From a bacterium (GTDB lineage: Bacteria; UBA8248): a DNA stretch of 64,000 bases. This document shows, piece after piece, positions 1 through 64,000 of this stretch. The position numbers were made by a program, and so were the translations under genes. Where the stretch lies: positions 1,280,001 through 1,344,000 of the forward strand of contig CBDCRP010000003.1 in NCBI GenBank assembly GCA_965221165.1, given 5' to 3'. Below the pieces are notes generated by a model, which did not search any database, had not been told where the DNA came from, and worked only from the letters and a program-made list of their open reading frames with translations. Positions within the stretch are counted from its first letter, which is position 1. The number at the start of each line of letters is the position of its first letter.

Positions 1-551
1 ACGCTCTCGTTCACGCTCCCCATCGTAAGGGCGGCGGGCCAGCTATTCTCGATGAGTGTCCACAAATCGGCCGGCAGAATCTCCTCCCACCGGAGGAAAG
101 GCTCGGCAATCTTCGCCATGGCGCGGAACACCCAGCCCAAAACGATCAGGTTCACGATGAGCGAGGAATAGACGGCCTTGAAACCCCGGAGAAAGGCGCC
201 GGGGCCGCTTCCGTATCTGAGTTCCAGGAGTTCGGCGTCCGTCAGAACGCCCGCGCGCCGCCACAGGGGAGAGAAGAAGACCGCGACGCCCACGTTCCCG
301 ATGACCCACGCCCACCAGAACCAGTTTCCCGAGATGCCGCGCTTGGCGACGATGCCGGCCACGACGAGGGGGGTGTCGGAGGCGAACGTGGTCGCCACCA
401 TCGATGTGCCTATCCACCACCAGGGCAGGCTGCGCCCGGCCACGAAATAAGAAGCCAGGCTTTTGGACGCCGAACGGGATGTCAGCACGCCTACGAGCAG
501 AGCGAACGCGATGTAACCGAGGATGAGCGACCAGTCCAGAGTCGAGAGCAT
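1..551 (-). CDS. Sodium:solute symporter (SSS family), 5' part; runs off the window
   Basis: Manual translation from ATG at 551: MLSTLDWSLILGY...YFVAGRSLPWWWIGTSMVATTFASDTPL...GISGNWFWW, a typical SSF N-terminus. Open to the window edge. Confidence 0.85.
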   Translation of the reverse strand, partial: MLSTLDWSLILGYIAFALLVGVLTSRSASKSLASYFVAGRSLPWWWIGTSMVATTFASDTPLVVAGIVAKRGISGNWFWWAWVIGNVGVAVFFSPLWRRAGVLTDAELLELRYGSGPGAFLRGFKAVYSSLIVNLIVLGWVFRAMAKIAEPFLRWEEILPADLWTLIENSWPAALTMGSVNES

Positions 552-699
552 GGCGCTTGTCTCTAAGAACGGGCGGGCTTCACATACACCCTACACGGAT
601 AAGAAGATGCGATCATCCGCCCGCGCGCCTTGAGACGTAAAAACGTCCCGCACGAGTGCGGGGCGCTTCAAGTGCCGAGAACACGCCTGGCGCGTTCGT

Positions 700-2946
700 C
701 TAATCCTGGCTTCCGTTCGTTCCCAGGCGGCCGAGCACCTCCATGACGTGATCCGGCGTGATGGGTATGCGCGTGATGCGCGCGCCGATCGCCTGGCCGG
801 CCGCGCAGGCCACCGCGGCGGCTCCCGCCGTGCAGGGGGGCTCTCCGATGCCCTTCGCCCCGTAGGGACCCAGGCCCTCGCCCGATTCGAGGATGACGTT
901 ATCCCACTCGGGCGTATCCACCGAGGTGGGGATGAGGTATCCGTGAAACTCGTTGTTCAGGAGCGCGCCCTTTTGCGTGAGCACCTCCTCGGCGAGAGCG
1001 TGGCCCACACCCATCATCGTGCCGCCCTCTAACTGGCCTTCCACGTGCTGCACGTTGATGGACTGGCCGACGTCGTGGCCCGACCAGTAGTTGAGCACGC
1101 GAAGCTCGCCCGTATCGACGTTCACCTCGACTTCGGCCGCGTGAACCCCGAACACGTAATCCATCCAGCCGCCCGCGTCGCCGTACTGCTCGTTGCCCTC
1201 GAAATCGTGGACGCCGATTTTCGTCTTGCCCACGGTGTGGAGGTCGACCCCCATCTTCTTGCACTGGGCCGCTGCCTCGGCGAAGGCGACCCCGCGCTCC
1301 TCGGCGGCCTTGACGTAAACCTGCCCGCCTCGAATATCCAGATCCTCAGGATCCGCTTCGAGCAACTCGGCGGCGCCCTTGAGGATCCTCTCCCTGAGTT
1401 CCGCCGACGCGCGGTAGCAGGAGCCGCCCGAGATCATCGTCTGGCGGCTGCCCGCCGTCACCCCCACGAGCGGGGTGACGTGGGAATCCGACATCGTGAC
1501 CGTCACGTCTTCCAGAGCGATCCCCAGGGCCTCGGCGGCTATCTGGCGGTTCGTCTGGGTCTGGCCGGCTCCTACGTCCGAAGCGCCCGTGCGCACGTTC
1601 ACGCTGCCGTCCTCATCTATCGCCACGTAAACCTCGCCCTCGTTCCTGGGCCTGCCGTATCCGCCGATGTTCGCGACGACCCCGACCCCCACGCGCCACG
1701 CGCCGTGGTCCTTCTCGGGAACGCGGCCCGCCGAGCGGCCGATGAGCCTTTTGGTTTCCTCCGCCAGTTCGGGCAGCATCACGCGGGAGGGCACGGGCTG
1801 GTTCTGCATGAGCGTCTCGCCCTTGGTGATGAAATTCTTCTCGCGAAACTCCAGGGGGTTCATCCCCAGGCGCGCCGCGAGCTCATCCATCTGCGCCTCG
1901 TAGGCGAAACACACCTGGTTCGCGCCCACGCCGCGCATCGACTCGGTGAAGGGGTTGTTCGTCCTGACCGCCCTTGCGCGGCCCCGAGCGTTTGGAATCT
2001 CGTAAGGCCCGCCGCTCACCACGAGCGCGCCCAGGAGCAGGCCCTTGCTGTTGGCCGTATAACCGCCCGCATCGCCGATGATGTCCACCTCGATAGCGGT
2101 GAGCTTTCCGTCTTTCGTGGCGCCCGTCTTGTACTTCATGAGGAAGGGGTGTTTCTTGCTGCCGGTGTTCATGGTTTCTTCGCGCGAATAGGCCATGCGC
2201 ACGGGCCGTCCCGTCCTGATGGACAAAAGCGCCATGAAGGCGCCCAGCTGCGGGTGTTCCTTTCCGCCGAAGGCGCCGCCCAGCATCGGGCACTCGTAGC
2301 GAACGCGGCTGAGCGGCAAGTCCAGCGTTCTCGCCACGTTCTGGTAGTTCTCTATCATCTGGGTGGGCACGCGGATGTTCACCACACCGCGCTCATCCAC
2401 CCAGGCCACGCCGCCTTCGGGCTCGATGAATGCGTGATCCAGACAAGCGGAAAAATAGGTATTCTCGACGACCACGTCCGCCGCCTCGAAGCCGGCTTCT
2501 AAGTCTCCCTTGTCCGTCTTCCAGTCGCAGACCACCTCGCCCTCCTCGAGGCCGGCGAAGTCGTATGCCCCGGGCATCGGCTCGTAGGCGACACGGACGA
2601 GCGAGGCCGCCTCATCCGCCAAGTCCCTGGTGTCCGCGGCCACGAGCGCCACCGCGTCGCCGATATCCATGACGACGTCCGCCGCCAGTACCGGGAAGTC
2701 GGGATAGCGCCCGGCGTTTAGTCCGGGAATGTCCTCCGCGGTCAAGACACAATGCACGCCCGGAAGCGCGAGCGCCTCGCTCGCGTCTATCTTCTTGATC
2801 TTCGCCGGCGTCATCGAAGCGCGGACGACTTTTCCGTATATCTCGCCCGGCAAGTGGAAATCATCGCCGTAAACGGTATCACCGACCGCTTTCGCCAAAG
2901 CGTCGTCTTTCGTCGGCGACGTGCCGACATGCGTCATCTGAGCCAT
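700..2946 (-). CDS. Xanthine dehydrogenase family molybdopterin-binding (large) subunit
   Basis: 748 aa with LGGAFGGK, MRGVG, AGSRQT, GQLEGG and GAKGIGEPP motifs of Mo-hydroxylase large subunits. Confidence 0.92.
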   Translation of the reverse strand: MAQMTHVGTSPTKDDALAKAVGDTVYGDDFHLPGEIYGKVVRASMTPAKIKKIDASEALALPGVHCVLTAEDIPGLNAGRYPDFPVLAADVVMDIGDAVALVAADTRDLADEAASLVRVAYEPMPGAYDFAGLEEGEVVCDWKTDKGDLEAGFEAADVVVENTYFSACLDHAFIEPEGGVAWVDERGVVNIRVPTQMIENYQNVARTLDLPLSRVRYECPMLGGAFGGKEHPQLGAFMALLSIRTGRPVRMAYSREETMNTGSKKHPFLMKYKTGATKDGKLTAIEVDIIGDAGGYTANSKGLLLGALVVSGGPYEIPNARGRARAVRTNNPFTESMRGVGANQVCFAYEAQMDELAARLGMNPLEFREKNFITKGETLMQNQPVPSRVMLPELAEETKRLIGRSAGRVPEKDHGAWRVGVGVVANIGGYGRPRNEGEVYVAIDEDGSVNVRTGASDVGAGQTQTNRQIAAEALGIALEDVTVTMSDSHVTPLVGVTAGSRQTMISGGSCYRASAELRERILKGAAELLEADPEDLDIRGGQVYVKAAEERGVAFAEAAAQCKKMGVDLHTVGKTKIGVHDFEGNEQYGDAGGWMDYVFGVHAAEVEVNVDTGELRVLNYWSGHDVGQSINVQHVEGQLEGGTMMGVGHALAEEVLTQKGALLNNEFHGYLIPTSVDTPEWDNVILESGEGLGPYGAKGIGEPPCTAGAAAVACAAGQAIGARITRIPITPDHVMEVLGRLGTNGSQD

Positions 2947-2973
2947 CTTTTCCTCCAGAATAAGACTCGCAAG

Positions 2974-3972
2974 CTACCCCCGAAGGGATGCAACGTCCAC
3001 CACTTGGCCCGTGGCCGCGCTCTGGACGACCGCCTCGAGCACGGCGACGACTTCGAGACCCTCGGGCCCGCCCGTTTCGGGAGTCGCCTCGCCCCGGATG
3101 CACTTGCAGAATTCATCCATCTCATCCGCCAGGGCGTCTCCGCCCACGACCTCGACTTCCGTCCGGGCCTCCTCGCCCACCTTGCCCACGTAGAGCTTTC
3201 CGCCTTCCTCTTCGCTGTACGCCCTCATCTTCGTACCGAAAGCAGCGGTATCACAAATTTTGGGAATGACGAAGGTGGTGCCGATATAACCGAGCGGGCC
3301 GCTTTCGTATTCGATGATGATGCTCGTGGTGTCGTCGAGGTTCGTTTTGCCCAACACCTTTTTGCTGAACGCGGCCACCTTTTTCGCGGGCCCGGCCAGG
3401 TATTGGAGGTTGTCGATCATGTGGACGCCCAAGCCCGTCATCGCGCCCGCCGGGCATTCCGCCGGGTCGTTGCGCCAGCCCTGCTTGGGTTCGAATCCCG
3501 CAGGAAGCGAGAGGTTGGCTTCCATCTGATGCAACACGCCCAACTCGCCGCCGTCTATCATCTCCCTGATCTTGCGGTTCGCGCCGCATCGACGGCGATG
3601 GTGCCCAACTTGTAAGGTGACGTTCGCGCTGGAAGTCGCCTCGACCGCCTTTTTGGCCTCATCGGCCGTCAGGGTGAGCGGTTTTTCGACGAACACGTGC
3701 TTGCCAGCCGATGCCGCCTCGGAAATCATCCCCAGATGCGTGGAATGAGGCGTCGCGACGATAACGCCCTCCACCTCGGGGTCGTTCAATAGATCGTCCA
3801 GGCTGTCCGCCGTCCGGCAACCGCGTTTTTCAGAAAACGCCTTTCTCGCATCCTCGCTGCGCGCGAAACCCGTAACCACCTCGCCGGAACCACTGCGGTT
3901 CAGGGCATCCACCAAAACACCACCCCACCAGCCAAGCCCGATAGAGGCGAGGCGCACTTTATCCGTAGCCAT
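2974..3972 (-). CDS. Gfo/Idh/MocA family oxidoreductase
   Basis: Start chosen at MATDKV (RBS GAGGAG). Has GLGWWG, AGKHVFVEKP and GVHMID motifs. Confidence 0.9.
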   Translation of the reverse strand: MATDKVRLASIGLGWWGGVLVDALNRSGSGEVVTGFARSEDARKAFSEKRGCRTADSLDDLLNDPEVEGVIVATPHSTHLGMISEAASAGKHVFVEKPLTLTADEAKKAVEATSSANVTLQVGHHRRRCGANRKIREMIDGGELGVLHQMEANLSLPAGFEPKQGWRNDPAECPAGAMTGLGVHMIDNLQYLAGPAKKVAAFSKKVLGKTNLDDTTSIIIEYESGPLGYIGTTFVIPKICDTAAFGTKMRAYSEEEGGKLYVGKVGEEARTEVEVVGGDALADEMDEFCKCIRGEATPETGGPEGLEVVAVLEAVVQSAATGQVVDVASLRG

Positions 3973-4114
3973 TTTCGACTCCTCATTTCCTGAATGGGTG
4001 AATTCTCGGCATCCCGTAGAATAGACGCCGCATGATTGCATACGAAATGCACCATAAACCAACATCGTCCGCTTGAAAACCACGCCGGGGGAAATGAGGC
4101 CGAATAAGATCAAG

Positions 4115-4144
4115 AAAAAACCTCCTCCCGTCTCCGGGAGGAGG
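4115..4144 (-). terminator. Intrinsic terminator of candidate sRNA
   Basis: Minus strand CCUCCUCCCG-GAGA-CGGGAGGAGG-UUUUUU: 10-bp stem, GNRA loop, U-tract. Confidence 0.8.
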
Positions 4145-4267
4145 CTCTCGCAAGGGGGTAGGATGCGAGATGTATGATTGCATGGCGGAGGAGCGCCGAC
4201 CCGATCAGCAACTCCTCTCGCCCGCCAATCGGGGCGTGCCGCCTATGAACGCCCCGACCAGCGTTGC
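4115..4267 (-). ncRNA. Candidate sigma54-dependent small RNA (about 150 nt, four hairpins)
   Basis: Lies between a sigma54 promoter and a terminator, with consecutive stems at 4229-4257, 4183-4227, 4146-4170 and 4121-4144 and no credible ORF. Confidence 0.6.
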
Positions 4268-4277
4268 CTATATCTAT

Positions 4278-4293
4278 AGCAAGGGCCGTGCCA
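4278..4293 (-). promoter_or_regulatory. Sigma54 (RpoN) -24/-12 promoter
   Basis: Minus strand TGGCACGGCCCTTGCT matches TGGCAC-N5-TTGCW. AT-rich IHF-like sequence upstream (TATCAATATGATA, 4321-4333). Confidence 0.75.
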
Positions 4294-4414
4294 TTCTTGT
4301 TGACAATATAACTCTTTTAATATCAATATGATAGGAAATAATATGGCTGGAGAAATTGCCATTTTGTCACATCATGGCCGGGAAATCCGACAAATCGTCA
4401 TGGCGAGCCGTTGT

Positions 4415-5047
4415 CTATAAGGGGCGCAATTTCCCGCTTTCACCCCGAACCGGGCGATTTACAGGAAATCCTCCGAGCGCCTCCCGAACGGCGGCTCTCA
4501 TTTCATCCCCCTGAGAGAACGCCGTCGTTGCGCCGGCCCCTGATTTCCACAATTCTTCCTGCGAAACGAGGTCCACCAAACGTATTTCCACCTTCGCGGC
4601 GCACAATTCGATATCGTTGCAGTTGCGGCTGCCTCCGGCGAGGATGAGCGCCTGCGCGCCCGAATCTCTTAGCAGCGGCAGATGGGCTTCGGCGATTCCG
4701 CCTTCCGCGCTCCACAAATCATCCGCTTTTGTGTTTGCGAGTTCTTTCGGCCAGCGAAGAACTTCGTACCCTTTGGCGGTGACGGCGTCGCGTACCAGAA
4801 ACGCGCCTTCCAGGAACTCGATTTTTTTTACTTCGGGCGCCTTTAAGCCCGCTTTCTCGTAAATGTCGCGGAAGAGGCCCGTCCAGTCGTTCGCATACCT
4901 AAAAGGAGCAACGACGATGCGATTGAGCGTTCGTATTTTGCCCGGCCTGGTGACGCTTTGCGTTCGTGAAATTTCATAGGCGCAGCCGCAAGCCACGAGA
5001 AGCAAAAAAACGATCGACAAAACCCGGAGTCGCGCCTTGAAAGCCAT
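4415..5047 (-). CDS. Hypothetical lipoprotein
   Basis: Start at MAFKARLRV; hydrophobic signal ending in lipobox-like LVACGCA. Confidence 0.6.
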   Translation of the reverse strand: MAFKARLRVLSIVFLLLVACGCAYEISRTQSVTRPGKIRTLNRIVVAPFRYANDWTGLFRDIYEKAGLKAPEVKKIEFLEGAFLVRDAVTAKGYEVLRWPKELANTKADDLWSAEGGIAEAHLPLLRDSGAQALILAGGSRNCNDIELCAAKVEIRLVDLVSQEELWKSGAGATTAFSQGDEMRAAVREALGGFPVNRPVRGESGKLRPL

Positions 5048-5051
5048 ATCC

Positions 5052-5774
5052 TTAAAATTCTCCGCCCCATGCGATTTGCCTGATCCAGCCGAACAGGAAC
5101 GCATACGCATCCCAGCTTTCACCCCAAATGGAGGTGGCGTATGAAACCATCATACCCCATCCTCCCGTCGAGACGAGCGCCGCACCGCCAATGAAAACTA
5201 CTCCGAAGAAAAAGATAAAAACCCAGGAAAAAATCCGCCCGCCGCGCGCGATGTCGGGCTGCGACGCGCTCAGCGCCCTGAAAGTCATGAACACGTGCAG
5301 GCAAAGAGTGAGGCCTGCGAGAAACGCCGTCGCCGGGCGAATCTGCCCGTACCCGAAACCCCAGCCGAGGAGAGCGCCCAGAATCAAAACCACCACCGTC
5401 AACAGGGGAAAAAAATAAGGCGCCAGGGTGATGACGGGGTTCGTGCCGCTCAGGCCCACCTTGCCGCTCCCCCGGTTCACCTCGAAGGAACTCACCTTTT
5501 TGCCCGTGAGCAAGGCGAAGGCCAGATGCGTGAACTCATGAACGAAGGCGTAGAGAAACTCGGGCGGCCGGAGGCGATGCCAGACGGCATATGCCCCGAC
5601 CCCGATGATGAAAGCCCAGCCCTCGGGGGCGGGAGTAAACGAGCCGATGCCCGTTCCCTGCGCGAGAAAAGCGGCCGGGAGGTTCTCTCCGAATGAAAGC
5701 GCCGCCCCCCAGCAGGCGGGCAGCAGGAATATGGCGATAATCCAGGCCAGGAGGCGGTACAAAAACGATTTCAT
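5052..5774 (-). CDS. M50-like membrane metallopeptidase
   Basis: Multi-TM protein with HEFTH zinc motif and ITLAPYFFP. Start chosen at MKSFLY. Confidence 0.7.
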   Translation of the reverse strand: MKSFLYRLLAWIIAIFLLPACWGAALSFGENLPAAFLAQGTGIGSFTPAPEGWAFIIGVGAYAVWHRLRPPEFLYAFVHEFTHLAFALLTGKKVSSFEVNRGSGKVGLSGTNPVITLAPYFFPLLTVVVLILGALLGWGFGYGQIRPATAFLAGLTLCLHVFMTFRALSASQPDIARGGRIFSWVFIFFFGVVFIGGAALVSTGGWGMMVSYATSIWGESWDAYAFLFGWIRQIAWGGEF

Positions 5775-5990
5775 GAACTTACCCGTCTCGGGTCCTCGGG
5801 CGGCGAGGCGAACACCACGCAAGCATGGCCCATATCCGCCTCCCCCACAAGGCCGGCGATCATACATCCAGGTCCGATGAAACCTTGACGGCGGGAGGGA
5901 AGAGGAATATGGCTGGATTGCACAAGAAATTCATTTCACGGCTTACTAAAAACAGGAGCTTTCCATGAACGGCGCAAAATAATTTTCGAC

Positions 5991-6485
5991 ATGCCGGGGA
6001 TGAGCGATGGACTCGTCCGGCGGGCGCTCGAGGGTCTGGAAGATGCGGACCTCATGAAGCGGCCGAGCGATCAGGAGAACACCATCGCCTGGCTGATTCG
6101 GCACAAGACGAGAGTCGAGGACATCGCCGTCGCGGACGCCTCGGGAAGCGAGCAGCTCTGGATTTCAGAAAAGTGGCACGAGAAATTCGATATGGAGCCG
6201 AACCCGAAACAAATGGGTTTCGGGGATTCGCTCGAGGCGGTGATGCGCCTCGAATGCACGAAAGAAACCCTCCTCGGCTACGCCGACGCCGTTCGGGCCA
6301 AAACGTCTTCCGTCCTCGAAACACTCTCTTCAGAGGACCTCGACAAGGAAATCTCCGCCACGATGGGCCAGACCATCAAAATCGGGGACTACCTCGGAAG
6401 AGTGGCCGCCGACAACATCCAGCACGGCGGGCAGATTTGCTACCTCCGGGGATTTATTACCGGATTCGGCTGGCTGCCGTTTTAG
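5991..6485 (+). CDS. DinB/YfiT superfamily protein (true start possibly 5965, frameshifted)
   Basis: NTIAWLIRH and DNIQHGGQICYLRG motifs. Confidence 0.75.
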   Translation: MPGMSDGLVRRALEGLEDADLMKRPSDQENTIAWLIRHKTRVEDIAVADASGSEQLWISEKWHEKFDMEPNPKQMGFGDSLEAVMRLECTKETLLGYADAVRAKTSSVLETLSSEDLDKEISATMGQTIKIGDYLGRVAADNIQHGGQICYLRGFITGFGWLPF

Positions 6486-6629
6486 GATCAAACCCGACCG
6501 AGGAGGGGGCTGCGATTTCTGTAGGGGCCGCATACATGCGGCCCTTGTAGTCGGTGCGAAAAATTCAGGGTCGCATATATGCGACCCCTACACGCAAATA
6601 CATTTTCCCTCATCAGTCGGGATTGACTC
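6485..6629. mobile_element. MITE-like element: imperfect 23-bp terminal inverted repeats around an inverted REP doublet
   Basis: Left arm GGATCAAACCCGACCGAGGAGGG; reverse complement of right arm GAGTCAATCCCGACTGATGAGGG. REPs at 6521-6544 and 6568-6591. Confidence 0.55.
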
Positions 6630-6706
6630 CCGCCCTTACTTCCGGGAAGAGTGTCCGGAGCCTCACGCGCTACCTCGATGAAACATCGAACAAGGAGAAT
6701 TAAGAA

Positions 6707-7150
6707 ATGCCCGAAGCGAAAATGACCCTGCTCATCAAACGAACCTTCAAGGTCCCGAGAGAGAAAATCTTCGCCGCGTGGACGCAAGCGGACGCGCTCA
6801 AGCGATGGTGGGGGACGGAGGGGCACACGGTCCCCCGCGTGGAGATGGACTTGAAACCAGGCGGAAAATACCGCGTCGAGATGCAACCGGCGGGGGAGGG
6901 GTCGTTTTACCTAAACGGCGCGTTCGTCGAAATAAGGCCTCCCGAGCGCCTCGCCTTCACCTTCCGCTGGGAGCGCGGGGAGTGGAATTATCCCAAAACC
7001 CTGGTGCGCGCGGAATTTACTGAGATAGGAGATGAAACCGAAATCGCCCTCACCCACGAGGGATTTCCGGATGAGAACATGCGCGATGAACACGCAGATG
7101 GCTGGGGCGAGTGCCTCGATAATCTGCGCGGGTATCTGGGAGGCGGATAA
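6707..7150 (+). CDS. SRPBCC/AHSA1-like domain protein
   Basis: REKIFAAWT, DLKPGGKYR, PPERLAFT and HADGWGECLDNL motifs. Confidence 0.85.
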   Translation: MPEAKMTLLIKRTFKVPREKIFAAWTQADALKRWWGTEGHTVPRVEMDLKPGGKYRVEMQPAGEGSFYLNGAFVEIRPPERLAFTFRWERGEWNYPKTLVRAEFTEIGDETEIALTHEGFPDENMRDEHADGWGECLDNLRGYLGGG

Positions 7151-7777
7151 GAGCAGCCTCGAAGACGGGAAGGGCTGCCGATAGCGGGGCAATTGACAAG
7201 TCGGTTACGATCTTCGCGTTGCCGGCTTGGAATGATGATGTCCGCTGGTGTGGTTATATGAAACCCAAATAATCGGACAAGTTCCGGTATGTCGAGACGA
7301 GCCGCACCGAATTAGAAAAATACACCGCCGCCGTATCGAATCGATAACGGCGTCAACACCCCGCCCGATCATCTGGAGTCCATTGTCTTACCGCGAAATC
7401 TCATGCCGAATAGTGCGCCGAACCGCCGCCCCGACGGCCGAAAACAACCCCTCGAAACGCACGGATTTCCGCCTGAAAAAAGACCCTTGCAACGCCCGGA
7501 AAACGGCGTTTGACAGGCCATCGCAAGCCTTTTTCCGCAAAATTCGCAATGATTCATGTCCGTGCGCAGGCTCGGCAAGAGAATTTTGACCTCTAATGGC
7601 ATTTGATGTTAGGGTGTTTCCATTCAAGCTACAAATGAAAGTAGTGGTTGTCGTGGATTCCTGTGACGTGCTTCTTTTGCACTCATTCGATTCCGGTACA
7701 CCTAATCCATAGGATGTGCCCGGAATCCTCATAGGTTCGCTGCTCAAAGCAGACGGACCGGGAGAGGAGGAAAAAGC

Positions 7778-9061
7778 ATGAAACGCTTTCTCATGACGCA
7801 TCTTTTGGTCGGTTTGCTGACGGCGCTTCTCTTGAGCCCGGCTTTCGCCCAGCAAAGGATCACCTGGTGGGAACACAGCAACCCGCCGCACAACAACTAC
7901 TCAAAGAAGCTGGTGGCGGAATGGAACAAGATGCATCCCAAAAATCCCTTGCAGTATGATTTTTTCGCGATGACCCCCTACTTCCAGAAACTCACGGCCG
8001 CGCTTTCCACCCGATCGGCGGCCGACATGTTCACGGTCATCGACACCCTTCTGCCCGGCTTCACCACGAAAAAAGTCCTCTCGCCCATTCATCCCGAGTG
8101 GCTCGGCTACAAGGACCTCGAGGACATGAAGAAGGCCTACCTGCCGGGGGCGCTGGACGGCTACATCCATGAAGGAAAGCTCTACGCCGTCCCTCCCATC
8201 TCTTCCGTCTTCAGCCTCTACCTCAACAAGAACCACTTCCGGGAGGCGGGCCTGGACCCGGACAAGGATTATCCGCGCACCTGGAAAGACGTTGCCCGCA
8301 TCGGGAAGAAGCTGGTGAAAATGAAGGGCACCAGGATGGTGCGCGAGGGCTTCGATTTCGCCATGCATTCCTCCACCTGGACGATGTGGTACTTCAACAC
8401 GACCGTCCGGCAATACGGGGGAGAAGTCCTCGACGCCTCCGGGAAAAAGTGCACGGCCAACAGTGAGGCGGGCGTCAAGGCCATGAATGTCCGGGCCATG
8501 ATTGCGCACGAATACAAGGCTTCGGACCCCACCGTAAGCCTGGGCACCAACGCCCTCCCGGCGGACGATTTGCCGAAGGGGCGCGTCTCCATGTTCATCA
8601 CCCACGCGGGGAGTGTGGCGCAATTCGGCCCCAAGGTGATGGCGTACACGAAGGTGGTGCCATTCCCGCAGGTGGATCCCAAAAAGCCCGTGACGCCGAT
8701 TTACGGCTTCGCCCTCGCGGTGAATCCCCATATTTCCGAGGCGAAGCAGCGGCTGGTGCACGACGTGATAAAGCACGTCATCAAAGACCCCAAGACGTGG
8801 TATGAGAGTACGGCCTATCCCTATCCCTACAAGAATTTTCTTGAACTTCCCGGGATGGAAAAGGCGCGCAAGACACGCTACCTGGACGTGTTCGTAAATG
8901 ACATCTCGAACGGACGCTATGTCCAGCGCTCCGCCAAGATCATCGAGATCAACCAGGCCATTCACCGGGCAATGGAGCGCGTGGTCTTGAGGAATGAGGA
9001 CTCCAAGAAGTCGCTCGACAGGGCGTGTAAGGAAATCGACGCGGCGCTGGCCAAGAAGTAG
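7778..9061 (+). CDS. ABC transporter substrate-binding protein (CUT1/carbohydrate type)
   Basis: Signal peptide, GKLYAVP, LYLNK..F.EAGLDP..PRTW; first gene of an ABC operon. Confidence 0.9.
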   Translation: MKRFLMTHLLVGLLTALLLSPAFAQQRITWWEHSNPPHNNYSKKLVAEWNKMHPKNPLQYDFFAMTPYFQKLTAALSTRSAADMFTVIDTLLPGFTTKKVLSPIHPEWLGYKDLEDMKKAYLPGALDGYIHEGKLYAVPPISSVFSLYLNKNHFREAGLDPDKDYPRTWKDVARIGKKLVKMKGTRMVREGFDFAMHSSTWTMWYFNTTVRQYGGEVLDASGKKCTANSEAGVKAMNVRAMIAHEYKASDPTVSLGTNALPADDLPKGRVSMFITHAGSVAQFGPKVMAYTKVVPFPQVDPKKPVTPIYGFALAVNPHISEAKQRLVHDVIKHVIKDPKTWYESTAYPYPYKNFLELPGMEKARKTRYLDVFVNDISNGRYVQRSAKIIEINQAIHRAMERVVLRNEDSKKSLDRACKEIDAALAKK

Positions 9062-9072
9062 ACGGAGAATCG

Positions 9073-10014
9073 ATGGATCGCAAGATCGGAGTCGGCCGGG
9101 CTTTACCTTCGATTATTCGGCGGATGGTGGCTGGAGGGGGGAAACGCTCCCTCCACAGCCACCTCCGCTGGGCGGGGTTCTTCTTCGTACTTCCTGCGCT
9201 CATTCATCTCGTAATCTTCAAGTTCTACCCCATGCTCCAGGCCTTCCGGCTGAGCTTCTACCGCTACGACCTCATGAGTCCGCCCGTATTCACCGGGTTC
9301 AAGAACTACAACCTTCTCTGGGAGAACCCGCTCTTCCACCAATCCTTCTGGGTTTCGGTGAAGTACATGTTCGGGGTCTCCATCCCGGAGTGGTTCTTCG
9401 CACTGGCGCTGGCTCTCCTTCTGAACCGAAGGATGCCGGGGCGTTCGGTCATCCGTCTGGCGTACTTCTTCCCAATCGCGATGTCGCAAATCGTGGTGGC
9501 CATGGTGTGGAAGTTCATGTACCACCCCTACGGCCTGGTGAACACGATTCTGGAGACCTTCGGAGTCGGTCGCATCAACTGGCTATCGATGGAGGAGTCT
9601 GCGCTGCCCGCCCTCATCGCCATCGGCATCTGGCGGGGCATTCCGCTTTTCGGCGTGATCTACCTGGCGGGCCTCCAGGCCATCCCGAAGGAATATCATG
9701 AGGCGGCCATCATCGACGGCGCGGGAGTGTTCCAGCGCTTCATTTACGTGACGATCCCCCTGCTTCTCCCCACGATACTCTTCGTGATGGTGTTGTCTCT
9801 CCTCTCGGCCGTAAAGGTTTTCCTGAACCCTTTGGTCATGACCGAAGGCGGCCCCAATGGAACGACCCGGGTGCTTCCCTACTTCATCTATGAAACGGGA
9901 TTCGCCTTCTTCCGAATGGGTGAGGCCGCCGCGGCTTCGACGGTGCTCTTTGTCTTCCTTTTCGGCCTGACCCTGTTTCAGTTGCGGCTCTTGCGCCGGG
10001 GAGGGGTGGAATGA
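9073..10014 (+). CDS. Carbohydrate ABC transporter permease
   Basis: EAA loop (YLAGLQAIPKEYHEAAIIDGA) and TM helices. Confidence 0.92.
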   Translation: MDRKIGVGRALPSIIRRMVAGGGKRSLHSHLRWAGFFFVLPALIHLVIFKFYPMLQAFRLSFYRYDLMSPPVFTGFKNYNLLWENPLFHQSFWVSVKYMFGVSIPEWFFALALALLLNRRMPGRSVIRLAYFFPIAMSQIVVAMVWKFMYHPYGLVNTILETFGVGRINWLSMEESALPALIAIGIWRGIPLFGVIYLAGLQAIPKEYHEAAIIDGAGVFQRFIYVTIPLLLPTILFVMVLSLLSAVKVFLNPLVMTEGGPNGTTRVLPYFIYETGFAFFRMGEAAAASTVLFVFLFGLTLFQLRLLRRGGVE

Positions 10015-10844
10015 GCCGAAAGACGCTGCTCCGTTGTGGAGGCGCGCTCATTTCCCTGCTCACTGTCCTGGGAGTCGGGGTGATGCTCCTGCCCTATTTC
10101 TGGATGGTCTCCTCCTCACTCAAGACGGGAATCGAGGTATTCGATCTTCCCATCCAATGGATACCGAATGTGATCCGGTGGGAGAACTATCCCAACGCTC
10201 TTTCCAAAGGGGCTTTCGGGGTCTATTTCTTCAACAGCTTCGTCGTGGCTTTCGCGGTCATGGGAGGGAACCTCGTTTTCTGCACCCTGGCGGGCTACGG
10301 CCTGGCCAAGTTCCGCTTCCGCCACCGGGAGCTGTGCTTCCGCTTCATCCTGAGCACCCTGATGCTCCCGCTGGAGATCGTGCTGGTGCCCACTTTCCTC
10401 GTGGTGCGAGAGTTGGGCCTCGTAAACACCTATGGCGGGCTGATCGCCCCATTGGCGGTGGACGCTTTCGGCGTCTTCCTCATGCGCCAGTCCATCAGGG
10501 ATATTCCGGACTCTTTCATCGAGGCGGCGCGGCTGGACGGATGCAGCGAGTTCGGCATCTTCTGGCGCATCATTCTTCCCAACTGCAAGCCCGCGCTGGG
10601 CGCGCTGGCGCTGCTCGCCTTCCGTGACAACTGGGACCAGTTCCTCTGGCCGTTCATCGTGGCGTCAAGCGACGCCTTGAAGACCTTCCCGCTCGGCCTG
10701 GCCCAGTTGGAGGGCATCGATTCGGCCGCCTACCATGAAATCATGGCGCTCGCGGTCCTGGGGATGATCCCGGCGGCATTCATATTCCTGTTCTTCCAGC
10801 GCGCATTCGTCCGCGGCATCACCCTCACCGGCCTGAAGGAGTGA
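10011..10844 (+). CDS. Carbohydrate ABC transporter permease
   Basis: IPDSFIEAARLDGCSEF EAA loop; ATGA overlap with the previous gene. Confidence 0.92.
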   Translation: MSRKTLLRCGGALISLLTVLGVGVMLLPYFWMVSSSLKTGIEVFDLPIQWIPNVIRWENYPNALSKGAFGVYFFNSFVVAFAVMGGNLVFCTLAGYGLAKFRFRHRELCFRFILSTLMLPLEIVLVPTFLVVRELGLVNTYGGLIAPLAVDAFGVFLMRQSIRDIPDSFIEAARLDGCSEFGIFWRIILPNCKPALGALALLAFRDNWDQFLWPFIVASSDALKTFPLGLAQLEGIDSAAYHEIMALAVLGMIPAAFIFLFFQRAFVRGITLTGLKE

Positions 10845-10940
10845 GGACCTGATATGTTAAGATTGACTCTACCCATCAAGCCCGGGAAGATCGTTCTATG
10901 CGATCTTCCGCCGCGCCACTTGTAAGGAAGGGAGTCCTAA

Positions 10941-12020
<1,080 letters not shown>

Positions 12021-12286
12021 GGCGCGGCGCCTGCGCTCCGCAACCATTGAATCCCGCGCTCCGCAAATGGGGGGCGCCGGAAATATGCACAAACGGGACC
12101 TGGCGGGACGGCGGGAGTAACCACAAGGCTTATGGGGCGGCGGCGCGGCTCACCCCGCCCGTGGCTGCGCGCATTGGTGAAAAAAGGTGAAAAAAGGAAA
12201 AAATATCGCTAAATACCTGAAAATTACTGAAAATTTAAGCTATTGTAAAATATAGGTTTATTCGTTTTTAGCCTGAAATATGGCCT

Positions 12287-13309
12287 TTAGGCGTCCTCCG
12301 CCTTGAGCGGCCGCGACATGAGGGCTCTCACGGCGTCTTCGGGATGATGGCCCTCGAACAATATGGCATGGACTTCCCGGCATATGGGCATCTCCACCCC
12401 GAACTTATCCGCAAGCCCCACGGCGGCAGGCGCCGTGGAGACGCCCTCGGCGACGGCCGTCATGGATTCCAGGATTTTCTCCAAAGACTCGCCTTTGCCC
12501 AGACGCAGGCCCACCGTTCTGTTCCTGCTCAGGTCGCCGGTGCACGTGAGCACCAGATCTCCCATTCCCGCAAGGCTGGCGAACGTCTCCAACTTACCGC
12601 CCATGGCTACGCCCAAGCGCCCGATTTCCGCCAGGCCACGCACGATGAGCGCCGCCCTCGCGTTCAACCCGAGGCCCATTCCATCGGCTATGCCCGCCGC
12701 CAGGGCGATGACGTTTTTAAGCGCCCCGCCGAGTTGGGTGCCGATGGGGTCGGCGCCCGTGTAAATCCTGAAATTGGGCGCAGAGAGCTCCCCTTGAATC
12801 ACGCCCGCCACACCGGAATCATCAGACGCCGTCGTGATGGCCGTGGGTTTTCTCTCCGCAAGCTCGCGGGCAAACGTAGGCCCCGAGAGGCAAGCAAGCG
12901 CGCGCCGCTCAAAACCCGCTTCATGGATACATCCCGAGATAACCTGGGTGGGCAGGCACAGGGTTTTTTCTTCCACGCCCTTCGTGGCGCTCGCAACAAT
13001 CGTTTCCTCATGAATCGAGGGCGCCAGCTTCGTCCACACGCCTCGAACCACATGACTCGGCATGACGCTCACGAGGATATCCTGCCCCGCCGAGGCCGCT
13101 TCCGCCAAATCGGACGTGAATCGCAAACTTTCATGCAGGGCAACGCCCGGGAGATACAGGTCATTTTCACGGTGCGACGCCATACGGGAACAAAGGTCTG
13201 CTTCAAAAACCCAAAGCGTCACTTCGTGGCCGATTTCAGAAAACAAATCCGCCAGCGCAGTCCCCCAGGCGCCGGCGCCAATTACGGAAATTCGCTGCGG
13301 CGTCATCAT
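12287..13309 (-). CDS. gpsA: NAD(P)H-dependent glycerol-3-phosphate dehydrogenase
   Basis: GAGAWGTALA, LSGPTFA, GGALKNVIA and GDLVLTCTGDLSRN motifs. Confidence 0.95.
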   Translation of the reverse strand: MMTPQRISVIGAGAWGTALADLFSEIGHEVTLWVFEADLCSRMASHRENDLYLPGVALHESLRFTSDLAEAASAGQDILVSVMPSHVVRGVWTKLAPSIHEETIVASATKGVEEKTLCLPTQVISGCIHEAGFERRALACLSGPTFARELAERKPTAITTASDDSGVAGVIQGELSAPNFRIYTGADPIGTQLGGALKNVIALAAGIADGMGLGLNARAALIVRGLAEIGRLGVAMGGKLETFASLAGMGDLVLTCTGDLSRNRTVGLRLGKGESLEKILESMTAVAEGVSTAPAAVGLADKFGVEMPICREVHAILFEGHHPEDAVRALMSRPLKAEDA

Positions 13310-13875
13310 TTTGCACGACCCGTTTTTCTCTTCGCCGCTTTTCGCTTAGTCCTGGTCGCTCTTTTCTCCGCCAATACCTGTTTCCTGGCCATATCGCCCT
13401 GGGCGACGGCCTTTTTGCCCGCGGCCGTTCTCGCTTCCCACTTTAATTTGTGCTTCAGGTGCTTCTCTTCTTCCCAAAGGTGCTGTGTGCCATCGCCCAT
13501 GAAGACGACAAAAACTTCACAGCCATCAGGGTATTCATAAGGCCCATGCGGCAAATCCCACCCGAAAACATAATCGCCCGGCCGCAAATCCTTACCCGCT
13601 ACACACATCCTGCCCCTGGTCACCAAGATGGAATGCCAACTCTTGTGCGTATGCCGAGGTTCTACATAGCCTTTGGGAAATTTCACCTTCATGTCGATTC
13701 GCTTCATCACCGGATCATGGGCGAAAATTTTCACCTTCACCCCTTTCGGCAGAGTAAGGAGATCGTTGCTCACATCTTCTTGCCACTCGACATCCTTGGC
13801 ATAGATAGCGCGGAAACGGTGGTCAAAATCTTTTTTTGCAGTCTTTTTCTTGGTTGTTCGTTTTTTAGCCGGCAT
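13306..13875 (-). CDS. Cupin-domain protein (ChrR-like) with Lys-rich termini
   Basis: PRHTH and PHGPY cupin motifs; start chosen at MPAKK. Confidence 0.65.
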   Translation of the reverse strand: MPAKKRTTKKKTAKKDFDHRFRAIYAKDVEWQEDVSNDLLTLPKGVKVKIFAHDPVMKRIDMKVKFPKGYVEPRHTHKSWHSILVTRGRMCVAGKDLRPGDYVFGWDLPHGPYEYPDGCEVFVVFMGDGTQHLWEEEKHLKHKLKWEARTAAGKKAVAQGDMARKQVLAEKRATRTKRKAAKRKTGRAK

Positions 13876-14114
13876 GTTTCCTCCCACTTAAGGTTATCGA
13901 GAATTCAACAATGAAGGTTATTGGTCCAAATCGTTTTCCCTTAGATTTTCTTTCTTCTCACGCAAATGGCCAAGCTCTGCCGAGCGCTCACCCGAGTAAA
14001 CTCATCCGCAAGGTGAACTGCCCCCAAAGCATCAGAATATATAATGGGCAAAAGTATACTTTATACGGGGAGAACCACGAAACGAGAAACTGATTTTCTG
14101 AAAAGATGGCAGCT

Positions 14115-14786
14115 TTATTCGTTCAGCACAAAAATTCGAGAGGCGATATCGCGGCCCAATGTATGTTCCTTACCATTGACCAATAGCGTCACCGTACCAG
14201 CGAGAGGCAATTGTTCAATGACCTCTATGGGCATTTCCGGGAAGAAGCCGAGCTCACCCAAATATCGCAATATATTCGGGTCATCCTGTAATACACGGGT
14301 GATTTTTGTGGCGCGGCCCACCTCGAGAGAGATGAGGACGATTTCTTTGGTGTCAATCATGGTGCCGTCTTTTGCGGGAATCGGATCTCCGTGGGGATCG
14401 AGGGTAGGATAGCCAAGCGCCTTATCCAAAACGGCTTCTAGTTCCTCGCTCAAGACGTGTTCCAACTCTTCCGCCTCGACATCTACTTTGTCCCACTCAA
14501 TGCCCATCTTTTGGTTGAGATACAATTCGAGCAATCGATGATGTCTGATAATCTCTAAGGCGACCTTCTCCCCTTTTGGGCTTAAAACTACCCCCTTATA
14601 AGGCCTATATGTCAACAAACCCAAATGATCGAGTTTTTTGATCATGCTCGTCACCGATGCCGCCGATATTTCCAGACATTCCGCAATGGCGCTCGTCGCA
14701 ACAGGAGATGCTTCCTGTTGAAGCTTAAAGATATTTTTCAAATAATCTTCGATTTGTTTACTCAGACGCGGCGATGACTCGGGCAA
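14115..14786 (-). CDS. DtxR/MntR family metal-dependent regulator with FeoA domain
   Basis: EDYLKNIFKL, RHHRLLELYL, EAEELEHVLS and DPHGDPIP motifs. Confidence 0.93.
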   Translation of the reverse strand: MPESSPRLSKQIEDYLKNIFKLQQEASPVATSAIAECLEISAASVTSMIKKLDHLGLLTYRPYKGVVLSPKGEKVALEIIRHHRLLELYLNQKMGIEWDKVDVEAEELEHVLSEELEAVLDKALGYPTLDPHGDPIPAKDGTMIDTKEIVLISLEVGRATKITRVLQDDPNILRYLGELGFFPEMPIEVIEQLPLAGTVTLLVNGKEHTLGRDIASRIFVLNE

Positions 14787-14900
14787 AGGACAATCCTCTG
14801 ATTAGCAGATCGAAACCAAAGAAATAATCCTAAAATCAGCATTTTCAAGTGTCAACCAACCACATCACCCGGAAAAGCAGAAACAACGGCCCCGCTCGGC

Positions 14901-16178
14901 TCACTCGTATACAAATGTGGCTGTTATTGATTTGCGTTCAAGACCCACAGGAAACGGCTCGAACGGCGCCGCCTTGGTGACGGCGGCCATCGCCAAATCA
15001 TCGAGAATTCGAATACCTGCAGACTTGATCAAACGCACCTCCTCCAAAGTTCCATTTTTTCTCAACCGAAAACGCAACAACAACTTGCCCCCGTATTTTT
15101 GCGCCTCCACAGGCCATATCCAGGCGTTCTGTATTCTTCTCTTTATGTGAGCGAAATAAGAAGCGTACCGGAAATCACGGGTATCAAGCGAAATGGTTTC
15201 ACCTTTTTCTTTTTCCAGGTCTTTATCCAACAAACTTTTTTTCGCGATTCTGTCTGCTTCCTCATCCGAAAGATCGAATTTGGGGAGATTGGGCTTGCCT
15301 TTGGGCCGGGGTTTCACCCTGAACAGCGCCAAAGGGTCCTGTGGTTGCGGCCTCTTGGTGGCTGGACGTTGTGGCCGAATCGGCCGAGGTACCGGTTTCA
15401 ACGCGGCTACTTTAAGCTTCTCTTTTCTTTTTCCCTTTGCCCGAATTTTCTTTTTCTCTTTAGGGGGTTTCTTCCTTACGACCTTCTTCAGCACCTTTTT
15501 CTTGACCACCGGCCTAGGCTTGCGCTTGTCCTTTACAACAACCTTGGTTGCTATTTTTTTCTTTCTTGGTTTTTCAACCGCTTTTGGCTTTTCTTTTGAT
15601 TTTATCTTTTCTTTTGGTTTGATTTTTTCTCTACGAGCAGGTGATGGGATTTTAAGTTGAGGCTTAGGGGCCGGGCCAAGTCTCGCCGTTTCTATTAACT
15701 GGGGCGTTTCCTTTGTTTCCGATCTCTGCAGAGGTTTCCTTTCCTTCGATTTCTCCACTTTTTTAAGCTCGGGCTTCGGTATCACGACTGCCGGGGGTGT
15801 TGGCCGCACCGGCGGGGCTACTGGAACTGGAAACTTCGATTTTGGAACAGGCGCTAAAGACGCTACCTTAGGGACAAGCTCACCTCTACGAGAGGGAATC
15901 CGGTCTTTGTTTTCGCGCCTTAAGCGCGGGGTCTTGCCGGGTTTGCCGGAACCACTTTCTTTTCGGTTGGCATTCGATAAAAATCGACTTTTAGAGTTCA
16001 GTGGAAGTTTTTCCTTGGGTTGCTCGACAGATACGATTCGAAACTTGAAGGGCTGGCTCATCTGGGTGGATTTTTGCCAAACATACTCATGACTTGAGGC
16101 TGCGAACACGAACAAGTGCAACGAAAATGACACAAAAAAAAGGGTGAGAGGGAGTTTTTTCGACTCATTTCTTGCCAT
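14901..16178 (-). CDS. TonB family energy transducer
   Basis: N-terminal TM containing S..LH, long Pro/Lys-rich linker, TonB C-terminal domain (IQNAWIWP...SAG...LDDLA...AAPF). Confidence 0.8.
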   Translation of the reverse strand: MARNESKKLPLTLFFVSFSLHLFVFAASSHEYVWQKSTQMSQPFKFRIVSVEQPKEKLPLNSKSRFLSNANRKESGSGKPGKTPRLRRENKDRIPSRRGELVPKVASLAPVPKSKFPVPVAPPVRPTPPAVVIPKPELKKVEKSKERKPLQRSETKETPQLIETARLGPAPKPQLKIPSPARREKIKPKEKIKSKEKPKAVEKPRKKKIATKVVVKDKRKPRPVVKKKVLKKVVRKKPPKEKKKIRAKGKRKEKLKVAALKPVPRPIRPQRPATKRPQPQDPLALFRVKPRPKGKPNLPKFDLSDEEADRIAKKSLLDKDLEKEKGETISLDTRDFRYASYFAHIKRRIQNAWIWPVEAQKYGGKLLLRFRLRKNGTLEEVRLIKSAGIRILDDLAMAAVTKAAPFEPFPVGLERKSITATFVYE

Positions 16179-16322
16179 ATATCCCCCTCTGCCTGATCCC
16201 CATCATCGTATGTATCCGTAAGAGAAGGCAAATTTGTGGCATGAGTCCTGAAAATCTCCCCATGTTTGAATCTTATGAGACGAACCACTTCTCTTCAAGG
16301 CGCCCGGAAAACAGATCTCCAT

Positions 16323-16353
16323 AAAAAAAGGGGGCCTCTCAGAGGCCCCCTTT
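16323..16353 (-). terminator. Intrinsic terminator of groESL
   Basis: AAAGGGGGCCTCT-C-AGAGGCCCCCTTT hairpin followed by a U-tract on the minus strand. Confidence 0.85.
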
Positions 16354-16371
16354 GAACATCAAAACAACAAC

Positions 16372-18344
<1,973 letters not shown>

Positions 18345-18480
18345 CACTTCCTCCTTGTAAAAAATAAAGAAATGTTGCTTCTAATCGAGACACCCAACTG
18401 AAAATGATCTCTATCTTCCGCAAGTCGTCATTCGGGCGAAACGACTCCCGAACTCTCTACCCTCTTCCTTCTGAGCGAGG

Positions 18481-18509
18481 TATATAGGGGAAAAGAAACC
18501 ATTTGTCAA
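18481..18509 (-). promoter_or_regulatory. Sigma70-type promoter of groESL
   Basis: Minus strand TTGACA-17 nt-TATATA. Confidence 0.7.
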
Positions 18510-18515
18510 GCGCTG

Positions 18516-18542
18516 TTAGCACTCAAGGCACTAGACTGCTAA
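18516..18542. promoter_or_regulatory. CIRCE operator (HrcA site) of groESL
   Basis: TTAGCACTC-N9-GACTGCTAA, one mismatch to consensus TTAGCACTC-N9-GAGTGCTAA. Confidence 0.92.
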
Positions 18543-18762
18543 CAATGCGGTTACTTCAATTAAATATCTGATTTCTATTCACTTATCGGTACATCCGGAA
18601 GTGGCGTCGGGTCCAGCATGAAAAAAATCCTGGAATTTTCGCTAAATCCCGCCCCTCGTCCATCCCGTGATCGGATGACGTATTCCGCGCCATGGGCTAT
18701 CTTCTTCTCGATTCATGGAGAATTTCATATACAGGCATCAATGCAGAAGGAGTTATATTGAA

Positions 18763-19539
18763 ATGCCATACAAGAACCTGTTGATCGAGAAATCACAAGG
18801 CATCGCGCTCATCACCATCAACCGTCCCGAGAAGCGAAACGCGCTCGACCCCCAGACGTGGCGCGAGGTGGGAACCGTGGTGGAAGAACTCGAGGCTGAC
18901 GATGACGTTCAGGTCATCATCTTCACGGGCGCGGGCGAGAAATGCTTCGCCGCAGGTTCGGACATCACCCAGATCAAGAATCGAAGCCTCATCGACGGGC
19001 TGGCGGCCCCCTCGCAGCGCGCGCTGATGCGGCTCGAGGTGATCGAAAAACCGATAATCGCCGCGGTCAACGGCTTCGCTCTCGGCGGAGGATGCGAACT
19101 TTCCATGGCTTGCGACATCCGCATCGCGAGCGAAAACGCCAGGTTCGGACAACCAGAAGTCAATCTCGGCATCATGCCCGGAGCCGGCGGCACCCAAAGG
19201 CTCACCTCCCTCGTGGGCGTTGGCAAAGCAAAAGAACTTATTCTGACCGGTGATATCATCGACGCGCACGAGGCCCACCGCATCGGGCTGGTCAATTAGA
19301 TCGTTCCGGGGGAGAAGTTGCTGGAAGCCGCCCGGGAATGCGCGAAAAAGATGATGAGCAAGGGCCCGCTGGCGGTGCGCATCGCGAAAATCGCCATCAA
19401 CACGGGTCTCAAGTTCGGGCCCGAGGCGGGCATGGTTGCCGAGCGGCTGGGGCAGGCCTGCCTGATGACGACCGAGGACAAAGTCGAGGGCACCTCCGCG
19501 TTCCTGGAGAAAAGAGCCGCCGATTTTCAGGGAAGATGA
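18763..19539 (+). pseudogene. Enoyl-CoA hydratase/crotonase interrupted by in-frame TAG at 19297-19299
   Basis: FAAGSDI, AVNGFALGGGCEL and GQPEVNLG motifs. The C-terminus (EDKVEGTSAFLEKR) continues in the same frame after the stop. Confidence 0.8.
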
Positions 19540-19746
19540 GCAATTTAGTACTTATGGGGGCAATCACATCCGGAGAAGAAACGCCCGACCGGCGCTACAA
19601 ATGAGGGCAACTGCGGGGAATTGCGCCCCGAACCCGAGCGGCTCGCGCGGTACGGGTACGTCATGACGAAATAGGGACGTTCCACTAGCAGGACGCATGG
19701 CTGCCTGGCGTCACCGCCGGTGGGCATAAAAGTGGGGGTTACTCCT

Positions 19747-20373
19747 CTACCCCGCCAACCCATCAATAATGCCCCGCCACTCATTGGGCGTAACTTCCAC
19801 GATTCGCATCTCGCCTATCGAGACGCTGCAGATCACGACGTCGACTTCGAGTTCCCTCATCGACGCGAGGCTGCGCGCCAGTTCCGCCTCATCGCCCCCG
19901 TCGTCGCCGACGACGATGGTCTTCCACTCTCCACCATCGAGATAAATCGCGTCTCCCGTAAAGAGATACGTCTTGCCGTGGGGCGAGCGGTAGCGATAGC
20001 AGACGCTGTTATTCGTGTGGCCCGGCGTATGGATCACCTCTATGTCGCCGAGATACTCGCGCGGGGGAGAATCGAAAAGCACGTCGGCCGAAACCGCATT
20101 AGGGAGATAAGGCGCAGCGAGCGCGTGGCAACACAATTTGGAGTCGAAACGGCCGGCCACCTCGGCGAGCGACTCGCCCACTTCGTGACAGTGGCTCAGG
20201 CAGTGATGCGCGATTCCTCCCAAATCGCCAATCTCCTCGAAATCGCCGGAGCTTCTGGGGTTATAAAAGAGGACGTTGCCTCCCGGGCGTTCGAGAAGAT
20301 AGGCGTGCACGGTCAAAACCGAAAATTGCTTCTCTTCGGCCGTCTGCCACAGGTCGGGGTAGAGACGCTTCAT
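19747..20373 (-). CDS. MBL-fold metallo-hydrolase
   Basis: SHCHE, HTPGHT and LFTGD motifs. Confidence 0.8.
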   Translation of the reverse strand: MKRLYPDLWQTAEEKQFSVLTVHAYLLERPGGNVLFYNPRSSGDFEEIGDLGGIAHHCLSHCHEVGESLAEVAGRFDSKLCCHALAAPYLPNAVSADVLFDSPPREYLGDIEVIHTPGHTNNSVCYRYRSPHGKTYLFTGDAIYLDGGEWKTIVVGDDGGDEAELARSLASMRELEVDVVICSVSIGEMRIVEVTPNEWRGIIDGLAG

Positions 20374-20489
20374 GCTTTGGGTCCCTCACTTAATGAGCCG
20401 GGCCGCTCGTCGTCATGACCCGGAGGGCCACGCTATGCCATAGCGCACGAGAAGGGAGGGATGCCGGGGATGAAGAAAACATCGGCTCG

Positions 20490-20609
20490 CAATTCCTCCC
20501 TCTTCAGTCGAAACAATTCCTCCCTCTTCAGTCGAAACAATTCCTCCCTCCTCGGTCGAAACAATTCCTCCCTCCTCGGTCGAAACAATTCCTCCCTCCT
20601 CGGTCGGAA
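20490..20609. repeat. Tandem repeat, 5 x 24 bp (CAATTCCTCCCTCYTCRGTCGAAA)
   Basis: Units start at 20490, 20514, 20538, 20562 and 20586; no spacers. Confidence 0.95.
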
Positions 20610-20617
20610 TTGACCCC

Positions 20618-20908
20618 TTACGACGACTCGTTATAGGAGATGAAGGTGATGTCCACCGCCTCGTTGCGGCCGGGGATCAGGGCCTGGTAGCCGTCCGAGT
20701 AATACCATTTCTCCACCGCCTCCTGGTCGGGGAACTTCAGGAGGACGAATATGCTCCTGTCGTGCTCGCCGGTGAGAACCTTTACGAGTTCTCCGCCCAG
20801 CACGAACTCGCCCCCGACGGAGGCGACGATAGCTAGCCCCTGCTCGGCGTAGTTGTTGAATCCTTCTTCGTCTTTGACGGTGATATGTCCGACCACGAAT
20901 GCGCTCAT
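20618..20908 (-). CDS. DUF1330 domain protein
   Basis: Start at MSAFVVG; LLKFPDQEAVEKWYYSDGYQAL...R signature. Confidence 0.85.
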   Translation of the reverse strand: MSAFVVGHITVKDEEGFNNYAEQGLAIVASVGGEFVLGGELVKVLTGEHDRSIFVLLKFPDQEAVEKWYYSDGYQALIPGRNEAVDITFISYNESS

Positions 20909-21179
20909 GTTCACTCCTTTCGCAAATGGGGCCGACAGCCCGGAAACGCTTCGCGCCGCGCGACCCGGTAAATGAAATAAGGATTTCACGCCGCAGACAT
21001 CGCGGCGTCTCTCATGTCTCCTCGTCAACCGGCCTTCGCCGGACTGAAAAGCAAAGCACCATGAAAACCTCGGGATATCCCAAGGTTTCATAAACCGCCT
21101 TCGGGATCAACGCCGCCCGAACGATGTGGGAATGAGGGCGTGCGGACTTTCCCTCCCCGTTCGGAACCGGCCTCGGGGC

Positions 21180-21970
21180 ATCACTCCCCCTTCGTTAGGA
21201 GAATCGGTCTGTAGGGGACGCATATATGCGGCCCTCCCTTTCGCCTTCATAATGCGGGTCGCATATATGCGCCCCCTACACCCCCTCGCATCCATCGAAA
21301 CCGAACCGCACCGCCGTCATTCCGGTGTCAAACCCGACCGGGGAGGGGTTGTTGAAAAAGTCCTGATTTAGTGATTTGGCGAATGGAACCAACCGGGGAG
21401 GGGGGTCCGTAGCGGACAGGCCCCTTTGCCTGTCCGAGGTCGCGACTTGTGGGACAGCCCCGAGGAGGGGCTGTCACTACGAGGCGGTGCGGTTTTGTTC
21501 GTCATTCCGGCGCATGCCGGAATCCATGTGTTTTGCCTTTGTTTTTTATTTTCTGATTGATTCCCGCCAATGAGGGGGAGATGAAAAGCCGGAGTATTGT
21601 CATTCCGCTCGGCAATGGATTCCGCAGCCCCTCCTTCCTCAGTCGGGACTGACACCGGAATGACGGCGGTCAATTCCGACCGAGAAGGGGTTTTTCAACA
21701 ACCCCGGGGAGGAAGGGTTTGCGGAATCCAGGGAATTTGTCCTTCGTCTTTCATTTTCCGGCACCATCCCCGCTTTATCGTAGAAGAATGAAACGCCTTG
21801 GCATATCCACCCCGTCGGTTCTGGCCAACCTGTCGGTTGTCACCGGCATACGCCGGAATGACGAACCAAACCCTCCCATCTCCATTGGGATTGACCGATT
21901 GACCCTCAAATTCCTCGGTCTTGTAGGGGCCGTTCGCGAACGTGGGCCGTTTGAAAGAACGGCCCCTACC
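21180..21970. repeat. Cluster of REP-like, ATTCCG-N8-CGGAAT and IS-end-like inverted repeats
   Basis: GTAG REPs at 21211-21234, 21256-21279 and 21923-21969; inverted repeats 21311-21338/21642-21669 and 21345-21359/21691-21705; palindrome at 21500-21526. Confidence 0.8.
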
Positions 21971-22173
21971 GATTGGCACATCGTTCCGGCAACCCCTCTC
22001 CTGTTTTTCGGGCTGGCCGCCGGATTTCTTTTGGGTTAATATGAGGCATACAACGTGAAGTGGAGTAAACCATCGCCCATGCTTGGTTTTTACGCGCCCC
22101 GGCGCAGGAGGGTTTCATTCAGATTCGCCCGAGTGTTCTTTTTTGTTTCTGATTTCGTGGGGGAAATCCGGTC

Positions 22174-22719
22174 ATGAAAAAACAAGCCGTTTGGAGAAGC
22201 CTGGCCGTTCTGGTGGTCGCGGGCGCGCTCGTTACGGGCTGCGCGGACGACCAGATGATGGGCAAGGTGAAGAAAGCGATGACGGGCATGAAAGACAAGA
22301 TGATGGGCAAGAAAAAGATGATGAAGGGCGATGACCCCGCCGTCACGGCGCGCAGGAAGCTCATGCGCGGCATCGGCGCCGACATGAAGCGCCTGAAAAC
22401 CGCGATGAAACAAGGCAGCGGCTGGGTGGTCGAAGAACAAGTGCGCCAGGCCGCCGGGGACATGTACAAGAGGGCCTCCAAGATCAAAAAGGCGTTCCAG
22501 AAAAACACCCTGGCCGGCAAGACGACCTCGACCGCCGCCATCTGGAAGAACAAGGCGAAATTCGACCTCATCGCGGACGGTCTGGCCGCGAACGCCGCCG
22601 TTTTGGCGCAAATCCACTACAAGGGCGGCCCGGCGGCCATCAAGAAAGCAGTGGGCCTCATCGGCAGGCAATGCGGAAGATGCCACAAGTCGTTCAGGAA
22701 GAAGAAGAAAAAGAAGTAG
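22174..22719 (+). CDS. Class II cytochrome c (cytochrome c'-like), predicted lipoprotein
   Basis: Lipobox LVTGC, AR..LM, AIW...F and C-terminal CGRCHKSFR. Confidence 0.85.
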   Translation: MKKQAVWRSLAVLVVAGALVTGCADDQMMGKVKKAMTGMKDKMMGKKKMMKGDDPAVTARRKLMRGIGADMKRLKTAMKQGSGWVVEEQVRQAAGDMYKRASKIKKAFQKNTLAGKTTSTAAIWKNKAKFDLIADGLAANAAVLAQIHYKGGPAAIKKAVGLIGRQCGRCHKSFRKKKKKK

Positions 22720-22739
22720 CGACGTCTCAGAATCAAGGG

Positions 22740-22773
22740 AAACCCCGGCGCGCTTCGCCGGGGTTTTCTTTTT
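22740..22773 (+). terminator. Intrinsic terminator
   Basis: AAACCCCGGCG-CGCTT-CGCCGGGGTTT followed by a T-tract. Confidence 0.85.
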
Positions 22774-22809
22774 TCGCGTATGCAATGAATTTCTCATCCG
22801 TAGGGACGA

Positions 22810-23098
22810 GAATCACTCCCCCCCGTGAGGATCAAACCCGACCGGGGAGACAAGAAAAATCACTCCCCCCTTGAGGGGGAGTGATTTCAGACCATTGAAG
22901 GAGAAAATTACGCCGTCATTCCGGCGTATGCCGGAATCTAGGCGGACGAGAAATTCATCTGTTCTGGATTCCGGCTTTCGCCGGAATGACGGTGCTTGCA
23001 AGGAGGCGATAGACTCCTAGGGGTGAAACCATGTGCCCACCCGCCTCTACATCTCAAATGACAATGCCAGGTGGCGAATATAAATGTCCGACCCTACG
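22810..23098. repeat. Palindromic repeat cluster
   Basis: AATCACTCCCCCC hairpin at about 22859-22888, a MITE-like end near 22831, an inverted ATTCCG-N8-CGGAAT pair at 22914-22991 and a degenerate REP. Confidence 0.7.
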
Positions 23099-23112
23099 AA
23101 ACCTTTCGCGTG

Positions 23113-26100
23113 CTATCCCCCGCCCGAGAGGGATTCATTCGCAAGGCGACTCCTCACCTCACCGAGCGGGCCGCTGTCGGCCACCAGACCATCACGGTAG
23201 AGGATGACGTCGCGCGATCTGGCCGAAATCTTGGGTCCCGGCGCGATGACGCCCACCAGATTCATCGGGTCGCTCGCGTGAACGATGGTGGGCTTGCCAC
23301 GAGCCGGAATGCGTCTTACGACGCGCAGGGCTTCCACCGCTTCGGGCAGGGCGAACTGCTCGCCCATGAAGCCCGAGACGAAACGCCCGCCGCGAACCTC
23401 ACCCCTGGCTTCGAGGCGTCTGAATACGCGCACCATTTCACGCCAGCGCGGGGCGGCCGACTCGCGCACGGCCAGTTCGCGGAGCACGACGCCGTAGCGT
23501 TTGAGCAACTGTCGCGCATGGGCCTCGCGCCCGGCCTCCTCATCGAGCGGGACGTCCGCGCTCCCCCAAAGCGACCAGCGGCCCACGGGCATGAAGCGTT
23601 TTTTCGCCTCACGCGATATGGCCCTCCCGCCCGGCAGGGCGCGCAGCCGCCGCTCGCCCTTTTTCTTTTCCTTAGCGCTCGCTATCAGGGCCCTGAGCCC
23701 CGCCACGCCGTCGCCCGTCACCAGACCGCGCGCGACCAGTTCCCAAAGCGCCTCTTCGGCCTCGGTTCGCAGCCTGCCCGTCGCCGCCGTAATGTCGGCC
23801 AGAAAAGAGGCGCCCCTGTCCTTTAGAAAATCGAGTATCTCACACGCTGCGAGAGAGAGATTCCCCCGCCACGCATCTTCGGTTTCGCGTGGTTTCAGGA
23901 ACAGCCCCACCTCCTCTCTCAACAGAAAGGCCAGAAGGGCCCGGCGCGAAGGCTGCGCCTTCTGGGTCCCTCTGGATCGGCTCCCGCTCTCCGGAATATC
24001 GAGCGGCTCGGGCGGAGCGCCCGGTCGCAGGCGTCCCCACGCGACGAGGCCTGAGAGGCAAAGCGCCTCCAGATCGGCTGCGTCGTAGTTCTTGATTCGC
24101 GCGGGAAGAATCTGCTCCTCCCAGGCGGGCGCGGGAAGCTCCAACCCCTGAAGCCGGCGAATCACCTCCAAAACGCCGTCGCGCCCGTGCAGCATGGCGT
24201 CCTCGTGCACGTGCTGCCACCTGAGCAGATAGCGAATAAGGTCCGCCGCCGTCACGGGTTCTATCTCGCGTCTCAGCTTGCCCAGCGTCATGCGGTGGAT
24301 ACGGGCCAACAATACGCGATCGCACCACTCGACTTCGGCCTCGGGCGTGAGGCGGGCAAAGCGGCCCCGCAGAACCGCTCCCTCTCCTTCCAAGGCGGCC
24401 AGGGCGATATTGACGTCCGGCAGCGCGAGGCCGACCCGCGAGGCGATCTCACTCGCCGTTACGGGGCCTAAGCCCTCCATCCAGCCCCGGACGAGAGCGA
24501 GGGCCGCCTCATCCTGCGCGGGCGTTTTACCCCCATCTCCCTGAAAGGGAATTTCGCTCGGTGTGAGCTTAATGCCCGGGATCGCCGCGCGTACAAGCGC
24601 CATTCTCTCCGCCGGAACCCAGCCTTCCCGTTCGACGCCCTCTACCCCCCAGACCGCTTTCGCCAGGCGGTTTCTGGCGAGTAGTTCGTCGGCCCAGGCG
24701 GACCATTCACCGGCTTTTTCCACCGGCAGCACGCACAGGGAGAGCAGCGCATCGTGCAGCTCATCCGCGTCGCGCGGAGCCAGCCAGGCTTGTTCACGCA
24801 CCTCCTCGATGACGTCCGGATCGAGGCGGGCGCTTTCGGCGTCATCGGGTAGGGCGCGCCTGAGCGGCACGGCGCGCGAGCGGCGCTCCTCCAAAGGCGC
24901 GTCGTCGATGAAGGCGTAGGGGTTCGCGTTCAGTATCTCGTGCGACATGGGCGAGGGCGCGGGCGTCTCCACACCGAAGGTTTTAATCTTTCCGCTTTCG
25001 ACCTCGGCGATGAGCACTCTTAGATTTTCGATGTCCATCGCCTCGGTGAGGCAGTTTTCCACCGTCTCGTTCACCAGAGGATGGTCGGGAGGCTCGATGG
25101 GGCCGTGGTGGTTGTCCTGGCAGGCGAGTTGAGCCGGGAAGACGGCGGCAAGCAAATCCTCCGCGCGCATGCGCTGAATCGCGACCGGCACCTTCTTTCC
25201 CCCGCTGTGCCTCGGCAGGGCGAGGGCGCGCGTGGCGTTCCAGCGCCAGCGGTTGGTGAACATGGGTGATTGCAGGGCGGACTGGAGCATGTCCTTTTTG
25301 AGCGAAGCCAGGCGCGCGAAGCCGAAAATGGATTCGAGCGGGAAGCTGTGCTGGGTTGAGAGTGAGAGCACGATGCCGTCGTCCGTCGCGGCGGCCTGGA
25401 GTTCGAAATCGAACGTGAGGCAAAAGCGCTTTCTGAGCGTATGGCCCCACGCCCGGTTGATGCGTCCGCCGAAGGGCGAGTGAATCACGAGTTGCATGCC
25501 GCCCGCCTCGTCGAAAAACCGCTCGGCCACGATCTCGCCCTGCGTGGGCACGCGCCCCAGCACGCGCACGGTCTCACGCACGTAATCCAGAAGCTGCGAC
25601 GCGCCCGCAGGGCAAAGCCCGCATTCGGCGCGCATCCACCGGATCGCCTCGGCAGGCTCCGTGAGACGCCCCGCCAGTTCGGCCCTCAGCGCGGAGACGG
25701 CTTCCGAGAGTTCCGCCGTGCGCGAGGGCACCTCGCCCAGCCAGAAGGGAATGTTCGGCGGAAGCCCCTGCGCGTCCTCCACGCGCACCTTGTCGCGCTC
25801 CACGCGCTTGACGCGCCAGGAATGGTTGCCGAGCAGGAAGATGTCGCCCGCGTTCGACTCGACCGCGAAATCCTCGTTCACCTTGCCCACGAAGGTCTCA
25901 GCCGGTTGTTCAATCACGTCGTAATCCGCCGTGTCGGGAATCGCGCCGCCCGAGGTGATGGCGCAAAGCCGCGCCCCGCGCCTCGGCCTCAAGAGGGCGT
26001 TCACGCGGTCTCTGTGCAGGTAGGCGGTGCGCCTGCCCCGGCTGGTGGAAATGCCCTCCGAGAGCATTTCGAGCACGTCCTCGAAAACGCCCCGCTCAAG

Positions 26101-27438
26101 CTCCGCGTAAGGCTGCGCCCGCCGGATGAGCGACCACAGCGCCTCTTCTTCGACTTCTTCTTGGGCCGCGACCTCGGCCACCATCTGCTGGGCCAGGATG
26201 TCGAGAGGCACCTGGGGGAAAATGACGCGGTCGAGCGCGCCTCCGCGCACCGAGCGAATCGCGGCGGCGCATTGTAAGAGTTCGTCCCTCGTCATGGGGA
26301 AGACGATTCCCTTGGGCACCGCGCCCTTCCAGTGGCCAGAACGCCCCACGCGCTGCAGCAGGGAGGCGAGCGTTCTCGGCGCGCCCAGATGGCAGACGAG
26401 GTCGACGTGGCCGATGTCGATTCCAAGCTCGAGCGACGCCGTGGCGACGATGGCCGAGAGAGCGCCCGATTTGAGCCTTTCTTCGGCGTCCAGCCTGATT
26501 TTGCGCGACAAGGAGCCGTGGTGCGCGGCCACGCGCCCCTCGCCCAGTCTCGTCGTGAGCTGGTGGGAGACGCGCTCGGCGAGCCGCCGCGTATGGACGA
26601 ACACGATGGTGGTGCGGTGGCTTTCGATGTGGGCGGCCATACGGTCGAACACCTCGGCCCAGTACTCATGCGAGGCGATGGGGCCGATATCCTGATCGGC
26701 CACCTCGACTGTGAGCGCCATCTCCCGCTTGTGGCCCACGTCCACGATTGCGCAATCAGGAGAGCCATCCTGCTTACGCCTTTCCGCGCCGATGAGCAGG
26801 CACGCTATCTCCTCAATCGGTTTTTGCGTGGCGCTCAGGCCGATGCGCTGGAGCCGCGTGCCGCAAAGCGCGTCCAGACGCTCCAGAGAAAGCGCCAAAT
26901 GCGCGCCGCGCTTATCGCCTGCGACCGCGTGTATCTCATCCACGATGACGGCGCGGGCGGTCTCCAATACCTTGCGGCTGCGCTCCGCTGTCAAGAGAAT
27001 GTAGAGCGATTCAGGCGTGGTGATGAGGATGTGGGGGCGCTTTTTGAGCATGAGCCTGCGCTCGCGCGCAGGGGTGTCTCCCGAGCGCACCGCCACGCGA
27101 ATCTCTGGAAGCTCCACGCCCTCTTTTTTGGCGAGCGCGCGGATTTCGCTCAAAGGCTCCTGTAAATTCTTCTGGATATCGTTGCCGAGCGCTTTCAGGG
27201 GGGAGATGTAGACGAGGCGGCATTCATCCTCGAGTTCGCCGGCGAGCGCATCCCGAATCAAGCCGTCGAGCGACCACAAGAAGGCGGCCAGCGTCTTGCC
27301 CGTACCCGTGGGCGCCGCGATGAGCGTGTCGCGCCCGGTGGCGATCTGCGGCCAGCCCGCATCCTGCGGGGCGCTCGGCTCCCCGAATTTCTCGGTGAAC
27401 CAGCGCGCTATCAGCGGATGAAAGGAATGTTTGTTCAT
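23113..27438 (-). CDS. lhr: Lhr family ATP-dependent DEAD/DEAH-box helicase
   Basis: 1441 aa; APTGTGKT, TTPESL, DEIH, LSAT, SLELGID and QRVGRSGH motifs plus an Lhr C-terminus (RGGRFVSGF.GEQFALP). Confidence 0.93.
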   Translation of the reverse strand: MNKHSFHPLIARWFTEKFGEPSAPQDAGWPQIATGRDTLIAAPTGTGKTLAAFLWSLDGLIRDALAGELEDECRLVYISPLKALGNDIQKNLQEPLSEIRALAKKEGVELPEIRVAVRSGDTPARERRLMLKKRPHILITTPESLYILLTAERSRKVLETARAVIVDEIHAVAGDKRGAHLALSLERLDALCGTRLQRIGLSATQKPIEEIACLLIGAERRKQDGSPDCAIVDVGHKREMALTVEVADQDIGPIASHEYWAEVFDRMAAHIESHRTTIVFVHTRRLAERVSHQLTTRLGEGRVAAHHGSLSRKIRLDAEERLKSGALSAIVATASLELGIDIGHVDLVCHLGAPRTLASLLQRVGRSGHWKGAVPKGIVFPMTRDELLQCAAAIRSVRGGALDRVIFPQVPLDILAQQMVAEVAAQEEVEEEALWSLIRRAQPYAELERGVFEDVLEMLSEGISTSRGRRTAYLHRDRVNALLRPRRGARLCAITSGGAIPDTADYDVIEQPAETFVGKVNEDFAVESNAGDIFLLGNHSWRVKRVERDKVRVEDAQGLPPNIPFWLGEVPSRTAELSEAVSALRAELAGRLTEPAEAIRWMRAECGLCPAGASQLLDYVRETVRVLGRVPTQGEIVAERFFDEAGGMQLVIHSPFGGRINRAWGHTLRKRFCLTFDFELQAAATDDGIVLSLSTQHSFPLESIFGFARLASLKKDMLQSALQSPMFTNRWRWNATRALALPRHSGGKKVPVAIQRMRAEDLLAAVFPAQLACQDNHHGPIEPPDHPLVNETVENCLTEAMDIENLRVLIAEVESGKIKTFGVETPAPSPMSHEILNANPYAFIDDAPLEERRSRAVPLRRALPDDAESARLDPDVIEEVREQAWLAPRDADELHDALLSLCVLPVEKAGEWSAWADELLARNRLAKAVWGVEGVEREGWVPAERMALVRAAIPGIKLTPSEIPFQGDGGKTPAQDEAALALVRGWMEGLGPVTASEIASRVGLALPDVNIALAALEGEGAVLRGRFARLTPEAEVEWCDRVLLARIHRMTLGKLRREIEPVTAADLIRYLLRWQHVHEDAMLHGRDGVLEVIRRLQGLELPAPAWEEQILPARIKNYDAADLEALCLSGLVAWGRLRPGAPPEPLDIPESGSRSRGTQKAQPSRRALLAFLLREEVGLFLKPRETEDAWRGNLSLAACEILDFLKDRGASFLADITAATGRLRTEAEEALWELVARGLVTGDGVAGLRALIASAKEKKKGERRLRALPGGRAISREAKKRFMPVGRWSLWGSADVPLDEEAGREAHARQLLKRYGVVLRELAVRESAAPRWREMVRVFRRLEARGEVRGGRFVSGFMGEQFALPEAVEALRVVRRIPARGKPTIVHASDPMNLVGVIAPGPKISARSRDVILYRDGLVADSGPLGEVRSRLANESLSGGG

Positions 27439-27520
27439 AACGGGGACATTCTACCGCAAACGGGGCCGGATGGAATCCACGCCTTTAAGATGCATCTCTT
27501 TTCAGTCGGTAATGACTCCC

Positions 27521-27903
27521 GTAGTGGCAGCCCCTCCTCGGGGCTGCCCCACAGATCGCGACCTGTCCCTACAAAGCGGCTCCGTCACTTCTCGGCGGGA
27601 ATGACCCACGGATAAAATCACCGTCATTCCGGCGCATGCCGGAATCCAGAACAGGGGAGGATAAAGATATGGCGATGTTCTATTCTCTCTCATTGGCAAG
27701 GCGCAACGGTCAAAGATGAAAGACAAAAGACAAGTTCCCTGGATTCCGGCATGCGCCGGAATGACGATAATCTCTTCGGGGCAGTAGGGTCAGACATATA
27801 TGTCTGCCACCTGCGTGTCCGCCCGCAACAGGAAAACCAAGAACCTGCATACGCGAAAAGGGAAGAAAACAGAAAAAGGGAGGACACACAGGTCCTCCCC
27901 TAC
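27521..27903. repeat. Palindromic repeat cluster (GTAG REP-like and an inverted ATTCCG-N8-CGGAAT pair)
   Basis: 52-bp element at 27521-27572 (also near 29443 and reversed near 21437-21480); inverted pair at 27622-27766; REP at 27784. Confidence 0.75.
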
Positions 27904-27956
27904 AAGATCCCTCTCTGCTCCTTATGCAATGAGTCCAAAACGGCCTCACTCCCCCC

Positions 27957-28886
27957 TCACCCACGCGCATCCCTGAAAAAATCCCGAAGGTCGGCTTCGG
28001 CGCTCTCGAAGGATTTGCGGCCGAGCTGGAATATGCTCTTGAGCTTGCGGGGGTCGTGCTCCATGAAATCCGTCTCATAGGCGCTGTCGGTGAACGACTC
28101 ATCGATGCGCAAGGCTTGAATATCCGGGAAGAACAGCTTCCGCAGCGTCTCCACGGTATTCGAACTCGTTCTCGAAAGCGTCATGAAGGTTTTGATGGGC
28201 CGCACCCCTGCGATGATTCGCGACGTCAACTGCCGTTTTTCCGGATAACTACCCGCTCCGACGCTCAATATACGGATATCCTCACGTGGGACTTCGAGCG
28301 GCCCCAGGGCGTCCGCGATGGCGAAAAGGGTGGGGTTGTTCGCCGTGAACCCGCCATCGAGCGCGGTGCGCTCTTTAAGTTGGGGGGTGGCGATGCGCTT
28401 GTGCTTCAGGAATGGGTGCGCGGCGCATGACGCCATGATCGCATCCGATATTTTGAGGCCCTCGCCCGAGAGGAAACCATCGGGGCCGCCGCCGGCTTGT
28501 TTGACGACTCTTTTGAACACCATGGGGCGATCATGTTCCGCGTGCGTAGCGAGAATTCCGACGTCCATCGTGAAATCCTCAAAAGTTCTCTCGCCATAGA
28601 TTCTTTGGGAGTGCCGCTCAAGCGCCCTCGTTTTGGAGCGCGCGAGCAATGGCCCCAGCACGTCGGGCGCAAGCTCGAAATAGCGATCCGCAATCGTCGG
28701 TTCGACCGGGTCGCCCAGGGCCACCATCGAGGCGATGATGGAACCCGTGCTGACGCCGTAGGCGAGATGGAACACCTCGTGCAGGGGGCGTCCCAGCATG
28801 CGCTCCACCTCGGCCAGCACGCCCAGGGTATAGACCCCGAGCGACCCCCCGCCGTCGAGTGAGAGGATGAAGAAGGGCCGGTTCAT
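27957..28886 (-). CDS. Patatin-like phospholipase
   Basis: LSLDGGGSLG, GVSTG nucleophile and DGGFTANNP motifs. Confidence 0.9.
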   Translation of the reverse strand: MNRPFFILSLDGGGSLGVYTLGVLAEVERMLGRPLHEVFHLAYGVSTGSIIASMVALGDPVEPTIADRYFELAPDVLGPLLARSKTRALERHSQRIYGERTFEDFTMDVGILATHAEHDRPMVFKRVVKQAGGGPDGFLSGEGLKISDAIMASCAAHPFLKHKRIATPQLKERTALDGGFTANNPTLFAIADALGPLEVPREDIRILSVGAGSYPEKRQLTSRIIAGVRPIKTFMTLSRTSSNTVETLRKLFFPDIQALRIDESFTDSAYETDFMEHDPRKLKSIFQLGRKSFESAEADLRDFFRDARG

Positions 28887-29010
28887 CGCCGGTCGTTCCA
28901 CGGAGTGATGCGCGGATTCGGCTGAAAGGGCCTCGTAAATTTTTCCGGGGAATGTGGGTTGTTCATAGGGTCATTCTACCGCAACGGGGCCGGGTTGTAT
29001 CTCTCGGTGT

Positions 29011-29550
29011 GTAGGGGCGGACATATATTTCCGCCACCTGTGTGTCCGCCCTTCGTTCGCGTCGACGTAAGTGTAGGGGACGCATATATGCGTCCCGCGC
29101 AGACGGAGAAGGTATCGGCTTGAAACGACGAACGAAAACCTGCCCGAAAACGGGAGTTCCCCGTAGGGGGGGTTCGCGAACCGCCCCTACAGCGTGTTCT
29201 CAGGTATGATGTATGACGAGGTGGGCACGCAGGCTACCCGAAAAAAGGCGGGTCGCTTATATGCGACTCCTACAACAGTGTTCGCCTTAGGGACAGGCCC
29301 CCGTGTACGCTCTCAAAAGACAGGAAGATTACGAAACCCACACATACATACAGTGCGAAAAACCTCATAAAAAAGGGCGGACACACGGGTGGCAGACATA
29401 TATGTCCGCCCCTACAAAGGTGCATTCTTTTTTCTGAGACCCGTAGTGGCAGCCTCTCCTCGGGGCTGCCCCACAGGTCGCGACCTGTCCCTACAGAAAC
29501 AGCCCCTCCCTTATCGGTCGGCAATCCCTCCCTCATCAGTCGGGATTGAC
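29011..29550. repeat. Large REP-like (GTAG) repeat cluster plus MITE-like end
   Basis: GTAGGGG-palindrome units near 29011, 29074, 29163, 29250, 29375-29414 and 29443; MITE-like arm at 29521-29550 abutting the tatD stop. Confidence 0.8.
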
Positions 29551-31281
29551 CTAATCCATCCGCACGTAATCGTGCGCGCGGAAGGGCACGCCCAACTCCT
29601 CGGTGGCCACCTTCTCGCACGCTTCGATGTCGATGAGGCCGGACATTTTCACCGCCGTCACCTCCACCTCGGGGATGTAGTTCTTTGCCCAGCGAACGAA
29701 CTCCTTCACGGCCGGGTAGGGGTCTTCGATGTCTTTGGTCTTGCATATTTTCGCGTATGCCTCGGGGCTTTCCGCCTGCATGCTGATGGATACCGCATCC
29801 ACGAGGCCGCCGAGTTCGGGAAGAATGTTCCTCTCGTGCGTCTTGTTCGCAAGCCCGTTCGTCACCAGGCGTATCCGCTTCGCCCCCCGCCGCTTGAGCT
29901 CGCCTGCCACCTCCTTCAAGATGTCGAGCCTGAGCGTCGGTTCGCCGAATCCGCTGAAGACGACTTCCTCGAAGCGGGACGGGTCGCCGACGGTAGTGAG
30001 GACTTCCGCCGCGTCGGGTTCACTTTGAAAAGCCAGGTTGTGGCCCTTGTAGACGCAATCGCTCAGAAGACCGCAGAAAAAACACGAATTCTGGCAATCG
30101 TTCGTGATGTTTAGATAGAGCGCCTCGCCGATTTCATAGGCGACGCTTCCCTCGCTGCTCTGCGGCCCCATTCCGAACAGGCGGCGCACGTTCTCCGTGG
30201 TGAGGCGCGTCACTTCCTCTACCGACATCCCGTGGAGTTCCGCGAGTATCTCGGCCACCCGGGCGACGTAAGCCGGTTCGTTCCGTTTGCCGCGATGGGG
30301 CGGGGGGGCGAGATAGGGGCTGTCCGTCTCGAGCAGCACACGCTCTATGGGGATTCGCTCGAAGACTTCCCTGAGTTCTTCCGAGCGCGAAAACGCGATG
30401 GCTCCGCCTGCGCCCAGATGAAAATCGATGTCCAGAAACTTCTTCGCCTGCTCGTCGTCGCCCGTGAAACAGTGGATGACCCCGCCCGCGCGCCACGCTT
30501 TTTCCTCTTCGAGGACCTGGTAGACGTCGTCTGCCGCATCCCGGCAATGGACGACGATGGGCTTGCCCGCCTCGACGGCGACCCTGATCTGCTCTCGAAA
30601 CCACCTGCGCTGGGTCTTGCGCGGGGCGTTGTCCCGGTAGTAGTCGAGGCCGATCTCGCCGATAGCCACCACTTTCGGATTATCCGCGAGGCCGGCGATA
30701 TCCTTGATGGTTCTCTCATCCACGCCCTTGACGTCGCTCGGGTGAACGCCGACCGCCGCATAGACGCCTGCGTAGGACACCGTGAGGTCCAGGGTCTGGC
30801 GGCTCGACTCCAGGCAGGTGCCCATCGAAACGATGTAGTGCACCCCCTCCTCGATGGCGCGCTCCACCACCCCCTGGCGATCCGGATCGAACGCCTTGTC
30901 GACGAGATGCGCGTGGGTGTCCACCAGAACGGGCAGGCCGTTCGTATCGGGAAGTGCGGCGATGATGACTTGCGGCCTGGGCCTTTGCCCCCGCTCCCCG
31001 CGCGGGCGGTTTCCGCCCCTGCGGCCAGGACGACGGCGACGGGAATCGGCATCGGGCGTCTCACGATTTCCCTCGCTCGCGGCGGGTTGCTGCCCACCTT
31101 GCGCGCGCGCGTTCGGTTCGGATTTCCCGGATGTATCCGGCCGTCCAGTAGATTCCGGGCGCTTGCCGCCCCTTCGGCCCCGCCTTCGTCTGCGGCGCTG
31201 GGGGCGTCCCGCTCTTTCGGGACGTCCCGTGGATTCCTTGCCGCCGGATGCGTCCGGCCCGGATTCGGATGCTTCATTCAC
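29551..31281 (-). CDS. tatD: TatD family hydrolase fused to a radical-SAM domain, with Arg-rich N-terminal extension
   Basis: DTHAH, GVHP, IGEIGLDY and LLETDSPY TatD motifs; YLNITNDCQNSCFFC (CxxxCxxC) and VFSGFGEPT radical-SAM motifs. Confidence 0.88.
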   Translation of the reverse strand: MNEASESGPDASGGKESTGRPERAGRPQRRRRRRGRRGGKRPESTGRPDTSGKSEPNARAQGGQQPAASEGNRETPDADSRRRRPGRRGGNRPRGERGQRPRPQVIIAALPDTNGLPVLVDTHAHLVDKAFDPDRQGVVERAIEEGVHYIVSMGTCLESSRQTLDLTVSYAGVYAAVGVHPSDVKGVDERTIKDIAGLADNPKVVAIGEIGLDYYRDNAPRKTQRRWFREQIRVAVEAGKPIVVHCRDAADDVYQVLEEEKAWRAGGVIHCFTGDDEQAKKFLDIDFHLGAGGAIAFSRSEELREVFERIPIERVLLETDSPYLAPPPHRGKRNEPAYVARVAEILAELHGMSVEEVTRLTTENVRRLFGMGPQSSEGSVAYEIGEALYLNITNDCQNSCFFCGLLSDCVYKGHNLAFQSEPDAAEVLTTVGDPSRFEEVVFSGFGEPTLRLDILKEVAGELKRRGAKRIRLVTNGLANKTHERNILPELGGLVDAVSISMQAESPEAYAKICKTKDIEDPYPAVKEFVRWAKNYIPEVEVTAVKMSGLIDIEACEKVATEELGVPFRAHDYVRMD

Positions 31282-31320
31282 TGCATAAACTCCAATCCCC
31301 CTGCGAGGGGCGTCTTTTCT

Positions 31321-33270
31321 CTAGCGAATCGGCGAGCCCGGCGCCACCGCCTCGTCCACGTCCACGAGCATGAGTTTCTCACCTTCCTCGGCGGCGAGCA
31401 CCATGCCCTGTGATTCCACACCCATCAACTTGGCGGGGGCGAGGTTGGCCACCAGTATCACCTTCCGGCCCGCCAACTCCTCGGGCGCATAATGTTTCGC
31501 CAGGCCCGCCACGACGGTTCGGGTTTCCTCACCGAGCGAAACGGTGAGCTTCAACAAGTTTTTCGACTTGGGAATGCGCTCGGCCCCCAGCACCCGGGCC
31601 GCGCGCAAATCCATCTTCTGAAATTCCTCGATGGATATCCGTTCTTTCTCATCCTCTTGTGGCGCGGCTTCCGCACCATCGGCGATGCGCCGGGCCACCT
31701 TCTCCCGAATGGCCACTTTCGCCTCATCCTCGATGCGCGGGAACAGCGGAAGCCCGAGTCGGGTACTCAGCTCATCCGGCAGCCCGCGCATGTCGAGCAA
31801 TTCGGCATAAGGAGCGCTCGCCCAATCGGAGGGCAGGCCGAGTTGCGCCGCTATCTTCTGCGCGGAGGCGGGCATGACGGGAGATATCATCGCCGCGACG
31901 ACTCGAATCGCCGCCACGGCGTGCCAGAGCACCGAACACAGGCGGGCCTCGTTCCCCTCTTTCGCGAGCGTCCAGGGGGCGTTCGCGTCGATATATTTAT
32001 TGGCGCAGGAAATCACCTCCCAGGCGGCTCTCAGGCCGTTCTGGAAGTGGGTGGCCGACATGCCGCGCTCGTATTTCAAGGCCGCATCGGCCACGAATTC
32101 GTAAAAAGCGCTCTCCGCTTCGGAATCGCCGGACGGCGAACGCTCGAGGCGGCCGTCGCGATAGCGCTTCACCATGTTCAGGGTCCGGTGCAGCAGGTTC
32201 CCCAAATCGTTCGCTAGATCGCTGTTGATGCGGTCGATCAGGGCGTTGTGGGAGAAATCGCCATCCAGCCCGAAGGGGATTTCCTTGAGCAGGAAATAGC
32301 GGATGGCGTCGACGCCGTATTCCTCGATCAGCCAATGCGGGTCAACCGCGTTGCCCAGGCTTTTGGACATCTTCTGGCCCTCGACCGTCCACCACCCGTG
32401 GCTGAAAACCTGCCCGGGCAGGGGAACCCCGGCGGAGAGCAGGAAGGCGGGCCAGTACACCGCGTGGAATCTCAGAATGTCTTTTCCGATGAAATGCTGA
32501 TCCGTCGGCCAGGGGCTTCCCTCGCGAACCCCGTTCTCATCGAAGCCCGGAGCGGTCAGGTAATTGCTCAGCGCGTCGAACCACACGTAAATCACGTGGT
32601 TTTCATCCCCCGGCACGGGGATGCCCCACTGAAAACTCGTGCGCGAGAGGGAAAGATCCTTCAAACCGCCACGCACGAAGCTCATCACCTCGTTTCTTCT
32701 GGTCTCGGGCTGAACGAACTGAGGGTTTTTCTCGTAATGCTCCAGAAGCGGCTCCGCGAACCTGCTCAGGCGAAAGAAATAACTCGGCTCCTCCACCCAT
32801 TCGACCTCGGCACCCGTAGGGGCCAGCTTTCCGCCCTCAGTACCCTCGGTGAGTTCGCTCTCGGTGTAGAAGGCCTCGTCGCGAACAGCGTACCAGCCGG
32901 CGTAGGCGCCCAGGTAGATGTCGCCCGCCGCCTCCACGCGCCGCCAAAGCTCCTGAACGCCCCGGATGTGGCGCTCCTCCGTCGTGCGGATGTAATCGTC
33001 ATAGGAAATATCGAGCTTTTCCCAGAGTTCGCGGAATTTCGCGCTGTTCATGTCGCAAAAAGCATGGGGGTCCATGCCGGCCTCGCGAGCGGCGCGCTCG
33101 AGTTTCTGGCCGTGCTCGTCCGTGCCGGTGAGAAACTGCGTCGGCTCGCCGCGCAGCCTGTGAAAACGGGCCTTGGCGTCGCACGCCACCGTCGTATAGG
33201 CATGGCCGAGGTGCGGCTTGTCGTTGACGTAATAAATCGGCGTAGAAACGTAGAATGGTTTTTTTGTCAT
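31321..33270 (-). CDS. metG: Methionine--tRNA ligase
   Basis: HLGH and KMSKS motifs plus a C-terminal tRNA-binding domain. Confidence 0.97.
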   Translation of the reverse strand: MTKKPFYVSTPIYYVNDKPHLGHAYTTVACDAKARFHRLRGEPTQFLTGTDEHGQKLERAAREAGMDPHAFCDMNSAKFRELWEKLDISYDDYIRTTEERHIRGVQELWRRVEAAGDIYLGAYAGWYAVRDEAFYTESELTEGTEGGKLAPTGAEVEWVEEPSYFFRLSRFAEPLLEHYEKNPQFVQPETRRNEVMSFVRGGLKDLSLSRTSFQWGIPVPGDENHVIYVWFDALSNYLTAPGFDENGVREGSPWPTDQHFIGKDILRFHAVYWPAFLLSAGVPLPGQVFSHGWWTVEGQKMSKSLGNAVDPHWLIEEYGVDAIRYFLLKEIPFGLDGDFSHNALIDRINSDLANDLGNLLHRTLNMVKRYRDGRLERSPSGDSEAESAFYEFVADAALKYERGMSATHFQNGLRAAWEVISCANKYIDANAPWTLAKEGNEARLCSVLWHAVAAIRVVAAMISPVMPASAQKIAAQLGLPSDWASAPYAELLDMRGLPDELSTRLGLPLFPRIEDEAKVAIREKVARRIADGAEAAPQEDEKERISIEEFQKMDLRAARVLGAERIPKSKNLLKLTVSLGEETRTVVAGLAKHYAPEELAGRKVILVANLAPAKLMGVESQGMVLAAEEGEKLMLVDVDEAVAPGSPIR

Positions 33271-34205
33271 TGTTTCGAGCCGTTTTCCTTCCGTGTAGCG
33301 CTTTGAGACTCATCGTTTTGCGCGGCGGTTTTAAGAGAAAACTGGCCCGTGGGCAAGCGCATCAAATCTTTCGCGTGAACCGTCATGAAATCTCCGGTTT
33401 CGAGAGCGAGGGTCACCTCTTCCTTGAGCAGGTCCTGACGCACGACGGTCGCGCCGCAGTCGCAGCCGCCGACTTTCTTCTTGCATGCGGGCAATTTCTT
33501 CTTCACCGACACGTAATGGGAATGCTCGAAGCGAAGACAGCACTTGAGCCGCCCGCAGCCGCCGGAGAGTTTGACGGGGTTTAAGCTCAGGTTCTGATCC
33601 TTCGCCATGCGAACGGAAATGGGGTCGAACGCCTTGAGAAAAGAACTGCAACAATAGGTGCGCCCGCAATCTCCGCATCCGCCCTTCATCCCCGCCTCGT
33701 CGCGAACGCCGATTTGGCGCATCTCCACGCGGACGGAGAGACGCTCGGCAAGCACCCGCACCAGCTTCCTGAAATCCACGCGGCCGTCGGAGGAGAAATA
33801 AAACGTCGCCTTTTTGTTCGAGTGAATGTAGCGAACCTCGACGAGGCGCATGGGCAGCTTCAGTTCCGATATCTTCGCCCGGCAAAAATCATAAGCGCTT
33901 TTCTCGTTCGCTTCGGTGCGAACCACCTTTTTCTCGTCATCCTCGGTGGCTCTCCGCAGCACTCCGGGAAGGGGGTCCGGATAATAGCGCGAATCCATGA
34001 CCCGGGGATTTTCGGATATCTCGCCGAACTCCGTATCGCCGTCTTTGGTCCTGGTCATGACCTTCATGCCGACCTGAAGACGCAAATCCCCATAGGTGTG
34101 ATGAACCGGCCGCGCGCCGAAGCGCGTCTTGACCCCGACCACTCCGATTTTCCGCGTCTCGGGCGGTGCCTCCGCAAGGGCGCCACCATTCGATGTTTCA
34201 CTCAT
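33267..34205 (-). CDS. ricT: PSP1/RicT (YaaT) family protein
   Basis: RVDFRKLV, RQIGVRDEA, GDCGR.YCC and LSGGCGRLKCCL motifs; conserved position after holB. Confidence 0.88.
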   Translation of the reverse strand: MSETSNGGALAEAPPETRKIGVVGVKTRFGARPVHHTYGDLRLQVGMKVMTRTKDGDTEFGEISENPRVMDSRYYPDPLPGVLRRATEDDEKKVVRTEANEKSAYDFCRAKISELKLPMRLVEVRYIHSNKKATFYFSSDGRVDFRKLVRVLAERLSVRVEMRQIGVRDEAGMKGGCGDCGRTYCCSSFLKAFDPISVRMAKDQNLSLNPVKLSGGCGRLKCCLRFEHSHYVSVKKKLPACKKKVGGCDCGATVVRQDLLKEEVTLALETGDFMTVHAKDLMRLPTGQFSLKTAAQNDESQSATRKENGSKQ

Positions 34206-34214
34206 TTTCTCACC

Positions 34215-35240
34215 TCAAACCCCGGCGGGAACAGTCTCCCGCAGAGAATATACCAAAGTCTCGAGCGTCAGGGACGGGTTGGTATTCCCGCCTCCCACGT
34301 CGCGCATGGCCGACCCCACCCTTTCGAGGGCTTTGGTCAGACCTGCGCTTCCCCAGCGCTCTCCCATGGCGGCCAGCGCCGCCCGTATGTCCGTATGCCA
34401 TAATTCTATCGTCTCGGGCGATTCCTGCGTGATGAGTATATCGCGAAGCAGCCCGCGAAGCATTTCCAAAAAGAGAATCGTCTCGTTTCTTCCCGAAGCC
34501 CCGCTCCCCGCCCGTTCGGAGGCGAGCGTAATGAGGGTCACTTCGTCCGCCCGGCCCGCCGGCGCGCTCAACTCCTCGAGGAACCGCATCGCCTCCTCCC
34601 TGCGCTCGGAGAGAGCGCCTGCGTCCGAGGAAAGGGCGACGCCCAGCCTCCCCATGCTGAGTGAGACGAGTTTCTCCACGTCTGCACCATCCTCCCCGGA
34701 TCGCTCATTGAGGATGGCGACCAAATCCGCGCGCGCCAGAGCCTGAAACCTGAGCCGCCTGCAACGCGAGATCACCGTCGGCAGCAGCGTATGGAGGTTC
34801 GGAGTCACCAGAATCAAAATCGTACCGACGCTCGGCTCTTCCAGCGTTTTGAGCAGGGCGTTCTGACTCACCCGCGTCAGCAGATGCGCATCCTCGATGA
34901 TGAAAACCTGCCGCATCCCCTCGTTGGGACGCTGATGGGCGCGCCAGATCACCTCCTCCCTGATCAACTCCACCTTGATGGAGCGCGACCCCGCTACCGG
35001 GCGGATGGAAACGACATCGGGATGCACATTCGCGCGCACCTTCTCGCACGCGATACAATCCCCGCACGGCGGAGTCTCCCCCGGGCATTGCAAGACCTGG
35101 GCGAAAAGACACGCCGCGCTCGCCTTGCCCACCCCATCGGGGCCATAAAACAAATAAGCGCTCGCCACCTGTCCGGACGATATGTCCCTTCGCAGCAGCC
35201 TTAAGGCTGCGTCCTGGCCGCGGATGGATTTCCAGCCCAT
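34215..35240 (-). CDS. holB: DNA polymerase III subunit delta'
   Basis: AYLFYGPDGVGK, Cys cluster, HPD, NALLKTLEEP and ISRC motifs. Confidence 0.93.
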   Translation of the reverse strand: MGWKSIRGQDAALRLLRRDISSGQVASAYLFYGPDGVGKASAACLFAQVLQCPGETPPCGDCIACEKVRANVHPDVVSIRPVAGSRSIKVELIREEVIWRAHQRPNEGMRQVFIIEDAHLLTRVSQNALLKTLEEPSVGTILILVTPNLHTLLPTVISRCRRLRFQALARADLVAILNERSGEDGADVEKLVSLSMGRLGVALSSDAGALSERREEAMRFLEELSAPAGRADEVTLITLASERAGSGASGRNETILFLEMLRGLLRDILITQESPETIELWHTDIRAALAAMGERWGSAGLTKALERVGSAMRDVGGGNTNPSLTLETLVYSLRETVPAGV

Positions 35241-35854
35241 TCGAATTTTTCCTTCACAATCGTCACTACCTCCTCGTGCACCTGCTGAATCGCGCCCTCG
35301 CCCAACACGTGAAAACGATGGGGTTCGCGCTTCGCCAGCACCTCGAAACCCGCCTGCACCCTGCGGTGAAACGCCAGACTCTCGCCCTCGAGCCGATCGC
35401 CCACACTCTCCCCCCGCGCGCGAGAGAGGCCTTCTTCCAGCGCTACGGAGAAGAGCAGCGTCAGGTCGGGGGTAATCCCCCCGCTCGCCACCCGGTTCAA
35501 CTCCATCACCATGCGCTCATCCAGCCCCCGCCCGAACGCCTGGTACGCCGTCGTGGAATCGAAAAACCGATCGCAAAGGACGTAGCGTCCCGCCTCTAAG
35601 GCCGGCCGAATCACCTCGCTCACGTGCTGCGCCCGCGCCGCCTCGTAAAGAAGGAGTTCCGTGGCGGCGTCGAGAATTTCATCGCGCGGAGCGAGGAGCA
35701 GCCCCCGAATCTCCTCTCCTGTCTTCGTGCCGCCGGGCTCGCGCGTGGCGAGAACCGGAAACCCCGCCTCCTCCATCCACGCCCGCAGGCGCGCCATCTG
35801 GGTCGACTTGCCGCAACCCTCCACACCCTCGAACGTGATGAAACTACCGCGCAT
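35201..35854 (-). CDS. tmk: Thymidylate kinase
   Basis: FITFEGVEGCGKST, TREPGG and CDRF.DST.AYQ motifs. Confidence 0.96.
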   Translation of the reverse strand: MRGSFITFEGVEGCGKSTQMARLRAWMEEAGFPVLATREPGGTKTGEEIRGLLLAPRDEILDAATELLLYEAARAQHVSEVIRPALEAGRYVLCDRFFDSTTAYQAFGRGLDERMVMELNRVASGGITPDLTLLFSVALEEGLSRARGESVGDRLEGESLAFHRRVQAGFEVLAKREPHRFHVLGEGAIQQVHEEVVTIVKEKFEWAGNPSAARTQP

Positions 35855-35940
35855 CGGCGAAATTTCCTTTCCTCAAAGCGTCTCCGGAGACAGCTTAACA
35901 CAACCGGCCCATGGGGCGGGGCCAGCGGGCGGGCGAGCGA

Positions 35941-37320
35941 TCAGTTCCCATCCAGCTTGCGGTAAATGGTGCGCGTGGCGATTCCCAGAAGACGGGCGGC
36001 GGCGCTTTTGTCACCACCCGTGTGGCGGAGGGTCTCCAGGATCACCCGGCGCTCAACCTCCGCGAGCGGGGTGCCGATCTCGAGGTTGATGAGCGGCAAG
36101 TCCGACGCCATCGGCTGTTCCTGGCTCGAGCGCTCGCCCCGGGCGACTTGCGCAGGCAAATCATCCACCGAAAGAATTTCTCCCCGGCTCAACACCACGG
36201 CGCGCTCCACCATATTTTCGAGTTCCCGCACATTTCCCGGCCAATGGTAGTTCGACATCGCATCGAGCGCCTCGCGTGAAAACGCGAGAGCGGGGCGGTT
36301 GTTCTTCGCGGCGAAACGCTGAAGGAAATGCTCGGCGAGAAAGGGAATGTCGCTGCGCCGATCCCGCAGAGAGGGCAGGTGGATGGTGATCACGTTCAGG
36401 CGATAGTAGAGGTCGTCGCGAAACCTCTTCTCGGCCACGGCGGTTTGCAAGTCCGCGTTGGTGGAAGCCACGATCCGCGCGTCCACCTTGAGGGTTTCCG
36501 TCCCGCCGACGCGCTCGAATTCGCCCTCCTGCAAGACGCGAAGAATCTTCGGCTGAAGAACGGGGGGCATATCCCCGATTTCATCGAGAAACAGCGTACC
36601 CTCGTCCGCGAGCTTGAAGCGGCCTTCCTTCCGGCCCACGGCGCCCGTAAACGCCCCGCGCTCGTAGCCGAAGAGTTCGCTCTCGAGGAGGTTCTCCGGC
36701 AGCGCCGCGCAGTTCACCTTCACCATCGCCTTGCCCGCTCTATCGCTCGCCTCGTGCAGGGCGTTCGCCACCAGTTCCTTGCCCGTCCCGCTCTCGCCCA
36801 GAATCAGGACCGTGGCCGCGGTGGGCGCGACCTGGAGAACCATCTCCTTCACCCGGCGAATCGAGGGGTGGTTGCCCATCATGCCCGAAGTGTCTCTCAG
36901 GCTCTGAAGCTGCGCCCGCAAATCCGCGTTCTCGCGCAGGAGCGCCTGTTTTTCGAGCGCCTTGTCTATCGCTTTGAGAACAACCACGCGCTCCAGCGGC
37001 TTGGTCAAAAAATCATAAGCCCCCTCGCGCATCGCCTCGACGGCCGACTCGATGCTCCCGGCGCCGGAAATCAGAATCACTTCCGTATCCGGGCTGATGC
37101 GCTTGACCTCCTTGAGCAACCCGATGCCGTCCATCCCGGGCATTCTGAGATCGGTGATCAGCAGATTCACGGGCTCGGCGACGAACATCTCGGCGGCGGT
37201 TTCCGCGTCATGCGCCATGGCGACGTCGAACCCCTCCTTGGCGATCATCTTCTGGAGGGCTTCGCGGCTGCCTCGCTTGTCGTCCACCACCATCACGCGC
37301 GCGCCGGCGTGGCCGCTCAT
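35941..37320 (-). CDS. Sigma54-dependent response regulator (NtrC family)
   Basis: Receiver domain, GESGTGKE, GAFTGA, WPGNVREL and a Fis-type HTH. Confidence 0.95.
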   Translation of the reverse strand: MSGHAGARVMVVDDKRGSREALQKMIAKEGFDVAMAHDAETAAEMFVAEPVNLLITDLRMPGMDGIGLLKEVKRISPDTEVILISGAGSIESAVEAMREGAYDFLTKPLERVVVLKAIDKALEKQALLRENADLRAQLQSLRDTSGMMGNHPSIRRVKEMVLQVAPTAATVLILGESGTGKELVANALHEASDRAGKAMVKVNCAALPENLLESELFGYERGAFTGAVGRKEGRFKLADEGTLFLDEIGDMPPVLQPKILRVLQEGEFERVGGTETLKVDARIVASTNADLQTAVAEKRFRDDLYYRLNVITIHLPSLRDRRSDIPFLAEHFLQRFAAKNNRPALAFSREALDAMSNYHWPGNVRELENMVERAVVLSRGEILSVDDLPAQVARGERSSQEQPMASDLPLINLEIGTPLAEVERRVILETLRHTGGDKSAAARLLGIATRTIYRKLDGN

Positions 37321-39524
37321 GCCTTCACCTCCTGCACCACGGGGAGCGGCAGTTCGACGATGAAAGTGGCCCCCGCCCCCTCCTCGCTTTCAAAGCGGAT
37401 GCTTCCCTTGTGCTCGGTGATGATCTGCTGGCTCAGCACGAGTCCGAGGCCCGTTCCATTCACCTTCGTCGTGAAAAACGGCGTGAATAAAGAGGCCTGA
37501 TCCTTGAGGCTGATCCCGGCGCCGCTGTCCGATATCCTGATGGTGAGGTGCTGGTTTTCCAGTTCGGTCCTGACCAGGAGACGACCACCATCGGGCATCG
37601 CGTCGAACCCGTTCAAGATAAGATTCTGAATGGCGACGCGCATTTGCGTTTCATCCAGGACGACGTCGGGCACATCTCTTTCCAGTTCCTTTTCAATCCG
37701 GATTTTTCTGCTCGCCGCCACTTCCGCGTGGAAAATCAGTAAATCCTCGATCATCTCGTTGCAGTCGACCGATGTTCTCTCCGGGCTCGGCATCCGCACG
37801 AATTTGAGATAATCGGCCGTCACCTGGCTGATAATATCCACTTCCGCCCTCACGGATCTGAGCAACGCCCACGCCTCGGAGGTATCCGACTCCTTGAATT
37901 GCGACAACTCATCGCCGAGCAATTCCGCGTTCAGGTTGATGGCCGAGAGCGGGTTGCGTACGGAATGCGCAATCTGGGTGCTCATCTTACCGACGATCGA
38001 GAGCCTGTCGCGTTGCAAGACTTCCTTCTCGAGCGCCTTGCGCCCGGTCACATCCTTCAAATACAAAATCACTTGCAGCGTCGCTCCCGAGGCGTCGAGA
38101 ATCGGGTAGGTGTAGTATTCCATCTCCATCCGGCGCCCATCGTCCCACGAAATCGATTTTTCGAAAAAGCCCGGTTCGCCGGTCGCAAAAGTATCGACGA
38201 TCAGGGATCGCTCGACGAAAGGCTCTGGCACCGCGGTGAGCGGCGATATCTCCCATTGTTGATCCAGCAACTCGGAAACCTCGCGCCCGAAGAGCCTGGC
38301 CATCGAGCGATTGAGCATCCGGATGCGAAAATCCTTGTCCAGAATGCCGATGGCGTCCGTGATGCCGTCGAACAGCGCCTGAAGCCGTCTGTTGCTCTCC
38401 AGCACCTGCTCGGACCAGTGTATCCTGTCCTCGGCCCGTATGCGCCTGCGCTCGCGATCGAGTATCAAAAGGGCGGCCAGAATCAAGGAGATGAACGCGA
38501 AACCCGTCAAGAGCAGACCTTTTCGGAACAAGCGCCCGATCAACCCGACGAACTCCGCAGATGGCGCCGTGAGGGCGAAAGTCCATCTCTCATGCCCCAC
38601 CGGGAAGCTGCTGAAAGCCGTCAGGTATCGCAGGCTTTTCTCTTTTTTCTCGGGCCTCAAGTCCAGGTGCCAATCGAAACCCTTCTCTTCCGTCTTCATG
38701 CGCCCGACCAGTTTTTCCAGTCTCTCATCCCCCAATGCGCGCGCGAGGGTGGACAAATGGATGCCCTCCAGCCGGGGGATGCCCGGAGGAAAGATGATTC
38801 TACCCTCGCCGTCCACGAGCCACGCCCGTCTCCGGCTTCCCGATTGAACGGGTTCGACGAACGCGCGCACCAAATCCGCCATGGAAATGCGCGCGTAGAG
38901 CCATTCGCGCTTTCGCTGCCTCTCTCCTCCTTTGGGCCCATCCTCCTTCGACGCCACGGGCACCGCCACGAACAGGGAGGCGACCCTTCGGGCCTCGTCC
39001 CGAATCACGAGAAGACAGGCGCCTTCCGGCCAGGCGCAGCCCCGTAACGTATCGAGGTATTCCTTCGGAATCGCGGCGCTCGACTCGTGGCCTTCCTGCA
39101 GATACCCCACCTCGCTCACGCGGAACCTTCCGCCCAGCCTTTCGTACAAGCCGCTCATCGCCGCCATTCTTCCCGGATGATGGGGTTCGATCGTGCGCAG
39201 AAAGCCCGCGCTGTAGCGCAAAGACGCCGTGAGCGCCTCCAGGAAAGAAGCAATCCGGTCGCCTGCCTGCTCCACGAGAAGAAGCTGCTGGCGGTTGAAT
39301 CTCTCTGCGATCTCGGCCTTGGCGTCCACGTAGTGCCGATTGGAGAGAAAAATCAATATCCCTATCAAAACGAACGTCCAGGCTATCGTATGATACTGGA
39401 ACTTGCGGTTCACCCGGCGCGATTGCGCGATTCGCGAGCGCGCCGTCCCGTAAGGCCGCGGCAGCCCCCGCTTGCGCCATCTATCGAGAATTCCCCTCAA
39501 CAACCTCGTCCATGCGCTCGACAT
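37317..39524 (-). CDS. Membrane sensor histidine kinase with periplasmic (Cache-like) and PAS domains
   Basis: Two TM segments, H-box AHSVRNPL, N-box, DSGAG, PFFTTK and GTGLGL. Start uncertain. Confidence 0.9.
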   Translation of the reverse strand: MSSAWTRLLRGILDRWRKRGLPRPYGTARSRIAQSRRVNRKFQYHTIAWTFVLIGILIFLSNRHYVDAKAEIAERFNRQQLLLVEQAGDRIASFLEALTASLRYSAGFLRTIEPHHPGRMAAMSGLYERLGGRFRVSEVGYLQEGHESSAAIPKEYLDTLRGCAWPEGACLLVIRDEARRVASLFVAVPVASKEDGPKGGERQRKREWLYARISMADLVRAFVEPVQSGSRRRAWLVDGEGRIIFPPGIPRLEGIHLSTLARALGDERLEKLVGRMKTEEKGFDWHLDLRPEKKEKSLRYLTAFSSFPVGHERWTFALTAPSAEFVGLIGRLFRKGLLLTGFAFISLILAALLILDRERRRIRAEDRIHWSEQVLESNRRLQALFDGITDAIGILDKDFRIRMLNRSMARLFGREVSELLDQQWEISPLTAVPEPFVERSLIVDTFATGEPGFFEKSISWDDGRRMEMEYYTYPILDASGATLQVILYLKDVTGRKALEKEVLQRDRLSIVGKMSTQIAHSVRNPLSAINLNAELLGDELSQFKESDTSEAWALLRSVRAEVDIISQVTADYLKFVRMPSPERTSVDCNEMIEDLLIFHAEVAASRKIRIEKELERDVPDVVLDETQMRVAIQNLILNGFDAMPDGGRLLVRTELENQHLTIRISDSGAGISLKDQASLFTPFFTTKVNGTGLGLVLSQQIITEHKGSIRFESEEGAGATFIVELPLPVVQEVKA

Positions 39525-39602
39525 AAGCATTCCCAGGAAAATCGGCTGGTTTCGACCAGCCTTGTCGCCCAAGGTCCGGGATTCGGGTATGAGGGTCCGA
39601 AA

Positions 39603-39699
39603 ACCACTCCCCCGCCCCGGCGCCACCAGCTTGACAGGGGGGAAATCCCCCCATATCTTGCACAAATTAGCACTCCATGAGCCGGAGTGCCACACCAAA
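39603..39699 (+). repeat. Direct repeat copy 1 (97 bp): duplicate of the hrcA promoter plus CIRCE
   Basis: Nearly identical to 44039-44135; contains TTGACA (39631)-17 nt-TATCTT and a CIRCE. Confidence 0.95.
39667..39693. promoter_or_regulatory. CIRCE operator upstream of the RM cassette
   Basis: TTAGCACTC-CATGAGCCG-GAGTGCCAC, identical to the hrcA copy. Confidence 0.85.
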
Positions 39700-39748
39700 T
39701 CCAGCGCGGAAGACTTGCAACCGTGACCGGCAACCTCAAGAGTACGGG

Positions 39749-41785
39749 ATGGCCACAATGAACAAGATGACAAACGAATCCAGCGAATTTGCACTTTTCT
39801 CCGAGGAGGAGAATCGGGCTCTTGACGAACGCACGTTTATAAAGAATGTAAGAGGCAAGCCAGCGACTTGCGTAAATTGCCTAATTCGCGGTAAGGACGT
39901 GCAACTAAAACCCGAAGAACGCATCCGGCAACTATGGCTGTCCCGCTTAATCGACCAATATGACTATTCCCCCTCACGCATCGCGCTTGAATACTCGATC
40001 ATTTTTGGCCGCGACAGTTCCAAGCGAGCCGACATCGTCGTGTTCGACGCTGACCGTCCCACCGTACCTTACATCATAATCGAAGTGAAACAGGGCAAAC
40101 TGCGCGATGGGAAAGAACAACTTCGCTCCTATGCTCATGCAACCGGCGCGCCGCTGGTTATGTGGAGCAATGGAATTCTAGCCGAAGTCTGGCACCGCAA
40201 GAATCCCAACTACTTCGTTCCCATTCATCATCTCCCACGCGCCAACCAGACGATTGAGGCCATTGTCGATCAGCCTTGGACCATCGAAACCCTTATCTTC
40301 AAGGAGAATGAACGCGAGCGCGAAGGGTCCAAGGCCCGGTCGCTGCGTGATCTGATTGTCGAGATGGAGAACGAAGTTCTCGCGAACGCTGGCGTGGACG
40401 TGTTCGAAGAGGTGTTCAAACTTGTCTTCACCAAACTCTACGACGAGATGTTTCACTACCGGGGCAGACATCCGTTCTTGCGCTTTCGCAACAGCAACAC
40501 GGCAGCACAACTGAAGAGTACGATACAGGAACTTTTCGACGAGGCGAAACAGCAATGGCCCGGTGTGTTCTTGTTCGACGAACGCATCCGCCTTTCCCCT
40601 GATCACTTACAGGTCTGTATCGGCTCACTCGAAGAATGGAAGCTGTTCAACTCCAATCTCGACGTGATCGACGACGCATTCGAGTATCTCGTGAACAAGT
40701 CGTCGAAAGGTGAAAAAGGCCAATACTTCACGCCACGCTGGGTAATCGACATGTGTGTGAAGATGCTCAACCCGCAAGAACATGAGGCGGTAATTGACAC
40801 CGCTTGCGGTTCATCGGGCTTCACCGTGCATACCATGTTCCATGTCTGGCGCAACATCATCGCCGACATGGGATTAAAGGAAAGCCACCTGCTCACGATG
40901 GATGGCAAACCCTCGCGTTGTGAAGACTATGTGCGCGACAAAATGTTCGCAATTGACTTCGATGAAAAGAGCGTTCGCGTCTCGCGCTGTCTGAATCTGA
41001 TTGCGGGCGATGGAGAAACCAACGTCCTGCATCTAAATACGCTCGATTGGCCCAAGTGGGACGAGACCGTGAAGGAAGATGATTGGTTGGATGCCTACGG
41101 CGAAGGCTGGCGGCGGTTGCGTAAACTGCGGGCTAAGACTAAACAAGCGGACTACCGACAGTTCAAGTTCGAAATCCTCATGGCCAATCCGCCCTTCGCA
41201 GGCGACATCAAACAATCCGACATGCTTGCTCCCTATGACTTGGCCCATAAAAAGACAGGTAAGCTGGAACGCGCCGTTGGCCGTGACCTTTTGTTCATCG
41301 AGCGCAACCTCGACTTCCTAAAACCCGGCGGGCGCATGGCGATTGTTTTGCCGCAAGGGCGGTTCAACAACTCGTCCGATCAGCGGGTACGTGAGTTCAT
41401 CATGGAACACTGTCGTATTCTTGCCGTTGTGGGCTTGCACCCAAACACATTCAAACCCCACACTGGCACCAAGACCAGTGTCCTGTTTGTTCAGAAATGG
41501 AACGACAATCCCGCTGCCGGACCACTTTGCCCGAAGGTGGACGATTACAACATATTCTTCGCCACTCAACAGGTAGAAAGCGTCAACAACAGCGGCGAGA
41601 AGGTTTACGTGCGCAACAACGACGGAAACCCGATGCGGGATGCACATGGGCATTTCATTGTCGCTCATGATCTGTTCAATCATGAAGGAAAGACACAAAA
41701 CGGGGTCGCCGAAGCCTTTCGAGAATTCGCTGCCGGGGAGGGCTTAAGTTTTTTTCGCCCCGCCCCTTCGACGGTAGCCAACTAA
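39749..41785 (+). CDS. Restriction-modification enzyme: HsdR_N-type nuclease domain fused to N6-adenine methyltransferase
   Basis: PEERIRQ...RADIVVF...IIEVK nuclease motifs; KGQYFTPR, DTACGSSGF (motif I) and ANPPF (motif IV). Lower GC than flanks. Start uncertain (39749, 39758 or 39767). Confidence 0.9.
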   Translation: MATMNKMTNESSEFALFSEEENRALDERTFIKNVRGKPATCVNCLIRGKDVQLKPEERIRQLWLSRLIDQYDYSPSRIALEYSIIFGRDSSKRADIVVFDADRPTVPYIIIEVKQGKLRDGKEQLRSYAHATGAPLVMWSNGILAEVWHRKNPNYFVPIHHLPRANQTIEAIVDQPWTIETLIFKENEREREGSKARSLRDLIVEMENEVLANAGVDVFEEVFKLVFTKLYDEMFHYRGRHPFLRFRNSNTAAQLKSTIQELFDEAKQQWPGVFLFDERIRLSPDHLQVCIGSLEEWKLFNSNLDVIDDAFEYLVNKSSKGEKGQYFTPRWVIDMCVKMLNPQEHEAVIDTACGSSGFTVHTMFHVWRNIIADMGLKESHLLTMDGKPSRCEDYVRDKMFAIDFDEKSVRVSRCLNLIAGDGETNVLHLNTLDWPKWDETVKEDDWLDAYGEGWRRLRKLRAKTKQADYRQFKFEILMANPPFAGDIKQSDMLAPYDLAHKKTGKLERAVGRDLLFIERNLDFLKPGGRMAIVLPQGRFNNSSDQRVREFIMEHCRILAVVGLHPNTFKPHTGTKTSVLFVQKWNDNPAAGPLCPKVDDYNIFFATQQVESVNNSGEKVYVRNNDGNPMRDAHGHFIVAHDLFNHEGKTQNGVAEAFREFAAGEGLSFFRPAPSTVAN

Positions 41786-41803
41786 GCGAACTGTTGGAGG
41801 GGC
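41749..41803 (+). other. Candidate programmed -1 ribosomal frameshift signal
   Basis: T TTT TTT at 41749-41755 in the RM frame, 6-nt spacer, 14-bp stem 41762-41775/41790-41803. The -1 frame is open into the S ORF. Confidence 0.7.
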
Positions 41804-43212
41804 TAGAAGCCTCAATCTTGTCAATCAACGAATGGCGTGAAGACAACGTCTTTTTTCGGCTCGATAGTGAGTATCAGTCCAAGACTCATGTTGTGGCTAT
41901 CGAGTCGCTCAAACAGTTTGGGGCTGTTCAACTCAAAGATGACCAACCCGAGATCATCCATCCGCATGAAATCAAGCGGGAGTATGTCGAAGAGGATGGG
42001 GTTTGGTTCCTTCGAGCCCAGAATGTTAGGCCACTAAGAATTAGCCCAACGAACAAGGTATTGATTTCAAAGGACGACGCTAACAAGCTTACCAAAAACG
42101 TGATTAAAACTAATGACGTGTTGATAACCAGAACAGGCGCTAACCGCGGAGAGTGTGCAATTTTTGATCGAAAAGAGTGCGCCATTGCCTCTTCACATAC
42201 TTTCATCATCCGTCCACAGAAAATTGATCCGAAATTTCTAACTGTTTTTATGAATTGCGTTTATGGAAAAACTCAAATCGACAAAGGTGTTTATGGTGCG
42301 GCGCAGCCTGAAATTGCGCCTTATTACCTTGGTAATATCTGGATTCCGACTGTCAGCGCCTCTTTTGTCATGCGCATTAAGTCTATATTCGATACCTCAA
42401 CGGCAAATAACACTTTGACCGAGACCAAGCAAAAGGAAGCTGAGGAAACGCTGCTTGCTGCTCTTGGGCTGGCGGATTGGACGCCGCCAGAACCTCTCAG
42501 CTATATCGCCCGCGCCAGTAATGCCTGCACCGCTGGGCGGTTAGATGCACAGTATTTCATGCCTGCCAAAGAACAGGTATGCCAGTCTCTCGCTGCGATG
42601 CCAGGAAGCAGCTTGGGCGAGTGCGTTGATTGCATACGTGAAATGTTCGTACCAAACAGTGCTACTAACACGATGAAATTACGAAATTACGATGTGACCG
42701 ATGCGCTTGTACCCATTCTCAACTCTGAGAAACAGCCCTCTTTCGCCGTCGAGATCGGCAGCAACAAGAAAACTTTCAAAGACGGCGACGTTGTGATCTC
42801 CCGTTTACGAGCCTACCTAAAGGAAATCGCCGTTGTGCGAATCAACGATGAGTTCCCCTCGGTCGGCTCATCGGAGTTCATCGTTCTGCGACTGAAAAAA
42901 AGCAAGTCCGATATCTCGCCGGAAACGCTTATGGTATTCCTTCGTTCAATCCCGGTGCAGACCATTCTGAAGTGGTGCCAAGACGGATCACAACACCCGC
43001 GTTTCAGTGAGGGCGACTTGCTGTCTATTACAGTGCCCGATGCCGTAGTCAGAGTCTCCAAAAAGATCACCAAGAGCATTCAAGAAGGTTTCGCCGCTCG
43101 CCACCAAGCCCGCCAGCTTCTCGAAGAAGCTAAGCGCGCTGTTGAGATCGCCATTGAAAACGGAGAAGCCGCCGCAATGACCTTCCTTGACCAAGCCGTA
43201 GGGGCAAGCTGA
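41794..43212 (+). CDS. Restriction specificity (HsdS-like) subunit with two target-recognition regions
   Basis: RLDSEY and RLDAQYF repeats, DVLITRTGA, GAAQP and GDVVISRLRAYL motifs. TTG start without a clear RBS. Confidence 0.85.
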   Translation: MEGLEASILSINEWREDNVFFRLDSEYQSKTHVVAIESLKQFGAVQLKDDQPEIIHPHEIKREYVEEDGVWFLRAQNVRPLRISPTNKVLISKDDANKLTKNVIKTNDVLITRTGANRGECAIFDRKECAIASSHTFIIRPQKIDPKFLTVFMNCVYGKTQIDKGVYGAAQPEIAPYYLGNIWIPTVSASFVMRIKSIFDTSTANNTLTETKQKEAEETLLAALGLADWTPPEPLSYIARASNACTAGRLDAQYFMPAKEQVCQSLAAMPGSSLGECVDCIREMFVPNSATNTMKLRNYDVTDALVPILNSEKQPSFAVEIGSNKKTFKDGDVVISRLRAYLKEIAVVRINDEFPSVGSSEFIVLRLKKSKSDISPETLMVFLRSIPVQTILKWCQDGSQHPRFSEGDLLSITVPDAVVRVSKKITKSIQEGFAARHQARQLLEEAKRAVEIAIENGEAAAMTFLDQAVGAS

Positions 43213-44003
43213 TGACACTTCCTTCTCATGCAGCAGACTGGATGAGCCGGGCCGAGATCGACTATATCGGTCCTTTCCTCAAAGCTTGGGCCGCGTTCAA
43301 CGCATGGTATCGCCACGACTCGGGACAGGCTCAGGAGCGCGACATGCTGGAGCATGTGAAAAACCGGCCTAACGCGGTGCGGCGGAGCATTCTACCTTTG
43401 TTGGATAAAAACAATGAAACCGCTGATGCGCTGAAACTAAAGCAAGCAGTCTACGACCTTCAACAACGCCTCGACGCCATTCATCTTGAGGTAACACACA
43501 AAGGAGTCAATGAACGTATTTCGCTTCGCACAGTTTGCATCCAATCCCAGCCTTTGCAACAGCGGCAGCATGTCCGCTATAGGAACGAGTTCAAAGCAGA
43601 AAGGATTCAGGGTGGAGCAATCGAGATCACAGTCACTTCTCAACAAACACAGCAAGTACGCTTTAAGCACACACAAGAGCAATATGCTCCCAACGAAGTT
43701 TATGCTCTTCCCAGCTTTACCGAGAGCCTCACGGAAGACCAGCGCAACACACTTATTGGGTTCTATGACAGTTGCAACCCGCGTCCTGTGCGCGACCTCG
43801 TTATGGGAGGCGGGCCAGCATTGTCCATAGGGACCATGCAGTTCCATTGCAGCCCGGAGGATCTATTATCTGGGTTGGTAGAAACTATCTATGCGATGCG
43901 AAATGCATTATTTCACGGTGAAGTGGAACCTGAATCGCAAATCTTAGCCTGCTATGAACCAGCTTACCGGATCGTTATGCAGTTCCTCACCTGCATTCAG
44001 TAA
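43212..44003 (+). CDS. Putative HEPN-domain protein (RNase)
   Basis: N-terminal FLKAWAAFNAWY and C-terminal IYAMRNALFHG (RxxxxH); TGATG overlap with the S gene. Confidence 0.6.
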   Translation: MTLPSHAADWMSRAEIDYIGPFLKAWAAFNAWYRHDSGQAQERDMLEHVKNRPNAVRRSILPLLDKNNETADALKLKQAVYDLQQRLDAIHLEVTHKGVNERISLRTVCIQSQPLQQRQHVRYRNEFKAERIQGGAIEITVTSQQTQQVRFKHTQEQYAPNEVYALPSFTESLTEDQRNTLIGFYDSCNPRPVRDLVMGGGPALSIGTMQFHCSPEDLLSGLVETIYAMRNALFHGEVEPESQILACYEPAYRIVMQFLTCIQ

Positions 44004-44038
44004 AAAATGACCCCTCGGGAACGAAAAAGGATACCCAC

Positions 44039-44135
44039 ACCACTCCTCCGCCCCGGCGCCACACGCTTGACAGGGGGAAAATCCCCCCATATCTTGCACA
44101 AATTAGCACTCCATGAGCCGGAGTGCCACACCAAA
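44039..44135 (+). repeat. Direct repeat copy 2: native hrcA promoter plus CIRCE
   Basis: TTGACA at 44067, TATCTT at 44090, CIRCE at 44103-44129. Confidence 0.95.
44103..44129. promoter_or_regulatory. CIRCE operator of hrcA
   Basis: TTAGCACTC-N9-GAGTGCCAC directly upstream of hrcA. Confidence 0.9.
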
Positions 44136-44173
44136 ATACTGCGACGAAGACGCCGCACCGGGAGACTTTCAAA

Positions 44174-45226
44174 ATGGACGCCCTGGAACTTGCCCAGAGA
44201 AACCGGGAAATCCTGCGCGCCATCATCAACATTTTCGTGGATACGGGCGAACCCGTGGGGAGCCGCACGCTCTCGAAGTATTCGGACCTAGCCTTGAGCC
44301 CCGCCACCATCCGCAACATCATGAGCGACCTGGCCGACGCGGGCTTTCTCACCAAGCCCCACATCTCCTCCGGCAGGCTCCCCACCGACCTGGGGTATCG
44401 CGTTTTCGTCGACGATCTGATGGATTCCCATACCCTCACGAGCGAGGAGCAGGAATCCATGCGCCTCGGCGCTTCCGCGCAAGCCGCTCAAATCGAACAG
44501 GTGCTCGCGCAGGCCACGCGCATACTCTCCGAACTCACCAACACGGCGGGGCTCGTGCTCCTGCCCGCAGGGGAGCAACTCCACTTCAAGCACATCAACT
44601 TCGTCAAGATGTCGGAAGAAAAAACCCTGGCCGTCATCGTCTCCATGAGCGGAGTGGTGCAAAACCGCGTCATCCCGACCGATACTCCCATCAGCCAGGA
44701 TGAGATGAACAGGGTTTCCAACCTGCTGAACGAGGAGTTCAGCGGTCTCGCCTTAAGAGAGGTGCGCGGGAAGATAATCCAGAAAATGACCCATGCGCGC
44801 GACAACCTCGATACCCTCTACCAGCAGGCTCTCAAGCTCAGCAAAGAGGCGCTCTCAGAAAGCGAAGCCGCGCAGGAATCCGTTTTCGTGGAGGGGGCGT
44901 CACGCGTGTTCTCACAACCCGATTTCGCCACCAACGCCGAGAAGCTCCAGACTCTCTACCGCACGTTCGAGGAGAGGGAGAAGCTCGTCCGCCTGCTGGA
45001 CAAATGCCTCGAATCCTCGGACATCACCATTCTCATCGGTTCCGAGAACGATTTCGAGGAGATGAAGGATTGCAGCGTCGTCGCCCAGCGCTACTACATG
45101 GACGACCGCCCGCTGGGCAGCATCGGCATCATCGGGCCCAAGCGCATGCGCTACGATCGCGCCGTGTCGCTGGTGGAATGGACGGCGGATTCGGTATCGA
45201 AATTCCTCTCCTCCGGAAAGCGTTAG
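44174..45226 (+). CDS. hrcA: Heat-inducible transcription repressor HrcA
   Basis: EPVGSRTL, SPATIRNIMSDL, PHISSGRLPT..GYR and GIIGPKRMRY motifs. Confidence 0.97.
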   Translation: MDALELAQRNREILRAIINIFVDTGEPVGSRTLSKYSDLALSPATIRNIMSDLADAGFLTKPHISSGRLPTDLGYRVFVDDLMDSHTLTSEEQESMRLGASAQAAQIEQVLAQATRILSELTNTAGLVLLPAGEQLHFKHINFVKMSEEKTLAVIVSMSGVVQNRVIPTDTPISQDEMNRVSNLLNEEFSGLALREVRGKIIQKMTHARDNLDTLYQQALKLSKEALSESEAAQESVFVEGASRVFSQPDFATNAEKLQTLYRTFEEREKLVRLLDKCLESSDITILIGSENDFEEMKDCSVVAQRYYMDDRPLGSIGIIGPKRMRYDRAVSLVEWTADSVSKFLSSGKR

Positions 45227-45275
45227 GCAAAAAAGCGCTTTCATCCCCATATCCCCCGGCGGAGGTCATGATTCC

Positions 45276-46355
45276 TTGAACATCGCCGACGCCCTCAAAA
45301 TCCTGGGTCTGGAGAAAAGCGCCTCCACATCCCAACTCAAGAGCGCCTACAAAAAACTGGCACTGGAATTCCATCCGGACAGAAACCCGGACGACCCCGA
45401 GGCGGAAAGGCGCTTCAAACAGATAATCATCGCGCATGAAATCCTGAAAGACCCGAAACGCCCAGACCCCCACGGAACACCCCGTGCGAAGAAATCCACT
45501 CAGCCCCGAAACGGGTACGAGGAAAAATGGGAGGATATTTTCTCCCACATTTTCCGAAACGCGCGCGAATCGGGCGATGCGGAAAAAAGCGCACCCCAGG
45601 ACCTGCACGCCCAAATCGAGGTGACGCTCGAGGACCTCCTGGGAGACACCACAAAGGAAATTCCCGTCTCGCGCCGGATGCGCTGCGCTTCATGCGGGGG
45701 GCGCGGCGCCGATCCCCATACCCGAATGAGCGCCTGCCCCGCGTGCAAGGGCGCGGGCGAGGTTCGCTACCGTCAAGGACTCGCGGAGTTGCGCATCCCC
45801 TGTTCGGCCTGTGCGGGGAGCGGCGAATACACGGGCGAGGCGTGCGGGGCCTGCGGGGGAGAGGGCCGCACGGCCGGGCGAGATACCGTGAAGGTGGCGA
45901 TTCCCGCCGCGGCCCAAGAAGGCGCGCAAATCAAAATCAAGGGCAAGGGCGATGAGGGCGCGGACGAGGCGGGAGACCTCATCGTCACGGTGCGCGCAAA
46001 ACCCCACCCGATATTCGAGAGAGAGGGCAACCACATCCTCTTCGACCTGCCGGTGAGTTTTTCTCAAGCCGCCCTCGGCCACGAAGCCCTCGTGCCCACG
46101 CTTAAGGAAGCCCGGAAAATCAAGATTCCCGCCGGAACCCAATCGGGCCGGGTGTTTCGCTTGAAGGGAGAGGGATTATCGCCTGCGGGAGGGCGGAACA
46201 CGGGCGATCTGCGCGTCCGCGTGATCATCGAAACGCCCACCAAGCTCAACCAGCGTCAGCGGGAAATTTTAGCCGAGTTTCAAAGAATTTCCTCGCCCTC
46301 CACGCATCCGCGAACCCGGAAATTTCTGGAGAAAATGAAATCCCGTCTCGAATGA
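45276..46355 (+). CDS. dnaJ: DnaJ family chaperone
   Basis: J-domain HPD, four CxxCxGxG repeats and a C-terminal domain. Confidence 0.85.
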   Translation: MNIADALKILGLEKSASTSQLKSAYKKLALEFHPDRNPDDPEAERRFKQIIIAHEILKDPKRPDPHGTPRAKKSTQPRNGYEEKWEDIFSHIFRNARESGDAEKSAPQDLHAQIEVTLEDLLGDTTKEIPVSRRMRCASCGGRGADPHTRMSACPACKGAGEVRYRQGLAELRIPCSACAGSGEYTGEACGACGGEGRTAGRDTVKVAIPAAAQEGAQIKIKGKGDEGADEAGDLIVTVRAKPHPIFEREGNHILFDLPVSFSQAALGHEALVPTLKEARKIKIPAGTQSGRVFRLKGEGLSPAGGRNTGDLRVRVIIETPTKLNQRQREILAEFQRISSPSTHPRTRKFLEKMKSRLE

Positions 46356-46472
46356 CATGGCCCGGCCCGCCTTGTTGCGCCCGAAATTTCTTGCTACATA
46401 TCTCTTCCGGAAAACAAAATTCACCAGCCTGTCCGATATATCCACGAAAATCAGACATAGGAGCATTACACA

Positions 46473-47558
46473 TTGTCGAATCAAGCCCTCATCGACGAGT
46501 TCATCGAGAAGACGCAAAAACTGAACGGCCGGCCCGTGCGCGAGCGCGAGGCGTGGAACAACGAGGCGAGCGCCGACGCCATCCGCCATTTCGCATACGG
46601 CATCGACGACGACAACCCGCTTTGGCTGGACGCCGGATACGCAGCCGGCACCGCCTACGATAACGTCATGGCGCCACCCGCGTTTCTGGTGTCTGTCCTC
46701 TACCCGATTCTGCACGGAGCGCCCATGGAGGTTCCGCTCTCCTCCCTCATCGGGGGCGTGGAGTTCGAATGGGAAAAACCCATACCGCTCGGAGCCAAGC
46801 TCCGCGCGGAGTCCATCCAGAAAGATTCCTTCGTCAAGACGAACAAGGCGGGCCGACAACTTATCTTCATCATCTCCGAGTGCACCTACTGGAACGAGGA
46901 GGATGAGGTCGTCGCCAGGGGCACCGGCACGATGATAAGGACCCTCCAGGAGGGAAACGCGCTCCTCTACGAGAGGCCGATCAAGCAATACGGCGAGGCG
47001 GAGTTCCAGGAAATTGAACACGCCTACGAGGCCGAGGAGAGAAAAGGCGGCGAGAAGCGCCGCTTCGCGGAAGTATCCGTCGGGGATGAACTCCCGCCCA
47101 TGCTTCGCGGCCCCCTCACCATCGGCGACATGGTGGCCTGGAACGCGGGCAACGGCCCATCCTACAAGGCGGGAAGACGCGGCTATCTGGACCTCAAAAA
47201 AGCGCCGCACAACGCCGTCCTCATCCCCCAGATCGGCATCAAGGTGAAAAACTCCCAGCAACACGAGGACTTCAACCTCGCCTCGGGGCGCGGGATGCCG
47301 GGTCCGTTCGACAACGGCGTCATGCGCTTCGCCTGGGTGAGCCCCTTCATCACCAACTGGATGGGGGACGATGCCTTTCTCAAGAACCTCTACGTCCAGG
47401 TGCGCCGCCCCATGATCTATGGCGACACCATCCGGCACACGGGCAAGGTGGTCGAGAAAAACGAGGCCGACGGCACCGTGAAGGTGGAAATTACCGGAAC
47501 GAACCAGGAAGGCGAACTGGCGACGGCGGGCTCGGCCGTGGTTCGGCTGCCGGAATAA
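46473..47558 (+). CDS. Double hotdog MaoC/FAS1-like dehydratase
   Basis: AIRHFAYGIDDDNPLW, APPAF and a second hotdog domain with QHED and GDT. Confidence 0.8.
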   Translation: MSNQALIDEFIEKTQKLNGRPVREREAWNNEASADAIRHFAYGIDDDNPLWLDAGYAAGTAYDNVMAPPAFLVSVLYPILHGAPMEVPLSSLIGGVEFEWEKPIPLGAKLRAESIQKDSFVKTNKAGRQLIFIISECTYWNEEDEVVARGTGTMIRTLQEGNALLYERPIKQYGEAEFQEIEHAYEAEERKGGEKRRFAEVSVGDELPPMLRGPLTIGDMVAWNAGNGPSYKAGRRGYLDLKKAPHNAVLIPQIGIKVKNSQQHEDFNLASGRGMPGPFDNGVMRFAWVSPFITNWMGDDAFLKNLYVQVRRPMIYGDTIRHTGKVVEKNEADGTVKVEITGTNQEGELATAGSAVVRLPE

Positions 47559-47571
47559 AACGCGAGAGCCT

Positions 47572-48450
47572 GTGAAGAAAAAATGGCTCGAACTCATGGT
47601 TCAGGTTCGTGACGATCTGGCCGAGGAGGCATCCGCCCGCATATTGGACGCAGGCGCATCTGCCGTCGAGCAGCGAGACGGCGCGGGGGAAGCATCGCTC
47701 CTCATCACGCACATCGCCCTTGAAGACGGTGCGACGGCGAAACTCCGCACGATAGAAGCCCTCCTCACCGGCCTGGGCGTTGCGAAGAGCGCCATCACAC
47801 TCAAAAACATCGAGGATCAGGACTGGATCGCCCAGTCACGGGGTCATTTCAAGGGCGAAGCCTATGGGGAGAAACTCTGGGTGAGGCCGCCCTGGGATGA
47901 AAACGAGACGCCGGGCGGGCGCATCGAACTGATCCTGGAGCCGGGCCTCGCCTTCGGCACGAGCAGGCATCCCTCCACGCGCCTGGCCCTGCTCGCCGTT
48001 GAAAACGAATGCGCCAGAAAACCTCCCGAACGCATGGTGGACTTAGGGTGTGGTTCGGGCATCCTGGGCGTCGCCGCCCTTCTCTATGGCGCAAGGCAGG
48101 TGGCGGCGTTCGACCTGGACCCGAAGGCCGTGGAGGAGACCATGGCGCTTGCGCAAAGAAACGGGGTAGGAGATTGCATGACGACGCGCAACACGACACT
48201 TGCGGCAGGCGCGCTCGAAGACTGGTGGGGCCTCGTTGATTTCGTCGCGGCGAACATCTTCCTGGGCGCTCTCAGAGAACTCGCGCCGCTCATTCACGGG
48301 GCGCTCGCTCCCGGGGGCCGGGCCGTTCTCTCAGGGATAGGCTACGAGCAGGCGGACGCTCTCGCCCGCATCTACAGAGAGGCCGGCTTCACGCTCGAGA
48401 AGACGAGCCGAATCGAGGAGTGGGCGAGCATCGAGGTTTCAAAACCATGA
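47572..48450 (+). CDS. prmA: Ribosomal protein L11 methyltransferase
   Basis: EPGLAFGT..HPST, DLGCGSGIL, ANI and LSGI motifs. Confidence 0.93.
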   Translation: MKKKWLELMVQVRDDLAEEASARILDAGASAVEQRDGAGEASLLITHIALEDGATAKLRTIEALLTGLGVAKSAITLKNIEDQDWIAQSRGHFKGEAYGEKLWVRPPWDENETPGGRIELILEPGLAFGTSRHPSTRLALLAVENECARKPPERMVDLGCGSGILGVAALLYGARQVAAFDLDPKAVEETMALAQRNGVGDCMTTRNTTLAAGALEDWWGLVDFVAANIFLGALRELAPLIHGALAPGGRAVLSGIGYEQADALARIYREAGFTLEKTSRIEEWASIEVSKP

Positions 48451-49217
48451 CGCGCGACGGACTGCGGCTTTTCTACGTCGAGCCCGAAGCGGTTCAGGGC
48501 GAGCGAATCGTCCTGGGGACGGAGGAATCCGCGCACATCCGCCGCGTCCTCAAGATGAAGGCGGGCGCGATTTGCCGCGTGGCCACCGAGGATGGGCGTG
48601 AATACAAGGTGGAGCTGACGGAAATCGACGCCGATGAAAGCACCGCCCAAATCATCGAGCGCCTGCCCGAAAGACCGCCCTCCCCCATGTCGATATCCTT
48701 AGGACTTCCCCTGCTCAAAGGGGAGCGGTTCGAGTGGGTCCTCCAGAAAGCTTGCGAACTGGGTGTCGATACGTTTTATCCGCTTGCGCTCGATAGGTGC
48801 GAAGTCAGGATTCAGGAGAAAAGGAGCGCCGAGCGCCACAGACGCTGGCGGCGAATCGTACTGGAAGCCGCCAAGCAGTGCGACCGCGTGCCCCCGCCTG
48901 TTGCGCATCCACTCGGCGACCTCAAGGGTTTTCTCGCCGAAACGAAGGATTTTGATCTCAAAATCATGGGGTATCTGGGAGAAGAAGCAATTTCCGCCAA
49001 ACAAGCGCTATCGCGAGTGCGCCGGGATACGACCGCCGCGCCGCTTCGCGTCGCCCTCCTGACCGGTCCCGAGGGAGACCTCACGAACGAGGAATCAGGA
49101 GGAGCGATGGATTGCGGTTTCCTGCCGGTATCCCTGGGCCCCAGAATCCTGCGCGCAGACACGGCTCCCGTCTCGCTCGTCACCATCGTGCAACACGCCC
49201 TGGGGGATATGGGTTGA
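48447..49217 (+). CDS. rsmE: 16S rRNA m3U1498 methyltransferase
   Basis: HIRRVL, QKACELGV, EAAKQC, GPEG and LGPRILRADTA motifs. Confidence 0.95.
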   Translation: MTRDGLRLFYVEPEAVQGERIVLGTEESAHIRRVLKMKAGAICRVATEDGREYKVELTEIDADESTAQIIERLPERPPSPMSISLGLPLLKGERFEWVLQKACELGVDTFYPLALDRCEVRIQEKRSAERHRRWRRIVLEAAKQCDRVPPPVAHPLGDLKGFLAETKDFDLKIMGYLGEEAISAKQALSRVRRDTTAAPLRVALLTGPEGDLTNEESGGAMDCGFLPVSLGPRILRADTAPVSLVTIVQHALGDMG

Positions 49218-49294
49218 TATGTCCCCCTATTGTTTGACACCTTTTTCGCGCCGCTCTACTTTGTGGTCTTCACCATTTTAAGTAGGAATATCCG

Positions 49295-50575
49295 ATGAAG
49301 GTCATCATTGTCGGCGGGGGCGGTCGCGAGCACGCCCTGGCCTGGAAACTGAACCAAAGCCCGGATGTGGATGAGGTCCTCTGCGCACCCGGAAACGCGG
49401 GCACGGCGCGGGTCGGGCGAAACGTTGCCGCAGGTGCTGAGGACATCGAGGGTCTCCTCTCGCTGGCGAAAGAGGAAAAGCCGGGCCTGGTGGTCGTCGG
49501 CCCCGAGGCCCCTCTCGCCTTGGGGCTCGTGGATGAACTGGAAGCGCTCGGGATTCGGGCGTTCGGCCCATCGGCCGAGGCCGCCCGCATCGAGGCGAGC
49601 AAGGCGTTTTCAAAAGCCTTGATGGACGAGGCGGGAATCCCCACCGCCGCCTACGGTGTTTTCGAGGAAGCGGGAGCGGCCAGGGATTTCGTCTCAAAAC
49701 GCGGCGGCGCATGGGCGGTGAAGGCCGATGGCCTGGCCGCAGGCAAGGGCGTGCTCCTGTGTCCGGACGTATCGAGCGCGCACGAGGCCATATCCCAAAT
49801 CATGGAAAAAAGAGCGTTCGGAGAAGCGGGCGCCACGTGCGTGGTGGAGGAATTTTTAGAAGGCGAGGAGGCGAGCTTTCTCGCGTTCGCAGACGGGGAA
49901 ACCGCGCTCCCCATGGCCTCGGCCCAGGATCACAAGGCCATCGGCGAGAACGATACCGGCCCCAACACGGGCGGCATGGGCGCGTACTCCCCCGCACCCG
50001 TACTCTCCGGCGCGCTCGAACAAAAAGCGCTCGAAACCGTCATCAAACCCGCCATCCGCACCATGGCGAGGCGAGGAACGCCTTACCGGGGCGTTCTCTA
50101 CGCCGGCCTCATGGTGCAGGGTGATGAACTGAAAGTCCTGGAATTCAACTGCCGCTTCGGCGACCCCGAATGCCAGCCGCTGCTCACCCGCATGGAGGGG
50201 GATTTGCTGCCCGTCCTCATGGCGTGCGTGGAGGGACGACTGCACGAGACGACCATCCGCTACTCGAAAGACGCGGCGGTCTGCGTCGTCATGGCGGCGG
50301 GCGGCTACCCGGACGCCTACCGGAAGGGTGACCCGATTCACGGAATCGAGGACGCCGACTCCCTGCCCGGCGTTCACGTTTTTCATGCGGGAACGAGCCT
50401 GAGCGATTCCGGCGAGGTCGTAACCGCCGGTGGCCGCGTGCTCGGCGTCACCGCGCGCGGGATCGACATCCGCGCAGCGGTTGCGCGCGCATACGAGGCG
50501 AGCGAGCTGATTTATTGGAAAGATGCGTATTTCAGAAAAGACATCGGCGCCAAGGCGTTGAGACGTCTGGGCTGA
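49295..50575 (+). CDS. purD: Phosphoribosylamine--glycine ligase
   Basis: GGGGREHAL, VKADGLAAGKGV, GPNTGGMGAY and EFNCRFGDPE motifs. Confidence 0.98.
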   Translation: MKVIIVGGGGREHALAWKLNQSPDVDEVLCAPGNAGTARVGRNVAAGAEDIEGLLSLAKEEKPGLVVVGPEAPLALGLVDELEALGIRAFGPSAEAARIEASKAFSKALMDEAGIPTAAYGVFEEAGAARDFVSKRGGAWAVKADGLAAGKGVLLCPDVSSAHEAISQIMEKRAFGEAGATCVVEEFLEGEEASFLAFADGETALPMASAQDHKAIGENDTGPNTGGMGAYSPAPVLSGALEQKALETVIKPAIRTMARRGTPYRGVLYAGLMVQGDELKVLEFNCRFGDPECQPLLTRMEGDLLPVLMACVEGRLHETTIRYSKDAAVCVVMAAGGYPDAYRKGDPIHGIEDADSLPGVHVFHAGTSLSDSGEVVTAGGRVLGVTARGIDIRAAVARAYEASELIYWKDAYFRKDIGAKALRRLG

Positions 50576-50596
50576 CCCCGTGACTCCCGGTTCAGA

Positions 50597-51703
50597 ATGC
50601 GCGCCCTCATCATCCTGATCGACGGCGGCGACCCCGCCTATTTCGAGGCCTCTCCTACGCCTAACCTCGATAGAATCGAGGGCGAGGGCGCGCGCTTCAT
50701 CGTTTCTTGCCAGATGCCCTCGGTCACCAACGTGAACAACGTCTCGATGATCTGCGGCGCGCCCCCCGCCGCGCACGGGATTACGGCCAATTACTTCCTG
50801 AACCCGGAGACGGGCGAGGAGGTCTATATGGAATCGGGGGATTTCGTCCTCTCGCCCACACTCATGGAGATGGGCCGCACGGCGGGGCGTAAGACCGCCG
50901 TTTTGGCGTCCAAACAAAAACTCTGCGACATGATCGGCAAAGGGGCGGAGACGGTCGTCACCGCCGAAGACCCGCCCGGGTGGCTCATCGAAAAAGCGGG
51001 CCCCAAAGAGGAAATCTACAGCGGGGCCGTCAATCTGTGGCTCCTGCGGGCTGCGCGCGCGGTACTCGAAAACCAAAAACCAGACCTGCTCTACGTCACC
51101 ACCACGGATTTCTTACAGCACAAGTTTGGCCCGGAGAGCGCCGAGGCTCAGGAGCACCACGCCGCACTCGACGCGGAAATCGGTCATCTGGTCGATAGCT
51201 GGGTGAGCGCCCATAAAGACGGAGCGGTCTTCATCACCGCCGACCACGGGATGCGCGATAAGATGCGGGCGCTGGACCCGGGCGTCATATTAAGAGCCCG
51301 GGGCGTCGGCGCGGAGGCTGTTCCCATCATCAAGGACCGCTACGTCGTCCACCACGGCAACCAGGGCGGCGCGGCTTACGTGCACCTGGAAACCGAGGAG
51401 GCGCTCGCCGACGCCGTTTCCATCCTGAAAGCCTGCCCGGGAATCGATGATGCGCTTACGCGCGAGGAGGCGGCCGCGCGCTTTCAGCTAATGGCCGAGC
51501 GGGTAGGCGACATCATGGTTCTCGCGGATTCAGAGACCGTATTCGGCGTGATGGACGAAGCCGAGCGCGCGGTTCACCTCAGAAGCCACGGCTCTGCGCA
51601 CGAGAGCGAGGTGCCGCTATGGGCCTTGAATGCGCCTGATTTCACACCTACCGAGACGCCCCGCCATTTCGAGTGCGTCCGCTACGTGATGGACAAATTG
51701 TAA
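50597..51703 (+). CDS. phnA: Phosphonoacetate hydrolase-like alkaline phosphatase superfamily protein
   Basis: IDG, MPSVTNVNNVS, TTTDFLQHK, TADHGM, DRYVVHHG and LRSHG motifs resemble PhnA. Confidence 0.75.
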   Translation: MRALIILIDGGDPAYFEASPTPNLDRIEGEGARFIVSCQMPSVTNVNNVSMICGAPPAAHGITANYFLNPETGEEVYMESGDFVLSPTLMEMGRTAGRKTAVLASKQKLCDMIGKGAETVVTAEDPPGWLIEKAGPKEEIYSGAVNLWLLRAARAVLENQKPDLLYVTTTDFLQHKFGPESAEAQEHHAALDAEIGHLVDSWVSAHKDGAVFITADHGMRDKMRALDPGVILRARGVGAEAVPIIKDRYVVHHGNQGGAAYVHLETEEALADAVSILKACPGIDDALTREEAAARFQLMAERVGDIMVLADSETVFGVMDEAERAVHLRSHGSAHESEVPLWALNAPDFTPTETPRHFECVRYVMDKL

Positions 51704-51737
51704 TGGCGGATAGCCGCGCGACCCGTAAGCGCCGTCC

Positions 51738-51930
51738 GTAGGGGCCGCATATATGCGGCCCACCGGGAGTGGTTTTCATCGCTCCAGATCCCGCATTCAA
51801 GGGTTGCGGGATGACGATCAAAGGCGAAATGCAGGGACGCATGTATGTGTGGCGGACATATATGTCCGACCTACAAAACCGCAATCCCCCCTTCCCCGGT
51901 CGGCAATGACCCTCAAGGGGGCGATTGCGA
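51738..51930. repeat. REP-like pair and MITE-like end
   Basis: GTAGGGGCCGCATATATGCGGCCC at 51738-51761, reversed REP ending 51874, and GCAATCCCCCCTTCCCCGGTCGGCAATGACC near 51881. Confidence 0.75.
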
Positions 51931-51954
51931 ACTCAAGGCCGCTCGCCCCGCACC

Positions 51955-52341
51955 TCAGGGATTGCGCTTGAGCCAGGGGAATTTCTCGTCGATGCCCGGC
52001 CAAATCTCGCGGATAGAGAAAAAACAAATCGCTATCCAGATGGCGAGGCCGACCTCGAAACCCTCGAGTACCCGCACCATCCAGATGAAATCGAATATGC
52101 CCAACACCAGAACAGCGAGATAACAGCACCACGTAAATCCGCGCCAGGTCGCCAGCCCGAACACACTCAAGGCCACCCCTCCCGCCAGCGTCGCCCAGCC
52201 GTAACCCACCCTGCCCGGCTGGTTCGTATAGAGCGCCGACGCGGTGAAGGCGAGCATCAGCAAAGCGACCAGCAGCGTGGTCTTGGCCGCGCGATTCGCG
52301 CTGAACGTTCTTTCTTCACTTACAGGGGGTTCATTCATCAT
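51955..52341 (-). CDS. Hypothetical membrane protein
   Basis: About 128 aa with four hydrophobic segments; start uncertain. Confidence 0.5.
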   Translation of the reverse strand: MMNEPPVSEERTFSANRAAKTTLLVALLMLAFTASALYTNQPGRVGYGWATLAGGVALSVFGLATWRGFTWCCYLAVLVLGIFDFIWMVRVLEGFEVGLAIWIAICFFSIREIWPGIDEKFPWLKRNP

Positions 52342-52484
52342 GTTTTCGCTTTCCGTGTTGGACGCCACCGGAGAGAACGCGGAGTTGCGTTCTACACCAT
52401 ACGCTCCTCGTTGCCTAGGCGCTCGCCTATGTGCTCTAATCGGGCCTCTGAAATCCGATTCCATTTTTGTGAGGAGGACGCCCC

Positions 52485-53524
52485 TTGAAGGCGATGGTGC
52501 TGAGAGAGCCGGGAAAACCCTTTGTCGAGGAAGAATATCCAGACCCCGTGCCGGGGCCGGGAGAAGCGGTCGCGAAGATACTGGCCTGCGGCGCCGGGCT
52601 GACCATCCACCACGCCCGCATGGGCCGGGTGCCCGGTGTGGATTATCCCCTCATCATCGGCCATGAGATCACCGCCGTCATCTCCGCCGTGGGCGCAGGC
52701 GTCGAGGGCTTACAGGAGGGCGACGCGGTGACCGCCCATTTCTACGTCACCTGCGGGAGGTGCAAGTGGTGCCTCATCAACCGCGAGACGCTGTGCGAGA
52801 ACTTTACGGGCTACATCGGCCGCCAGGTGCAGGGAGCCTATGCGGAATACATCAAACTGCCCGCAAGGAATTTCATCAAACTTCCCGCCGGGCTCGATTA
52901 CGAGAAGGACGCTGCGGAGGTCTCCGTCATCTGCGACGCGATAGCCACCCCTACAAGGTGACGAGGCGCGCGCGCATCGCACCGCTCGAGACCGTGGCCG
53001 TCATGGGCGCGGGCGGCGGCGTGGGCATCCACATGGTCATGATGGCGAAGTGGGCGCACGCCAGAGTCATCGCCGTGGACATCGCGGCGAACAAACTCGG
53101 CAAGTGCCGCGACGTAGGCGCGGATGAGGCCGTAGACGCATCACAAGGCGACGTGGCGGGCGCGCTTTTGGACTTGACGGGCGGCAAGGGCGTGGACGTG
53201 GTGGTCGATTTCGTATCTTCCGCCGCCACGATGGAAGCGGGCGTTCAGGCCCTGGGAATCGGCGGACGCCTCGTGACCCTGGGCGGCACGGGGCAGACGT
53301 TTCAGACCGCATCGCGCGATATGGTGACAAAAGAACTGGAGCTTCTGGGCAGCCGGTACGCGTCGAAACAGGAACTCAAGGAATCGCTCGACCTCGTGGC
53401 GCGGGGCGACGTCTGGCCCGTGGTGACGGAAACCTACTCGTTCAGCGTCGATGAGGTGGAAAAGGTCCACGAACGGCTCGAGGTGGCGGCCGTTACGGGT
53501 CGCGCGGTCGTCGTGATGGATTAG
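52485..53524 (+). pseudogene. Zinc-binding alcohol dehydrogenase family protein, frameshifted near 52948-52951
   Basis: GHE and CxxCxxC in the first frame; GAGGGVG Rossmann motif in a second frame. One extra C would restore ...ATPYKV... Confidence 0.8.
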
Positions 53525-53542
53525 GCTATAAGCGTCAGCGGG

Positions 53543-54238
53543 CTAGTTGGCGATCTTCCACTGCCCGTCGGGCTGCCTGCAAGCGGTGCCGTAGGCGCTT
53601 TGCTCTTTGCCGTCGATGACCACTCTTTGCTGGAACTCGCGGCAATACTGGTTGCGTTCGTTCTTGAAGGCCGGCCTGGGAACGATGACGCCGCATATCC
53701 GCCTGTCGGGATTGTCCCATACGGTTCGCGTGCCGGAGCGCTGGTTCTCGAGCGCGTATTGCGTGGCGCTCGCGAGCTTGAGGCGTTCGGCCTCATCGAG
53801 GTCGCGCCCGAGTTGCCCACCCACGACGCTGCCAAGAAGCACGCCCGCGAAGGTGGCGAGCGCCCGGCCGCCGCCCTTGCCGACCTGATGTCCGATGACG
53901 CCGCCGCCGATCGCGCCTATCACCGATCCGAGAACCTCGTTGTCGTTATCCGCGACATAAGTCGCGCAGCCGAAATCCGTAGAGCGATGCACGTAACGCT
54001 TACGGGGGTAGGGCCGATAAATGACGCGCGGGCCGTACCAGGCCGGATAGCCGTACCAGACCGGAGCGACGAAGCGCGGACCATACCAGAACATGTGACG
54101 AAAGATGACCCGGGAACGGTGGTGGCGGTGACGATGTACTCCGTGGCGTCTACCGTGACGGCCAGCCGCCGCCGCATCGTTTATCAGAAAAACGACCGCC
54201 ACAACGCTCAAAGCGATAGTGATCCCAAAACGCCTCAT
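53543..54238 (-). CDS. Glycine-zipper surface antigen (RT0821/17-kDa antigen-like)
   Basis: Signal peptide, GAIGGGVIG..VG glycine zipper and CREFQQ...GTACRQPDGQW C-terminus. Confidence 0.85.
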   Translation of the reverse strand: MRRFGITIALSVVAVVFLINDAAAAGRHGRRHGVHRHRHHRSRVIFRHMFWYGPRFVAPVWYGYPAWYGPRVIYRPYPRKRYVHRSTDFGCATYVADNDNEVLGSVIGAIGGGVIGHQVGKGGGRALATFAGVLLGSVVGGQLGRDLDEAERLKLASATQYALENQRSGTRTVWDNPDRRICGVIVPRPAFKNERNQYCREFQQRVVIDGKEQSAYGTACRQPDGQWKIAN

Positions 54239-54394
54239 CTATCCATCCCCCCTGGAACTTTCCCCATCTGCCGAGAAAAGATGTGAACCGGCGACTCGCT
54301 TATTATACTATTGGACGCCGCCGGGTTCCACTCTTTGATAAAGTGTTGATATCTTTGTATTTGTATTTGTATCATTCCATGTCCGAAGCGGCTC

Positions 54395-55258
54395 TCACGC
54401 CCGTCCAATGGCCGAGGCCGGGCCGACATCTATCAACAACCGGCAGTGATCGCTCGAACCCCACTCATCGGCACCGTTCAGGGCGCGGGCGGCCACGCCC
54501 CGGTGGAATCCCCGCGAGGCGAAGACGTAATCGAGTTGATTTTGGGCGGTCGCCGGAGATTGTCTCGTCGTGAAGAAGGTCGGGACATTCTTGGTGTCGC
54601 CAGGCAAGCCCTGCGGCGTGGGCTCCGCCCGCCTGCCGTTCGGGTACTGCGGCCCCATGAACTCCAGTCCCAGCGCGTTCATTCGCTCGAAGATCGTACG
54701 ATCCCGGGCCGGGAGCGCCAGCCGATTGTCGTCCGTCGCGCCGTATATCGTGTTGAGATCGCCGGCCGCCAGAATGCGGTGCGTCGAGGGGTCCGTGTCG
54801 CCGATGAAGGCGGACAAGTCCGAGATGATTCGGTGGGCCGACCCATCCGGGTAGCCTACCCTCCATTCCGTCCCGGTCGTGACATGGGGCCTGATCCAGC
54901 GCGCATACATCGACACAACAATGAACGGTTTCCCCTCCAGCGGAATCACCCTTGCGGCCGCGATGGTGCCGATACCGCTGACCGGGATTTCATCGCGCTT
55001 CGCATGGCTAACCGGAAAAATACGCTTGAACCATTCTATCTCGACCCGCTCGGAGAGTTTGACGACCATCGCCCCTCTATCATAGAGACCCTCCTCCCAC
55101 GGCTCCCAGGGGTCTTGAGGCCCGGCCTCGACCGGACGCCTCAGATCGGGCGGTACCCTGCTCGCCTCTTGCAGCAAGGCGACGTCCACGTCCATCTCCA
55201 GCAGTTCTTCCCAAGGCGAGTTTTTCTTTCCAATGTTCCAACACACGATGCGCGTCAT
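54395..55258 (-). CDS. Endonuclease/exonuclease/phosphatase (EEP) family protein
   Basis: CWNI, LLQEA, AGDLN, LDYVF and SDH motifs. Confidence 0.85.
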   Translation of the reverse strand: MTRIVCWNIGKKNSPWEELLEMDVDVALLQEASRVPPDLRRPVEAGPQDPWEPWEEGLYDRGAMVVKLSERVEIEWFKRIFPVSHAKRDEIPVSGIGTIAAARVIPLEGKPFIVVSMYARWIRPHVTTGTEWRVGYPDGSAHRIISDLSAFIGDTDPSTHRILAAGDLNTIYGATDDNRLALPARDRTIFERMNALGLEFMGPQYPNGRRAEPTPQGLPGDTKNVPTFFTTRQSPATAQNQLDYVFASRGFHRGVAARALNGADEWGSSDHCRLLIDVGPASAIGRA

Positions 55259-55498
55259 GACGATGAATTCGCTCCAGTTATTCTTAGACGGTTTAATCGG
55301 GCAAGTAGGGTGCAGGCACGTACTCGGTCAATACATACCGGGCAGTATAGACGGGGTCGACTCACCGAATCAAAGGCTTCACGCCTCTCGATTCTCAACC
55401 TCACGGCAAAACCCGCGTGAACTTTGAAGATTTTCGCCCTCGCCTGTAGAATCGCCTTTCCGCAGAACCACACGACCAATCAGGAGGTTTCAGGTTTC

Positions 55499-55954
55499 AT
55501 GAGCGAAGGCGTCGCGTTTGAAAAATGGGAAGTCGGGAGCAAATTCACCACCCGGGGCAGAACCATCACCGAGACCGACGTGGTGAACTACGTCAACCTG
55601 GTGGGCTATACGGAAAGCCTGTTTCTCGACATGGAATTTTTACGGGAAAAAGGCCATGAGAAGCGCATGGCGCCGGCCCTTTTCACCTGCGGCATCGCGG
55701 ATACCTTAATCGTCCAGACGGGCGTCCTGCACGATTACGCGATAGCACTTTTAGGCGTGGACGGCCTCGTCGCGCGCGCGCCGGTGTACGTGGGAGATAC
55801 GCTCACGGTCGAAGTGGCGACGACGGACGTGCGTCCTTCTAAAAGCAGGCCCGATCGCGGCGTCGTCTCCACGCATCAAAGGGTGCTCAATCAAAAGGGC
55901 GAGGTGGTGCTCGAATACGACGTGAAGCGCATGCTGCTCAGAAGCGACGCGTGA
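55499..55954 (+). CDS. MaoC family dehydratase
   Basis: GRTITETDV, APVYVGDTL and NQKGEVV; RBS CAGGAGG. Confidence 0.85.
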   Translation: MSEGVAFEKWEVGSKFTTRGRTITETDVVNYVNLVGYTESLFLDMEFLREKGHEKRMAPALFTCGIADTLIVQTGVLHDYAIALLGVDGLVARAPVYVGDTLTVEVATTDVRPSKSRPDRGVVSTHQRVLNQKGEVVLEYDVKRMLLRSDA

Positions 55955-55970
55955 GGCGCGCCTGCGCGTT

Positions 55971-56948
55971 TTACAGCCCGAAAAACTCTTTGGCCGTGCC
56001 GCTCCAGATTCTTTCCGCATCCTCGGATGAAATATCCAGCGCGTTCACCATGTCGGCGTGGCGCTTCACGGGCACCCAGGGGGCGTCGCTTGCGAACATC
56101 ATCCGCGATGCGCCCATCTCCTTCAAGGAGAACTCGAGCGCCGTCTGGGAGTGAACCACCGTATCCGTGTAAAAGCGTGCGAAGTATTCGCTCGGGTCGC
56201 GGGTGATCAAGTCCTGATCGCCTCGGTAGCGCGAACTCAGGTTGTCCACCCGACCGATGAAATACGGGAGCGACGCGCCCCCGTGCGGCAAGAGCACCTT
56301 GAGGTCGGGGTGACGCTCCAGCACGCCGCCCAGGATGAGCCTGAGCGCCGCCAGACATTCATCGAACATGAAGCCGATCATCGGCCCCAGCCAGTGATCC
56401 TTGTACTGCGGCCCCGAGGGAGAAGGCCCCGGGTGCAGCACGAGCGGAACACCGCGCTCGGCCAACAGCCCCCACAGGGGTTCATGAGCCGCGTCGTCGA
56501 TGTAGCGTTTGCCGCCCACGTAGGCGAACACCTGTAAGCCCACGAAACCCAACTCATCCACGCAGCGTTCGAGTTCGCGGCAGGTCGCGTCGATATCCCC
56601 GAAACCGAGCGAAGCCAAACCGCGAAACCGTCCCGGGTGAGGGGCCCCGGCCTCGGCCAGGCCGTCGTTTCCGATTCTCGCGAGTTCATCCGCGTCTTTT
56701 GGGTTTTTTGCGAGGTCCGCGCCTGGAATGTTCATGCTGATTAGGGCAATATCGATTTCCTGCTCATCCATTTCGGCGAGTTTGATGGAGATATCCAGCG
56801 CGGGAGGCCGCATCGGAAGTTTTTCATCCGGACTCGCCCACGCCCACCAGAAATCCTCCGCATTCTCGTAGCGCGGAAAATCGGAGCGGGCGGCGAGCGC
56901 TTCCACGTAGGCTTGTGGTACATGATGGGTCTGAACGTCGATGCGCAT
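55971..56948 (-). CDS. Amidohydrolase_2 family protein (ACMSD-like decarboxylase/hydratase)
   Basis: IDVQTH, LVLHP, PHGGASLP and MFASDAP motifs. Confidence 0.88.
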   Translation of the reverse strand: MRIDVQTHHVPQAYVEALAARSDFPRYENAEDFWWAWASPDEKLPMRPPALDISIKLAEMDEQEIDIALISMNIPGADLAKNPKDADELARIGNDGLAEAGAPHPGRFRGLASLGFGDIDATCRELERCVDELGFVGLQVFAYVGGKRYIDDAAHEPLWGLLAERGVPLVLHPGPSPSGPQYKDHWLGPMIGFMFDECLAALRLILGGVLERHPDLKVLLPHGGASLPYFIGRVDNLSSRYRGDQDLITRDPSEYFARFYTDTVVHSQTALEFSLKEMGASRMMFASDAPWVPVKRHADMVNALDISSEDAERIWSGTAKEFFGL

Positions 56949-57040
56949 GGGATTCTCCCGATGTATGATGGGAATATATACGAGACAGGGGGATTATTCC
57001 CCCGAAACGAGCCGTATGCAAATTATGTGAGGAGACGATT

Positions 57041-58099
57041 GTGAAAACGACAGGAGTTGCCGTCATCGGCGCAGGCGGCATCGGAACGCTCAGAGCGCAT
57101 TCTTGCGCGCAAATCCCCCAGGTGGACTATCTCGCGGTGTGCGACATCGTGCCCGAGAAGCTCGACCGCCTGGCGGAATCGGTCCGGGCCGATGTGGCGA
57201 CGGAGAAATACGAAGTGGCGATAAGGGACGAGCGCGTCGGCGCCGTCATCGTCTCATCGGACGAGGAGTTCCACCACGGGCCGGCGGCCCTGGCGGCCGA
57301 ACTCGGCAAGCCCGTGCTCATCGAAAAACCCTTCGTCCTCGACCTGGACGAGGCGGACGACATCCTGGCGAAAGCCGACGCGTCGGGCGCGGAGATTTTC
57401 GTGGGCTACACCCAGCGCTACAGGAGGCGCTTTCTGCTCGCCAAACAAGCGGCCTTCGCCGGGCAGCTCGGCGACATCGTGATGGCGCTCGGCAAGATTT
57501 ACGTCACGCGCGCCGTGGGCGAGGCGGTGGCGAGGCGCTCGCCCAACACCACGCCCTCCATCAACACGCTCACCTACATGGTCGACCTCATCCTCTGGTA
57601 CATGGAGGGGAAAAAGCCCGTCGAGGTCTACGCCCGCTCGGCGAGTTTCGTGTTCAAGAAATACAAGCGCGACGATTTCCAGTGGATGATCGTCACCTTC
57701 GACGACGGGAGCGTGGCCACGCTGGGCACGAGCTGGCTCCAGCCCCACCACTGGCCCGCCTATACGGCGACGATGGAAATCGACTTGCAAGGCACGAAGG
57801 GCTCGCTGAACGTGGACGACGCTCACAGGGACGTGATTTTAGCGCCCGAAGAGCCGATTCCCTGCCCCTACACGCCCGAACATCAGGTGAACGTCGCCTT
57901 CCTGGGTTCCGCCATGCCGGGGGACTTCGTGATGGGCGAGTTCTTCGGCCCCATGAAAGAAGAAACAGACGCCTTCGTGCGCCATATTCTGGGAATCGGC
58001 GGGGTGGGACTCGCCACGGGCGCGCACGCGAGAGACGTACTCGCCCTCACCATGGCGGCGGATCGCTCGTGCAAGGAGCGCAAGCCCATCGAGTTTTAA
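57041..58099 (+). CDS. Gfo/Idh/MocA family oxidoreductase
   Basis: GAGGIG, GKPVLIEKP and VGYTQRY motifs. Confidence 0.88.
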   Translation: MKTTGVAVIGAGGIGTLRAHSCAQIPQVDYLAVCDIVPEKLDRLAESVRADVATEKYEVAIRDERVGAVIVSSDEEFHHGPAALAAELGKPVLIEKPFVLDLDEADDILAKADASGAEIFVGYTQRYRRRFLLAKQAAFAGQLGDIVMALGKIYVTRAVGEAVARRSPNTTPSINTLTYMVDLILWYMEGKKPVEVYARSASFVFKKYKRDDFQWMIVTFDDGSVATLGTSWLQPHHWPAYTATMEIDLQGTKGSLNVDDAHRDVILAPEEPIPCPYTPEHQVNVAFLGSAMPGDFVMGEFFGPMKEETDAFVRHILGIGGVGLATGAHARDVLALTMAADRSCKERKPIEF

Positions 58100-58190
58100 G
58101 GTTCAGACGGATTAGAAGCTGACGCGGCGTCGAGCCGCCCGAGGCGAACCGGGAGGCTCGCCGCTGCGTATTCCTTCACTTATCGGCGGG

Positions 58191-59693
58191 CTAGCGCGGC
58201 ATGAGATTCCTGATTTGCGCCTCAAGCGGTTCCGTTGTGAGTCGCCGATAGCCGAGGTGGCGGGAGAGGGAATCGCCGTCGTGGCGTTGCCCGTCGCGCC
58301 AGACCTCCAGCAGGAATCCGCCGCTCCCCCGATTGGCCCACCACCTCTTGCCGAACTTCGTCTTCAGGACCTCCGCCATCTGGGCCTGGAGCATCCACGC
58401 CCTCAGATAATTCGCGCAATAAAAAAACGGATCCACATCGTCGAGATAGGAGACTTTTGGATATTCCACCCCCGTCGCCGCACTCAGTTTTTCCCGATAC
58501 AGGGCGTCTTTGCCCGCGAGTTCCGCCCCTTGGTGAAGCGTGAGTTCATAGTCGATTTTCGCCGCATAGCGCCTCAGCATGTATAGCTCGAAAAGCGCAT
58601 GATGCTCCAGAAACGCCGCGTAGTCCGAAGCCTCCCCGCCCAGGGCGTCCTCGAGCCAGAGCGGGTCGAGCAAAAGATGATCGAAGAGCATGGCGAACCC
58701 CTCGGTCACGGAGTTATCCCCCAGGCGCTTCCACTCGAAAGCCGCATCCGCCGCCACGTTGGCGAAATGAAGCGCATGGCCGAGTTCGTGCCAGAACGCG
58801 CGGTAATCGTCATGCCCGCCCCGGGGCCTGATGACGAGGTATACCTCTTCGGGCACGTGCAAGGAGGCGCAAAACGCGCGGGGACTTTTTAAGGGGCGAT
58901 CCTCGATGTCGAGGCGCACCCGGCCTCCCGCCAATAGATCGAGGCCCATCGAGGCGCAAACTTTCCTCGCCGAGGATTCGATTTTCTCGGCCGGAAAAAG
59001 ACCGTCGAACTCGATACCCCGAAAGCAATAGAGCGCATCGTGGCGATGGGCGGCTGAAGGGGGAACGCCCGCTCGACTCAGCGCTTCTTCCATCGCCTCG
59101 GCATAAAGCGCCCCGGTGCGTTCGAGAAACCACCCCATTTCTTCGCGAACCGGACTCAAGCTGTAGCGTTTGAGCGCCGCCATCATCCCCAGATAGCCCT
59201 CGAAACCCAACACTTCGGCTATTTCATGGGTGGTGTGATGAATTTGCTGCAAGAATTCGTTCTTCTCCACCAAAGCCTCCGAGCGGGCGTTTTCCAGAAA
59301 ATTCCGATTCTCACGGTTCGACTCGTTCAAGAGCGCGACGGCGCTTTGCCGATAGGGGATGGACTCGCCCTCGGCCGTTTTCACCATCGTTTGCGTCTCG
59401 AAAAGGAGCGCCTGCTCACTTAAATCCCTGGTTGCGTCGCGTATAAAACCCAGGGTTAAGAAACCCCGCAACTCGGAGAGCCTCGTGGATTCGGCTTCAC
59501 CTTCCGCCGAATCGGCGAGGGAGCGGAGAGTATGGATGTTCTCGCGCGTAAAAAGGTCGGCGTATTCGGCGAAAATCTCGCTCAGGCGTACATCTTCCTT
59601 CAGGCCCGCGCCGACCTCGTACCACTCTTTTCGCGATTCGGCGAGAAAGGCTTCGGCGCGGGTACGGATGCCCGCCAAGTGCACGGGATTCAT
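58191..59693 (-). CDS. Zinc metallopeptidase, M3/M32-like (gluzincin)
   Basis: KSPRAFC, HELGHALH and a downstream TEGFAMLF third ligand. Start chosen at MNPVHL, overlapping the glgC stop. Confidence 0.7.
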   Translation of the reverse strand: MNPVHLAGIRTRAEAFLAESRKEWYEVGAGLKEDVRLSEIFAEYADLFTRENIHTLRSLADSAEGEAESTRLSELRGFLTLGFIRDATRDLSEQALLFETQTMVKTAEGESIPYRQSAVALLNESNRENRNFLENARSEALVEKNEFLQQIHHTTHEIAEVLGFEGYLGMMAALKRYSLSPVREEMGWFLERTGALYAEAMEEALSRAGVPPSAAHRHDALYCFRGIEFDGLFPAEKIESSARKVCASMGLDLLAGGRVRLDIEDRPLKSPRAFCASLHVPEEVYLVIRPRGGHDDYRAFWHELGHALHFANVAADAAFEWKRLGDNSVTEGFAMLFDHLLLDPLWLEDALGGEASDYAAFLEHHALFELYMLRRYAAKIDYELTLHQGAELAGKDALYREKLSAATGVEYPKVSYLDDVDPFFYCANYLRAWMLQAQMAEVLKTKFGKRWWANRGSGGFLLEVWRDGQRHDGDSLSRHLGYRRLTTEPLEAQIRNLMPR

Positions 59694-60919
59694 ATGACGG
59701 GCCGGGTGAATCCGCGCGGCAGGACGATGATGCCGGAGGGATCGGAAACGGCGCCGGGGTAGGCGTCGGCGTTTCCATCCACCACCGAAGCGCCCGCTCC
59801 GATCTGGTTGAACCTGTCGACAATCGCCTTTTGCAGCTTCGCCCCGGCTCCGATATGGGTGTGATCCATGACGATGGAATCGACAACCTCCGCCCCTTTT
59901 TCGATCATCACGCCGCGGCCGATGACGGAACGCTCGATCCGCGCGCCCACAATCTGGCATCCCTCGCCGATGAGAGCGTTTTCCACTTCCGCGGATATGA
60001 TTCGGCTACCCGGCCCCGGGTAGGCGCTGGTGTGTATCGGCCAGTCGGGGTTGCTCAGATCAAGGAGCGGCGTCTCTCCCAACAGGTCCATCTGCGCCTC
60101 CCAGTAGGTCTTGATGGTGCCCACGTCGCGCCAGTAGCCCTTCTCCTCGCTCGGCTTCATACCCGGAATCTCGTTTTTCAGAAAATCATAGGCGTAGAGT
60201 TTTTTGCGCTCGCCCAGCAAGGCGGGGATGATGGTGCGCCCGAAGTCATGTTCTCCCTCACGCGCCGCGTCGCTGATGAGCGCATCCATCAACACCTGGG
60301 AGGAAAACACATAATTCCCCATGGAGCATAGGGCGCGCGAGGAATCGCCCGGCATGGGCCGGGGGTGGGGGGGCTTTTCGTCGAAACTCTCCACCCGTCC
60401 TTCCTCGTCGACCGCCAGCACCCCGAAGCCCTGGGCGTCTTCGATGGGGGCGGGCAGGGCCGATATCGTCGCATCCGCTCCGCGTGCGAGATGAAAACGA
60501 ACCATCTGGCTCACGTCCATGCGGTAGATATGGTCCGCCCCGAACACCAGGACGATGTCGGGCGCATTGTCGGTCACCAGGTTTCTGTTCTGATGGATGG
60601 AATCCGCCGTCCCCTTGAACCAGAACTCGCCCGAGCGCTGCTGGGGCGGAACGGCCGTCACGAAATTCTTCCCCAATGTCCCGCTGATGTTCCACGAGCG
60701 CCTCAAATGCTCGATCAGCGATTGCGACAGGTACTGCACCAGCACGTAGATGGACTGATAGCCCGAGTTCACCAGATTGCTCAGTACGAAGTCGATGATG
60801 CGGTATTTCGAACCGAAAGGCACGGCGGGTTTGCCGCGCGCGACCGTCAAGGGGTGAAGCCTGCTTCCGGCACCGCCCGCCATGACGAAGGATATGACTC
60901 TGGGATCACGCGAATCCAA
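59690..60919 (-). CDS. glgC: Glucose-1-phosphate adenylyltransferase
   Basis: MAGGAGSRLHPLT..RGKPAVPFG, GTAD, DHIYRMD and YWRDVGT motifs. Confidence 0.96.
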   Translation of the reverse strand: MDSRDPRVISFVMAGGAGSRLHPLTVARGKPAVPFGSKYRIIDFVLSNLVNSGYQSIYVLVQYLSQSLIEHLRRSWNISGTLGKNFVTAVPPQQRSGEFWFKGTADSIHQNRNLVTDNAPDIVLVFGADHIYRMDVSQMVRFHLARGADATISALPAPIEDAQGFGVLAVDEEGRVESFDEKPPHPRPMPGDSSRALCSMGNYVFSSQVLMDALISDAAREGEHDFGRTIIPALLGERKKLYAYDFLKNEIPGMKPSEEKGYWRDVGTIKTYWEAQMDLLGETPLLDLSNPDWPIHTSAYPGPGSRIISAEVENALIGEGCQIVGARIERSVIGRGVMIEKGAEVVDSIVMDHTHIGAGAKLQKAIVDRFNQIGAGASVVDGNADAYPGAVSDPSGIIVLPRGFTRPVI

Positions 60920-60945
60920 ACTCTAGCTCCTTTGTTCGACTCGCC

Positions 60946-62406
60946 TCAACCTGCCTGTGAGCGCATCGCCTTTTCGTATAAATCGACATAGCGGGGCGCG
61001 ACGCCGTCCCAGCCGGAGTTCTTCTCCATCGCGTTGCGCATCATCATACGCCAAAGCCTCTGATTCAAAAACACTTGGCAAATCGCCTTCATCCCGGCGA
61101 GGAAATCGGCAGGAGCGAACGCGTCGAAATGAAAGCCGGTGTCCACGTCCGGCTCGGGCACGGGAGATGAGTGAACAGAATCCGCGAGCCCGCCGACCCG
61201 CCGCACGTAAGGGAGAGCGCCGTAGCGCATGGCGTATAGCTGGTTCAGGCCCGAAGGTTCATAGCGCGAGGGCATCAGCAACACGTCGCCCCCCGCGTAC
61301 ATGCGGTGAGAGAGCGCCTCATCATAAGCGGGCGCGAACGCCACCCGGCCCGGATAGGCCGCGGCGGCCTCGGCCAGGGCTTCCTCCAACTCCTCCTCGC
61401 CGGTTCCCAGGACGGCCAGGCTCATGCCTGAGTCCATCAACTCGTCCATGGTTTCTAAAATCAGGTCGATTCCCTTCTGATGCGCCAGCCGCGAGACGAC
61501 GACGCACAAAGGGCCCTTCGAATCCGGGTCCAATCCCAATTCCGCCTGAAGCGCAGCCTTGCACTTCGCCTTCGCTTCCGGATGCGCGCTCGAGAAGGCG
61601 GCCGGAATATGAGGGTCGCTCTCCGGGTTCCAGACCGCCTCGTCGATGCCGTTCATGATGCCGAACAAAGAGGATGATCTCCGGGCGACCACCCCTTCCA
61701 TTCCCTCCCCCTGCTCTTGCGTCCGCATCTCTTCGGCATACCTCTCGCTCACGGTGGAGAAGGCGTCGCTGAACAAGATGCCGCCCTTCATGAAGTTCAC
61801 GTCGCCATGAAATTCCAGGCCCTCAAAACCCATCGCCTCATCGGGCAGGCACGTGTGCGCGAAATCATCCGGGTGGAAGCGGCCCTGGTACGCCAGGTTG
61901 TGAATGGTGAAAACGGTGGAAACACCGCTCCACCTCGCATCCTCCGCGCGGCGATATTTCAGCAATGGCGGTATCAAGGCGCCTTGCCAGTCATGGCAAT
62001 GGATGATGGAGGGGTACGCCCCTTCCCGCTCCATGTGGGAGAGAGCGCCCCGGGTGAGGCGCGCGAAACGCTCCGCGTTGTCGGGAAACGCCCCGCCTGA
62101 GTCTCCGTAAAACCCATCCCTATCGAACAGGTCATCGGCGGCGACGAGTTTGACCGAAACACCCTCGTGTTCGAGCGAGAACACCTCGTAGCGCGCATCC
62201 GAGAAGACGTCCGCCACCTGCGCGGGGGGAGCCGGCTTATATTTTTGAAGGATCACGCGATATGCAGGAAGATAAACGCAAACCCGGTGACCCATCCGCC
62301 CCAGGGCCGGCGGCAGCGCGCCGATGACGTCCCCGAGTCCGCCTGATTTCGCGAAGGGAAACATCTCGCTCGCCGCCATGGTGATTTCCATTGGTTCGTC
62401 CTTCAT
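60946..62406 (-). CDS. glgA: Glycogen synthase
   Basis: KSGGLGDV, HCHDWQ, TIHNLAYQG and PSRYEP motifs. Confidence 0.96.
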   Translation of the reverse strand: MKDEPMEITMAASEMFPFAKSGGLGDVIGALPPALGRMGHRVCVYLPAYRVILQKYKPAPPAQVADVFSDARYEVFSLEHEGVSVKLVAADDLFDRDGFYGDSGGAFPDNAERFARLTRGALSHMEREGAYPSIIHCHDWQGALIPPLLKYRRAEDARWSGVSTVFTIHNLAYQGRFHPDDFAHTCLPDEAMGFEGLEFHGDVNFMKGGILFSDAFSTVSERYAEEMRTQEQGEGMEGVVARRSSSLFGIMNGIDEAVWNPESDPHIPAAFSSAHPEAKAKCKAALQAELGLDPDSKGPLCVVVSRLAHQKGIDLILETMDELMDSGMSLAVLGTGEEELEEALAEAAAAYPGRVAFAPAYDEALSHRMYAGGDVLLMPSRYEPSGLNQLYAMRYGALPYVRRVGGLADSVHSSPVPEPDVDTGFHFDAFAPADFLAGMKAICQVFLNQRLWRMMMRNAMEKNSGWDGVAPRYVDLYEKAMRSQAG

Positions 62407-62554
62407 GCCACGTACTCCCTGGTGCATCGGTTTTCGGTTTTTCGTCTTACCGGCTCATGCTTTCGATACTCTAAGCCATCGCCAACCTATACATGAATCA
62501 TAACGCTTATGTTACAATCGAATGAAGGATTCATGAAAAAGGCGTGGAGGTTCC

Positions 62555-62962
62555 ATGCGATACCTGGTGCGCGGAAAAATGATTGAGGGCAAAGGCGCCG
62601 CTCTGCTCGAAGCCATCGAGTCCGGCGAACTCGGGCGCGGCTCCATCGCGCACGGAACTTTCCTGAAATGCATGAAAGACGCGAGGCTGACCACGGAGGG
62701 CGAGGTTCGCTGGCTCGAGGTCTGCTACTGCCGCGAGGCGTTCGGGCCGGGCTACGAGTTGTATGAAGAACTGCCTTACTGGGAGGCGTATTTCGAGGAG
62801 ATCGACGTGCGCTTCGCCCGAAAACCCGAAGATTGCGAGGGCTATCCCGTCTGCGGGGATTGTGATTGCACGGAAAGACTCGAGGCGAAACTGGATAAAC
62901 TGGGCGTCCCCTTTTTCAAGCATCTGAGAAAATCCGTATCTTCTCCTAAAGCCTCACGATGA
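62555..62962 (+). CDS. Hypothetical Cys-rich protein
   Basis: RBS GGAGG; EVCYC and CEGYPVCGDCDC motifs. Confidence 0.65.
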   Translation: MRYLVRGKMIEGKGAALLEAIESGELGRGSIAHGTFLKCMKDARLTTEGEVRWLEVCYCREAFGPGYELYEELPYWEAYFEEIDVRFARKPEDCEGYPVCGDCDCTERLEAKLDKLGVPFFKHLRKSVSSPKASR

Positions 62963-63940
62963 GTCGGCCCAACGCGCGGGTCCTACTTTTTTGGTGAGCT
63001 TCCACCTGTCGTGAATCCATAGGTACTGCTCCGGTCCCTTTCGGATAAAGTTTTCCGTCTCCTCGTTCACCGCCCTCGTGAGCCTCTCGATTTCCTTCCT
63101 CGCGCTTCGCGCGCTCATATCGGGCGCTATCGGCTCGCTGAGCAAAACCTGATAGCGCCGGTCATCGCCTTTTCTCAGGCATGCGATCAACACGATGGGC
63201 CGGTTGTAGAGAACCGCGAGCGCGGCGGGGGCGGGCGTCGTCCTGGCGGGCTTGCCGAAAAACGGCGCGTCTATTCCCTCACCGCCCGCGTTCTGATCGG
63301 CTAGAATCGCTACCGAACGGCCCTTGCGCAGCGCCTCGCGCAGATGGAAAAAAGCGTTTTTCTTGGCGAGTATCTCCTGCCCGGAGGATGCGCGCATTTC
63401 ATGCAGCGCGGCTTCGAGCTTCCGGTTGTCCAGGGGACGCACGGGGATGGTGAGCGGAATCCCCGCCAGCGCGCCGGCATGGGCGAGACATTCCCAATTC
63501 CCCAGATGCGGCACGACGAACACGCAGCCACCCGCATCCACATGAACCGCGCGTACTTTGTCGAATATCTCCTCCGCCCCGTCCACGACCTCGCGCATCG
63601 TCTCGCTCGCCCGGCGCGGCTCGAAGCGATAGAGAAACTTCGCAGCCTCCAGACAAGTGAGGACGAACGCCTGGCAACTGCGCTTCGCCAGAACGAGGCG
63701 CTGTTCCTCGTCGAGTTCGGGAAACGCAATGCGCAGGTTGGCGCGCGCAATGCGCCTCCTCCTGGGAGCCAGGCGAAAAATCGCCTCTCCCGCCACGGCG
63801 GAAAACGCGCGGCAAGCCCCGTAGGGCAGCAGACGAACCACGCTCAGAAGCGAAACGAGCAAGGCGTATTCCACCCATTGGTGAAGCGCGCTCTTGTGCT
63901 TGCCGTGCTTCCTCCTGGTGCGTTTCTCGGATTTGTTCAC
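62954..63940 (-). CDS. Lysophospholipid acyltransferase (LpxL/HtrB family)
   Basis: HLGNWE, LADQ, FFG and PEQYLWIHDRWK motifs. Confidence 0.92.
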   Translation of the reverse strand: MNKSEKRTRRKHGKHKSALHQWVEYALLVSLLSVVRLLPYGACRAFSAVAGEAIFRLAPRRRRIARANLRIAFPELDEEQRLVLAKRSCQAFVLTCLEAAKFLYRFEPRRASETMREVVDGAEEIFDKVRAVHVDAGGCVFVVPHLGNWECLAHAGALAGIPLTIPVRPLDNRKLEAALHEMRASSGQEILAKKNAFFHLREALRKGRSVAILADQNAGGEGIDAPFFGKPARTTPAPAALAVLYNRPIVLIACLRKGDDRRYQVLLSEPIAPDMSARSARKEIERLTRAVNEETENFIRKGPEQYLWIHDRWKLTKKVGPARWADSS

Positions 63941-64000
63941 TGTGCGGCGACGATGGTCGCGGAGGATTGCCCGCCGATGCCGTGACTCAGGGACAAGAAC

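Follow-up and report, generated by a model that had tools for sequence, protein, structure and literature searches.

A restriction-modification cassette with a HEPN-like third gene between two copies of the hrcA promoter and CIRCE operator

Genes of the cassette and its neighbours

The window, the 64,000-nucleotide stretch of bacterial DNA analysed here, contains a segment of foreign DNA between a sensor histidine kinase gene and hrcA. The kinase gene (37317..39530, minus strand; Cache, PAS, HisKA and HATPase domains by Pfam) is the left neighbour and is divergent. Its reading frame opens with a GTG at 39794, which was rejected as the start; the ATG at 39530 is the likely one, being the first Met before the membrane segment, and the N-terminus read from it aligns from residue 1-3 in relatives. 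On the other side, hrcA (44174..45226, plus strand; 350 aa) was recognised by Pfam (HrcA) and by TIGR00331 (332 bits against a cut-off of 197) and is 82-95% identical in same-genus genomes, while dnaJ (45276..46355, plus strand; Pfam and NCBIfam) lies directly downstream of it. The identity of these flanks to the closest relative is mosaic: 96-97% for the kinase, 93% for hrcA and 88% for dnaJ. The segment itself, delimited by alignment with relatives and by composition, measures 4,324 bp (39715..44038, plus strand; 51% GC). Its GC fraction is 0.511, against 0.616 and 0.62 in the 10-kb flanks. It carries three genes, here called A, S and H, outside of which only 43 nt on the 5' side and 35 nt on the 3' side are non-coding.

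Subunit A (39758..41785, plus strand; 675 aa) is, according to Pfam and PADLOC, a PD-(D/E)XK-type nuclease (HSDR_N_2) fused to an N6-adenine methyltransferase. The motif D...EVK is present in the N-terminal nuclease and NPPF at residue 477 in the methyltransferase. The protein matches PADLOC PDLC03034 with E = 0, and its best solved relative is RM.BsaXI (E 1.7e-22), the match covering the methyltransferase residues 303-584 only. The conserved start of A, ATGAACAAGAT at 39758, is common to many homologues; in-frame ATGs also occur upstream, at 39749 and at 39677, the latter inside CIRCE. The specificity (S) subunit (41794..43212, plus strand; 472 aa, Pfam Methylase_S) has a conserved TTG start and matches PADLOC Specificity_I over its full length (E 1.2e-43), and its stop codon overlaps the ATG of H (TGATG). 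With all three frames at full length and their catalytic motifs in place, the genes look intact. As judged from these domain assignments, which place nuclease and methyltransferase in one subunit and S in another (Pfam, PADLOC), the cargo is a type IIB-like, BsaXI-like restriction-modification (R-M) cassette. Identification as MADS, the methylation-associated defence system, was rejected on scores of 320.7 bits for MAD2 (cut-off 720) and 130.7 for MAD5 (cut-off 400) and on the presence of three genes only.

In each of the 45 loci with gene A, the genes A, S and H are colinear, and nucleotide similarity to the 25 most similar other cassettes spans 39756-44005 only; the other members of the family lie in unrelated genomic contexts. 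The original prediction had described a lower-GC cassette of three genes (nuclease-methyltransferase, specificity subunit and an RNxxxH protein) free of integrase and transposase genes. Pfam, PADLOC and GC content bear out this description: no integrase or transposase was found by Pfam in the cassette, nor among the ORFs of 180 aa or more that lie within ~11 kb on each side, and those scanned ORFs were housekeeping genes only.

Protein H (43212..44003, plus strand; 263 aa) has a helical core with an inserted beta domain in its AlphaFold model (pLDDT 79.4, pTM 0.67) and is HEPN-like by motif. The motif, R230-N231-x3-H235 (RNxxxH), is invariant in 30 of 30 aligned homologues, two of which bear the UniRef name 'Apea-like HEPN domain-containing protein'. 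A Foldseek search of the PDB with the model returned nothing at E <= 0.001. VIA-align gave Z values of 4.7-5.4 to six HEPN-type chains (8oz7_A, 1wwp_B, 1jog_A, 8xdj_A, 2hsb_A and 5yep_B), with unrelated helical and beta matches at equal Z. None of the 30 family members matches a Pfam HEPN family at E <= 1, H itself falls in no family of Pfam, NCBIfam or PADLOC, and its profile found nothing below E 0.38 among PDB sequences. The invariant motif and the weak fold matches tentatively suggest a HEPN-type protein. Of the HEPN-motif protein that had been predicted, the motif stands, but curated HEPN profiles do not match and the fold matches are weak.

The duplicated target and the empty site

A repeat search identified direct repeats at 39592-39699 and 44028-44135 as one long family with a spacing of 4436 and 92% identity. 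Together with the alignment with relatives, it delimits a left copy of a duplicated target of 112 nt (39603..39714, plus strand) and a right copy of 113 nt (44039..44151, plus strand). The near-identical 97-bp direct repeats originally described are real and bracket the cassette, but the homologous segment is 15 nt longer. The left copy runs on from the kinase flank, and its 3' end (...GAAGAC) corresponds, in empty sites, to the point 22 nt ahead of the ATG of hrcA; the right copy, in the same alignment, runs on into the hrcA leader. In the whole 3.69-Mb genome the repeat segment occurs in exactly two places (E 3e-59 and 3e-40). The copies differ at nine positions (8 substitutions and one 1-nt indel), all of them within the outer 26 nt and the outer 19 nt of the repeats, whereas the 68-nt core between them is identical, unconstrained positions included.

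A repeated segment raises the question of a mis-join that created the second copy or misplaced the cassette, the more so in a 3-contig genome assembly with 8.5% estimated contamination. Public contigs from two runs of one sample, probably the source sample, cover all four repeat/flank junctions with their copy-specific variants at an even depth of ~9-16 in both runs. They break only inside the 57-nt identical core, where short-read contigs end, and by themselves give no linkage across it. The copies, however, differ at nine positions, each junction appears with its own variants, and without the insert and the duplication the spacer has exactly its ancestral 207 nt. A mis-assembly is thus extremely improbable, and the repeat is taken as genuine.

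Comparison with relatives confirmed the anticipated empty site with one copy, and other cargo in another species. The distance from the kinase start to the hrcA ATG is 147-439 nt (mostly 205-209) in 19 of 22 same-genus loci, and equally short spacing was seen in two loci of other genera in the family and in one metagenome contig. The 17 same-genus loci in which the repeat aligns have a single promoter copy. The spacer in the window is 4,643 nt, that is, 207 + 4,436. Within the genus, the full-length H family is found in this genome only, with a distant partial match elsewhere in one of the 22 others, and the best homologue of A is ~53-60% identical and at another location. The low GC content, the restriction of full-length H to this genome and the distance and location of the nearest A homologue all argue for a foreign origin. 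The alignments with these genomes show that the cassette is a horizontally acquired insert in a 207-nt spacer, with the point of insertion 22 nt ahead of the start codon of hrcA. The corresponding spacer of another species is occupied by an AbiJ-like gene that points away from the hrcA promoter; such different and oppositely oriented cargo makes the kinase-hrcA spacer look like a landing spot, not a regulatory choice.

Insertion of R-M gene units with long target duplication was reportedly described by Nobusato et al. in 2000 (Gene 259:99). As set out in a later study, the class of 'R-M insertion with long target duplication' comprises inserts of <20 kb with R and M functions inside, a duplication of >30 bp, repeats whose aligned counterpart in a related genome is a single copy, and no mobility genes (Furuta, Abe and Kobayashi 2010, PMC2853133). 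The cassette shares five out of five of these features: R and M functions, a length of 4,324 bp, repeats of 112/113 nt, an empty site and no mobility genes. By analogy, the repeats are what this published mode of insertion ordinarily leaves behind and not evidence of design, so that the reading of the duplicated promoter and CIRCE as a designed arrangement is not supported. A second case is provided by a related cassette (locus L083) directly behind rpoA, between 626-bp direct repeats of 98% identity that correspond to the 3' part of rpoA. The hrcA promoter scar and this rpoA scar support entry by long target duplication, although long flanking repeats accompany only 2 of the 44 cassettes of the family (43 other loci and the window).

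An 8% divergence between copies with an identical core is not explained by a simple recent duplication and counts against the explanation favoured below; with the mosaic flanks, it suggests that recombination took place later or that a circle formed beforehand was integrated. In the latter, Campbell-type scheme, a circle carrying the cassette and ~112 nt of the hrcA promoter region, set free in a relative when the repeats flanking the cassette there recombined, would have been integrated by one homologous crossover. The nine differences lie in the outer parts, each state being present in some relative, as expected for donor/recipient chimeras, and the mosaic identity of the flanks is in keeping with such an event. 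A life cycle of R-M units with insertion, amplification and release via repeats has also been proposed (PMC2853133). On the other hand, both copies have the CIRCE-spacer variant CATGAGCCG, present in 0 of 16 aligned relatives, which suggests one lineage; the cassette is in no other genome of the genus; and no circular or excised junction was found in the two-run contigs, in which rare forms are dropped. We regard the scheme as possible, with odds well short of even. The regulatory outcome is the same for Campbell-type integration and for de novo duplication.

Promoter, operator and predicted control of the cassette

Each repeat contains a sigma70-type promoter TTGACA-17-TATCTT (copy L, 39631..39659; copy R, 44067..44095; both plus strand), and these are the only sigma70-like sites within 39300-46500 in a scan that recognises the sigma70-type consensus only. 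Promoter L also fits the sigma32-type pattern CTTGAC-N13-CCCCATAT at 39630-39656. A palindrome search located CIRCE copy L, TTAGCACTC-CATGAGCCG-GAGTGCCAC, at 39667..39693 (plus strand), beginning 7 nt past the -10, and an identical copy R at 44103..44129 (plus strand), whose end lies 44 nt upstream of the hrcA ATG, the same distance as in relatives. A third CIRCE with one mismatch (18516..18542) lies upstream of groES (18048..18323, minus strand). In both copies, TTAGCACTC-N9-GAGTGCCAC, 16 of the 18 arm positions fit the consensus, which we take to be TTAGCACTC-N9-GAGTGCTAA. The window has three CIRCE-like sites, as compared with none in 100 shuffles. In 15 same-genus loci and in locus L022 the arms are kept at a constant distance of 44 nt upstream of the hrcA ATG, while the 9-nt spacer is variable. 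The conserved arms, the free spacer and the CIRCE of groES identify a real operator at the sequence level. The promoter and the identical CIRCE that had been predicted for each repeat were both found in both copies.

The amount of foreign DNA before the conserved ATG at 39758 is only 43 nt and the upstream gene is divergent, which leaves the duplicated hrcA promoter as the only evident promoter of the cassette. As the promoter core and CIRCE were copied and 43 nt leave too little space for a separate promoter, the cassette most likely belongs to the HrcA regulon, and its control by HrcA is likely. Alternatively, the cassette may be expressed independently of the duplicated promoter, from a promoter in the 43-nt leader or within A, or may be hardly expressed at all, as a silent recent arrival. 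A weak promoter or one for another sigma factor could lie in 39715-39757 or in the kinase-proximal spacer, the scan being confined to the sigma70 type; a TTGCAA hexamer opens the foreign DNA at 39715, and genes for sigma54 activators and for an RpoH-like sigma factor are present in the organism. However, no second hexamer follows TTGCAA at proper spacing, an active fused nuclease-methylase needs expression for genome protection and none of the three frames is broken, the left promoter core is the same as that driving the essential-type hrcA-dnaJ operon, and the divergent upstream gene allows no read-through from that side. Expression independent of the duplicated promoter, or near silence, is thus unlikely. 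The differing upstream 26 nt of the left copy or its new downstream context could have altered promoter strength, and in view of the sigma32-type match, induction might involve the RpoH-like factor, HrcA, or both.

The explanation that we prefer, with a probability of about 0.6, is an R-M insertion with target duplication that left the cassette on a copied, HrcA-repressed hrcA promoter, the wiring being a by-product. In this explanation the A-S-H cassette landed before hrcA and ~112 nt of target were copied, so that a whole promoter with CIRCE came to lie on each side. Its transcript would start from the left promoter copy at ~39666, with CIRCE in the leader, and HrcA would repress it as it does hrcA-dnaJ. 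As hrcA is autoregulated, the copied promoter must give a steady basal expression, and de-repression would follow when HrcA is inactive, upon heat or in the presence of unfolded proteins. No terminator-like site was found on the plus strand between 43212 and 44174; cassette transcripts probably read on from H into hrcA-dnaJ, which keeps its own promoter copy besides. Such wiring would be tolerable since nuclease and methylase form one polypeptide and always rise together. The term 'heat-shock-inducible defence' used in the original prediction is therefore overstated: an autoregulated promoter implies basal expression, and induction would be one facet of it, not an off-to-on switch.

A stronger claim is that selection has placed the cassette under HrcA, with the result that restriction and the HEPN effector would be boosted by proteotoxic stress, also by that which arises when phage proteins titrate GroEL. 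The activity of HrcA depends on GroEL, and the three cassette genes are intact. In addition, none of the nine differences between the copies falls inside the -35, -10 or CIRCE, as had been noticed earlier and was confirmed in the alignment of both copies, in which the stretch from the -35 to the end of CIRCE is one base apart. Under uniform placement the chance of all nine missing the motifs is (74/113)^9 = 0.02, a value that is only nominally unlikely; position at the repeat ends explains the sparing equally well. Induction of R-M genes by heat has a precedent in the S. thermophilus transcriptome, in which the type I hsdR is up 4.5-fold (PMC3192767). Against selection speak the clustering of the differences at the outer ends, with a core identical also at unconstrained positions and a private CIRCE-spacer variant shared by both copies; the clustering and the shared variant bespeak history, in the form of conversion or recombination tracts, and not selection on the motifs. 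Moreover, the duplication is a generic scar of the insertion mode, the AbiJ-like gene of another species points away from the hrcA promoter in the same spacer, other members of the cassette family lie in unrelated contexts, and the claim rests on one genome. Evidence for adaptive wiring is weak, and a selected, stress-gated defence appears doubtful; the wiring is most likely a by-product of the landing place.

In a wider, speculative reading to which we give little credence, A-S-H would be a widespread minimal mobile defence unit that enters by long target duplication and lives off a copied host promoter, with H as a novel HEPN-type effector linked to the type IIB enzyme. If true, capture of the CIRCE promoter would raise restriction and the HEPN-like effector whenever HrcA is deprived of GroEL, for example while the chaperonin is loaded with phage capsid proteins, and the locus would exemplify a natural coupling of antiviral defence to the sensing of proteostasis.

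Relation to known systems

The cassette resembles the type IIB systems BcgI and BsaXI (RM.BsaXI, 8w0p) in that N-terminal nuclease and N6-adenine methyltransferase share one polypeptide and a type-I-like S subunit, which has two recognition domains, is encoded separately. The hallmark of these enzymes is that they cut on both sides of a bipartite site and methylate the site. The family to which the cassette belongs differs in always having the third gene, H, after S, and we know of no BcgI/BsaXI counterpart of H.

The CIRCE/HrcA regulon comprises the dnaK and groESL operons of Bacillus subtilis and many others. The window shares with it the inverted repeat TTAGCACTC-N9-GAGTGC.. between the -10 and the start codon, the placement of both hrcA and groES under CIRCE, and arms that are conserved in relatives around a free spacer. 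It differs in two mismatches of the right arm to the consensus and in its predicted targets, here an R-M/HEPN-like cassette instead of chaperones. Among the matches listed in a search for papers on HrcA, CIRCE and restriction-modification, no title or abstract points to such a case.

HEPN ribonucleases embedded in R-M operons include PrrC/RloC, AbiJ, AbiU2, ApeA and others (Anantharaman et al. 2013, PMC3710099). Like the proteins described there, H is small, has R-N-x3-H near its C-terminus and is encoded inside an R-M operon, and its weak fold matches are to HEPN chains. Unlike them, it lies outside the HEPN families of Pfam, PADLOC and NCBIfam, and has a beta-rich insert and no ATPase or other sensor domain.

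A close parallel for the locus as a whole is the R-M insertion with long target duplication, with which it shares a GC content lower than that of the host and the lack of an integrase or transposase (PMC2853133). Regulatory capture by the duplicated target is not discussed in the parts of that paper considered here. The present case differs from the class as it is described there in that the duplicated target is a complete regulated promoter with its operator, and in that the insert brings no promoter region along, the scar supplying the expression signals.

The cassette and its insertion between the kinase gene and hrcA

The lower-GC three-gene cassette that had been placed between two direct repeats was borne out: the inserted DNA (39715-44038) has a GC content of 51.1% versus approximately 62% in the flanks and carries three tightly packed genes. 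The first, A (39758-41785), encodes a nuclease-methyltransferase of 675 aa with HSDR_N_2 nuclease and N6_Mtase domains and D...EVK and NPPF motifs. It matches the PADLOC profile PDLC03034 over its full length (E = 0), and among solved structures it is closest to the type IIB enzyme RM.BsaXI, which aligns with the methyltransferase part alone (E 1.7e-22). An open reading frame starting at 39677 was rejected as the start of A: it begins inside the CIRCE operator, and many homologues open with ATGAACAAGAT, as does the frame at 39758. The second gene, S (41794-43212), opens with a conserved TTG and specifies a type-I-like specificity subunit of full length; the S stop overlaps the ATG of the third gene, H (43212-44003), the product of which is an HEPN-like protein of 263 aa. 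A one-base overlap of the S stop and the H start (TGATG or TAATG) is present in the window (43210-43214) and in 9 of 13 other loci examined (loci L049-L087), which suggests that translation of the two genes may be coupled. A complex prediction for S and H from their alignments scored 0.00 against a mark of 0.32, a value that says nothing either way on binding. Assignment to MADS was rejected, as the matches of A with MAD2 and of S with MAD5 were far under the curated cut-offs.

A repeat search of 38500-45500 gave one long direct-repeat family (39592-39699 and 44028-44135, spacing 4436, 92% identity). Pairwise and multiple alignments placed the left copy at 39603-39714 (112 nt) and the right copy at 44039-44151 (113 nt), with 8 substitutions and one 1-nt indel between them. 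The description of two direct copies with few mismatches, each with a promoter and CIRCE, stands, whereas the limits are slightly different from those first proposed, homology extending over 112/113 nt. A genome search found the two copies and no other occurrence of the segment in the 3.69-Mb genome. Both contain TTGACA-17-TATCTT, and these were the sole two sigma70-like sites in a promoter scan of 39300-46500. The CIRCE palindrome, TTAGCACTC-CATGAGCCG-GAGTGCCAC in both copies, begins 7 nt past the -10. From the -35 through the end of CIRCE the aligned copies differ at one base, located within the promoter spacer, and factors acting on the hrcA promoter should therefore also act on the left copy. 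The window has three CIRCE-type sites, versus none across 100 shuffles; the third was located by palindrome search upstream of groES (18048-18323, minus strand). The CIRCE arms are kept 44 nt ahead of the hrcA ATG in 15 loci of the same genus and in that of the closest relative (G005, locus L022), while the 9-nt spacer is variable. Because the arms are conserved at a fixed distance, the spacer is free, and hrcA is a clear equivalog by its family profile, a CIRCE operator at hrcA is credible. A fourth CIRCE-like palindrome, with one mismatch to the degenerate pattern, was found at G000:C3:144544-144570 (locus L045), between an NAD-kinase-like gene and an ABC transporter ATPase gene; no chaperone gene is present there.

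An assembly artefact is very unlikely. In contigs of two public sequencing runs of one sample (X1 and X2, probably the source of the assembly), all four repeat/flank junctions with copy-specific variants are covered at even depth, and the contigs break only inside the identical 57-nt core of the repeats. A joint of the kind that excision would create was not seen in these contigs; since rare forms are lost from contigs, excision may nevertheless occur.

The hrcA loci of 40 relatives, 22 of them of the same genus, were used for an empty-site comparison. The distance from the kinase start to the hrcA ATG is 147-439 nt in 19 of the 22 same-genus loci, and 205-209 nt in 14 of those 19. Two loci from other genera of the family share this close arrangement, as does a metagenome contig that is syntenic over 12 kb and 85% identical to the window; these empty-site loci have one promoter/CIRCE copy. 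The distance in the window, 4,643 nt, equals 207 + 4,436, and therefore no target DNA was lost at insertion. The left copy adjoins the kinase flank (96-97% identical to G005) without a break and ends in ...GAAGAC, 22 nt short of where the hrcA ATG would be, and the right copy passes directly into the hrcA leader. In metagenomes, a 41-nt exact pattern of the core gave no matches and a degenerate one gave a single match, the 85%-identical relative with the empty site; no same-species strain was found.

The original prediction had looked to relatives for an empty site or for different cargo, and the latter was also found. In G014, another species of the genus, the kinase-hrcA spacer carries an insert of 1.27 kb with 44% GC (L113, G014:C1:1509400-1514500, at approximately 1350-2640 of the locus). 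Its product, a protein of 362 aa, combines an AbiJ_NTD4 domain (E 1.2e-20) with a C-terminal RNPFGH motif, and the gene points away from the hrcA promoter. Neither a PADLOC match nor long flanking repeats were found for the insert. The spacer has thus been hit by HEPN-motif defence cargo independently in two species of the genus, and, with the AbiJ-like insert in the opposite orientation, the spacer looks like a repeated landing place for such cargo whatever the promoter.

The absence of an integrase or transposase was confirmed: the neighbourhood consists of housekeeping genes (metG, holB, tmk, a sigma54 response regulator, the kinase, hrcA, dnaJ, prmA, rsmE, purD), and no recombinase was found in it. 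Site-specific integration of the att/integrase type was rejected, given the lack of a recombinase and of a tRNA target and the 112-nt repeats. Insertion of restriction-modification (R-M) units with long target duplication is a mode that has been described (PMC2853133), and the insertion ahead of hrcA fits it. Downstream of hrcA (45276-49217) lie dnaJ, an unknown ORF, prmA, and rsmE, with no grpE-dnaK there; grpE is found elsewhere, behind an htpX-like gene (L112).

The A-S-H trio in other genomes and the nature of H

A scan for relatives of H, using one genome per species, gave 54 loci. A is located upstream of H in 45 of these, with the order A, S, H in 45/45; by tblastn, S was found between A and H in 44 of the 45, while in L083 the A frame extends to 933 aa. 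Nine loci are without A: in seven the contig ends just upstream of H, in L096 neither A nor S occurs in approximately 3 kb of DNA upstream of H, and L100 has decayed to a remnant. Across the 45 loci, A is 66-86%, S 26-67%, and H 34-71% identical to the window; the low values for S are normal where recognition domains are compared. Among the hosts, judged by record title, are alpha- and gammaproteobacteria, a cyanobacterium, an Acidobacterium, and a Bacteroidota MAG; the trio is a conserved, widely travelled unit. Within the genus, full-length H is present in the window genome alone; a distant partial match in 1 of 22 others sits elsewhere in the genome, next to an A homologue of 53% identity. 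The same genus also shows a variant gene order, A, H', S: at L004 (G016:C31:162245-166495), a 53%-identical A homologue precedes a short region resembling the N-terminal part of H (26% identity over 111 residues), after which comes an S-like gene. In L095 (3470-6985), the two halves of the S gene are separated by approximately 2.2 kb of extra DNA.

Nucleotide similarity to the 25 most similar other cassettes is confined to 39756-44005, i.e., the coding sequences, and the upstream DNA is unconserved between most cassettes. For 36 loci with 1.5 kb or more of DNA ahead of A, a crude analysis by longest frame counted 14 co-directional and 23 opposite neighbours of A, the window included, with gaps of mostly 140-700 nt; it mis-called the rpoA neighbour of L083 and is too unreliable to support any reading of a family-wide lack of promoters. 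With the nine loci lacking A and two more of the 54 that are cut inside A set aside, flanking repeats were sought in 43 loci other than the window. Long repeats flank the cassette in one, L083, and not in the other 42. The L083 cassette (L083:3059-8516, on a Pseudomonadota MAG contig), in which the 933-aa A frame is followed by H, sits immediately behind rpoA, bracketed by direct repeats of 626 bp that are 98% identical. These represent the 3' part of rpoA, and the downstream copy re-encodes the C-terminal part of the protein. L083 is a second long-target-duplication scar within the cassette family, again behind a host transcription unit.

The sequence R-x4-6-H is the signature of HEPN nucleases. 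R230, N231, and H235 of H (RNALFH) are invariant in 30/30 aligned homologues, in agreement with the claim of an HEPN-motif protein, whereas HEPN Pfam families match none of the 30 members and a significant fold match in the PDB was not obtained. H itself had no match in Pfam, NCBIfam, or PADLOC families. A large protein search gave 399 homologues at E <= 0.001, the best 120 of which are 59-87% identical, and the ESM Atlas gave unnamed clusters alone. In the AlphaFold model of H (pLDDT 79.4, pTM 0.67), a beta-rich insert (about residues 92-155) interrupts a helical core. Foldseek found nothing at E <= 0.001 among PDB structures, and a profile of H had no match among PDB sequences. The helical part resembles six HEPN-type chains, 8oz7 (AbiA C-terminal domain), 1wwp, 1jog, 8xdj, 2hsb, and 5yep_B, at Z 4.7-5.4, amid unrelated hits of equal Z and in a range (Z < 8) that is weak. 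"HEPN-like" is a reasonable label for H, resting on the motif and not on demonstrated membership. The occurrence of HEPN genes within R-M operons is well described (PMC3710099).

Probable transcription from the copied promoter and the question of selection

The foreign DNA ahead of the first ATG measures only 43 nt, the upstream kinase is transcribed in the opposite direction, and the sole promoter-like site is the copied hrcA promoter. Because of this arrangement, the cassette is most likely transcribed from the left copy, with a predicted start at approximately 39666, CIRCE in a leader of about 90 nt, and A, S, and H on one transcript. As a scan of the plus strand found no terminator-like site between 43212 and the hrcA ATG, read-through into hrcA-dnaJ, which keeps the right promoter copy, is likely. 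Since hrcA is autoregulated via its CIRCE site, control of the cassette would amount to a constant basal level that rises by de-repression when heat or folding stress sets in, rather than to an off/on switch. With nuclease and methylase in one polypeptide, changes in expression would carry no imbalance risk. We infer the transcription start, HrcA control, and this lack of risk alike from the DNA sequence.

An RpoH-like factor may also read the hrcA promoter, which contains a sigma32-type match, CTTGAC-N13-CCCCATAT, in both copies (39630-39656 and 44066-44092). The groES promoter (18481-18511, minus strand) reads CTTGAC-N13-CCCCTATA, with CIRCE upstream of the -35. Genome-wide, the pattern CTTGAM-N12-15-CCCCATNT gave five matches versus none in a reversed control. 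Three of the five lie outside the repeats, none of them ahead of recognisable heat-shock genes, and the best RpoH-like protein of the genome scores 179.9 bits against a family cut-off of 323.

It had also been argued that the mismatches between the copies spare the -35, the -10, and CIRCE. This is true, and under uniform placement the nominal p is (74/113)^9 = 0.02, as would fit an adaptive, stress-gated defence in which the cassette was selected into heat-shock control. The argument is a weak one, however, as the differences are clustered at the ends of the repeats: three fall in the first 26 nt, one in the 68-nt core, and five in the last 19 nt. The core is identical also at positions that vary freely among relatives, and both copies share the spacer variant CATGAGCCG, which is absent from all relatives aligned; the pattern therefore points to history rather than to selection on the motifs. 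Identity to G005 (L022 versus window 37317-46355) is mosaic, being 96-97% in the kinase, 87.5% in the spacer, 88.6% in the left and 83.4% in the right repeat, 93% in hrcA (no better than to many other species), and 88% in dnaJ. This mosaic suggests that recombination tracts end near the insertion, and recombination could have placed the differences at the outer ends: later exchange with cassette-free relatives, with tract ends inside the repeats, would have this effect. Integration of a pre-formed circle would be an alternative origin of the end differences. The insert of G014, HEPN-motif cargo in the same spacer directed away from the hrcA promoter, likewise speaks against selection for the wiring, which is possible but unsupported and, in our estimate, improbable.

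Comparison with known systems

The trio represents an unstudied three-gene system in which a type IIB-like enzyme, from several phyla, is always accompanied by a third, HEPN-like gene. With identical promoter-operator copies ahead of chaperone genes and ahead of an R-M unit, the locus offers a test case for whether anti-phage systems are tuned by the heat-shock/chaperone circuit. A long target duplication can pass on a regulon as well as a site while the host gene keeps its own promoter copy, and the scar provides a simple, one-step route for acquired genes into an existing regulon.

Several parts of this arrangement are known, namely the mode of insertion, the type IIB enzyme, HEPN partners of R-M systems, and CIRCE/HrcA. 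In S. thermophilus, a type I R-M system has been reported to give heat-induced transcripts (PMC3192767). Among the listed papers that join HrcA, CIRCE, and restriction-modification, none mentions in its title or the opening of its abstract an R-M unit behind a CIRCE promoter. What is new relative to these systems is the A-S-H trio, with a third member outside every family library searched, and the long target duplication, which equips a cassette lacking a promoter-operator with a complete, regulated one.

What the first reader, a model, noticed from the sequence alone, without database searches (positions are those of the whole stretch)
41735..41803. Programmed -1 frameshift signal joining the RM enzyme to its specificity subunit
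Seen: the RM frame reads GGC TTA AGT TTT TTT CGC, giving the slippery heptamer U UUU UUU (41749-41755). An SD-like GGGGAGG lies just upstream (41735-41741). After a 6-nt spacer a 14-bp stem forms (GCCCCUUCGACGGU 41762-41775 with ACUGUUGGAGGGGC 41790-41803, three G-U pairs). The -1 frame is open (FSPRPFDGSQLSELLEGLE...) straight into the S ORF, whose nominal TTG start has no RBS and is buried in the stem. Known: heptamer, spacer and stem-loop with an upstream SD is the canonical bacterial -1 PRF layout (dnaX, IS3 family), and type IIB enzymes exist both as RM2S complexes (BcgI) and as single-chain fusions. Inference: one mRNA yields RM (about 678 aa) and RM-S (about 1154 aa), hard-wiring an RM:RM-S stoichiometry. 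T7/T8 transcriptional slippage or phase variation is the alternative.
Basis: partly seen in the sequence, partly recalled or inferred. Interest (0 to 1): 0.88.

Follow-up and report, generated by a model that had tools for sequence, protein, structure and literature searches.

The report
Frameshift signal fusing restriction enzyme to specificity subunit
A slippery run of U's followed by an RNA hairpin, conserved across many bacterial phyla, most likely makes ribosomes shift frame at the end of a restriction-methylase gene so that one mRNA yields both the enzyme alone and the enzyme fused to its DNA-recognition subunit.

Summary

- **Conservation.** I examined 139 distinct homologous junctions from genomes and metagenomes. 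122 keep an in-phase U_UUU_UUY heptamer plus a strong hairpin. In 110 of these, a long S reading frame follows in the -1 frame.
- **Coding in the -1 frame.** The stretch between the heptamer and the nominal TTG evolves as coding sequence in the -1 frame (motif RPFDxxR[LYF]xxLLEGLE). 80 of the 110 have no ATG, GTG or TTG ahead of it.
- **Selection on the RNA.** Synonymous sites in the T-run and in the stem are frozen, and the upper stem covaries.
- **Informative exceptions.** One locus replaces the T-run with G_GGA_AAG at the same 6-nt spacing from the hairpin. Loci where S has its own ATG have mostly lost the hairpin. Two natural in-frame fusions are colinear with the predicted shifted product and carry only a half-size S.

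The system is a BcgI/BsaXI-like RM + S restriction-modification enzyme. NCBI's pipeline annotates two separate genes. I found no publication describing this frameshift. Direct detection of the fusion protein is still needed.

The parts
39758..41785 (+). RM gene. It encodes an N-terminal PD-(D/E)xK nuclease domain (HSDR_N_2) fused to an N6-adenine DNA methylase (NPPF motif). It is 675 aa from the MNKM start; an upstream in-frame ATG at 39677 would give 702 aa. The 0-frame stop is TAA at 41783-41785.
   Evidence: Pfam HSDR_N_2 4.5e-26, N6_Mtase 1.7e-31. In one search, the 120 listed homologues are 613-701 aa and most start at the MNKM-equivalent position. In one search, RM.BsaXI is the closest solved structure by sequence.
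41735..41741 (+). Shine-Dalgarno-like GGGGAGG, 7 nt upstream of the heptamer. It is a possible upstream stimulator of the shift.
   Evidence: In one search, 61 of 70 loci have GGAG, GAGG or AGGA within the 20 nt upstream, mostly starting at -13 to -11. In one search, the Glu codon there is GAG in 86 of 110 loci, against 46% GAG elsewhere in the same RM genes.
41749..41755 (+). Slippery heptamer U_UUU_UUU, phased as AG[U UUU UUU] in the RM frame.
   Evidence: In one search, an in-phase TTTTTT[TC] occurs in 122 of 139 distinct junctions. In one search, the first Phe codon is TTT in 70 of 70 loci, although TTT is only 26% of Phe codons elsewhere in these RM genes, and the preceding codon ends in T in 70 of 70.
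41756..41761 (+). 6-nt spacer between the heptamer and the stem.
   Evidence: no gaps in 70 aligned junctions, so the spacing is constant. L020 has the same 6-nt spacing after its G_GGA_AAG heptamer.
41762..41803 (+). Stimulatory hairpin: a 14-bp stem (41762-41775 paired with 41790-41803) and a 14-nt apical region that contains the RM stop codon.
   Evidence: -26.7 kcal/mol, z -3.79. (93.2% of cells paired against 43-66% when slid; pair 26-43 is GC 30 / AU 17; pair 27-42 shows four Watson-Crick types). (median MFE -29.0 over 70 loci). (third codon positions frozen inside the stem).
41755..43212 (+). -1 frame coding region for the linker plus the specificity (S) part, with two target-recognition domains. 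After the shift the first codon read is UCG at 41755. The stop ends at 43212.
   Evidence: Methylase_S. In one search, the linker motif RPFDxxR[LYF]xxLLEGLE is conserved with synonymous codon changes. In some searches, both halves of S align to the single TRD of the natural fusions.
41794..41796 (+). Nominal TTG start of the S ORF. It lies inside the 3' arm of the stem and has no Shine-Dalgarno sequence upstream. It most likely serves as an internal Leu codon.
   Evidence: In one search, this codon is TTG 56, CTG 5, TTA 4, ACG 2, TCG 1, CTA 1, ATG 1 of 70. In one search, 26 of 110 class A loci have no ATG, GTG or TTG at this position.
43212..44003 (+). Conserved third gene of the operon (263 aa, no known family). 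Its start overlaps the S stop by 1 nt.
   Evidence: Searches found no family in Pfam, NCBIfam or PADLOC. In some searches, a homologue follows S in several other loci. In one search it is a 'hypothetical protein' in E. coli. In one search it matched only unnamed clusters.

Best explanation
This is a conserved dnaX-type programmed -1 ribosomal frameshift cassette at the 3' end of the nuclease-methylase (RM) gene of a BcgI/BsaXI-like restriction-modification system.

Ribosomes decoding UUU UUU (41750-41755) are stalled by the hairpin that begins 6 nt downstream, possibly helped by the upstream SD-like GGGGAGG. A fraction of them re-pair both tRNA-Phe one base back on U_UUU_UUU. Ribosomes that do not shift terminate at TAA (41783) and release free RM, about 675 aa. 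Ribosomes that shift read UCG CCC CGC ... through a conserved linker into the two-TRD specificity part and make an RM-S fusion of about 1150 aa.

The likely purpose (inferred) is to supply RM and RM-S from one mRNA. Together they would assemble as an (RM)(RM-S) complex, which is the equivalent of the (RM)2S architecture of Type IIB enzymes.

Shown here: the cassette, its conservation, RNA-level and -1-frame coding constraints, the absence of a start codon for the linker, and natural colinear in-frame fusions. Inferred: that the shift occurs, its efficiency, and the stoichiometric role.
For: 1. **Prevalence.** I took 161 sources: 80 genome loci, 80 metagenome loci and the window. Seven lack the junction and 15 duplicate another junction, which leaves 139 distinct junctions. 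Of these, 122 have an in-phase TTTTTT[TC] plus a hairpin of -20 kcal/mol or stronger. In 110 of them a -1 ORF of at least 400 codons (or reaching the contig end) follows. Record titles place them in Pseudomonadota, Acidobacteriota, Verrucomicrobiota, Chloroflexota, Cyanobacteria, Ignavibacteria, Armatimonadota, Actinomycetota and others.

2. **The 0-frame tail is not conserved.** The RM stop lies 0, 1 or 9 codons after the heptamer in 36, 32 and 42 of the 110 loci. The -1 peptide RPFDxxR[LYF]xxLLEGLE is kept throughout.

3. **-1 frame coding upstream of the nominal TTG.** The synonymous fraction of codon differences is 0.30 in the -1 frame, against 0.15 and 0.085 in the other two frames. The conserved Arg/Lys codon in the hairpin's apical region is CGC 42, CGG 11, CGT 5, CGA 2, AGA 1, AAA 5 of 70. 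The next codon is always Leu, Tyr or Phe, using 8 different codons.

4. **No start codon.** 80 of 110 loci have no ATG, GTG or TTG in the -1 frame between the previous stop and the linker. 26 of 110 have none at the window's TTG position.

5. **RNA-level selection.** In the stem, 93.2% of cells pair, against 43-66% when partner columns are slid. The covariation score is 0.238 against a shuffled mean of 0.169, reached by 0 of 500 shuffles. Inside the stem, Gly is GGG in 69 of 70, Pro is CCC in 69 of 70, and the Glu/Lys codon always ends in G. Just outside the stem, third positions vary. The slip-site Phe codon is TTT in 70 of 70, against 26% elsewhere in the same genes.

6. **Evidence for a ribosomal mechanism.** 20 of 110 loci have only T6 followed by C, which is still U_UUU_UUC. 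L020 has no T-run at all but has G_GGA_AAG in phase, a 6-nt spacer and a -33 kcal/mol hairpin. The stimulator lies downstream of the slip site. Both heptamer types fall in the classes measured as efficient in E. coli (H_HH.U_UU.Y and V_VV.A_AA.R; PMC4066793, passages read).

7. **Alternative solutions co-vary.** 11 of the 15 'other' loci have an ATG for S at positions 0 to +42, against 3 of 110 cassette loci (Fisher p 2.4e-10, not corrected for phylogeny). In phylogenetically independent pairs, a weak hairpin goes with loss of the heptamer in about 5.9 of 8 pairs and never the other way (median p 0.03). ATG gain goes with a weak hairpin in about 4.6 of 6 pairs and never the other way (median p 0.06).

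8. **Natural in-frame fusions.** L024 (953 codons) and L048 (982 codons) lack both the T-run and the hairpin. L048 is colinear, without gaps, with the predicted shifted product (FD, R-Y and LE-S line up). Both carry only one TRD.

9. **Precedent.** BsaXI is (RM)2S (PMC11997821). An engineered EcoKI M-S fusion is active when extra M is added (PMC3510504, abstract).
Against: - No protein, ribosome-profiling or RNA evidence for the fusion was available. No RNA run was listed.
- Both stem arms lie in conserved coding sequence (PFD and LLEGLE), so part of the nucleotide conservation is protein-driven.
- Alignment A1 was selected with a pattern that required the T-run and the first 10 nt of the 5' arm. 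This inflates conservation of that arm.
- The sequences are related by descent, so the shuffle controls and the Fisher test are not true probabilities. The phylogenetically corrected tests reach only p of about 0.03 and 0.06.
- 84 of 110 loci do have a TTG, GTG or ATG at the nominal start position. 22 of 110 have a TTG directly after the T-run. Some independent initiation of S therefore cannot be excluded.
- Loci with a separate ATG-initiated S exist, so the fusion is not obligatory for the family.
- T7 to T9 runs could also support transcriptional slippage.
Confidence: 0.78

Rival explanations
1. Transcriptional slippage is the main route. RNA polymerase inserts one extra U on the T7 run (A7 in the template), and the resulting U8 mRNA encodes the RM-S fusion in a single frame. 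The ribosome does not shift.
For: The run is T7 in the window and T7 to T9 in most loci. A one-U insertion would give exactly the same fusion protein. PMC4066793 (passage read) notes that UUUUUUU is under-represented in E. coli genes in all frames, possibly because of transcriptional slippage.
Against: 20 of 110 cassette loci have only T6 followed by C. L020 has no homopolymer at all (G_GGA_AAG) yet keeps the hairpin and the spacing. The conserved structure lies downstream of the run, where it is not yet transcribed when the polymerase would slip. A constant 6-nt spacing to a hairpin is what a ribosomal stimulator needs. The SD-like element is enriched upstream.
Confidence: 0.08
2. No fusion is made. 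RM and S are separate proteins. S initiates at the TTG at 41794 or at a non-canonical codon. The hairpin masks that start until a ribosome terminating RM melts it, giving translational coupling or termination-reinitiation. The T-run is incidental, arising from the conserved Ser-Phe-Phe.
For: The TTG lies inside the 3' arm, 8 nt after the RM stop. 84 of 110 loci have a canonical start at that position. L015 and L097 have an ATG exactly there. hsdM-hsdS coupling is known for EcoKI (PMC3510504, abstract). PGAP annotates two CDS.
Against: 26 of 110 loci have no start at that codon (CTG, TTA, ACG, TCG or CTA). The 13 codons upstream of it evolve as coding sequence in the -1 frame, including the unpaired apical region. 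The RM stop moves between 0, 1 and 9 codons after the heptamer, so its distance to the TTG is not conserved. TTT is fixed at the slip site against codon bias in 70 of 70 loci. In ATG-type loci such as L121, L124, L128 and L129 the ATG sits before the linker, so the linker belongs to the S protein. L048 translates the linker in frame with RM.
Confidence: 0.1
3. The feature is an artefact, a decaying gene or a phase-variable switch. Either a single fused gene was mis-assembled at the homopolymer, or T-run length changes turn the fusion on and off at the DNA level.
For: Homopolymers are prone to indels. A few loci from error-prone assemblies are broken nearby (L062, L046, L126).
Against: Logan contigs from two runs of one sample give T7 with no indel, although they may be the source of this sequence. 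The same frame relation holds in 122 of 139 distinct junctions from independent assemblies, including isolate genomes and three complete E. coli genomes. No locus is in frame through T-run length. Run lengths from T6 to T9 differ by substitution and keep the frames unchanged. No protein longer than 854 aa carrying the linker was found among the clustered proteins, though this is weak evidence. All 120 listed RM homologues are 613-701 aa.
Confidence: 0.03

Closest known systems
dnaX (tau/gamma) programmed -1 frameshift of E. coli
   Same: The three-part layout matches: an upstream SD-like element, an X_XXY_YYZ heptamer, and a hairpin about 6 nt downstream. One mRNA gives two products that share an N-terminal body and join the same complex at a set ratio. 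The dnaX layout is recalled, not tested here.
   Different: In dnaX the shifted product is the shorter one (gamma), and the heptamer is A_AAA_AAG. Here the shift extends the protein by about 485 aa and attaches a whole DNA-recognition subunit. The heptamer is U_UUU_UUY. No Rfam frameshift-element family matches.
IS3/IS911-family OrfA-OrfAB transposase frameshift
   Same: A -1 shift fuses two overlapping ORFs into a functional fusion, and the downstream ORF lacks its own efficient start. U_UU.U_UU.C and G_GG.A_AA.G are among the heptamers used by IS elements (PMC4066793, passage read).
   Different: This is a non-transposase defence operon. The fusion partner is a specificity subunit.
Type IIB restriction-modification enzymes of the RM + S group (BcgI, BsaXI)
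   Same: A nuclease-methylase fusion subunit works with a separate two-TRD S subunit. RM.BsaXI is the best solved-structure match by sequence (E 1.6e-22, methylase region). BsaXI assembles as (RM)2S (PMC11997821). No HsdR-type translocase gene lies next to the locus.
   Different: BsaXI RM is 916 aa and has 'knob' and 'paddle' motifs. Cleavage on both sides of the site was not tested here. The BsaXI paper divides 16 Type IIB enzymes into an RM + S group (8) and single-chain RMS fusions. The word 'frameshift' does not occur in its main text. This locus would be a third form: RM plus RM-S made by recoding.
Engineered EcoKI HsdM-HsdS fusion ('Type IMS', Roberts et al. 2012, PMC3510504)
   Same: Joining the methylase C-terminus to the S N-terminus gives an active enzyme once additional free M is supplied. 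That is the same composition proposed here (abstract and passages read).
   Different: The EcoKI fusion was made by mutagenesis, and natural EcoKI uses translational coupling. Here the fusion would be produced naturally by recoding, and the methylase also carries the nuclease.
MADS defence system components MAD2 and MAD5
   Same: These are the best NCBIfam hits: MAD2 at 320.9 bits and MAD5 at 130.7 bits.
   Different: Both scores are far below the curated cut-offs of 720 and 400. This locus is a three-gene operon, not the multi-gene MADS locus, so it is not a member.

Membership tests
Bacterial programmed -1 ribosomal frameshift cassette (dnaX / IS3 type) | An X_XXY_YYZ slippery heptamer phased in the upstream (0) frame. 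| tested here: met
   U_UUU_UUU at 41749-41755. In-phase TTTTTT[TC] in 122 of 139 distinct junctions. G_GGA_AAG in L020.
Bacterial programmed -1 ribosomal frameshift cassette (dnaX / IS3 type) | A stable downstream RNA structure at about 5-9 nt, conserved and with covariation. | tested here: met
   6-nt spacer. MFE -26.7 kcal/mol, z -3.79. 93.2% paired against 43-66% when slid, with covariation in the upper pairs. Median MFE -29.0 in 70 loci.
Bacterial programmed -1 ribosomal frameshift cassette (dnaX / IS3 type) | An upstream SD-like stimulator (optional feature). | tested here: inconclusive
   GGGGAGG at 41735-41741. 61 of 70 loci have an SD-like 4-mer at about -13 to -11. GAG is 78% at that Glu codon against 46% in the background. 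However, the element overlaps conserved Lys/Gln-Glu codons.
Bacterial programmed -1 ribosomal frameshift cassette (dnaX / IS3 type) | A -1 ORF that is coding from the shift site and lacks its own initiation signal. | tested here: met
   Synonymous fraction 0.30 against 0.15 and 0.085. 80 of 110 loci have no ATG, GTG or TTG before the linker.
Bacterial programmed -1 ribosomal frameshift cassette (dnaX / IS3 type) | A trans-frame protein product is detected, and it depends on the heptamer and the structure. | not testable with these tools
   No RNA run was listed. No proteomic data were available.
Type IIB restriction-modification enzyme, RM + S group (BcgI/BsaXI-like) | One polypeptide carries an N-terminal PD-(D/E)xK nuclease and an N6-adenine methylase. 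| tested here: met
   Pfam HSDR_N_2 (residues 79-187) and N6_Mtase (328-657). The NPPF motif is present in the translation. Best PDB match is RM.BsaXI.
Type IIB restriction-modification enzyme, RM + S group (BcgI/BsaXI-like) | A Type I-like S subunit with two TRDs, encoded next to RM, with no HsdR translocase. | tested here: met
   Methylase_S hit. Both halves of S align to single-TRD relatives. The neighbouring genes are a histidine kinase, a sigma-54 activator, ORF3 and HrcA.
Type IIB restriction-modification enzyme, RM + S group (BcgI/BsaXI-like) | Cleaves DNA on both sides of a bipartite site and methylates within it. | not testable with these tools
   This is a biochemical property. No characterised member of this exact family was identified in the calls made.
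Classical Type I RM (HsdM/HsdS/HsdR) | An HsdM equivalog and an adjacent HsdR motor subunit. | tested here: not met
   TIGR00497 hsdM scores 40.5 bits against a cut-off of 242.75. No HsdR-like ORF lies beside the locus.
MADS (methylation-associated defence system) | MAD2 and MAD5 equivalog scores above the curated cut-offs. | tested here: not met
   320.9 against 720, and 130.7 against 400.

The most novel reading that the evidence does not exclude
A widespread family of Type IIB-like restriction-modification systems uses programmed -1 ribosomal frameshifting as an assembly device. It occurs in at least eight phyla by record titles and includes E. coli, Salmonella, Klebsiella and P. aeruginosa homologues. 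One mRNA would make RM and RM-S in a ratio set by the RNA signal, so that an (RM)(RM-S) enzyme forms with the (RM)2S stoichiometry. Relatives whose S part is half-size have the fusion hard-wired in frame. Relatives with an ATG-initiated S have dropped the signal. This would be a new non-mobile bacterial recoding case. It would also be a third architecture for these enzymes, beside RM + S and single-chain RMS. Frameshift efficiency could then act as a tunable balance between methylation and restriction.
Probability: 0.55. Interest if true: 0.85.

Novelty: new variant of a known kind. Interest (0 to 1): 0.8.

Why it matters
Few conserved programmed frameshifts are known in bacterial genes that are neither phage nor IS genes; dnaX is the textbook case. 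This would add one that is unusually widespread. It sits in a defence system found in clinically and environmentally important bacteria.

It would change how thousands of 'N-6 DNA methylase' and 'restriction endonuclease subunit S' gene pairs are annotated. They are currently called as two CDS, with a doubtful TTG start for S.

It offers a natural answer to how (RM)2S stoichiometry can be enforced from one transcript. It links the split and single-chain forms of Type IIB/IIG enzymes through an evolutionary series that can be observed directly: cassette, own ATG, and in-frame fusion.

It also provides a compact, strongly conserved U_UUU_UUY-plus-hairpin cassette for mechanistic work on frameshifting.

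Tried and rejected
**RNA and expression evidence.** The look-up of sequencing runs listed no RNA holder. Only Logan contigs from one sample could be laid. They show T7 and no indel, but they may be the window's own source and cannot show rare variants.

**Fused proteins.** A search for proteins of 854-2435 aa carrying the first 60 residues of the -1 frame product found none. The tool itself calls this weak evidence.

**Rfam.** Only two chance-level hits, far below gathering scores.

**Own genome.** The cassette pattern occurs once.

**Literature.** Searches found no paper describing a programmed frameshift between an RM or methylase gene and an S gene.
- In the main text of the GeneTack survey (PMC3711429, passages from a term search), none of the passages holding 'restriction' or 'methyltransferase' concerns an RM-S gene pair; 'methylase' and 'specificity' do not occur.
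- The recoding review (PMC5009743, first 300,000 characters searched) also holds no such case.
- A 2025 preprint (10.1101/2025.10.02.679949, term search) has none either.
- Supplementary tables of these papers and of PMC4066793 were closed and might list this gene family.

**Third gene.** ORF3 was scanned against Pfam, NCBIfam, PADLOC and the ESM Atlas without a named hit.

**Ideas considered and dropped.**
- An intrinsic terminator: the T-run precedes the hairpin, and the reverse strand would carry an A-run.
- MADS membership: scores are below the cut-offs.
- A half-size S behind a cassette: the short -1 ORFs of the 12 'A?' loci are contig ends, internal stops or indels.

**Rows dropped.**
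- L062 was dropped from A1.
- L046 and L062 were dropped from the codon-usage counts because of indels in or near RM.
- From the tree I dropped 15 duplicates, 7 loci without a junction, 4 with a broken RM (L014, L046, L062, L159) and 9 with an RM fragment under 450 aa.

**Not attempted.** Complex prediction and structure prediction were not used.


Full report
**Observation.**
- The RM ORF runs from 39677, or more likely from the MNKM start at 39758, to the TAA at 41783-41785. It reads ...GGC TTA AGT TTT TTT CGC..., so T7 (41749-41755) is phased as U_UUU_UUU.
- GGGGAGG lies at 41735-41741.
- After a 6-nt spacer, 41762-41775 pairs with 41790-41803 over 14 bp, three of them G-U. The MFE is -26.7 kcal/mol and z is -3.79; 0 of 200 shuffles fold as well.
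- The S ORF (nominal TTG at 41794, stop at 43212) is in the -1 frame. That frame is open back through the T-run (FFSPRPFDGSQLSELLEGLE...). It has no ATG, GTG or TTG before 41794, which lies inside the 3' arm.
- T7 alone is not unusual in this window: 15 matches against 10.3 expected.

**What the genes are.**
- RM carries HSDR_N_2 (a PD-(D/E)xK nuclease) and N6_Mtase. S carries Methylase_S.
- The best solved-structure match by sequence is RM.BsaXI, a Type IIB enzyme.
- NCBIfam gives only sub-threshold hits to MADS MAD2 and MAD5 and to hsdM. PADLOC calls the pair a Type I methyltransferase and specificity subunit.
- No HsdR-like gene is adjacent. The neighbours are a histidine kinase and a sigma-54 activator upstream on the other strand, a conserved 263-aa ORF of no known family directly downstream, and then hrcA.
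- The locus is therefore a BcgI/BsaXI-like RM + S system with an extra conserved gene.

**Relatives.**
- RM is very widespread and well conserved. The 120 best database proteins are 78-100% identical and 613-701 aa long, and none is fused. Nearly all end in ...LSFF followed by 0-9 further residues. Source names include Salmonella, Klebsiella, P. aeruginosa, Burkholderia and Rhizobium.
- I fetched 80 genome loci and 80 metagenome loci.
- I located each junction by tblastn with the RM C-terminus, which does not presuppose the cassette, and classified all 161 sources including the window.

| Class | Count | Notes |
|---|---|---|
| No junction (contig ends) | 7 | |
| Duplicate of another junction | 15 | |
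| Distinct junctions | 139 | |
| In-phase TTTTTT[TC], hairpin of -20 kcal/mol or stronger, -1 ORF of at least 400 codons or to contig end | 110 | T7 in 90, T6C in 20 |
| Heptamer and hairpin but short or damaged S ORF | 12 | contig ends, internal stops, nearby indels; |
| In-frame fusions | 2 | L024, L048 |
| Other | 15 | |

**The -1 frame is coding from the heptamer onward, and the 0 frame is not.**
- Among the 110 loci, the RM stop falls 0, 1 or 9 codons after the heptamer (36, 32 and 42 loci). The 0-frame tail is therefore dispensable.
- In a gap-free alignment of 70 junctions (A1), the -1 frame peptide is conserved: Pro 70/70, Phe 69/70, Asp/Asn 70/70, Arg/Lys 67/70, Leu/Tyr/Phe 70/70, and then LLEGLE.
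- Codon usage there is typical of protein-level selection. The Arg/Lys codon is CGC 42, CGG 11, CGT 5, CGA 2, AGA 1, AAA 5, AAG 1 (by difference from 67 Arg/Lys).
- Between the heptamer and the nominal TTG, the synonymous fraction of codon differences is 0.30 in the -1 frame. It is 0.15 and 0.085 in the other two frames.
- The nominal TTG codon is TTG in 56 of 70. In the rest it is CTG, TTA, ACG, TCG, CTA or ATG.
- 80 of 110 loci have no ATG, GTG or TTG in the -1 frame between the preceding stop and the linker. 26 of 110 have none at the nominal start.
- Caveat: A1 was selected with a pattern requiring the T-run and the first 10 nt of the 5' arm. Conservation of that arm in A1 is therefore partly built in.

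**RNA-level selection.**
- The 14-pair stem is 93.2% paired across 68 distinct sequences, against 43-66% when partner columns are slid by 1-3.
- The covariation score is 0.238 against a shuffled mean of 0.169, reached by 0 of 500 shuffles. The upper pairs change on both sides: pair 26-43 is GC 30 / AU 17, and pair 27-42 is CG 14, UA 14, AU 13, GC 6. The tool warns that related sequences can beat shuffles without any structure.
- Inside the stem, third codon positions are frozen: GGG 69/70, CCC 69/70, and GAG or AAG always ending in G. The next codons outside the stem vary freely: CTG/CTT/CTA and GAA/GAG/GAT.
- At the slip site the first Phe codon is TTT in 70 of 70 loci, and the preceding codon ends in T in 70 of 70. 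TTT is only 26% (638 of 2454) of Phe codons elsewhere in these RM genes.
- An SD-like 4-mer lies about 9-13 nt upstream in 61 of 70 loci. The Glu codon there is GAG in 86 of 110, against 46% elsewhere.

**Informative exceptions.**
- L020 has no T-run. It has CT[G GGA AAG] in phase, a 6-nt spacer and a -33 kcal/mol hairpin, and its -1 frame continues into ...SPFDKVRFAGLLEGLE.
- Eleven of the 15 'other' loci have an ATG for S, either just before the linker or within it. Most have lost the hairpin (best MFE from -6 to -18), and seven have also lost the heptamer. Several of these start as M-S-P/T-x-F-N..., so the linker belongs to the S protein.
- An ATG at positions 0 to +42 occurs in 11 of these 15 loci, against 3 of 110 cassette loci (Fisher p 2.4e-10, uncorrected for phylogeny).
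- On a FastTree of 126 RM bodies, with the last 10 codons left out, the non-cassette state needs 12 changes.
- In independent pairs, a weak hairpin goes with heptamer loss in about 5.9 of 8 pairs and never the other way (median p 0.03). ATG gain goes with a weak hairpin in about 4.6 of 6 pairs and never the other way (median p 0.06).
- L024 (an isolate genome) and L048 are single ORFs of 953 and 982 codons, with no T-run and no hairpin. L048's 0-frame sequence is colinear with the window's RM end plus its -1 frame linker, without gaps.
- In both fusions, the two halves of the window's S align to the same single TRD. They are therefore RM plus half an S.

**Mechanism.**
- The layout is that of a bacterial -1 PRF cassette. 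The points below favour ribosomal over transcriptional slippage:
  - the T6C variants;
  - the G_GGA_AAG replacement;
  - the downstream position of the structure;
  - its fixed spacing.
- Both heptamer classes are among the efficient ones measured in E. coli (PMC4066793, passages).
- Transcriptional slippage on T7-T9 may contribute and would give the same protein.
- Run length varies from T6 to T9 by substitution with no change of frame, and no junction is in frame by run length. This argues against phase variation or mis-assembly. So do the T7 Logan contigs and three complete E. coli genomes with the same junction.

**Likely function (inferred).**
- BsaXI is (RM)2S (PMC11997821, abstract and passages).
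- An engineered EcoKI M-S fusion is active when free M is added, and the M C-terminus lies near the S N-terminus (PMC3510504, abstract and passages).
- A frameshift that turns part of the RM output into RM-S would supply both parts of an (RM)(RM-S) enzyme.
- The fact that the only hard-wired fusions carry a half-size S fits this logic: two copies would give two RM and one S equivalent.

**Novelty.**
- PGAP annotates two separate CDS with no slippage.
- No Rfam family matches.
- Six literature searches, and term searches in the two main surveys of bacterial recoding, found no description. Supplementary tables were closed.

**Verdict.** The fusion protein, the frameshift efficiency and the stoichiometric role remain to be shown experimentally.

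Noticed in passing
window 43212-44003 (+): A conserved third gene (263 aa) starts on the last base of the S stop codon. A homologue follows S in several relatives, including both in-frame fusion loci, and in E. coli it is annotated 'hypothetical protein'. It has no Pfam, NCBIfam or PADLOC family, and the ESM Atlas returned only unnamed clusters. It is probably a functional part of this system.
   Followed up: partly
window 41782-41817 (tables 7 and 8): In the same metagenome sample, four other contigs match only this 30-35-nt piece (the 3' arm of the stem and the LLEGLE codons). Three different continuations follow it. Several related systems with different specificity domains seem to coexist there, or S genes recombine at this conserved block.
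   Followed up: no
L131 and L156 (metagenome loci), junction: These two loci have both a full cassette (U_UUU_UUC plus a hairpin of -32.5 and -24.7 kcal/mol) and an ATG overlapping the RM stop, just before the linker. They may be intermediates between the frameshift layout and the separate-start layout.
   Followed up: no
L158 (metagenome locus), junction: This locus has only T4 (AGT TTT CAC TAA) and no recognisable heptamer. It still has a -30 kcal/mol hairpin 6 nt downstream and an ATG 30 nt upstream in the -1 frame. How its S is expressed is unexplained.
   Followed up: no
L159 (metagenome locus), directly after the T7: A G/C-rich inverted repeat follows the T-run in place of the usual spacer and stem, and the 0 frame stays open for at least 492 codons. 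It looks like a small element inserted exactly at the junction.
   Followed up: no
window 39677-39757: The RM ORF can be extended 27 codons upstream to an ATG at 39677, where it overlaps the end of the divergent histidine-kinase ORF (37317-39794, minus strand). Most homologues start at the MNKM-equivalent position (39758), so the longer form is probably not used.
   Followed up: partly
L081 (E. coli EC2001 chromosome): In E. coli the three-gene operon sits among remnants of mobile-element genes (TraC family, mobilisation protein, a frameshifted recombinase, an antitoxin fragment) and next to two DUF262 genes. This fits horizontal spread within a defence island.
   Followed up: no
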